Of a stretch of DNA of 32,000 nucleotides, positions 1 through 32,000 are shown one piece after another (the first letter of the stretch is position 1; each line of letters opens with the position of its first letter). The notes under the pieces were generated by a model. That model had not been told where the DNA came from, did no database searches, and saw only the letters and a program-made list of their open reading frames with translations. Position numbers and translations under genes: made by a program. The DNA is taken from assembly GCA_963718915.1 (NCBI GenBank), contig CAVRAI010000004.1, positions 210,001 through 242,000 of the forward strand, in the 5' to 3' direction. The DNA comes from an uncultured Chloroflexia bacterium. Its GTDB lineage: Bacteria > Chloroflexota > Ktedonobacteria > Ktedonobacterales > JADMIN01.

Positions 1-788
1 GATAGCTCCGCACCGCAGATGACGAAGAGCGAGTATGCGTAGAAGAAGATGAGGACGACGAAGACGAATCCCGCCACTGTGCCGAAATGTTGCGGTTGCA
101 GCACCTCGCGGGTGTAGACCGGGAAGATGAGGATATAACCCTGCGCCAACACAGCGCCGAGCAGCGCGCCCAGCCACGTATGGCGCATCGAGACGCCGCC
201 AGGGGTGACGACACTGTAGAGTGTGAGCAAGAGCAGGAAGTTCAGCGCGAGGCTGGTAAACAGCGCAATGGCCGAAATCAGCGGTTCGTCTGCCAGACGC
301 GAATGTGGGATTGGCGTAAGGCCAATGCCGACATTGACGACCGGCGTAAAGGTTGCTGAGAGGATCATTGTGGGCAATGCCGCCGCGAAGAGCAGCAACA
401 TCAGGAGGGCGACGCGATTCTGGTCGAGAAAGCGGCGCTGCTGGCGGCGGAAGATGACACAGAGACAGGTCTCGATGACGACGAAGAAGCGGGTACCATA
501 CCAGAGTGTTATCGGCAGTCCGAGCAGGACGAGGATAAACGGCGCGTGTTCGATGGTATCGGCAAATGAGGAGACCGCCGCGGCTGTCACACGGTCTGGC
601 AGCAAACGCACGATGGCGGTTACGGCCTGCTGCTCGGTATGGTCACTGGTGATTCGCAGAAAGATGCTGATCAGCACCAGTTCGAGGCCGAGAACGGAGA
701 ATAGCCCCATGATGCAGGTGTATGCCAGCAACCGCGCCAGGTTCCAGCCCCAGTCCCGGTCGAATTTCTGCCAGATCGCTATGAGCAC
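1..788 (-). CDS. YihY/BrkB-family integral membrane protein; 3' end runs off the left edge of the window
   Basis: Absent from the ORF track because it has no stop inside the window. My minus-strand translation is open from 821 down to 1. It reads ...IWQKFDRDWGWNLARLLAYTCIMGLFSVLGLELVLISIF...WYGTRFFVVIETCLCVIFRRQQRRFLDQNRVALLMLLL...GTVAGFVFVVLIFFYAYSLFVICGAEL. This is the multi-TM YihY pattern (F-x-x-x-E-x-x-L-x-x-I-F/W...R-x-F, C-terminal GAEL). An in-frame TGA lies at 824-822. Candidate starts are GTG 788-786 and ATG 710-708, so the start is uncertain. Confidence 0.6.
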   Translation of the reverse strand, partial: MLIAIWQKFDRDWGWNLARLLAYTCIMGLFSVLGLELVLISIFLRITSDHTEQQAVTAIVRLLPDRVTAAAVSSFADTIEHAPFILVLLGLPITLWYGTRFFVVIETCLCVIFRRQQRRFLDQNRVALLMLLLFAAALPTMILSATFTPVVNVGIGLTPIPHSRLADEPLISAIALFTSLALNFLLLLTLYSVVTPGGVSMRHTWLGALLGAVLAQGYILIFPVYTREVLQPQHFGTVAGFVFVVLIFFYAYSLFVICGAEL

Positions 789-978
789 AGCGGTACCGAG
801 CCTTTCGCCGCTGAGATGCTCTCAATCGGGGCGAATCCGTCATGTGAGTACTCATCGCGTTTCCCAGAGCATATGCCTCAACGTATTTTCTGTCGAGAGT
901 TCGTCGCGTTTCTGTGAAAACTCTCAGAATGTCCCAAGGTACTGGGTAGCGAATGGGCGGTAAAATCGGAGCAAGCGC

Positions 979-2112
979 ATGAGGATAATTCCACTGCCAG
1001 CGGAGGCAGAGGCGCTCCTGCCGCAGTTAGGTGTGGAGACCGCTGATGTCACGCGCGTCGAGGCGATGGCGGGCGGCCTCTCCGGCGGGCGAATTTTCCG
1101 GCTCTGGCTGCGGCATCCTGATGGCGACCACGAGCAGACACGTGTGCTGAAATATGCCGAGCCGCTGGAAGGCTGGCTGGGTGACGTATCGGGCGATACG
1201 CTGATTCGTGAGGCGCAGCTTGCCGCCTCAGGGCTGTTGGCCGACCTGCCGCACACTATCGCCACGCCGACGCTCTCCGTCGCGTTTCGCGGGCCGCGGG
1301 AGCATCCTGAAGGCGCGGCGCTGCTGATGCGCGACGAACAGCGCAATCTGCTGCATGATCCCTATTGGACGCCACCGGGGAGGATTCCATCTGCTGCCGT
1401 GGCAATGGTTGACCGACTGGCGCGGATGCACGCGCGCTTCTGGAAAAATCCCCACCTGGATGATCCCGCGCTGGGGCTAATGTCGCCGGAGCAAGCGCTG
1501 CTGGTGACGGGGCCACTGGGTGTGGCGGCGCGGTTGGCCGCTGGCGATACGCTGCCTTACCTGTCGGTCTCCGCCGAGAGCTGGCAGCTATTCTTTGAAT
1601 TGGCGGGCGTGGCTGCAACCGAGCGCTTTCAGGCGATCATGAACGAGCCGGAGCGGATCACGCGCGCTATTAGCAGGCTGCCACGGACGCTGGTACACGG
1701 TGATGTTTGGGGACCAAATCTTGGCTGGCTTCCTGCGAACCATAGTGTTCGGAGAAGGCTTCTGCTACTCGATTGGGCGCTTGCGCTGGCTGGCCCCGCA
1801 ACCTACGATCCGCTCTGGCTGTGCAGCACATGGCTGACAGTTGACCCGACGCGCGTGCTAGCGGTCTATCGTTCCAGGCTGGTTCGCGCGCTACAGATGC
1901 ACGGACAATCGCTCGATGACGCGATCTGGCTGGCTCTCGCCGACGCGGGCTATCTGCGGACGGCGCTGACCTGTGGCGAGGCGATGGCGCGCACGGCGAT
2001 TGCGGCTCCCGCTGGCGTGGCGCGACACATGGCGCTGGCGCGGCTCCGCTGGTGGATTGCGCGTGCGCTCCGTGCGGCGGATCGGCTGGAAGGAAGAGAC
2101 GCGGGCGGTTAA
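979..2112 (+). CDS. Aminoglycoside/choline-kinase-like phosphotransferase (APH family)
   Basis: 377-aa ORF with GGAG upstream of the ATG. It has the catalytic-loop pattern LVHGDVWGPNLGW (H-x-D-x4-N) followed by LLLLDWALA (the D of DxG/DW). The N-terminus is a G-rich kinase lobe (AMAGGLSGGRIFRL). Confidence 0.7.
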   Translation: MRIIPLPAEAEALLPQLGVETADVTRVEAMAGGLSGGRIFRLWLRHPDGDHEQTRVLKYAEPLEGWLGDVSGDTLIREAQLAASGLLADLPHTIATPTLSVAFRGPREHPEGAALLMRDEQRNLLHDPYWTPPGRIPSAAVAMVDRLARMHARFWKNPHLDDPALGLMSPEQALLVTGPLGVAARLAAGDTLPYLSVSAESWQLFFELAGVAATERFQAIMNEPERITRAISRLPRTLVHGDVWGPNLGWLPANHSVRRRLLLLDWALALAGPATYDPLWLCSTWLTVDPTRVLAVYRSRLVRALQMHGQSLDDAIWLALADAGYLRTALTCGEAMARTAIAAPAGVARHMALARLRWWIARALRAADRLEGRDAGG

Positions 2113-2141
2113 AACCGCGCCTGAATGGCCTGCGGCCACAA

Positions 2142-2163
2142 AACCCGCCTGCGCGGGTTCTTA
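2142..2163 (+). terminator. Hairpin terminator candidate after the kinase gene
   Basis: AACCCGC-ctgc-GCGGGTT is a perfect 7-bp stem (2142-2159). It is preceded by AAA and followed by CTTACC, so the T-tract is weak. Confidence 0.45.
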
Positions 2164-2243
2164 CCAACCAGCGGCTTTCCTTCACGCCGCTAATGCGGTA
2201 GACTATGCCTGCAAGCCACGATGCATAGACGCTGGAGGGCGAT

Positions 2244-3809
2244 ATGGCAACGCCGCAGATTTTCGTCAGTCATAGCCACACAGATAACGAGTATTGCCGT
2301 GTTTTCGTGGCCGCGCTTCGAGAACTGCTGAGCGATAGTGGCACGGTCTGGTACGACGAGCATAACCTAGGCTGGGGCGCGTTAAGGCAGGCCATTGACC
2401 GCGAACTGCAACAACGCCAGCACTTCATCGCGATTCTCAGCCCGGCGGCTGTCACTTCGGAGTGGGTGAATACCGAGATCGATGCGGCACTCTCACTGCT
2501 GCGCAAGGGGAGCATGCGGACAATCCAGTTTGTCACAGCCGTTCCCTGTGATGTGCCTCCTACACTGGAGCGTTATAAACGCATCGAGCAGGCTGGTGGG
2601 TTGCCTTATTCTCCGGCAGAGGCCGCGATACGCGCGTATCGCGTCATCACTGAGATTGCATCGAAGCACGTGCTTCAGTCCATGCCACCTCGCGACGCAC
2701 CGCCGCTGCCCATCCTTCAGCAAACTTCCTCTGTCCTCACAAGTGCGGCTGGTCCCGCAATGCAACCTTCGGTGAATGCGCCGGTTCCCTTGCCATCCGC
2801 TCCTGCGGCCAGGACCGTCGCAATTTCCGATGTTCCTGTATATTCATCTGTTAAGAATCTGGCAAAAGGCTCGCTTCTTCGTATTGAGCTACTATTTAGC
2901 GCTATTATGGCGGCCATCATGCTCATCATTGCTAGTGTCTTTGTTTGGTATGGCCAAATACCTGGAGCAGTTCCGCTGGGGGTGTATGAAGCCATGTACG
3001 GCTGGCTACCTAATGGTGACGAAACTGGCGGCCCTCTCTTTAACCCCTTCAGTGCTCTTGGAGCATTTATTGTCCTGGCAGCACTCTCGTTCGTCGTCGG
3101 ACGCACCGTCACAAAGCGATCTGGGAACGTCAGCGCAGGCCAGCAGGCAGGGTTTTACTTCGGCCTTATCAGCGGAGTCTTGTATACACTTATAGACCGC
3201 TTGGTACGTGCGATCACCGTCTTGTTCTACTCCAACAGTTGGAGTGATGCTACCATAGTTAATCAAAACGATCTTGTCGGAATCTTACTTCTGGCCATCC
3301 TGCTTGGCAGCATTACCGGGCTGGGCGTTGGCACATGGGGTAGCAAAGCCGTTCCGTTGTCTGGGCGATTAGGGTCTTATTCGAAGCAGTCTCCAGATAT
3401 CATATACCCGTTGCGGATCGGACTTGTTGTCAGTGGTATCTTGAATTTTATCTTTACCGTACTGAGTCTCTCGTTTTATTTTCCCTTCCCCATGATCGTT
3501 ATATTGTCTCTGTTAGGCTCCGGCTTCGCTGGATTTTATGCATACAGACGCCCTGGTGGAACCCGTGATGGCCGCCTTGCTGGTATGTGGACAGGAGCAT
3601 ACGTCGCATCGTGGCTTACCCTCTCAAGCTCTCGGGTGATCTTTGGCTATGGCGTCAGATACTCTGCATTTCCCGGCGTTTCACCAATTGTTAAATTGTG
3701 CATACTGGCGGTCCTCTTCTGTGTACTTGGGCTTGGCGCGGGCGCCCTTGGTAATCTGGCGAGGCGATGGTATATGGGCCAGCAAAGCACGAATGTTCCA
3801 TTCCAGTGA
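2244..3809 (+). CDS. TIR-domain protein fused to an eight-helix transmembrane module
   Basis: GGAGGG RBS 5 nt upstream of the ATG. The N-terminus reads IFVSHSHTDNEY..VWYDEHNLGWGALRQAI..HFIAILSPAAVTSEWVNTEIDAAL, which fits the TIR_2 pattern with Glu78 (2475-2477) in the W-x-x-x-E position. A Pro/Ala-rich linker follows. After it come about 8 hydrophobic 20-25-aa segments, for example LLFSAIMAAIMLIIASVFVWY and VKLCILAVLFCVLGLGAGALG. Confidence 0.75.
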   Translation: MATPQIFVSHSHTDNEYCRVFVAALRELLSDSGTVWYDEHNLGWGALRQAIDRELQQRQHFIAILSPAAVTSEWVNTEIDAALSLLRKGSMRTIQFVTAVPCDVPPTLERYKRIEQAGGLPYSPAEAAIRAYRVITEIASKHVLQSMPPRDAPPLPILQQTSSVLTSAAGPAMQPSVNAPVPLPSAPAARTVAISDVPVYSSVKNLAKGSLLRIELLFSAIMAAIMLIIASVFVWYGQIPGAVPLGVYEAMYGWLPNGDETGGPLFNPFSALGAFIVLAALSFVVGRTVTKRSGNVSAGQQAGFYFGLISGVLYTLIDRLVRAITVLFYSNSWSDATIVNQNDLVGILLLAILLGSITGLGVGTWGSKAVPLSGRLGSYSKQSPDIIYPLRIGLVVSGILNFIFTVLSLSFYFPFPMIVILSLLGSGFAGFYAYRRPGGTRDGRLAGMWTGAYVASWLTLSSSRVIFGYGVRYSAFPGVSPIVKLCILAVLFCVLGLGAGALGNLARRWYMGQQSTNVPFQ

Positions 3810-3885
3810 GCGAGTGAAGAACGCTATGCCACAAGAGTTCAAGAAGTTCAAATCGCGAACCATGAGCAGTAGAGTCCCCTGGCAT

Positions 3886-3915
3886 GGGAATGGATGGCGC
3901 GGTCCATTCATTCCC
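3886..3915. terminator. Hairpin between convergent genes (bidirectional terminator candidate)
   Basis: GGGAATGGATGG-cgcggt-CCATTCATTCCC forms a 12-bp stem with one G.U pair. It lies between the TIR gene stop (3809) and the DUF899 stop (3958). There is no clear U-tract. Confidence 0.4.
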
Positions 3916-3957
3916 TGAGTAAAACCAGTGGTTTCTGTCCGATCCGCTGTAAGCAGG

Positions 3958-4586
3958 CTACTCCTGGGTGGGTGTATTGTAACGCGCTTCCCAGTCTTCC
4001 TGTCGTCCAAGAGGGGTCAGGTCGAGGAAGTTGTAATTTCCGAGGAGGATATCAACACCGCGTCCTGTCGTCGAGTATGAATGCAGGATCTGCTCGCCGT
4101 CGCGCAGGAACACACTCAGCCCAGGTTTCTCGCCGTTCTCGTCGGTGGCGTCGAAGTCATAGTTGAAGTCGCTGCCGTTCGAGGAGAACCACGGCACAGT
4201 CCAGTTCATACGGGCCTTGTATTCCTCAAGCTTCGCCAATGGCGCGCGCGAGACGAGAACCAGTGTGGTGTTGCTGTATGCAGACCGGACAGGCGGCTGG
4301 GAATGTTGTTCGTAAAGTTGGTGCAGCCCTCGCAGCCGTTCTCCCAACTCGGATCAAACATGAAATGGTAGACGATCAACTGACGACGGCCGTCAAAGAG
4401 ATCGAGTAAGCTCGCCTTGCCGTCTGGGCCCTCGAAAATGTACTTCTTGTCCATCCTGACCATCGGCAATCTGCGGCGTTCAGCGTTGAGCCTGTCTCGC
4501 GCATGGGTAGCTTCCTTTTCTTTGAGAAGGAGTTCGTTGCGCGCGACAAGCCACTCGTCTCGTGAGACGATCCGTAGATGGTCCAT
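3958..4586 (-). pseudogene. DUF899 thioredoxin-like protein, interrupted by a frameshift near 4270-4285
   Basis: The gene is split across two track ORFs in different frames. ORF 4206..4682 carries the N-terminal part: [12 protein letters not shown]...[37 protein letters not shown] 3958..4347 carries the C-terminal part: [42 protein letters not shown]. Together they give the canonical DUF899 order (YHFMF...GC..C...HL...TLV.VSRAP...W.FPW.SS). The true start is ATG 4586-4584 with an AAAGGAGAA RBS. Confidence 0.65.
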
Positions 4587-4823
4587 CCTAATTCTCCTTT
4601 GGATTGATGAAACGGATAACTCTGATTCGCCATGCAGTCGCCTGGAGCGTTTGTGCAATGGGCACGTAACACAGCGTACCAACAGCGCTCAGAGGCTGGC
4701 TTCTTCTATCTTGCTGTTTTCGTCATCCGGGGCTTCCGCAGAGCAGCATGAACCAGAGGGTATGGCTGAGATTCGTCGAGGCATTCAAGTTCTGGCATGG
4801 ATTCCCAGGTAAACAGAGTTCCT

Positions 4824-6017
4824 TCAGCCCAACATTGCCAGCGCGTGGCGAATCTCCTGCTGAACCGTCGCGTCTGTTTCGTCGTCTAGCGCCTGTTCCA
4901 GGGCGGCGCGCGCATCTGGTCCGCCGATGCAACCGAGCGCCCAGGCGGCGTGGCCGCGCACCAGCGGCTCCGTGTCGTGTAGGGCATCGCTAAGCGCTGG
5001 GATGGCGACCGGATCGCCGATGTTGCCGAGCGCCACGCAGACGTTGCGTAGCAGCCCGCGCCGCTTCGCTCGCTTCACCGGACTGTGCCGGAAGCGCTCG
5101 CGGAAGCCCTCGTCGTCCAGCCTGAGCAGCGGAATCAGCGCCGGACTAGAGCCAGTGATGGGCCGTGGCTGGAACATCGGGCGCTCTTCAGGCACGCCAA
5201 ATTGTCCGCGCTGGCGCAGTCGCTTCTCCGCCACCAGATTCACCGGACAGACCTGCTGGCAGATGTCGCAGCCGAAGATGTGCGTGCCGATGAGCGGGCG
5301 TAGCTCCATCGGGATGCTGCCACGTAGCTCGATGGTGAGATACGAGATGCAGCGGCGATTGTCCAGCACGTACGGCGCGACGAAGGCATTGGTTGGGCAG
5401 GCGTGCAGGCAGACCTCGCACTGGCCGCAGTTGGCTGCTAGCGGCTCATCTGGCGCGAGTTGCAGGCTGGTGACGACCTCCGCCAGAAAGAGCCACGACC
5501 CCCAGCCTTTCGTCAGGATGTTGGTGTTCTTGCCATACCAGCCCAGCCCCGAGCGCTGCGCGATGGCGCGATCCACCATCCGCCCGGTATCCACGAAGAC
5601 GATGGTCTTCTCGTGTTCTGGCGGCGCAAGTTCACGGATAAAAGCGGACAGCGTATCCAGCCGCGCGCGGATAGCCTCGTGGTAATCGTCACCCCAGGCG
5701 TAACAGGAGAGTCGTCCATGCGGATCGCTAGGCGTTGTCTCGTCGCGTGGCGCGTCGGTCAGGTAGAATGTTCCCAGTGCGATCACCGATTGCGCCGTGG
5801 GCAGCAGCGCGCGCGGATTGGCAGCGACCTCGGCGCGTTCGGAGGTGAACCAGTCGAGGCCGCCCATCAGCCCCTGGCCGATACGCTCTTTCAGCGCCGT
5901 CTCGGCGTCGGGCATCGGGTCGGCGGTGGTAAAGCGCACCAGATCGAAGCCCAGCGAGAGCGCATAGTCGCGGATACGTTCGGTCAATTCGCTCACTGCG
6001 GCGGCGGGATGAGCCAT
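4824..6017 (-). CDS. queG: Epoxyqueuosine reductase QueG
   Basis: Two 4Fe-4S ferredoxin motifs are present (CGQCEVCLHACPTNAF and CISYLTIE...IFGCDICQQVCP). The C-terminus has HEAT-like repeats (ALGNIGDPVAIPAL...HAAWALGCIGG). The start is placed at ATG 6017 (MAHPAAAV...) because GGAG lies 8 nt upstream. The track ORF extends to 6098. Confidence 0.85.
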   Translation of the reverse strand: MAHPAAAVSELTERIRDYALSLGFDLVRFTTADPMPDAETALKERIGQGLMGGLDWFTSERAEVAANPRALLPTAQSVIALGTFYLTDAPRDETTPSDPHGRLSCYAWGDDYHEAIRARLDTLSAFIRELAPPEHEKTIVFVDTGRMVDRAIAQRSGLGWYGKNTNILTKGWGSWLFLAEVVTSLQLAPDEPLAANCGQCEVCLHACPTNAFVAPYVLDNRRCISYLTIELRGSIPMELRPLIGTHIFGCDICQQVCPVNLVAEKRLRQRGQFGVPEERPMFQPRPITGSSPALIPLLRLDDEGFRERFRHSPVKRAKRRGLLRNVCVALGNIGDPVAIPALSDALHDTEPLVRGHAAWALGCIGGPDARAALEQALDDETDATVQQEIRHALAMLG

Positions 6018-6179
6018 ACAAGTGTCTCCATGTAAGGACAATTCCAGACAGTGCAGTATATGCCAAATGGGTAACGGCGTTGCATTGTCGCGGCTCACTC
6101 ACTATACTGGCGGGCACGAGGACAGGATGATGGCGGCCAGGATGATATCAGAGTCGAATCGCCTGGGAGGGGAATGCAC

Positions 6180-6791
6180 ATGAGCGATGCCAAGAGCCGA
6201 CCAGACTTGAGCGGCATCCTGGAGCAGCGCCGACGCGAACTCAGCGACCGCCCTGATGTCAGCGCGCGCATGCGCAAGCTCTCCGCCTCGAATTCGCGGA
6301 ATCCCGTCCCTATTGCGCCGCGCAAGCGCCCCACGCTGTTGCGGCTGATTCTGGCAGGGGCAGCGGTCGTATTGCTGTTGGCGTGCGGCATCTCCGCAGC
6401 GGTCGCGGTCGCCAGCGGCGTCTGGTTCCACAATCAACTGAGTGATCCCAGTCAGACGGCGCTCGACTTCTACAGCGCGCTGCACCAGCAGGACTATGCG
6501 CGCGCCTACGGCTTCTTCTCCAGCGACGCAAAGGCGCACCTCTCGCAGAGCGCGTTCGCGGCGCAATTCAGCGCCTATGATTCGGTAAGTGGTATCGTGG
6601 AGTCGTACACCACCGAAGGCAGCGCCAACGTTCAGGGGTCGAATGCCGTGGTGACGGTGGATGTGGTGCGCCGGGGAAACACCTCACAGGCGCAGGTGCA
6701 GACGATTCATCTGGTCAATCAAAACGGAAGCTGGACGATTGACCGGATCGAGCTTGGGAAGACGATACCTGCCCCAAATTCCTCACAATAG
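6180..6791 (+). CDS. Single-pass membrane protein with NTF2-like/DUF4878-like ectodomain
   Basis: The RBS GGGAGGGG (6165-6172) favours ATG 6180 over ATG 6174. The TM segment is LLRLILAGAAVVLLLACGISAAVAVA. The ectodomain begins ALDFYSALHQQDYARAYGFFSSDAK..., which is typical of DUF4878/SnoaL-like lipoprotein domains. Confidence 0.5.
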   Translation: MSDAKSRPDLSGILEQRRRELSDRPDVSARMRKLSASNSRNPVPIAPRKRPTLLRLILAGAAVVLLLACGISAAVAVASGVWFHNQLSDPSQTALDFYSALHQQDYARAYGFFSSDAKAHLSQSAFAAQFSAYDSVSGIVESYTTEGSANVQGSNAVVTVDVVRRGNTSQAQVQTIHLVNQNGSWTIDRIELGKTIPAPNSSQ

Positions 6792-6837
6792 CCCGGCGCG
6801 GCAGTAACCGAGGCACGGTGCAGCGGGAGGCTAGCAC

Positions 6838-7356
6838 ATGACGGATCGCATTCTTATCGTCTCTGGAGATATTACCCTCCTCGATGTCGATGCCATCGTC
6901 AACGCGGCCAATAGCTCGCTGCTTGGCGGCGGTGGCGTCGATGGCGCTATTCACCGCGCGGCTGGCCCGCAACTGGCGGAGGAATGCAGAACACTTGGCG
7001 GCTGTCATACAGGCGAGGCCAAGATCACGCGCGGTTACCGGCTGCCCGCGCGCCACGTGATTCACACGGTTGGCCCGGTCTGGCGTGGCGGCGACGATGA
7101 TGAAGATGAGTTGCTGGCGAACTGCTACCGCAACAGTCTGGCGCTGGCGCGACAGCATAGCCTCCACACGATCGCGTTTCCCGCGATCAGCACGGGCGCC
7201 TTCGGTTTCCCTGGCAAGCGCGCCGCCCGTATCGCCGTCGCCGAAGTGATAAACGCTCTGGCAAACGCCGAACGGCCTGAGCAGGTGATATTCGTCTGCC
7301 ACGACCCTGAGACACGCGACTATTATGAGACAGTCCTCCTCGACCTCATTCCTTGA
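6838..7356 (+). CDS. ymdB: Macrodomain protein, O-acetyl-ADP-ribose deacetylase (YmdB type)
   Basis: The sequence is near-colinear with E. coli YmdB motifs as recalled from memory. Matching stretches are [55 protein letters not shown] and [23 protein letters not shown] is present. Confidence 0.85.
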
Positions 7357-7423
7357 CTGTCGCCCCAAAGGATGAGGAAAACCATACGCAATTCCAGTTG
7401 ATCTCCCAATTTTGGGAACGAGA

Positions 7424-9072
7424 TCAGTTGGTGAATGTGAACGATTTGAGCATTGGCTCGAAGATACCCGTATCGTCCTGCGTGAACGACGTCGTGCGGC
7501 TCACCAGCACAATCACATAGGCGCGCCCCTGATGATGGCAGGCCAGAATGACCATGTGCAGCGTCACACCTTTATCGCTCACGTCATACTCGCGCCGCTG
7601 CCACTGCTCGCCGCCGATGGTCTGGGTTTTTGCCGCTAAGGTGCTTTCCGAGAAGGTGATGTTCTGCTGTTGCGCGGCGGCTACCTCGCCCTGAATGATA
7701 TTGACATCGCTGAGCGCGCACGCCGCCTGAGCCTGTTCGATGCTCACCAGCGATGACGAGTTCGGCAGTGTGTAGACATCGATATAGTCGTAGCCGCTGG
7801 CCGCTTTCTGCTCTGGCTCGACGGTCCACGTTTCGGGATAGTTCACGCCGTAGCGCGAACGTGAGCTGGCAAACTGCTTGAGATGCGCCCCAGGTGTCGT
7901 CGGCGTGCCGTTTGTCGCCGGGCCGGACGCTGTACAGAGCGCCGATGACGTGGTCGCCCCTGATGGATTGAGTTTATTCAGCACTCGTGGCGCGAGCACG
8001 ATGGCTCCCGCGACCACCGCTGTAACGAGTACCAGCAGCACCACAACGGTTGTCACGATGCGGCGCGAGGATGACTTGCCTTTGGCGGACTCTTCCGGTG
8101 AGCGAAAACCAGGAATCCTGACACTGCTGAGTGTCTCTCCCCAGCGCTGCTGAAGCGACCTCGCGCGTGAGCCGACCTGCTGATACCACGATGAGTCGTC
8201 ATCCGTCGTCATCTGTCGGCCATAGTCCTGGCGTGACCCGCGCTGGCGCTGCGCGTCATACTCATCGCTATACCCACTACCCCCGTAGGTTCCGCTGCCG
8301 TAGCCATCGTCATAGGGCTGGTCGCGCGAGGTAGACGGGCGGTTGTAACGATTATCGGCGGAAGAGGGTTGCGAGCGGCGGGGCGCCCCGGCTCTTCATA
8401 CCCTTCGTACCCGTCTGGCGGATAACCCTGGCCCTGACGCTGACCCTGACCATAATAGGCGCTCTCGTCGCGGCGACCGCGCGACGGGTCGGTTGGAGGG
8501 CGGCGAGACCGGCCATCTCCCATATCAGGCGGCGGCATCTGCTGCTGTCGGTCATCCCTTGACGGATATCTGCTGCGGGAGTCTGGCCCGCGCTGTGGGC
8601 CGGGGCGCAGATTGCGGGGCGCGCGCGGATCGTTGAACGGATCATCCAGCGGATTGGGCTGCTGCGCGCCATACTCGCTGCTGGCATAGTCATCGTCGTA
8701 GCCATCCGGCTCCTGGCGCCCGCGCGATCTGCTGCGCTGATCTCGGCGCAGGTCTGTGCGCGATTCATCCCAGGTGTCGTCCGCACGACCGCGAGAGTTT
8801 CGTCGCTCGCCACGCTGGTCTTCCGAACCATAGGCGGGGCCATAGCGAGATGCGTCATCGGGTGCGTAGCCAGGGTCATAGCCACTGTCGTCGCGCTCAT
8901 CGTAATCCCAGCCATCGTCGTGCGACCCCTGCGGCGCATTGCGCGATGAAGGGTAACGCTGTTGAGAAGAACGGGGAGACCGACCTGCTGGTGGCGTAGT
9001 CAGCCGGGCGCCACAGTGGCTACAGGTGCGTTCCCCCGGCCTGACTTCCGTGCCACACTGCCAGCACTGCAT
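7424..9072 (-). pseudogene. Zinc-ribbon / disordered-region / TM / PsbP-DcrB-like ectodomain protein, apparently one gene broken by a frameshift at about 8377-8392
   Basis: ORF 8209..9072 starts MQCWQCGTEVRPGERTCSHCGARL (a CxxC..CxxC ribbon), followed by a D/R/G/Y/S/Q-rich tract. After about 8390 that composition continues only in the frame of ORF 7424..8212: ...RRSQPSSADNRYNRPSTSRDQPYDDGYGSGTYGGSGYSDEYDAQRQRGSRQDYGRQMTTDDD.... The annotated frame meanwhile turns into unrelated sequence (PLPPIIVTTARLPRATSPMTMATAAE). The downstream part has a TM segment (IVTTVVVLLVLVTAVVAGAIVLA) and a YGVNYPETWTV... PsbP/DUF1795-like domain. If the sequence is taken literally, these are two ORFs sharing an ATGA overlap at 8209-8212. 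Confidence 0.55.
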
Positions 9073-9458
9073 ACCTCATCCCCTCCGCAAGCTTTATGTA
9101 CAATGCGATCCATGCCGAATAATCCACTGGCGGCAGTATGTCACGCGCCGTGTCCCGTCGTGACAGCGCCTCAGTATAGCATACCAATCTCGCTGCCTAA
9201 GCGCCCGCCAGCCAGGTGGGTACAGCGCTGCGCCACGAGATGTATCACGAGCGTGTCGCCTGATTGCTCGTTTGGCATGATGCCGTCTGCAAAGCTATGA
9301 CGTGCCAACCCATCAAAGATATCTTCAACTGGCCAGAGTGTATAGGACGAAATTCACATTTGTCTCCCATCTTCGGTGAAAACACCTGTGCTATCTCGTC
9401 ACTCAGATTGTGTCAGGGTGTGTCAGGCGTGGCCAAGGATGCGGTGAGTCCGGGCGCG

Positions 9459-9487
9459 TTGTTTGCCCGGATGGGCTATGGTATAAT
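9459..9487 (+). promoter_or_regulatory. Sigma-70-type promoter candidate for the nuo cluster
   Basis: TTGTTT (9459-9464), a 17-nt spacer, then TGgTATAAT, an extended -10 with TATAAT at 9482-9487. It lies about 150 nt upstream of nuoA. Confidence 0.4.
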
Positions 9488-9637
9488 CGAAGATGGCGCG
9501 GTACGATCCTCACTGGTTGGCCACGTCACCGTAATTGCCCGGATTCCTGACAACCGTGCGGGCAATGTACCTGCTGCGTCTCAATTGCATCAGTCGCATG
9601 AGTGGCACGGTACTCCACAATACTTCAGGAGGTACGT

Positions 9638-10012
9638 GTGGTTCCGACAGGATATCTCTTCGCCGCCCTTTTCTTTCTCGGTGGATGCGCGTTTGTCATG
9701 GGCGGACTGGTTACCTTCGATATCGTCAACCGATTGCTGACGAAGCGACCCCATCGCGAGCCGAGCAAGTGGGATACGTACGAGTCTGGTGAGACGCCGA
9801 TTGGCTCGGCGTGGGTTCAGTTTCCCCTTGCCTTCTATATCTTTGCCATGCTCTTTGTCGCGTTCGATGTCGATATCGTGTTCATCCTCGCCTGGGCGGT
9901 GATCTTTCAGCAGTTGTCCTGGTTCGGATTTGTGGAGATCGCCTTCTTTATCGCCGTGCTGGCGCTGGGTCTGGTCTACGCCTGGCGGAAAGGGGTTATC
10001 CGTTGGATATAG
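9638..10012 (+). CDS. nuoA: NADH-quinone oxidoreductase subunit A
   Basis: YESGETPIGSAWVQFPLAFYIFAMLFVAFDVDIVFILAW is the NuoA/ND3 core. The start is placed at GTG 9638 because AGGAGG (9627-9632) lies 5 nt upstream. The track ORF starts at GTG 9602. Confidence 0.85.
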   Translation: MVPTGYLFAALFFLGGCAFVMGGLVTFDIVNRLLTKRPHREPSKWDTYESGETPIGSAWVQFPLAFYIFAMLFVAFDVDIVFILAWAVIFQQLSWFGFVEIAFFIAVLALGLVYAWRKGVIRWI

Positions 10013-10776
10013 CGCCTCGGGCAGCGGGAGCCACCAGCGCGCCGTCGCTGCTTGCCTATGACCGCGACCATATCAATGAACTGCTCAACGCGCTCGCTCA
10101 ACTCGACGAGCAAGTCGGCCAACCGGTTCCCAAGCGTCGTCTGAATGATGGCATCGTGGGGATCGAGATCGCGCCGGAGTTGGTGGTTGAAACGGGTCGC
10201 TTTCTGCATGATGTTTTGGCCTTCGAGATGCTCACCTCTATCGCTGGTGTGGACATGATCGAACATCTGGAGTCCATCTATGCGTTCCGCTCGATCAGCC
10301 GAAACTGGCTGGTGCAGATGCGCGTGAAAACGCCATCCAACGACCCGCAGATTCAATCGCTCGTCAGCGTCTATTCATCCGCGAACTGGCTTGAGCGCGA
10401 GACCTACGACCTGTATGGTATTCGCTTTGTTGGGCATCCTGACCTGCGGCGCATGCTGCTCGAAGACGACTTCGAGGGGCATCCCCTTCTCAAGAGCTTC
10501 ATGACGACACCCGCAGTGGTGCATGATCGCGCGACGACGCAGGTTGATGCGATTCGGGCGGTCTCTGGCGAGCAACAGCGCAAGCAGGAGCGCGTTGTCC
10601 TCAAGCGGCTGGGCCAGGGGCAGCAGGAGCGCATTCACCCTGGCATGACAACGTTCGGCAATGAGGCGGTCTTCCTCGAAACGGGCCAGGGTGTAGGCTC
10701 CGATGCAAATGCGATGCACGGCTACACCATTGACGAACAATACCTCGATCCCGCAGCGAAGCCCCAGGAGGAATAA
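10003..10776 (+). CDS. nuoC: NADH-quinone oxidoreductase subunit C (30-kDa subunit) with a C-terminal extension
   Basis: The sequence contains FLHDVLAFEMLTSIAGVDM...SVYSSANWLERETYDLYGIRFVGHPDLRRMLLEDDFEGHPLLKSF. No ATG or GTG lies between the nuoA stop and the conserved N-terminal region. The best start is TTG 10003, preceded by GAAAGGGG and overlapping the nuoA stop. The alternative is GTG 10156. The 5' part of track ORF 9811..10776 is read-through inside nuoA. Confidence 0.75.
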   Translation: MDIAPRAAGATSAPSLLAYDRDHINELLNALAQLDEQVGQPVPKRRLNDGIVGIEIAPELVVETGRFLHDVLAFEMLTSIAGVDMIEHLESIYAFRSISRNWLVQMRVKTPSNDPQIQSLVSVYSSANWLERETYDLYGIRFVGHPDLRRMLLEDDFEGHPLLKSFMTTPAVVHDRATTQVDAIRAVSGEQQRKQERVVLKRLGQGQQERIHPGMTTFGNEAVFLETGQGVGSDANAMHGYTIDEQYLDPAAKPQEE

Positions 10777-10779
10777 GAC

Positions 10780-11931
10780 ATGGCCACCGATACTCATGCG
10801 GATCCGGCTGGCTTCTTTGAAGACGCTAGCGGGCTGCGTAGCGAGGAAATGATCCTCAATATGGGGCCGCAGCACCCCTCGACAAGCGGCGTGTTGCGTC
10901 TCGTGCTGACGCTGGATGGCGAGACGGTCATTCAGTGTACGCCGGTCATCGGCTATCTGCATCGTGGGATGGAGAAGATTTTCGAGAACCGTCCCTACAT
11001 CCACGGCGCGCGCTACATCGACAATGCCGACTATCTCAACCCGATGATTAATGAGACGGCTTACGTCGGCGCCATCGAAGCGATTATGGGCATCGAGCCG
11101 CCGCGGCGCGCTCAGTACATCCGTCTGCTCGTCAGCGAGATGGCCCGTATCGCCAGCCATCTGGTCGCGATAGGCACGTATGGTCTGGACCTGGGCGCGT
11201 TTACGCCAATTCTCTGGTGCTTCCGCGACCGTGAAGGCATCATGGACATGTTCGAGTCGCTCAGCGGCCACCGCTTTACCCATAACTACATGCGGCCCGG
11301 CGGCGTGGTGCATGACTTCCCTCGCGGCTGGATGCAGCAGTGTGAGGCCTGGCTGGATCGCTTCGAGAAGGTCAGCATCCCTGAATTGCATGAACTGCTG
11401 ACCGGGAACGAAATCTTTGACGCGCGCACCCAGGGCGTCGGCTATATCGACCCACAGCAGGCAGTCTCATACGGGGTGACTGGTCCCAATCTGCGCGCCT
11501 CCGGTGTCGTCTTCGATCTGCGCGTTGCTCGGCCATACGGGGCGTACCGTGAAATTGCCGTTCGACCTCAGGTGCGACAGGAAGGCGACTGCTTCGCTCG
11601 GTACGCCGTGCGCATGCAGGAGATGGCCGAGAGCGTGCGCTTGTGTCGGATCGCGTTGGAAAAGATGCCCGGTGGCTCGATCTCGCAGCGCGTGCCACTG
11701 GCGCTCCGCCCCCCGCGTGGCGAGGCGTACTATGCCGTCGAGACGGGCCGTGGTGAGTTGGGCATCTACATGATTAGCGATGGCTCGGAATATCCGTGGC
11801 GCGCCAAGATTCGGTCGCCTTCATTCCTGAACCTGCAAATTTTGCCAGAGCTGCTGCGTGGCAACAAGATTGGCGACGTCATCGCCATTCTGGGCAGCAT
11901 TGATATTGATCTCGGCGACGTGGATCGCTAA
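10780..11931 (+). CDS. nuoD: NADH-quinone oxidoreductase subunit D (49-kDa subunit)
   Basis: AGGAGG RBS. The N-terminal motif is MILNMGPQHPSTSGVLRLVLTLDGE. The C-terminal region is VETGRGELGIYMISDGSEYPWRAKIRSPSFLNLQ...GSIDIDLGDVDR. Confidence 0.9.
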   Translation: MATDTHADPAGFFEDASGLRSEEMILNMGPQHPSTSGVLRLVLTLDGETVIQCTPVIGYLHRGMEKIFENRPYIHGARYIDNADYLNPMINETAYVGAIEAIMGIEPPRRAQYIRLLVSEMARIASHLVAIGTYGLDLGAFTPILWCFRDREGIMDMFESLSGHRFTHNYMRPGGVVHDFPRGWMQQCEAWLDRFEKVSIPELHELLTGNEIFDARTQGVGYIDPQQAVSYGVTGPNLRASGVVFDLRVARPYGAYREIAVRPQVRQEGDCFARYAVRMQEMAESVRLCRIALEKMPGGSISQRVPLALRPPRGEAYYAVETGRGELGIYMISDGSEYPWRAKIRSPSFLNLQILPELLRGNKIGDVIAILGSIDIDLGDVDR

Positions 11932-11952
11932 TACGGCTGATACGGAGGGCGT

Positions 11953-13254
11953 ATGAACGACGTCGTACAGAACATCATCCACTTCGTCGTCACTTTTATC
12001 TTCTCGCTCATCTTCCTGATGGCGGCGGCGACGATCATGGTCTACTGGGAACGCAAACTCATGGCGTTCATGCAGGATCGTGTCGGGCCTCTCCATTACG
12101 GGCCTCAGGGCACGCTCCAGACCATCTTTGACGTCATAAAGCTCATGTTCAAAGAGGACGTCAGGCCTGGCAAGACAGACTTCGTCGTCTTTCGTCTTGC
12201 GCCAATGATCTTCTTTGCTCCGGTGATTACCGCGTTTGTGGTGCTGCCGTTCTCGCCCTATCTGACGGCTGGCGCGCTGGCTACTGGCATCATCTACTAT
12301 GTCGCGCTCAGCTCGATTGACGTGATCGGCGTGTTCATGGCGGGCTGGGGCTCGAATAACAAGTATGCGCTGATCGGTGGTCTGAGGTCGGCGGCGCAGA
12401 TGATCTCATATGAGCTTCCGCTGGTGCTCTCCATCGTCCCGGTGGTGATGCTGACGAGCGTTCTTACGCCAGCGTGCAGCGGTTCCTTGCCGGACCTCAA
12501 CGTCTGTGGCGTTGGCTCGATCTCCTTCACGCAGGTTATCGCGTCGCAGATGCGGCCCGAAGCCCCCTGGCTCTGGTTCATCCTGCTTCAGCCGCTTGGG
12601 CTGCTCATCTATTATACCTGCGGGCTGGCCGAGACCAATCGTTCGCCATTCGATCTGCCCGAGGCTGAATCCGAACTGGTCGCAGGCTATCTCACGGAAT
12701 ATAGCGGCCTGCGCTGGGCGATGTTCTTCCTGGGTGAGTATGGCAATATGGCTATCGTTTCGGCGGTGGCGACCGCGCTCTTCCTTGGCGGATGGTCGGG
12801 TCCGGGCGCGGCTATTGGCTTCTGGACTGGCCTGTTTGGAAGCTTCTGGGGGCAGGTGGTCTTCAATATCATCTGTGTCTTCTGGTTCGTCTTCAAAATG
12901 GGCGCGCTGCTGACGCTCTTTGTCTGGATTCGCGCGACGCTGCCACGCCTACGCGCCGACCAGTTGATGCGGTTCGCGTGGCTCTTCCTGATCCCACTGA
13001 CGCTTTTCAATATCCTGCTGACAGGCGCGTTGCTGCTGCTGCCGGTGGGTGATGTCGCGCGGATTGCTATCTCGGCAGTCGCGAACTGGCTGCTGATGTT
13101 TATCTTCATCTTCACCTTCCGCCGCGTGACTGGTGTGAACCCGCTCGGGCGACTTCCCATCTGGCTGCGTGGGCGCACTCCCACGGCACATACCAATCGC
13201 CCGGCGACTGCGGAGGCAAAGGCGAAGGGCGTGCTGGCCGAGACGCATCGCTAA
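11953..13254 (+). CDS. nuoH: NADH-quinone oxidoreductase subunit H with a C-terminal extension
   Basis: VYWERKLMAFMQDRVGPLHYGPQGTLQTIFDVIKLMFKED... and AETNRSPFDLPEAESELVAGYLTEYSG are the NuoH/ND1 signatures. A GGAGGG RBS is present. Confidence 0.9.
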   Translation: MNDVVQNIIHFVVTFIFSLIFLMAAATIMVYWERKLMAFMQDRVGPLHYGPQGTLQTIFDVIKLMFKEDVRPGKTDFVVFRLAPMIFFAPVITAFVVLPFSPYLTAGALATGIIYYVALSSIDVIGVFMAGWGSNNKYALIGGLRSAAQMISYELPLVLSIVPVVMLTSVLTPACSGSLPDLNVCGVGSISFTQVIASQMRPEAPWLWFILLQPLGLLIYYTCGLAETNRSPFDLPEAESELVAGYLTEYSGLRWAMFFLGEYGNMAIVSAVATALFLGGWSGPGAAIGFWTGLFGSFWGQVVFNIICVFWFVFKMGALLTLFVWIRATLPRLRADQLMRFAWLFLIPLTLFNILLTGALLLLPVGDVARIAISAVANWLLMFIFIFTFRRVTGVNPLGRLPIWLRGRTPTAHTNRPATAEAKAKGVLAETHR

Positions 13255-13292
13255 CTGTGCGTGCTGACTGTGCATGCTGACTGTGCGTGCTA
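13254..13292 (+). repeat. Tandem 13-nt repeat x3 (ACTGTGCRTGCTG) starting in the nuoH stop codon
   Basis: Read directly: actgtgcgtgctg / actgtgcatgctg / actgtgcgtgcta. A small hairpin, GGCTGG-ttgattg-CCAGCC, follows. Confidence 0.85.
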
Positions 13293-13305
13293 GGTGGCTG
13301 GTTGA

Positions 13306-13334
13306 TTGCCAGCCAGACGGATATGGCATATACT
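13306..13334 (+). promoter_or_regulatory. Sigma-70-type promoter candidate for the valS leader
   Basis: TTGCCA (13306-13311), a 17-nt spacer, then TATACT (13329-13334). Confidence 0.45.
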
Positions 13335-13340
13335 GAATAG

Positions 13341-13622
13341 CGTGTTTGCAACTGGCGATGACCAGGAGGAGTAGGCGGGAACGCGCCACAAGAGACGGGA
13401 AGCCACTGGCTGAGAGCTTCCCCTGGCAGTGCGCCCGCGCGAAGTGACCTGCGAGCTAGTGCGGTGAACGATTCTCAGAGAATCCTAGCCGCATATGGGA
13501 TGCGCCCATTATCGCGCGATTGAGGCGAGCGTGCCGCTACAAGGTTATCGGCGGTAGTTCGCGAACAAGGGTGGTACCACGAGTCTTCTCGTCCTTTCAG
13601 GGAGAAGGCTCGTTTTGTTTTT
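13341..13622 (+). promoter_or_regulatory. T-box riboswitch leader, valine specifier (GUG), transcription-attenuation type
   Basis: The conserved T-box sequence AAGGGTGGTACCACG lies at 13567-13581. A GAUGA K-turn-like element is at 13357-13361 and an AGAGA bulge motif at 13391-13395. The specifier-loop candidate GAA-GUG-A has its GUG at 13444-13446, followed by a purine. A terminator hairpin plus U-run sits immediately 3' of the T-box. The leader lies directly upstream of valS. Confidence 0.8.
13581..13622 (+). terminator. T-box leader terminator (intrinsic)
   Basis: GAGTCTTCTC-gtcctttcagg-GAGAAGGCTC is a 10-bp stem with one G.U pair. GTTTTGTTTTT follows it. Confidence 0.75.
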
Positions 13623-13660
13623 CCGCGGTATGTACGGCGGACGGAGGAAAGGGCTGGAAT

Positions 13661-16378
<2,718 letters not shown>

Positions 16379-16655
16379 GCGGGCGAACTGGGAGAGATGG
16401 GCTAGCGTCTCAGCGACAGGTTGTACGATAGCCCATCATCAGGATGGTTCAGGATGGCATGGACAGTCGTGGCAGCGAGGAGTCGGAGGCCGATGGATCG
16501 AAAGGCACCCAGGCGGCGTTTGACGTGGTTTGGGAAGTCGCGTCCCGGTACCGTTGGCGGGTTCTGGCGGCGTACGCCACAGAGCGGCAACGAGCCTGAT
16601 ACCTTGATGGCTTCGCCGACGCGCGAGCAGGCAGAGTCGCAAGCTAAGGTATCAC

Positions 16656-16697
16656 GATGGCCAACGCTGCCGAGATGGCCATCGCTGCCGAAATGGT
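16656..16697 (+). repeat. Tandem 18-nt repeat, about 2.3 copies (ATGGCCANCGCTGCCGAR)
   Basis: atggccaacgctgccgag / atggccatcgctgccgaa / atggtc. In the frame of the long ORF this encodes WPTLPRWPSLPKWSPLP. Confidence 0.8.
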
Positions 16698-16717
16698 CTC
16701 CACTACCAGGAGGAGCA

Positions 16718-17395
16718 ATGGGATCAGTTGATGATGAGTCGCTTGCCACGTCGAACGAGACCCATCAGACCGACCCTCAGTTGGCCCCACCATGGGAGCA
16801 GCCTGCTTCCGATACGTCGGACGCTCAGCGTGTTCCGCCGTTTACTCCCTGGCGATTCTGGTTGGCTTCTCGCAGTCAGCAGGTAGGCCTGGCGGCGATT
16901 GTGGGCATTCTCATACTCGCGGCTCTGCTTGGCAGGATTCTACTTGGCGACATTTTCCCCTCAGACACGCCTGATACCGGCACGATAACGCCGACCACCG
17001 GGCGCGTAGCGCATGTCGTGGCGCCATCCACAGTGGCTGCCCCGACGCCAGTTCCTACGTCAGTTCCATCCCCCACAGTAGCGCCTGTGCGCAACACCCC
17101 CGCGCCGGCGTTCTCCATTGCATTCACCTGCGCCAGCGGGGTCATCTTCGGGCGAGGGATGGTATGCATACACACACGTCCTGACGCTGCGGTGAGCCTG
17201 TCCGTGCGCTATTGTGATGGCAGTTACGCTGGAGGGAAAGACCTGCGCGGCAATGCACACGCAGATGGCAGCGGCAACTATACCTGGCGGTGGATTGTCA
17301 TCACCTCGTGCGCCGGAAAAGCCACCGCGACGGTGACGGCCAAATCCTCCGGGCAAACTGTCACGAAGAGCACGACATTCATCGTTACCCGCTGA
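16718..17395 (+). CDS. Single-pass membrane protein with Pro/Thr linker and Cys-containing beta-rich ectodomain (hypothetical)
   Basis: AGGAGG lies 6 nt upstream of ATG 16718. The TM segment is VGLAAIVGILILAALLGRILLG, followed by a TPTTG...PTPVPTSVPSPTVAP linker. The alternative start ATG 16607 would add the WPxLP repeats. The track start at 16421 is unlikely. Confidence 0.5.
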   Translation: MGSVDDESLATSNETHQTDPQLAPPWEQPASDTSDAQRVPPFTPWRFWLASRSQQVGLAAIVGILILAALLGRILLGDIFPSDTPDTGTITPTTGRVAHVVAPSTVAAPTPVPTSVPSPTVAPVRNTPAPAFSIAFTCASGVIFGRGMVCIHTRPDAAVSLSVRYCDGSYAGGKDLRGNAHADGSGNYTWRWIVITSCAGKATATVTAKSSGQTVTKSTTFIVTR

Positions 17396-17557
17396 AGATT
17401 ACGAGCGCCGATCCCTCCCTGTAGCCGTAGGGAAAGTCGCGCACTCGCCATACTTCACAAGTGTTTCCGTTTTTCTCGATCAGCGGAGAATAACGTTGTT
17501 AGCGGACGGAGTGGCTTCCAGTTCAACGCGAGACAGTACTGGGCATCATCCCCCTTA

Positions 17558-17586
17558 TTGCGGAGGTTCAGGCGCAATGATATAAT
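17558..17586 (+). promoter_or_regulatory. Sigma-70-type promoter candidate for rpsF-ssb-rpsR
   Basis: TTGCGG (17558-17563), a 17-nt spacer, then consensus TATAAT (17581-17586). This predicts a leader of about 175 nt. Confidence 0.55.
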
Positions 17587-17766
17587 GAGCGATGTGGCTT
17601 TGCGAGCCAGCGGCGTTGTCATGCCAGCGCGCATGTATCGCCACACCACAGACGCCGGTTTGTCCGATGCGTCTGAACCCAATATCCTGCCCCGTTATAC
17701 CACCGTGCGTCTCATGCGGGCGCGGCGTGAAGCCAACGGGAGCAAACCCACAGGAGAGGAGACCGC

Positions 17767-18351
17767 ATGGCGCGGGATCGTGACTACGAGCTGGGAATTA
17801 TTATCAACCCTGATGTAGGCGAAGAACAGGCTCGGGCTATCGTCGAGCGCATCAGTCAGTCCATCATCAACAATGGCGGACAGGTGGTTCGCGTGAATGC
17901 CTGGGGGCGTCGTCGTATGATGTATCCCATCCAGCATCACCGTGATGGCCTGTACTATTTCTTCGACCTCATCATGCCGACAGCGGCGGTGGTTGAGATT
18001 GAACGCGGACTACGTGTGAATGAAGATGTCATGCGCCATCTCATGAAGGTGCGTGATCCCAAAGTAGTGGCGCAACAGCGCCAGCGCGCGCTGGAAGACG
18101 ATCGCGCCGCCGAAGAGGCTCGCGCCCGTGCCGTCGCCGCGGCTGCGGCGGCCGCCGCAGCTCAGCCAGCCGCTGAGACCCCGGTCGAAGTTCCGGCTGC
18201 GGAGGAGCCAGTGGCCGAGGAGCCAGTGGCCGAGGAGCCAGTGGCCGTGGAGGTCGAGGCTGATACCGATGTCCCTACTGAGGCCGACGTCACGGCCGAG
18301 GCCAGCGAACCAGAAGCCACCGCCGACGTATCAGAGTCGGATGCATCATAG
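17767..18351 (+). CDS. rpsF: 30S ribosomal protein S6 with a long Ala/Glu/Pro-rich acidic C-terminal tail
   Basis: YELGIIINPDVGEEQARAIVERISQSI...VNAWGRRRMMYPIQHHRDGLYYFFDL is the S6 core of about 100 aa. About 90 additional residues follow. A GGAGAGGAG RBS is present. Confidence 0.9.
   Translation: MARDRDYELGIIINPDVGEEQARAIVERISQSIINNGGQVVRVNAWGRRRMMYPIQHHRDGLYYFFDLIMPTAAVVEIERGLRVNEDVMRHLMKVRDPKVVAQQRQRALEDDRAAEEARARAVAAAAAAAAAQPAAETPVEVPAAEEPVAEEPVAEEPVAVEVEADTDVPTEADVTAEASEPEATADVSESDAS
18202..18246 (+). repeat. Perfect tandem 15-nt repeat x3 (GAGGAGCCAGTGGCC) inside rpsF
   Basis: Read directly. It encodes EEPVA x3 in the S6 tail. Confidence 0.9.
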
Positions 18352-18420
18352 CCGCGAGTGATCGGCTCCCAAATGGAGGGACCGCAGAGGGCGGCTAGAT
18401 TTCTGAAGGGAACGGCTGTC

Positions 18421-18828
18421 ATGCTGAACAAGATTATGCTCATCGGCAATTTGGGACGCGACCCGGAGTTGAGCTATACGCCCAGCGGCAAAGCCATCGC
18501 GAAGTTCTCGCTGGCCGTAAGCCGGCGACGGCGTGATCCTGAGAGTGGCGAGCAGCGCGAGGAAACCCAGTGGTTCAACGTCGTCGCCTGGGATCGGCTG
18601 GCGGAGACTTGCAATAACTTTCTGCACAAAGGGTCAAAGGTGTATATTGAGGGGCGTATGACCTCTCGCAAGTATACCGATAAAGACGGCGTCGAGCGAA
18701 CTGCCTGGGAAGTAACCGCGACCGATATGCAGTTTCTCGAACCGAAGGGCGCGGGCGGATCAGGTGGCGGCTCTGGTGGTGGTTCTGGCTACAGCGATGA
18801 GATGGGCGCCGACGACGTTCCCTTCTAG
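18421..18828 (+). CDS. ssb: Single-stranded DNA-binding protein
   Basis: MLNKIMLIGNLGRDPELSYTPSGKAIAKFSLAV...WFNVVAWDRLAE is the OB fold. A Gly-rich linker (GGSGGGSGGGSG) follows, and the acidic tip is DDVPF. The start is placed at ATG 18421 rather than the track start at 18358. Confidence 0.9.
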   Translation: MLNKIMLIGNLGRDPELSYTPSGKAIAKFSLAVSRRRRDPESGEQREETQWFNVVAWDRLAETCNNFLHKGSKVYIEGRMTSRKYTDKDGVERTAWEVTATDMQFLEPKGAGGSGGGSGGGSGYSDEMGADDVPF

Positions 18829-18850
18829 CGTGATAGTCCCGTGATAGTCC
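18829..18850 (+). repeat. Tandem 11-nt direct repeat x2 (CGTGATAGTCC) immediately after the ssb stop
   Basis: Read directly: cgtgatagtcc cgtgatagtcc. Confidence 0.85.
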
Positions 18851-19054
18851 ATTGAGCGTGTTTTTGGAACCGCGCAGACCCGCGCCGCGTTGTGATAATG
18901 ATGAATGCGGCACGGGGATATGGTGGGTTAACCCACTGCCCTGCGCACTCCGCCTTTGCGGGCGGAGCAATGATGTACGTGCCGGTTCGCCCTGCGAAGG
19001 CGTCAATGCGCCAGGCGAATCGGCAATCCCATACGTTACGAGGAGCACATACGC

Positions 19055-19435
19055 ATGCAACCCAGGAGAGATGGCGCACTACAGGACGGCCCCGCACGGG
19101 CGGATCGGCCGGAGCGCCCCGACCGACCAGAGCGCTCAGATCGACCAGACCGACCAGACCGCTTTGATCGTCCCGGTGGCCCGCGTGGCGGCGGTCGCGG
19201 TCGTGATTTCCGCTCGCGTCGGAAGGTCTGCGCCTTTTGCGTCGATCATGTTCGTGAGATTGACTATAAGGATGTTGGGCGTCTGCGCCGCTACATCTCA
19301 GAGCGCGCCAAGATCGAGCCGCGCCGTAAGACAGGCACCTGCGCCAAGCATCAGCGTCGGCTTACCGTGGCGCTGAAGAATGCGCGACAGATGGCGCTTT
19401 TGCCCTATACCGCTGCACAAATTCGCGGCTCCTGA
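19055..19435 (+). CDS. rpsR: 30S ribosomal protein S18 with a repeat-containing N-terminal extension
   Basis: [62 protein letters not shown] is the S18 core. About 50 extra N-terminal residues precede it. A GAGGAG RBS is present. Confidence 0.9.
19103..19174 (+). repeat. Degenerate 18-nt tandem repeat x4 inside rpsR, encoding [24 protein letters not shown]
   Basis: gatcggccggagcgcccc / gaccgaccagagcgctca / gatcgaccagaccgacca / gaccgctttgatcgtccc, read in frame. Confidence 0.8.
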
Positions 19436-19535
19436 TGGTACACTGGTGGAAACGCGCGCTGAGGGGAGGGAAGACCCATCGGCGGGCGGCCAGTCAATCC
19501 ATTGAGCACCACAGGTGGAGAAACCGAACGCGCCT

Positions 19536-20819
19536 ATGAGTAACGAGACTCTGCAAAAACCGCCACGGCAAAACGCCCGTTCACGCGCCTCGAACCGCAA
19601 CACACAGTTTAAGCGGCAGACAGCGCGTCTTGAAGGCCGACGTGACGGCAAACCCTTACTGTTCGGCTGGGGAGGACACCTCACCAAAGCCCAAAAGTCG
19701 CGCTACCAGACTGTGGCGGCGTATTCGTTCCTGGGAATTGTCATCGGCACGGTGATCATTGCGGTTGTGCTCGGCATCCTCAATCAGAATGTCTTCATCC
19801 CTAACAAGACGTTTCTCACAGTCAATGGCGTGACGTATACGCAGGATCAGTATCGTAAAACCCTCGCGTATGAAGCGCAGACAGTCTGGAACAAGCTGCA
19901 GATCGAGATTCATCAGATGAACGATCTCCAGACCAAGGTTCAGCAGGGCGACGCGGCAGCCTCGACGCAGAACCAGATCCTGATCTCCCAGATTCAGACC
20001 GACGAGTCAACCTATCAGCAGGCGCAGATTACCGCTTCGACGGCAACGCTGATGACGGAAGACGAGCTGATTAAGGAAGGCGCGCGCCGCCTCGAGCAGC
20101 AGGACCATGTCTCAGCCTCCACCTTTACACCCTCGAAAGCAGACATTGATAAAGCGGTGGACACATTCAAGAAGTCCTTCCCCGCGAACGAAAAATACAG
20201 CGACTTCCTGGCGAAAAATGGCCTGACTGAGGCGGATGTCCGCAATTTCGCTCAGATTCAACTCCGGCGCGACAAGATGGAGACGTATCTACAGAGCCTG
20301 CTCAAATCGCCTACGCGCCAGGCACATCTGCGGCACATCGAAGTGAACAAACAGGCGGATGCGCAGGATGTGCTCAATCAGTTGCGCAAGACCGGCGACT
20401 GGAATGGGCTGGCGAAGAAATATTCGCTGGATGTGGATAGCAAGGATAAGGGCGGAGATATCGGCTGGATCGCCCCTGGAACGGGTGACGCCGGAATCGA
20501 ACTCTGGTGGACAGCGTCTGGCCGTAAGGTCAACGACATCAGCGGGCCGATACATGACGCCAGCGGCACCTGGGATATCGTGCAGGTTCTCGGCTTCGAC
20601 GATAACCGTGCGGTTGACGCGACCGCGTTGAGTGACGCCAAGGCGAACATCCTTTCGCACTGGCTCGGCGGTGAGAAAGCGCTACCAAGTTACACAATTG
20701 GCGCGCCTGACAACGACATGCTGACCGCGGCTCGCAATATGCCGAAGCTCCCGGATTTGAATGCGACGTTGCCTAATGTCAGCGGCCAACAACCAGTGAT
20801 TCCGCCGGCGAACGGGTAA
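19536..20819 (+). CDS. Membrane-anchored parvulin-type peptidyl-prolyl isomerase (PrsA/SurA-like)
   Basis: The TM anchor is AAYSFLGIVIGTVIIAVVLGIL. The PpiC rotamase block is AHLRHIEV...KKYSLDVDSKDKGGDIGWIAPG...GPIHDASGTWDIVQVLG. The start is ambiguous between GTG 19515 and ATG 19536. Confidence 0.75.
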   Translation: MSNETLQKPPRQNARSRASNRNTQFKRQTARLEGRRDGKPLLFGWGGHLTKAQKSRYQTVAAYSFLGIVIGTVIIAVVLGILNQNVFIPNKTFLTVNGVTYTQDQYRKTLAYEAQTVWNKLQIEIHQMNDLQTKVQQGDAAASTQNQILISQIQTDESTYQQAQITASTATLMTEDELIKEGARRLEQQDHVSASTFTPSKADIDKAVDTFKKSFPANEKYSDFLAKNGLTEADVRNFAQIQLRRDKMETYLQSLLKSPTRQAHLRHIEVNKQADAQDVLNQLRKTGDWNGLAKKYSLDVDSKDKGGDIGWIAPGTGDAGIELWWTASGRKVNDISGPIHDASGTWDIVQVLGFDDNRAVDATALSDAKANILSHWLGGEKALPSYTIGAPDNDMLTAARNMPKLPDLNATLPNVSGQQPVIPPANG

Positions 20820-20919
20820 CCGCGGATTGTCGGCTGGATTCATAGCGTGAACTCTTCGGCATGTCGGCTCGATGCTGGCATGCCGTTGGTGTTTGCGGCG
20901 GGGAGCGTGGAGGCTGACT

Positions 20920-22219
20920 ATGAATAGGCGGACTGAACAGAAACGAGACGATGTACGGATAGCAGGCAGCGGAAGCATGTCTGGCGCGCTGCCCGCTGAG
21001 CTGGAGTCGATCTCGCTCTATCTTCACGTGCCGTTCTGCCATGCCAAGTGCCACTACTGTGACTTCAACTCCTACGCTGGTATGCTCGGCCAGCGAGAAG
21101 TCTACGTGGATGCGCTGGCGCGGGAAATTCGGTTGGCAGGGCAGCGCGCGCGACTGGCGGATGGCACGCCGCGCCGTTGCCGCACCATCTTCTTCGGCGG
21201 CGGAACGCCCAGCCTGCTGACTGCCGCGCAGGTGGAAGGGTTATTGCGCGAGGCGCGAGCAGCCTTTGCCGTCGATGATGATGCTGAGATTACGCTGGAG
21301 GCCAACCCAGGCACGCTGGAATATGGGCGGCTCGATGCCCTGCGTGCAACCGGCGTCAATCGGCTGAGCATGGGCGCGCAGAGCTTCGATGCGGGTTTGC
21401 TGCGCTGGATGGGGCGCATTCATTCCCCCGAAGAGATCGAGACAGCGTTCGCGGCGGCGCGTCGAGCCGGGTTTACTAGCATCAACCTCGATTTCATCTT
21501 CGCGCTGCCCAACCAGTCGCTGGCCACCTGGGCCGATACATTGGAGCGCGCGCTGGCGCTTGGCCCAGAGCATCTCTCGCTCTACTCGCTGATCGTCGAG
21601 GAGGGCACCCCGCTCTTTAGCTGGGTGCGCGAGGGACGAGTGATTCCAGCGGACGACGACACCGCCGCCGATATGTATGAGCACGCCATGGAGCGGCTGG
21701 CTGCGCGCGGGTTACGGGCAGTATGAAATCTCGAACTGGGCGCTTCCTGGCCATGAGAGTCGCCACAATCTGACCTACTGGCGCAATCTGCCGTATATAG
21801 GACTGGGAGCAGGCGCGCATTCCTGCTTTGCGGGCCATCGCTTTGCCGAGGCGAGGCCTATCGCTGGCTATATCGCCAGGGTGCGCGCTTCTCTGGCCGC
21901 GAACGAGGCGGGTGGAGGAACGACGGCCCTGCCAGCGGGCGCTATCGTCGAGGATGAGGTTGTCTCATCAGCGATGGCCATGGCGGAAACGGCGATGCTG
22001 GGGCTGCGGCTCAACGCTGGTCTCTCGCGCTCGGAGTTCGCCGCGCGCTATGGCTGCTCCTTCGAGCAGGTCTTCGACGAGAGCTTGGCCGATGTGCGCG
22101 GGTTGGGGCTAATCGAGACGGTTGGCGACCGCATCCGGCTGACAGAGCATGGGCGGCTGCTGGGCAATGAGGTTTTCGCGCGGCTGCTGCCAGACGAGCC
22201 AGCGGCGATAGCGGGTTAG
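20920..22219 (+). pseudogene. hemW: Radical-SAM HemW/HemN-like (oxygen-independent coproporphyrinogen oxidase family) gene, frameshifted near 21704-21715
   Basis: ORF 20872..21726 carries LYLHVPFCHAKCHYCDF (CxxxCxxC). It ends ...MERLAARGLRAV*. ORF 21677..22219, in the +1 frame, continues with GYGQYEISNWALPGHESRHNLTYWRNLPYIGLGAGAHS. That is the expected continuation in one polypeptide. The start ATG 20920 has GGAGG 6 nt upstream. Confidence 0.8.
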
Positions 22220-22246
22220 GAACGATTCACAAGACAGGCCGTATGC

Positions 22247-24092
22247 ATGAGTGAGATAGCTGATGATGGGGCAGGAACCATAGCAGGTTGGCCAGCTGAT
22301 GCGGTGGGCGTATTTGCGCCATTGTTGCGGGCGCGGTTACAGCCCCGACCGCAACTGGAGTCCGCCGATTTGAGCGTGCTTGGTGAGAGTCGGGGGCATC
22401 GGCTTCAGGCGCAGTTGTTATTCAACCGCGGGATTGCGGTTGACGGCATGCGCGATTTCCTGCGCGGCGACTGGCATGCCAATCCGGCGCTGGCAAAGCT
22501 GCCCGCGTTTCAGGCGGCGGTTGCCCGGCTGCGACGGGCAGTGGACGAGCGGGAGCCGATCACCGTCTTCGGGGACTACGACTGTGACGGCATCACCTCC
22601 TGCGCGATTCTTGTGCGGGCGCTGGCGGCGGCTAGGCGCGGTGGTTGACAGCAAGATTCCCAGCCGCGATGACGACGGGCGCGGTTTGAACCCCGACGTG
22701 GTGCGCGAGTTACATGAGCGCGGAACACGACTGATCGTCACAACTGACTGTGGCACGGCCAATGTCGCCGAGGTGGAGCAGGCGCGCGCGCTGGGCATGG
22801 ATGTGCTGGTGACGGATCATCACCCGCCGCATGGCGAGAATGTCGCGAGCCTGGAGGGCATGATCGTCGTTAATCCGCTGGTTACGCTGGATGACGCCTT
22901 CGACCCGAATCTCTGCGGCGCGGGGGTCGCATTTCGCGTGGCCGAGGCGCTGCTGCGGTCGCTCCCGGATTTCCCAGCCGAGAAGACGCTTGAGGAATTG
23001 CTCGATCTGGCCGCTGTTGGCACGGTCTCCGATGTGGTTCCGCTCTCACCATCCAACTGGGCGCTGGCTCATGCCGGTCTCGAACGACTGCGTACGGCGG
23101 CCCGGCCCGGTCTGCGCGCGCTGATGGAGCGCGCGGGGCTATCCCCGGCCAATGTAACCGACCGTGATATCTCGTTCGCGATTGCGCCGCGGCTGAACGC
23201 GGCTCCACGCCTGGGCAAGCCGGAGCTTGCGCTCGAGCTGTTGCTGGCGGATTCGATGGAGCGGGCGCGCGCGTTGGCGGCGGAGATCGAGGCGCTCAAT
23301 ACGCAACGCCAGCGCGATCTGGATGGGATGATGGCTGGCGCGCACGTGCAGGCGGTCGATCAGGTCGCGGCAGGGATGAGCGTCCTGCTGGTCACTGGCG
23401 AAGACTGGTCATTTGGACTAATTGGTCTGGTTGCCGGTCGGCTGGCTGAGGAGTTTCATCGCCCAGCCTTCGCGCTCAGTCATCGTGGCGGCGAATATCG
23501 CGCATCTGGGCGCGGGCCGGATGGCGTAGACCTGGGCCAGGCATTGGCGCAAAAGGCGACGCTCTTCCGTCGGTTTGGTGGCCATGCGCGCGCGGCAGGG
23601 TTTACTGTCCTGGATGCCGACTTTGCTGATCTGCGCCAGTATCTCATGGAGTATCCCTGGTCGTCTGGTCTCGCTGGAGAAGCGGCGCGGGCCACGCAAT
23701 CGGAGCATGCGCCAGTGATTGAGCCTGATTGTGCGCTTCCTCTCGGCCTGGTGAGCAGCGAGCGCTATCTGGCGGTTCATGCGCTGGAGCCATATGGCCC
23801 GTCCTTTCCGGAACCAATCTTCCTGGCGCAGAACCTCGCCATCACACGTTGCTGGCGCTCCGGCCCCGAGGGGCGTACCTTGCGCTTGAAGCTTCGTGAC
23901 GAGCATGGCCGCGAGCATGTGGTGCTCTGGTCGCGCGCGGGCGAGCGGTTCGATGCGGTTCAGCCGCTACTTCCACAGCTTCCTCGCTGCGATGTCGCGT
24001 ATACCCTCTCAGCGTTCTCGCGCCGTGATGGGCAGGTCGATCTCCTGGTGCGACTGGTGGCGGTGGCTCCGGCGAGCGACTCTGCCTTGTAG
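22247..24092 (+). pseudogene. recJ: Single-stranded-DNA exonuclease RecJ, frameshifted near 22625-22645
   Basis: ORF 22247..22648 ends ...ITVFGDYDCDGITSCAILVRALAAARRGG*, which contains DHH motif I. ORF 22380..24092 continues in another frame with LGAVVDSKIPSRDDDGRGLNP...LIVTTDCG...VLVTDHHPP. That is the normal RecJ motif order. Confidence 0.85.
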
Positions 24093-24168
24093 CATACAAA
24101 GAGGCCATTGGCTCATGACCAACGACCTCTGAAATCCTCCGCGAGGGCTGCGCTAATGCGCTTGTCGT

Positions 24169-24753
24169 TTACTGCACACCGGCCAGTTTTGGCTCAGTGT
24201 CGGACACCGAACGCACCGTCTCGACGGTTTCTTTGCCCGTGACCATCTCGGCCACCTCGAAGATGAGCGTACCCAGCACCACAACCGCCGCGATGGCAAA
24301 CGCGATCCCCGCGATGAAGGCAATCTGTGCGATGACCGAGAACGTCCACGCCTGATTGAGCATCGAGCGCAACGTCTCCCCCTTGAAGAGCGTATCGGCA
24401 ATCGCCTGGTCTTTGGCGGCCACCGTCGGGTCAGTGGCAAGGCGCGCCTGGGTGCTCCAGTAGGAGTACGGATGCCCCTGGCCAATCTCGCTCAGGTGAA
24501 GTCCGATGTACTTCTCAGCATAGGCCTGCGCCTGCTCGCCAGTGAGTACCTGCTGCCCGGCATATTGGCTCAGGTCTTTTGGTAGCCCCTGCGCTGTGTT
24601 TGCTGGGAAGAAGATCTGCTGCGGGGCCAGTTGGTCGTGAATCTGGGTGGTGGTGAAGCTGTTGGCGACGAAGCCAGCGCCTGAGCCAAAGGCGAGCACG
24701 AGCAGCGCCACGATCTGCAAGATGATGATGCGCCAGCGAATGGACCGAGTCAT
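24169..24753 (-). CDS. Two-TM membrane protein (hypothetical)
   Basis: AGGGGAG RBS. The N-terminal TM is WRIIILQIVALLVLAFGSGAGFV and the C-terminal TM is FSVIAQIAFIAGIAFAIAAVVVLGTLIF. A soluble loop of about 110 aa lies between them. Confidence 0.55.
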   Translation of the reverse strand: MTRSIRWRIIILQIVALLVLAFGSGAGFVANSFTTTQIHDQLAPQQIFFPANTAQGLPKDLSQYAGQQVLTGEQAQAYAEKYIGLHLSEIGQGHPYSYWSTQARLATDPTVAAKDQAIADTLFKGETLRSMLNQAWTFSVIAQIAFIAGIAFAIAAVVVLGTLIFEVAEMVTGKETVETVRSVSDTEPKLAGVQ

Positions 24754-24988
24754 GTGAATCTCCCCTCTCTCACAATGATGACTAATTTTCTGGTTTGGAG
24801 CCTCTCGGCGTCCGGTTCGTTGTTACCTCTTACAGCCATCACAATACAGGCAGTGCATCACGCCGCTATCACGGCGCTATCCCGCTCATATCACAGCCGC
24901 ATCACAGGAAACTCGCTATGCGCACGGTGAGTGCTTGACACTCCGGTTACCGGAGGCTGCACACTGGTCATAAGGTATACCAGACGCC

Positions 24989-26290
24989 GTGCGAAGAAAG
25001 CGAGTACGCAAAATGCCCCCACAGCGCGATCAACGCGATCCATCATCGTCCTCTTCCTCCAGCATCAGCCGGGATGCGAAGTTCAGCGTATCAAATCCCC
25101 CACAGCAACCGCTTACTGAGGTGGCCGCGCTCCGCCTGGAACTGGATGCGCTTCGTAGCAAGACCGCCGCATATCAGCGAGATCTTGCGCATCTACGCTC
25201 ACAGCTAGACGCGCTCCGCGCTGTCATGGATGCCGATGTGCCTGTGGAGATCAGGTCTGGCGCACTGACATCGATCCCAGCCAGTAATGCCAGTAATGCC
25301 AGTAATGCCTCCAATTCCGCCGAGACACGCCAACAGACGCTTGACGAGAGAAGAGCCAGCCGCCGAACCATCCTCAAATGGGGTGGATTGGGCGCGGCAG
25401 CCGCGCTTGCCGCCACCGGGGGAGTCACTGTTACCAGCCAGACGGCCCACGCCGACGATGGCGCTAATCTTATCCTGGGGACAACCAACTATGAACAGCA
25501 CAAGTCGCAAATCATCTATAACGGCTCCCAGGTGGATGGCGCATTTATGGCTGTGGGTCCCGCGAATGGCACAGGAATCCAGGGCGAGGTCGTCAGCGCG
25601 GGCCGAGGAGTCTACGGCTACGCTGGCGTTGGAGGCAATGGCGTCTATGGCGAATCTTCCGGCGCGAACTCCAGTGGCGTCGTTGGCCATAGCGCTGATG
25701 GGTACGGTGTGGTAGGCAATACCGACACAGGGATTGACCTGGTGGCGTATGGTACCGGTCGGCTCTGGCAAAGGCCCACTGCGTTCGTAGGCGCTCCAAC
25801 CGCAGGCTCCCACGTTGCCGGTGAGCAGATCCGTGACAACAGTGGCGACCTCTATATTTGTGTCGCGAGTGGCTCACCCGGCTCGTGGCGCAAGGTAGCC
25901 ACGGGCATCCCAGGCGTCAGCGGCGCCATCAACTTCCTCGTGACCCCCATCCGTCTGCTCGATACCCGCACCAGCTCCGCCTGGTTGGCTGGCTCAATTC
26001 ACACCTTGCAGGTAACCGGCGTCTCCATCGGCGGCATCAGCGTGCCCACTGGCGCGATTGGAGTCATCGGCAACGTGACGGTGGTGGGACCAACGGGATC
26101 GGGCGACCTGAGGCTCTATCCTGGCGCGACCATCCCGAGCACCAGCTCGATCAACTTCGCGAACGGCCAGGTCATTGCCAACGGTGTCACGGTCGGCCTC
26201 AACGGCAGCGGCCAGTTCAACATCAAAGTAGATATGCCCGCTGGCGCCACCACCCACGTCCTCTTTGACGCCAGCGGCTTTATCCTCTGA
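24989..26290 (+). CDS. Tat-signal-bearing Gly-rich secreted/anchored protein (hypothetical)
   Basis: A twin-arginine motif with h-region and AxA site, SRRTILKWGGLGAAAALAATGG...QTAHA/DD, begins at about residue 124 of the longest ORF. Downstream are repeated G-x-G-V-x-G units and a beta-rich C-terminal domain. The start codon is uncertain: GTG 24989, ATG 25013 or ATG 25226. Confidence 0.6.
   Translation: MRRKRVRKMPPQRDQRDPSSSSSSSISRDAKFSVSNPPQQPLTEVAALRLELDALRSKTAAYQRDLAHLRSQLDALRAVMDADVPVEIRSGALTSIPASNASNASNASNSAETRQQTLDERRASRRTILKWGGLGAAAALAATGGVTVTSQTAHADDGANLILGTTNYEQHKSQIIYNGSQVDGAFMAVGPANGTGIQGEVVSAGRGVYGYAGVGGNGVYGESSGANSSGVVGHSADGYGVVGNTDTGIDLVAYGTGRLWQRPTAFVGAPTAGSHVAGEQIRDNSGDLYICVASGSPGSWRKVATGIPGVSGAINFLVTPIRLLDTRTSSAWLAGSIHTLQVTGVSIGGISVPTGAIGVIGNVTVVGPTGSGDLRLYPGATIPSTSSINFANGQVIANGVTVGLNGSGQFNIKVDMPAGATTHVLFDASGFIL
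25283..25309 (+). repeat. Perfect tandem 9-nt repeat x3 (AGTAATGCC), encoding (S)NA repeats
   Basis: Read directly. It translates to NASNASNASNS just upstream of the Tat motif. Confidence 0.9.
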
Positions 26291-26303
26291 GTGCGAGAGC
26301 CAC

Positions 26304-26342
26304 GAAAATGCCCCGCCACCCAAGTGCTGGATGAAGGGGCAT
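26304..26342. repeat. Hairpin repeat element, copy 1 (terminator-like, between convergent genes)
   Basis: gaaaATGCCCCgccacccaagtgctggatgaaGGGGCAT has a 7-bp GC-rich stem (26308-26314 with 26336-26342). On the minus strand ATTTTCG follows it. It is nearly identical to copy 2 at 27157. Confidence 0.75.
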
Positions 26343-26358
26343 GCTTTCAATTGTCGGT

Positions 26359-26852
26359 TCACTCTCTAGCGCGCTTCAAGGCTTCAATGTATACACTGTC
26401 AGCCAGGTAGAAGCCTGCATGAGTACGAAGATCATCGAGGATCGGTTTGACCAATGGAATCAACCCACGTGCTTTTGCAAGAAGTAGAAGACCCACCACA
26501 CCGACGTAGGGTAGACCGAGCGAGGCAGCCGCGCGACGTGCCGCTTGGTCATCCAGCAGCACGAGTTGGGCTGTTGCGCAACCGCTAATGCTAGGGTTGC
26601 CGTTTCGCCGAGATCCAACATTGGGAACTGGCGTACCAATTGGTCACGGGCGAATGAATCAACATGCTCAACGAGAAACCAGGGAGCTGTCACTACGACG
26701 TCAGCGCCAGGATTATTGCCGCTGCCGCCAAGCACCAGTTCATCACGTACATCGCTGGCAATGGCGATCTGGCCATATAACTTCTGAAGCAGGTCGAGAT
26801 GACCCACTGCCGCCAGGTTCGTGATAGGACTCGTGTTGCTGATGACGCGCAT
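26359..26852 (-). pseudogene. PIN-like (DUF3368) toxin, frameshifted at the G-run 26568-26570
   Basis: ORF 26460..26852 reads MRVISNTSPITNLAAVGHLDLLQKLYG...LDLGETATLALAVAQQP and then goes out of frame. ORF 26359..26562 reads (V)LLDDQAARRAAASLGLPYVGVVGLLLLAKARGLIP.... Together they match the DUF3368 layout. There is an ATGA start/stop overlap with the upstream antitoxin gene. Confidence 0.7.
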
Positions 26853-27085
26853 CAGAGTTGTCCAAGTTGCTTGAGCGTATCGAGATCGTGATCTATATCC
26901 TCGACCCCATAGGCAAGCGGAATGCCCCGCTCCGCGAGCAGCCGCTGGAAATCCAGGAGACTTTTTCCGCCCAGGCGCGCGGCACGGGCAAGACTGAGCG
27001 TATGCGATGAATACAGCCCAACAGCGAGATCCAGACGCGCTTGCTCTTCGGTAATTTCCAGGTCGTCAGGAAGATTTAGGTGCAT
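26852..27085 (-). CDS. UPF0175-family antitoxin
   Basis: MHLNLPDDLEITEEQARLDLAVGLYSSHTLSLARAARLGGKSLLDFQRLLAERGIPLAY is typical of UPF0175, the usual partner of DUF3368 PIN proteins. AAGGAGG lies 6 nt upstream of ATG 27085. The track ORF start at 27211 reads through the repeat element. Confidence 0.7.
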   Translation of the reverse strand: MHLNLPDDLEITEEQARLDLAVGLYSSHTLSLARAARLGGKSLLDFQRLLAERGIPLAYGVEDIDHDLDTLKQLGQL

Positions 27086-27156
27086 TGGATGCCTCCTTCT
27101 TGGATTTCTTCTAGCGTACCACTTTCTTTGTCCTGGCTGCATTTGTGTGGCGCATA

Positions 27157-27210
27157 GAAATGCCCCTCCACCCAAGTGCTGGATAAGGGGCAGTGCTGGA
27201 TGAAGGGGCA
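27157..27210. repeat. Hairpin repeat element, copy 2, with a partial internal duplication
   Basis: gaaATGCCCCtccacccaagtgctggataaGGGGCA (27157-27192) is followed by a second gtgctggatgaaGGGGCA (27193-27210). The element lies between the clpC-like stop (27234) and the antitoxin start. Confidence 0.75.
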
Positions 27211-27233
27211 AGTTGCTCTACTCTGCTAGCAGA

Positions 27234-29534
27234 TTACGCGGCCTGGATGGGTGATGGAGAGGTTAAAGCCACCATTCGTGGCTCGCCATCGGCGGTCACC
27301 CGCACGGCGCCATCGACGACTGTCATGCGCGCCGTCTGGCCCGGCTGCACCGTCTCCGCGAGGATGGCGTCGGCCAGCGCGTCGTCTACATGCGTCTGGA
27401 TTGCCCGGCGCAGTGGTCGCGCGCCAAACTCGGGATCGTAGCCCTCGGTCATCAGGAAGTCGCGCAGGTCGTCGCCAAACGCCAGCGCAATCTCCTGCTC
27501 GGCCAGTCGCGCGCTCACCTTCGCCAGCAGCAGGTCGACGATCTGCCGCAGGTCATCGCGGGTCAGCGACTCAAAGACCACGATCTGGTCGATCCGGTTC
27601 AGGAACTCTGGCCGGAATGCCATGCGCAGCCCCTGTATCGCGCGTGCCCGACGCTGGGCCTCTTCGCTGTCCTCGGCGGTGACAGCATCGCCCCACTTCG
27701 GCAGCGCGAAACCGATGTTGTGGCGCTTGATGTCCGGAGTGGCCACATTACTGGTCATGATGACGACCGTGTTCTTGAAGTCCACCATGCGTCCCTGACC
27801 ATCTGTCATGTGACCATCGTCCAGAATCTGCAACAGTGCGTTGAAGACCTCAGGGTGCGCCTTCTCGATCTCGTCGAAGAGGATCACACTGTAGGGGCGA
27901 CGCCGCACCTGCTCGGTCAACTGGCCGCCCTCGTCATGTCCGACGTAGCCGGGAGGGCTACCAAACAGCCGCGAGACGGTATGCGACTCCATATATTCCG
28001 ACATGTCGAGCCGGATGATGTTCTCCTCGCTGCCAAACATCGTCGCGGCGAGCGCCCTGGCCAGCTCCGTCTTCCCGACGCCGGTCGGCCCCATGAAGAG
28101 GAATGACCCAATTGGCCGCTGCGGATCCTTCAGCCCAGCCCGCGAGCGCCGGATGGCCCGCGAGACCGCGCCGATGGCCTCTTTCTGGCCGATGACGCGC
28201 TGGCTCAGATCGTCTTCCAGGTGGCGCAGGTTCTCGCGCTCCGTCTCCAGCATCTGGGTGACAGGCACGCTGGTCCAGCCTTCGACGACCTTCGCGATAT
28301 CGGCAGGCGTCACGATCATCGTTGGGATGTCGCCCACCTTGCCCTTGGCCTCGTCAAGCTGCTTCTGCACCTTCAACTCGTTCTGGCGCAGCTTCGCCGC
28401 CTTCTCGTAGTCCTCGGAGAGGGCAGCCGCCTCTTTCTGTGTAGCGATGCCGGCAAGCTCGCGCTCCAGCACGCTAATCATGTCGGGGCCAATCAGCCCC
28501 TTCTCGATGGCCTCCAGCCGCAAGGCAGAAGCCGCCTCGTCCATCACGTCGATGGCCTTATCGGGCAAGAAGCGGTCATTGATATAACGATCGGAGAGCT
28601 TCACCGCCGCCTCGATGGCCTCATCGGAGATGCGGACGCCATGGTGCAGCTCGTAGTTCTCGCGTACCTTCCGCAGCATGGTGATGGCCTCCTCGGCGGA
28701 CGGCTCATTCACCAGCACTGGCTGAAAGCGGCGCTCCAATGCGGCATCCTTCTCGATGTGCTTGCGATACTCATCCAGCGTCGTTGCGCCAATCGCGCGC
28801 AGCTCGCCACGCGCCAGCGCTGGCTTCAACAGATCGGCCGCGCCAACCGCGCCCTCGGCGTTGCCCGCTCCGACGACGGTATGTAGCTCGTCGATGAAGA
28901 GGATGACATCTGGCTCCTGGCGAACCTCTTCGAGGATCTGCTTAATGCGCTCCTCGAACTGACCGCGGAACATCGCGCCGGCAACGACACTGCCCATGCT
29001 CAGCGCGACGATACGCGCGTTACGCAGGGTTGCGGGCACGTTGCCCTCGGCGATACGGCGGGCAATGCCCTCGACGATAGCTGTTTTGCCAACGCCTGGC
29101 TCGCCAATCAGCACTGGGTTGTTCTTCTGGCGGCGTCCCAGCACCGTCAGCACGCGGCGAATCTCGCGGTCACGCCCAGCGGCGGGATCGAGCTTGCCCT
29201 CGCGCGCCTCGGCGGTCAGGTCACGTCCGAACTGGTCGAGTGTCGGCGTCTTGCTATGTTTGTCGGCACCGTCCGACTTGCGCTGTGCCTGGGTCGCGCC
29301 GCCCTGTGGCTGGAAGCCCATTGGCGGCTGGCCACCGCCCTGCCCCATCATCCGGTTGAAGAACGACCCGAATAGGTCGCTCTGCGCGCCGTTGCCAGGC
29401 GTGTTCGACAGATCGCCTCCGAGCATCTCTTCGGCGCATTGCTGGCAGAAGTAGTGTTGTTCACGGTGACCATTAGCTATAGAATCCAGGCGGACACGAG
29501 CGTCATTCACCTGGCAGCGTTCGCACTTTTGCAT
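27234..29534 (-). CDS. ClpC-type AAA+ unfoldase (two NBDs, UVR-like M-domain, ClpP-docking IGF loop) with an N-terminal zinc ribbon in place of Clp_N
   Basis: The Walker A motifs are GEPGVGKTA and GPTGVGKTE. The M-domain reads [30 protein letters not shown], and an HNIGFALP loop is present. The N-terminus is [36 protein letters not shown] (CxxC-x22-CxxC), followed by a Gly/Gln-rich linker. There is no Clp_N repeat. Confidence 0.9.
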
Positions 29535-29605
29535 CTGAGTACATATCCTTCATGTTGGTGATTTGGTCGTAGTGGAGTGTTGTACTCCGGACATCCGGTC
29601 GCCGA

Positions 29606-30067
29606 CTATTCCTCGGTTGACTGGATGTCTTCGCATCCATCGGGAAGCGTCTGCGCCTTACGCGGACGACCGCGTGGCCGTCGCGGGCTAAGTGTTGCCT
29701 CGTAGCGCCGGATAACCTCCTCGGCGGTCAATTCATCCCCCGCCACGACGAGATAGGCTCTCGTCCACAAGGTTGGAATGCGTGTCAGTTCGGGGAACTC
29801 ATCCCGGAGTGCCCGGGAGGTGAGCGCCTTGATCTGACAGACGATGCGGTGTGGCGCAAGCGTGGGCGGGGCTGCTGCCGCCAGATACACACGATCTGGC
29901 ATGATAATCAGCATACGTGTCTCGAAGGACAGTACATCCGCCTTCTCCTCAACGAGCGCTTGCAGGCGACTCGCAATGTCACCGACGAGACAGGCTTTCG
30001 AGCGCATTGGCCCCCACACAAAGTGGTAGGTGATATACCACGGCTCGTCAGAATTATGTATATCCAT
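29606..30067 (-). CDS. IS200/IS605-family TnpA (Y1 transposase) homologue with degenerate HUH motif and C-terminal AT-hook
   Basis: YITYHFVWGPMRSKACLVGD...LIIMPDRVYLAAAAPP...IKALTSRALRDEFPELTRIPTLWTRAYLVVAGD...VIRRYEA is colinear with IS608/IS200 TnpA as recalled. The HUH position reads R59-V60-Y61 (29885-29893). Tyr122 is retained. The tail is SPRRPRGRPRKAQ (29663-29674). Confidence 0.75.
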   Translation of the reverse strand: MDIHNSDEPWYITYHFVWGPMRSKACLVGDIASRLQALVEEKADVLSFETRMLIIMPDRVYLAAAAPPTLAPHRIVCQIKALTSRALRDEFPELTRIPTLWTRAYLVVAGDELTAEEVIRRYEATLSPRRPRGRPRKAQTLPDGCEDIQSTEE

Positions 30068-30083
30068 GCCTCATACCTACACA

Positions 30084-30112
30084 ATTATATCGCGCCAATG
30101 CCATGATGTCCA
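30084..30112 (-). promoter_or_regulatory. Sigma-70-type promoter candidate for the tnpA-like gene
   Basis: On the minus strand: TGGACA (30112-30107), a 17-nt spacer, then consensus TATAAT (30089-30084). The -10 element ends 16 nt before the ATG. Confidence 0.45.
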
Positions 30113-30185
30113 GCGAAGCGGTCATCAAATTTGTAGATTGGCGGAATTTATCTACAGGTTTATTGTATCGCATCGCGGGTAAAAT

Positions 30186-30205
30186 CGCCAGCCTCCATAC
30201 TGGCG
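30186..30205 (-). terminator. Hairpin upstream of the tnpA-like promoter (read-through blocker candidate, as at IS200 left ends)
   Basis: CGCCAG-cctccata-CTGGCG. On the minus strand it is preceded by TTTTTTCTTAT and followed by ATTTTA. Confidence 0.35.
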
Positions 30206-30367
30206 CGATAAGAAAAAACGGCTTCGCGGTATGCATGCCGCGGCTAATCCTGACCTTACCGAATCGGCTTCCATCATGGATAAAGCAGAGCGAGAGCCAA
30301 CAAGCTTTCTGTTCGTCCGTTCCTCACCGATATGTACGCGCGAGACCGTCCAAGGTTTATTAGCCCC

Positions 30368-30396
30368 TTGACAGACAGTCATCTTGCCGCTATTAT
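30368..30396 (+). promoter_or_regulatory. Sigma-70-type promoter for tetR, with an adjacent AT palindrome (operator candidate)
   Basis: TTGACA (30368-30373), a 17-nt spacer, then TATTAT (30391-30396). The perfect 12-nt palindrome AATTAATTAATT at 30411-30422 lies between the promoter and the RBS. Confidence 0.55.
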
Positions 30397-30437
30397 TTGA
30401 TTGACCGAACAATTAATTAATTCGTGAGGATACACCG

Positions 30438-31094
30438 ATGGCCCGACCCGCGACCAACCACGAAGCCCGCAAGGCCGCGATTATCGAGGCCGCGCTGGAT
30501 TGCTTCACCCGATACGGCTATGACGGTGCGACCAATAAGCTCATTGCCGAGGCCGCCGGGATGAAGAGCGCCGGGATCATCTATCACTACTTTCCCAGCA
30601 AAGAAGACCTCTTCCAGGCGTGCCTGGAGCGGGTGAGCGCCTTCGACACCATGCGCGATACCGTCGCCGCCAATCAGAATGATCCGCCAGATATCTTTCT
30701 ACGCAAGGTTGGCATCGCCTATCTGACCATGATGCGCAACGATCAGCGGCTGGTCAGGCTCTTCCTGCTTGTGATGTCTTCGGTTCACAGCCATCCAGAA
30801 CTGCCACCGCTGGCGCTACGACGTATCGTGCCCGCGTTCATTCAGCCATTGTTCGCCTACCTGCAACGTCAGACGGAGTTGGGGGCGCTACGACCGCTGC
30901 CGCCGATCAGCGCCGGACTGCAATTCTTCGGGCCGCTGGCGATTCGGGCGATCACAAGTAATCTGCCGCCGAAGACTCTACCTGTGCCACAGATTGATGA
31001 CGGCGCCTTTGTGGATAACCTGGTTCAGACATTTCTCGATGGCGCTCGCGCGCGTGACGGCGCCATGACGCCGGAGGGAGGTCATCCGCACTAG
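30438..31094 (+). CDS. TetR/AcrR-family transcriptional regulator
   Basis: The N-terminal HTH is KAAIIEAALDCFTRYGYDGATNKLIAEAAGMKSAGIIYHYFPSKEDLF. A GAGGA RBS is present. Confidence 0.85.
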   Translation: MARPATNHEARKAAIIEAALDCFTRYGYDGATNKLIAEAAGMKSAGIIYHYFPSKEDLFQACLERVSAFDTMRDTVAANQNDPPDIFLRKVGIAYLTMMRNDQRLVRLFLLVMSSVHSHPELPPLALRRIVPAFIQPLFAYLQRQTELGALRPLPPISAGLQFFGPLAIRAITSNLPPKTLPVPQIDDGAFVDNLVQTFLDGARARDGAMTPEGGHPH

Positions 31095-31157
31095 CCGCTC
31101 ACCCTGCCACTCGCGGGTTCGATGTCGGATCCAATTGGCTTACTACGGGAGGAGACC

Positions 31158-31928
31158 ATGTCATCCGCGTCATCGCCATCATCCGACCCCATCGTCGTCA
31201 GCGATGTGGTCAAACGCTTCAACGACGTGACCGCGCTCGACCATGTGACGCTTGCCGTCGCGCGGGGCGAGACGTTTGGCCTGATCGGCCCGAACGGCTC
31301 TGGTAAGACCACGCTGATACGTCTGCTGCTCGGTCTGGGACGACCAACCGAGGGGCGCATCGCCGTGCTGGGTCATACGATGCCCAATCGCCAGGTCGCG
31401 CCGCATATCGGCTATATGACCCAGTCCAGCGCGCTCTATAACGAACTGAGCATCCGGGAGAATCTGGCGTTCTTCGGCACGCTCTACGGGCTGCGGGGCA
31501 AGCGCCTGAAAGAGCGGATCGCCGCCACGCTGGAGCTGGTTGATCTGGCCGAGCGCGCCGATTCGCCGATTCAGACACTTTCGGGCGGCATGCGCCAGCG
31601 CGTCTCGTTGGGCTGCGCGCTGATCCACGAGCCTGAGTTGATCTTCCTCGACGAGCCGACGGTGGGGATTGATCCTGAGCTGCGCGTCGCCTTCTGGGAC
31701 TACTTCGCACAACTCAATCAGCGCGGAGTCACACTGATCGTTTCGACGCACAATCTCGACGAAGCGATCCGCTGCCACCGGCTCGGATTGCTCCGTTTCG
31801 GCAAGCTGCTTGCCGCCGATACACCAGCTTCTATTCGGCAGCAGTCCGGCAAGGACGACTTCGAGCAGGCGTTTCTATACTTCGCCCAGCGCGCCGAGCA
31901 TGCGGAACATGCAGAGAGGGAGGCGTAG
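31158..31928 (+). CDS. ABC transporter ATP-binding protein (ABC-2/DrrA-like)
   Basis: Walker A GPNGSGKTT, signature LSGGMRQR, Walker B LIFLDEPT. The start ATG 31158 has a GGGAGGAG RBS. The track start at 31122 is less likely. Confidence 0.85.
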   Translation: MSSASSPSSDPIVVSDVVKRFNDVTALDHVTLAVARGETFGLIGPNGSGKTTLIRLLLGLGRPTEGRIAVLGHTMPNRQVAPHIGYMTQSSALYNELSIRENLAFFGTLYGLRGKRLKERIAATLELVDLAERADSPIQTLSGGMRQRVSLGCALIHEPELIFLDEPTVGIDPELRVAFWDYFAQLNQRGVTLIVSTHNLDEAIRCHRLGLLRFGKLLAADTPASIRQQSGKDDFEQAFLYFAQRAEHAEHAEREA

Positions 31929-31930
31929 CC

Positions 31931-32000
31931 ATGTCTTTCATCCGCGTGATGTCCCTCGCCGGGCGCATCGTCAGGCAATTCGTGCGCGACCGCCGGACGC
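31931..32000 (+). CDS. ABC-2-type permease, N-terminal fragment continuing past the right edge
   Basis: The ATG lies 2 nt after the ATPase stop. MSFIRVMSLAGRIVRQFVRDRRT resembles the usual ABC-2 permease N-terminus. The ORF is open to the window end. Confidence 0.55.
   Translation, partial: MSFIRVMSLAGRIVRQFVRDRRT

Follow-up and report, generated by a model that had tools for sequence, protein, structure and literature searches.

A gene of recent gain, accessory in nature and set among housekeeping genes, was found in a 32,000-nucleotide stretch of DNA (hereafter, the window) from an uncultured Chloroflexia bacterium of the order Ktedonobacterales. It encodes a TIR domain that is joined by a linker to an eight-helix membrane body. 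We read its product as a single-polypeptide, membrane-tethered TIR enzyme recently acquired by the lineage; this reading, in which function is what we infer from sequence, has in our estimation about an even chance of being correct. The protein would most likely be a self-contained defence or cell-suicide protein, the membrane module most likely being the anchor or sensor of a putative single-gene TIR NADase. The class of TIR NADases is already known; new here are the TIR domain on a body of two 4-TM units, the shuffling of a TIR cassette and an unnamed 4-TM family.

Gene structure

The features of the locus are collected in Table 1. A GGAGG Shine-Dalgarno (SD) sequence lies at 2234–2238, 5 nt 5' of the ATG start. 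In the linker region the other two frames have stops, and no SD sequence precedes the in-frame internal start codons. The product is identical to database protein P0001, a one-member cluster from one 1.05-Mb contig, and the TIR-8TM fusion is a singleton among about 15 billion proteins. The TIR domain, Pro/Ala-rich linker and about eight TM helices that the initial annotation had recognised in this open reading frame (ORF) were all verified by Pfam, hydropathy and AF2.

Table 1. Features of the TIR-TM locus, in positions of the window
Feature	Positions	Strand	Details
Segment missing from syntenic loci of close relatives; carries the whole gene and both hairpins	2096..3957		blastn; 1862 nt
Upstream hairpin AACCCGC-CTGC-GCGGGTT	2142..2159	+	7-bp stem; -11.2 kcal/mol, z -2.65
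5' region common with the paralogue P0002 locus	2174..2243	+	blastn, MAFFT
Complete ORF: TIR, linker and 2x4-TM membrane protein	2244..3809	+	521 aa + stop; ATG start
TIR domain, predicted cytoplasmic	2244..2648	+	residues 1-135; Pfam TIR_2, PDB sequence matches, AF2, Foldseek
E78 codon, putative catalytic Glu of the W74-x-x-x-E78 motif	2475..2477	+	alignment with AbTir Glu
Pro/Ala-rich low-complexity linker	2649..2855	+	residues 136-204; similarity to paralogues stops at linker start
4-TM unit copy 1, TM1-TM4	2856..3359	+	residues 205-372; phmmer match to P0044
4-TM unit copy 2, TM5-TM8, divergent repeat of copy 1	3366..3806	+	residues 375-521; hhalign
Downstream hairpin, 12-nt arms, 6-nt loop	3886..3915	+	-19.2 kcal/mol (z -3.1); - strand -15.8 kcal/mol

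The TIR domain

The innate-immune TIRs of plants and animals descend from bacterial TIR proteins, which also serve as mechanistic models for them. The assignment of residues 1–135 to TIR_2, for which the check had been set beforehand, is upheld: Pfam TIR_2 (PF13676) matches residues 6–114 with 52.2 bits against a gathering score of 28 (E 1e-13), the ThsB_TIR profile scores 27.8 bits against 21.2, and AF2 and Foldseek agree. The AF2 model of the domain (pLDDT 91.3) has five strands alternating with helices and, together with Foldseek, places it in the flavodoxin-like alpha/beta TIR fold. Foldseek returned 53 PDB matches at E<=1e-3; the best 50 of these 53, which are the ones listed, are mostly TIR domains, some being the related DNPH1 nucleoside hydrolase fold, and the top matches are SPARTA TIR-APAZ, AbTir (TM 0.76) and SARM1.

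A sequence search of the PDB matched AbTir, PdTIR, Cat1 and BtpA, the best solved-structure match being to the AbTir/PdTIR-type TIR_2 NADases (7uwg, 7uxu, 8g83 and 3h16; E 7e-8). AbTir and the domain described here are 28% identical and have in common the motifs FxSHxxxD, VWYDE and W-x-x-x-E. AbTir and PdTIR are soluble and carry an N-terminal coiled-coil or other region, whereas the putative enzyme described here has its TIR domain at the N-terminus and is tethered by eight TM helices.

The initial annotation had also noted a retained Glu at the W-x-x-x-E position, and the alignments bear this out. In NAD+-cleaving TIRs this position, in helix alphaC, holds the catalytic Glu. E78 lies within W74-V-N-T-E78, a motif that HMMER aligns to ‘DWTNYE’ of AbTir (7uwg, 8g83), to PdTIR (3h16) and to Cat1 (9mud); the AbTir Glu aligned with E78 is the catalytic E208. 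In the family alignment, E78 is kept in all 43 members and W74 in 42 of the 43. All 18 family-invariant TIR residues (F7, V8, S9, H10, D14, C18, L25, V35, W36, D38, E39, G43, F61, S66, S72, V75, E78 and A81) are kept in this protein. The domain has the AbTir/SARM1-type fold, with the predicted catalytic Glu and every family-invariant residue intact.

The eight-helix membrane body

Hydropathy peaks, AF2 secondary structure and the positive-inside count agree on eight long helices after the linker, with two to four K/R residues in each inside loop and none or one in each outside loop. As this pattern is clean over all eight helices, the TIR domain is predicted to face the cytoplasm, tethered by a flexible linker of about 70 residues to a body of N-in/C-in topology. 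The AF2 model of the membrane module, built from a two-sequence alignment, reached a pLDDT of 47; it served for helix counting only and carries no information on how the module might sense or cluster.

The body is, by profile and motif comparison, built of an unnamed 4-TM unit repeated in tandem. Exhaustive phmmer searching found a protein (P0044) that matches exactly copy 1 (E 7.9e-32, 45% identity), and a further relative, in locus L026, matches copy 1 at 38%. Copy 1 has a conserved outside loop, GWLxxGDxTGGPLFNPFS, and a conserved inside loop, G-R-T-V-T-K-R-S...AG. No internal repeat in the body is detected by plain BLASTP; only profile comparison revealed it. Against family profile A4, copy 2 aligns by hhalign over 127 columns with a probability of 95.3% and an E of 2.3e-8. 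The real score of 52.8 compares with a maximum of 25.2 among 200 shuffles (it lies about 15 SD over the shuffle mean) and with 15.4 for the reversed sequence. Both copies satisfy the motif G-x-x-x-(K/R)-(R/x)-S-x-x-x-x-(D)G-x-x-AG-x-x-x-G and have the GxGxG-rich fourth helix of the 4-TM family, by which we mean P0044, a paralogue at locus L005 and the L026 protein.

Only small 4-TM proteins that stand alone and have PQ-rich tails are related to the unit; they are located in tandem arrays and housekeeping contexts, with no defence context at their loci. Residues 188–521, searched by word index against 5.8 billion proteins, returned the self-match only, even at E<=10; a profile of copy 1 and P0044 found no further relatives; and copy 2 has no match in any other database protein by word-index or exhaustive phmmer search. 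Several weaker candidates were set aside: the second exhaustive phmmer match (P0045), a 32-residue low-complexity match treated as chance; a Bacteroides contig (L001) in the contig scan with the full protein, 40% identical over 64 TM residues and likewise taken as chance; the membrane module of P0033, not convincing at a profile probability of 9.6%; and the TM helices of P0034, not convincing on profile comparison. No relatives of the unit were found on viral contigs or in PHROGs, which returned only unannotated TIR-containing families.

The membrane module was at first not recognised as a member of any named family, and the searches concur in giving no significant match. Remote homology of the 4-TM unit to Pfam DUF5518 and DUF3792, families themselves without known function, is possible. 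Members of the 4-TM family match these profiles along most of their length (three of four members for DUF5518, best E 1.2e-4; two of four for DUF3792, best E 0.002), at scores that are sub-threshold even for the best member (20.6 vs 27 bits and 17.1 vs 31.3 bits, respectively); the two copies described here barely match (E 0.095 and 0.84).

Insertion into a housekeeping locus

Homology by blastn to four syntenic loci (L010, L011, L013 and L014) ends at 2090–2095 and restarts at 3954–3958. In place of the segment, L010 and L011 have about 56 nt, and L013 and L014 have about 830 nt with a peptidase S51 gene. The GC3 of the TIR-TM gene is 0.554 (TIR 0.644, linker 0.514, TM1-4 0.539 and TM5-8 0.507), more than 3 SD below that of the other 23 genes of the window (mean 0.714±0.049, minimum 0.624). 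The shift to A/T-ending codons relative to the neighbours, noticed at the outset, is therefore real, and the acquisition it had been taken to suggest is directly supported by synteny. From the synteny gap and the GC3 value together we conclude that the gain was recent. Flanking direct repeats longer than 7 nt are absent, and a target-site duplication was not found. Rfam and tRNA scans of the window were empty, indicating that it holds no tRNA integration site, and no other part of the window holds a paralogue.

The gene is indeed bracketed by hairpins, as first described. The upstream one starts 30 nt past the stop of an APH-like gene, and the downstream one sits between the convergent TIR-TM and DUF899 genes. 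Both lack a U-tract, so neither is a canonical intrinsic terminator, and the terminator scan did not call the upstream one.

A TIR cassette with alternative C-termini

The protein belongs to an unnamed Ktedonobacterales-type N-terminal TIR cassette family (at least 45% identity, with the invariant set), its TIR domain being 45–83% identical to those of 42 other members. Thirty of the 42 have an FGE-sulfatase C-terminus; the others have PKD, DUF929, TPR or unrelated TM modules, those with PKD and DUF929 sitting behind one TM helix each. The FGE-sulfatase domain (PF03781) has no match in the TIR-TM protein, the C-terminus of which consists of the eight TM helices. Judging from these sequences, the usual partner of the cassette is the FGE-sulfatase domain, and the TIR-8TM fusion is a one-off.

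The resemblance extends upstream of the coding sequence. The locus of P0002 (L002), a TIR-FGE-sulfatase (TIR-FGS) protein, matches by blastn from 2174 to 2599 at 75.7% identity, the similarity being gone near 2599–2640; the 5' untranslated region is itself about 76% identical. In the MAFFT alignment, TTCCTT (2177–2182), a 16-nt spacer, TAGACT (2199–2204) and the GGAGG are conserved. TTCCTT and TAGACT form a promoter-like pair whose function as a promoter is putative; a sigma-70 scan did not call it. The TIR domain with about 70–110 nt of 5' sequence is thus a shared cassette joined to alternative C-terminal modules.

TIR-FGS proteins of Ktedonobacterales have TIR domains 55–83% identical to the one described here, in the same N-terminal place and followed by a similar Pro-rich linker, and are annotated just as ‘SUMF1/EgtB/PvdO family’ or ‘TIR domain-containing’. 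Their C-terminal FGE-sulfatase domain, of C-type-lectin fold, is cytosolic, whereas the present protein has a polytopic membrane module and is integral. In the conflict systems of multicellular bacteria, FGS/FGE-sulfatase domains have been proposed to sense invasion from a C-terminal position, other domains always being N-terminal to them (PMC7159879, PMC10907252).

Homologue neighbourhoods were neither core-gene contexts nor fixed. The closest paralogue occurs as one of a tandem pair within an integrative element that also carries a serine recombinase, DUF3987, a methyltransferase and Mrr-ParA, and other members are solitary, without a conserved neighbour. TIR-linker-TM fusions of the same family occur in independent assemblies (P0025, P0032, P0033 and P0034), P0032 being present on seven contigs from several sources. 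One member (P0007) is visibly frameshifted. The lineage encodes many TIR paralogues, including tandem pairs, and one protein (P0029) has a double TIR.

Relationship to known systems

The neighbours of the TIR-TM gene (the APH-like gene, a frameshifted DUF899 gene, QueG and a Macro-domain gene) are conserved in syntenic loci without the TIR gene, the window being a neighbourhood of housekeeping genes rather than a defence island. The earlier statement that no known partner is adjacent proved accurate; ThsA, SIR2, cyclase, SAVED and STING were not found in the window. The Macro gene (6838–7356), whose 172-aa product 3 kb from the TIR gene has a Macro-domain match only, was considered as a Thoeris-II-like partner and rejected, being conserved in syntenic loci lacking the TIR gene. 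In the window, DUF899 carries a 1-nt frameshift and HemN is split; given an assembly with at least one single-base frameshift nearby, sequence errors are possible.

Thoeris membership would require an adjacent ThsA effector (SIR2-SLOG or Macro-TM), and none is present. The stand-alone TIR recalls ThsB, and several PADLOC ThsB profiles match weakly in addition to ThsB_TIR, but ThsB has no 8-TM body and here there is no adjacent ThsA. Neither a SAVED, STING or cNMP-binding fusion nor an operon cyclase, the marks of CBASS and Pycsar, is present in the window, and the PADLOC SAVED_TIR match is confined to the TIR part (profile positions 15–108 of 404). PADLOC PDC-S66 matches over positions 151–228 of 282 (the TIR core) against residues 6–84, not over the whole profile, and Retron-TIR (NF042941) scores 31.3 bits vs a cut-off of 600, in its TIR part only (profile 341–429).

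Twelve TIR-containing systems protect Escherichia coli against phage and require TIR active-site residues, and at least one of them has TM segments (PMC11350192). The same study presents TIR-I to TIR-IX as self-contained TIR proteins whose catalytic residues are needed for defence (PMC11350192). No sequence relationship of the present protein to these or to SpbK was seen beyond the TIR fold, the SpbK match being limited to residues 4–28 (E 0.005). Animal Toll-like receptors also combine a membrane span with a cytoplasmic TIR; here, however, the polarity is reversed (TIR N-terminal), there is no LRR ectodomain and the TIR is enzyme-type with a predicted catalytic Glu, so the likeness is one of analogy and not homology of architecture. 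The sister proteins P0025 and P0032 resemble Toll-like receptors in that a single TM helix lies between an extracellular domain and the cytoplasmic TIR.

Proposed mechanism and alternatives

TIR NADases require oligomerisation (SARM1, AbTir, SPARTA, TIR-SAVED and TIR-STING). By parallel with other bacterial TIR immune proteins, the monomeric TIR domain would be inactive, and bringing copies together would lead to NAD+ cleavage, with depletion or an ADPR-derived signal as the result. Since 42 relatives share the N-terminal TIR and vary in their C-termini, we favour an effector-plus-variable-module logic, in which the timing of activation would be set by the C-terminal module. In the present protein, the polytopic module may keep the enzyme dispersed in the membrane until an envelope event (phage adsorption, DNA injection, membrane damage or depolarisation) clusters or reorients it; the affected cell of a filamentous bacterium would then stop growing or die, by abortive infection or programmed cell death. 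The housekeeping window, the lack of relatives on viral contigs and the stand-alone 4-TM relatives without defence context count against this reading. Selection on the fused form is not demonstrable because the fusion is a singleton. The initial annotation had offered a one-gene abortive-infection or membrane sensor and a receptor-like signalling protein as equal options; the structural basis for either is verified, and both stand.

More tentatively, the cassette family may as a whole comprise modular one-protein TIR ‘receptors’ of filamentous Ktedonobacteria, of which the gene in the window would be a freshly minted example whose duplicated 4-TM body couples an envelope event to NAD+ cleavage. 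A constant TIR-plus-promoter cassette would then have been recombined onto interchangeable sensor modules, whether polytopic membrane bodies, cytosolic lectin-fold domains or, after one TM helix, extracellular PKD or DUF929 domains; the trigger might be a phage attaching or injecting, damage to the membrane or a signal from a neighbouring cell.

A signal-generating receptor is unlikely but is the best placed of the rivals. Its module would sense an envelope or extracellular cue, and its TIR domain would make a cyclic-ADPR-type or ADPR-conjugate messenger for an unlinked effector, either in a Thoeris-like manner or for non-lethal signalling or developmental control in a filamentous bacterium. 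AbTir, the closest TIR in both sequence and fold, yields a cADPR isomer; the weak matches to ThsB_TIR and the PADLOC ThsB profiles point the same way, as does the receptor-like topology (TIR inside, one TM helix, PKD or DUF929 outside) of some family members. Against this, neither the present locus nor five other family loci have a linked ADPR-binding effector (SLOG, Macro-TM or SIR2), the nearby Macro gene is shared with relatives that have no TIR gene, and a recent single-gene insertion is unlikely to rely on a pre-existing unlinked partner.

Somewhat less probable is that the gene is an evolutionary accident, a recent chimera of the TIR cassette and a duplicated 4-TM gene without selected function, or else two genes joined by the assembly. 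Its singleton status, atypical GC3, abrupt loss of similarity to paralogues at the linker, the damaged DUF899 and HemN genes in the same window and the frameshifted P0007 all fit such an origin. Yet the 521 codons are open across sequence of about 51% GC, 18 of 18 invariant TIR residues survive, neither 4-TM copy has lost the family motifs or departs from the positive-inside pattern, a strong SD sequence precedes the TIR start and none the internal start codons, and TIR-linker-TM fusions recur in independent assemblies. An artefactual gene fusion is unlikely.

That the membrane module itself does the killing, as a 4-TM repeat of holin-like or pore-forming kind with the TIR domain as trigger or regulator, we regard as improbable. 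CBASS, Pycsar and type II Thoeris commonly use TM-only effectors. This precedent (10.1101/2024.10.26.620412) favours such a device, as do very weak Pfam hints in one 4-TM member to BaxI_1 (E 0.016) and the 4-TMS phage holin family (E 0.8), but these hints are far below significance and PHROGs gave nothing; the stand-alone relatives, in tandem arrays and housekeeping contexts, are unlike toxins; and the constancy of the TIR domain beside a variable C-terminus marks the TIR as the effector. Least probable is a non-enzymatic scaffold that draws TIR paralogues to the membrane, for although TIR domains can serve as adaptors, as in animal TLR signalling, and the lineage has many TIR paralogues (including tandem pairs and the double-TIR protein), the universally kept Glu and the FVSHSHxD and WYDE motifs shared with AbTir argue for catalysis rather than for a domain of protein–protein interaction only.

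Significance

To our knowledge, the activation of a TIR enzyme by a sensor that uses neither an NTPase nor a second messenger has been explained in few cases, and the TIR-TM locus may offer a minimal one-gene case of membrane-controlled activation. It is also an example of how new immune-type architectures arise, with a cassette of TIR and 5' region meeting different C-termini at a break point sharp enough to map, and its 4-TM unit represents an undescribed family. Were the protein inert, it would still record how often such chimeras form and vanish; were the modular-receptor reading true, it would be a newly born bacterial analogue, of enzyme type, of the Toll-like transmembrane receptors.

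The TIR-TM gene is a recent gain in a conserved region

The window is a housekeeping region carrying APH-like, DUF899, QueG, Macro-domain, nuo subunit, ValRS, S6/SSB, HemN, RecJ, and ClpB genes and, as the initial annotation had stated, no known partner adjoins the TIR-TM gene: ThsA, SIR2, cyclase, SAVED, and STING are all missing from the window. Metagenomes scanned with the APH-like protein encoded upstream yielded syntenic loci from relatives (APH 80–82% identical, QueG about 90%). In two of these (L010 and L011), homology with the window ends at 2095 and restarts at 3958, with only about 56 nt in between; in L013 and L014, the insertion spot is filled by about 830 nt that include a peptidase S51 gene; and in more distant relatives APH directly adjoins QueG, with DUF899 missing too. 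Segment 2096–3957, which spans both hairpins as well as the TIR-TM gene with its 5′ region, was therefore gained in this lineage, at a spot that varies locally, and the acquisition suspected earlier from codon usage is supported by its absence from these loci. The APH/DUF899 intergenic spot, occupied by TIR-TM here and by peptidase S51 in two relatives and empty in two others, is a small gain/loss hot spot within a conserved block. A target-site duplication, a tRNA, and a mobile-element gene were sought for the segment, and none was found.

The enrichment in A/T-ending codons is reflected in a GC3 of 0.554 for the whole gene (TIR 0.644, linker 0.514, TM1–4 0.539, TM5–8 0.507) vs. a mean of 0.714±0.049 and a minimum of 0.624 for the window's other 23 genes; the genes of the TIR-cassette family that were measured also have lowish GC3 (0.58–0.60). 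Both bracketing hairpins are present, and neither has a U-tract.

A stand-alone Macro-domain protein (window 6838–7356, + strand, 172 aa, Pfam E 1e-49) is encoded 3 kb from the TIR gene; as an ADPR-linked partner it is tempting, but it was rejected because its gene is conserved in syntenic loci without a TIR gene (87% identity in L014, 66% in L024 and L025). The 246-aa ORF upstream of the APH-like gene (window 223–963, + strand), which has no Pfam match, is a real gene, since four related loci have it with about 83% identity. The product of 8209–9072 (− strand), an N-terminal zinc ribbon followed by a long, strongly charged, low-complexity Arg/Asp/Gly/Pro/Tyr-rich region, is conserved in L014 (82% identity, residues 1–230).

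Coordinates of features in the window and in loci of relatives
Feature	Position	Strand	Remarks
TIR-TM ORF	window 2244–3809	+	521 codons, ATG start
GGAGG ribosome-binding site	window 2234–2238		5 nt upstream of TIR-TM ATG
E78 codon	window 2475–2477	+	catalytic-Glu position by alignment to AbTir
Linker	residues 136–205		rich in Pro/Ala
Upstream hairpin	window 2142–2159		-11.2 kcal/mol, z -2.65
Downstream hairpin	window 3886–3915		-19.2 kcal/mol, z -3.1
DUF899 gene, split	window 3958–4682	-	overlapping ORFs 3958–4347 and 4206–4682
HemN-like radical-SAM gene, split	window 20872–22219	+	two overlapping ORFs, different frames
S51-carrying segments	L013 7664–8492; L014 10294–11122		APH/DUF899 intergenic spot
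Peptidase S51 (PepE-like) gene	L014 10393–11073	-	226-aa ORF
Apparent P0044 array	L005 1–33, 270–1013, 1257–2015		small 4-TM proteins, long PQ/Y-rich C-terminal tails

The TIR domain and its cassette family

Residues 6–114 match TIR_2 (Pfam, E 1e-13, 52.2 bits, gathering score 28), and the protein also matches ThsB_TIR (Pfam, 27.8 vs. 21.2 bits); matches to PDC-S66, SAVED_TIR, several ThsB models, and Retron-TIR (PADLOC/NCBIfam) are confined to the TIR core. The best PDB sequence matches are AbTir (7uwg, 8g83), Cat1, PdTIR, and BtpA. W74-V-N-T-E78 is aligned with AbTir ‘DWTNYE’, and therefore E78 falls at the catalytic-Glu position, in agreement with the initial annotation; its AbTir counterpart is E208. 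An AlphaFold model of residues 1–149, made with 40 relatives (pLDDT 91.3), has SPARTA TIR-APAZ, AbTir (TM-score 0.76, 28% identity), SARM1, and BtpA as its best structural neighbours. Profile and model both uphold the TIR_2 domain proposed for roughly the first 135 residues, and the protein is, as judged from them, a TIR superfamily member and, by motif, a putative enzyme-type TIR. Thoeris, CBASS, Pycsar, Retron-TIR, and PDC-S66 were rejected as assignments because tests for the partners or domains that define them came out negative.

The full-length protein retrieved 42 relatives (4 of them named ‘Ktedonobacterales bacterium’, the names on which alone the taxonomic assignment is based), each matching only residues 1 to about 135–180, at TIR identities of 45–83%. 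Eighteen TIR positions, E78 among them, are invariant in the family, and W74 is kept in 42/43. The C-terminus is FGE-sulfatase in 30/42; in other relatives, one TM helix is followed by PKD (P0031, P0032) or DUF929 (P0025), or the C-terminus consists of TPR (P0028), 2–3 TM helices (P0034), an unrelated polytopic module (P0033), or an uncharacterised domain of about 160 aa (P0040–P0043). DNA identity to L002, the locus of the closest TIR paralogue (P0002), is about 76% over a blastn match (2174–2599) that starts 70 nt before the TIR-TM ATG; in a MAFFT alignment, the two loci are recognisably similar between about 110 nt ahead of the start codon and approximately position 2640, past which the sequences are unrelated. 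Within the shared 5′ part lie a conserved TTCCTT-16 nt-TAGACT pair and the ribosome-binding site. These comparisons point to the TIR as a shuffled cassette, the constant part of a family in which the C-terminus is the variable part. This Ktedonobacterales-type N-terminal TIR cassette family appears not to have been described as such in the literature searched; the TIR-TM protein is a variant of it whose membrane module belongs to an unnamed 4-TM family.

P0002 is the product of the second gene in a tandem TIR-FGE-sulfatase pair in L002 2055–16543, which, with a serine recombinase, HTH_17, DUF3987, N6/N4 methyltransferase, and Mrr-ParA (Mrr_cat-ParA), looks like an integrative element. A second contig (L003) holds a degraded copy of this element, its first TIR-FGE gene split. 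Other family members examined are solitary, with no conserved neighbour. In the TIR-FGE gene of P0007, the C-terminal half is out of frame and reads as Arg/Ser/Thr/Pro-rich nonsense, and P0029 contains, ahead of its family TIR, another TIR-like region that is divergent.

The membrane module

As described initially, the Pro/Ala-rich linker is followed by eight long helices. Predicted loops have 2–4 Lys/Arg inside and 0–1 outside, which predicts an N-in/C-in topology and, as had been expected, a cytoplasmic TIR. Word-index protein searches returned no relative of residues 188–521; exhaustive phmmer against 1.84 billion representatives returned one, P0044 (247 aa, E 7.9e-32, 45% identity), which matches only TM1–TM4 and then runs into a Pro/Gln/Tyr-rich tail. 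On its short contigs, a paralogous 4-TM-plus-PQ-tail gene lies 3′ of P0044 and the gene 5′ ends ‘...QPPGYPPQQ’, which suggests a tandem array of 4-TM genes. Family members match Pfam DUF5518 and DUF3792 below threshold, and searches of PHROGs and viral contigs yielded no relatives; no Pfam assignment exists for the family, which seems very rare in databases.

A third 4-TM relative, a stand-alone protein with a P/Q/Y-rich tail that is 38% identical to TM1–4, is encoded in L026, the locus of a distant relative (APH 50% identical), directly after the APH homologue and convergent with it (11067–11756, − strand). This shared position may be a coincidence or may point to where the TM module came from. 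Next come a second Pro-rich membrane protein (11725–12435, − strand) and a 1434-aa ORF (12452–16756, − strand) that, by eye, resembles an aconitate hydratase interrupted by a long, seemingly intein-like insert (…GYGCTTC/IAEGT…VHNC/IGNSG…).

A profile of four 4-TM family sequences (A4) aligned with TM5–TM8 over 127 columns (probability 95.3%, E 2.3e-8, score 52.8). This score is far above those of shuffled sequences (100 global: mean 12.0, sd 2.5, maximum 25.2; 100 local: maximum 22.4) and of the sequence read in reverse (15.4), and the unrelated P0033 TM module reached a probability of just 9.6%. The 8-TM body is thus a tandem repeat in which a single 4-TM unit occurs twice. A basic cytoplasmic loop is common to the two copies (…G-R-T-V-T-K-R-S-G-N-V-S-A-G-Q-Q-A-G… / …Y-R-R-P-G-G-T-R-D-G-R-L-A-G…), and the body could have originated by fusion of two neighbouring paralogues. 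With a pLDDT of 47, the AF2 model of this part of the protein is not reliable.

Assembly quality and integrity of the fusion

DUF899 is interrupted by a frameshift within 4270–4286, a 1-nt deletion relative to two relatives (ATACCAGC in L010 reads ATACAGC here); its orthologues are intact, single ORFs in L010, L013, and L014, and the split marks the gene as a pseudogene or else reflects an assembly error. The HemN-like gene, with Radical_SAM on 20872–21726 and HemN_C on 21677–22219, has a second apparent frameshift, which bears on assembly quality. Errors or pseudogenes thus occur in this assembly. In the TIR-TM gene, the linker has stops in both other frames, the in-frame internal start codons at residues 143, 147, 173, 177, and 183 have no Shine-Dalgarno, and TIR-linker-TM fusions of the cassette family are also present in independent assemblies; the chance that the fusion is artefactual seems very slim.

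Proposed function

The TIR-TM gene is solitary and recently gained, and its product is predicted to combine a TIR that is, by motif, catalytically equipped and faces the cytoplasm with a flexibly linked, integral-membrane 2x4-TM body. As to function, we infer that the TIR would be the effector, cleaving NAD+ for depletion or for an ADPR-derived product. Oligomerisation is required for TIR activation in SARM1, AbTir, SPARTA, and TIR-SAVED, and activation may proceed likewise here; what triggers it would be determined by the C-terminal module, with the membrane body anchoring the enzyme and clustering it upon an envelope event. We give about even weight to such a membrane-anchored TIR NADase effector.

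A signal-generating receptor, acting through an unlinked effector, is, in our view, unlikely. The exact TIR-2x4-TM fusion is represented by one sequence only; that it is a recent chimera without selected function, or an artefact, we consider improbable. A TM module acting as a pore effector is decidedly improbable, and a TIR serving as a non-enzymatic scaffold is very improbable.

For phage protection, TIR systems of E. coli, at least one of which has TM segments, depend on the TIR active site (PMC11350192). The FGE-sulfatase (lectin-fold) domain, which takes the place of the trigger module in the FGE-sulfatase members of the family, is always C-terminal to other domains and is a proposed invasion sensor (PMC7159879, PMC10907252). 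Single-gene TIR-plus-variable-sensor proteins are already known; what is new is that the partner is a polytopic 2x4-TM body and that both the insertion and the cassette boundary have been mapped, and the TIR-TM locus lends itself well to experiment and neatly illustrates the birth of a gene.
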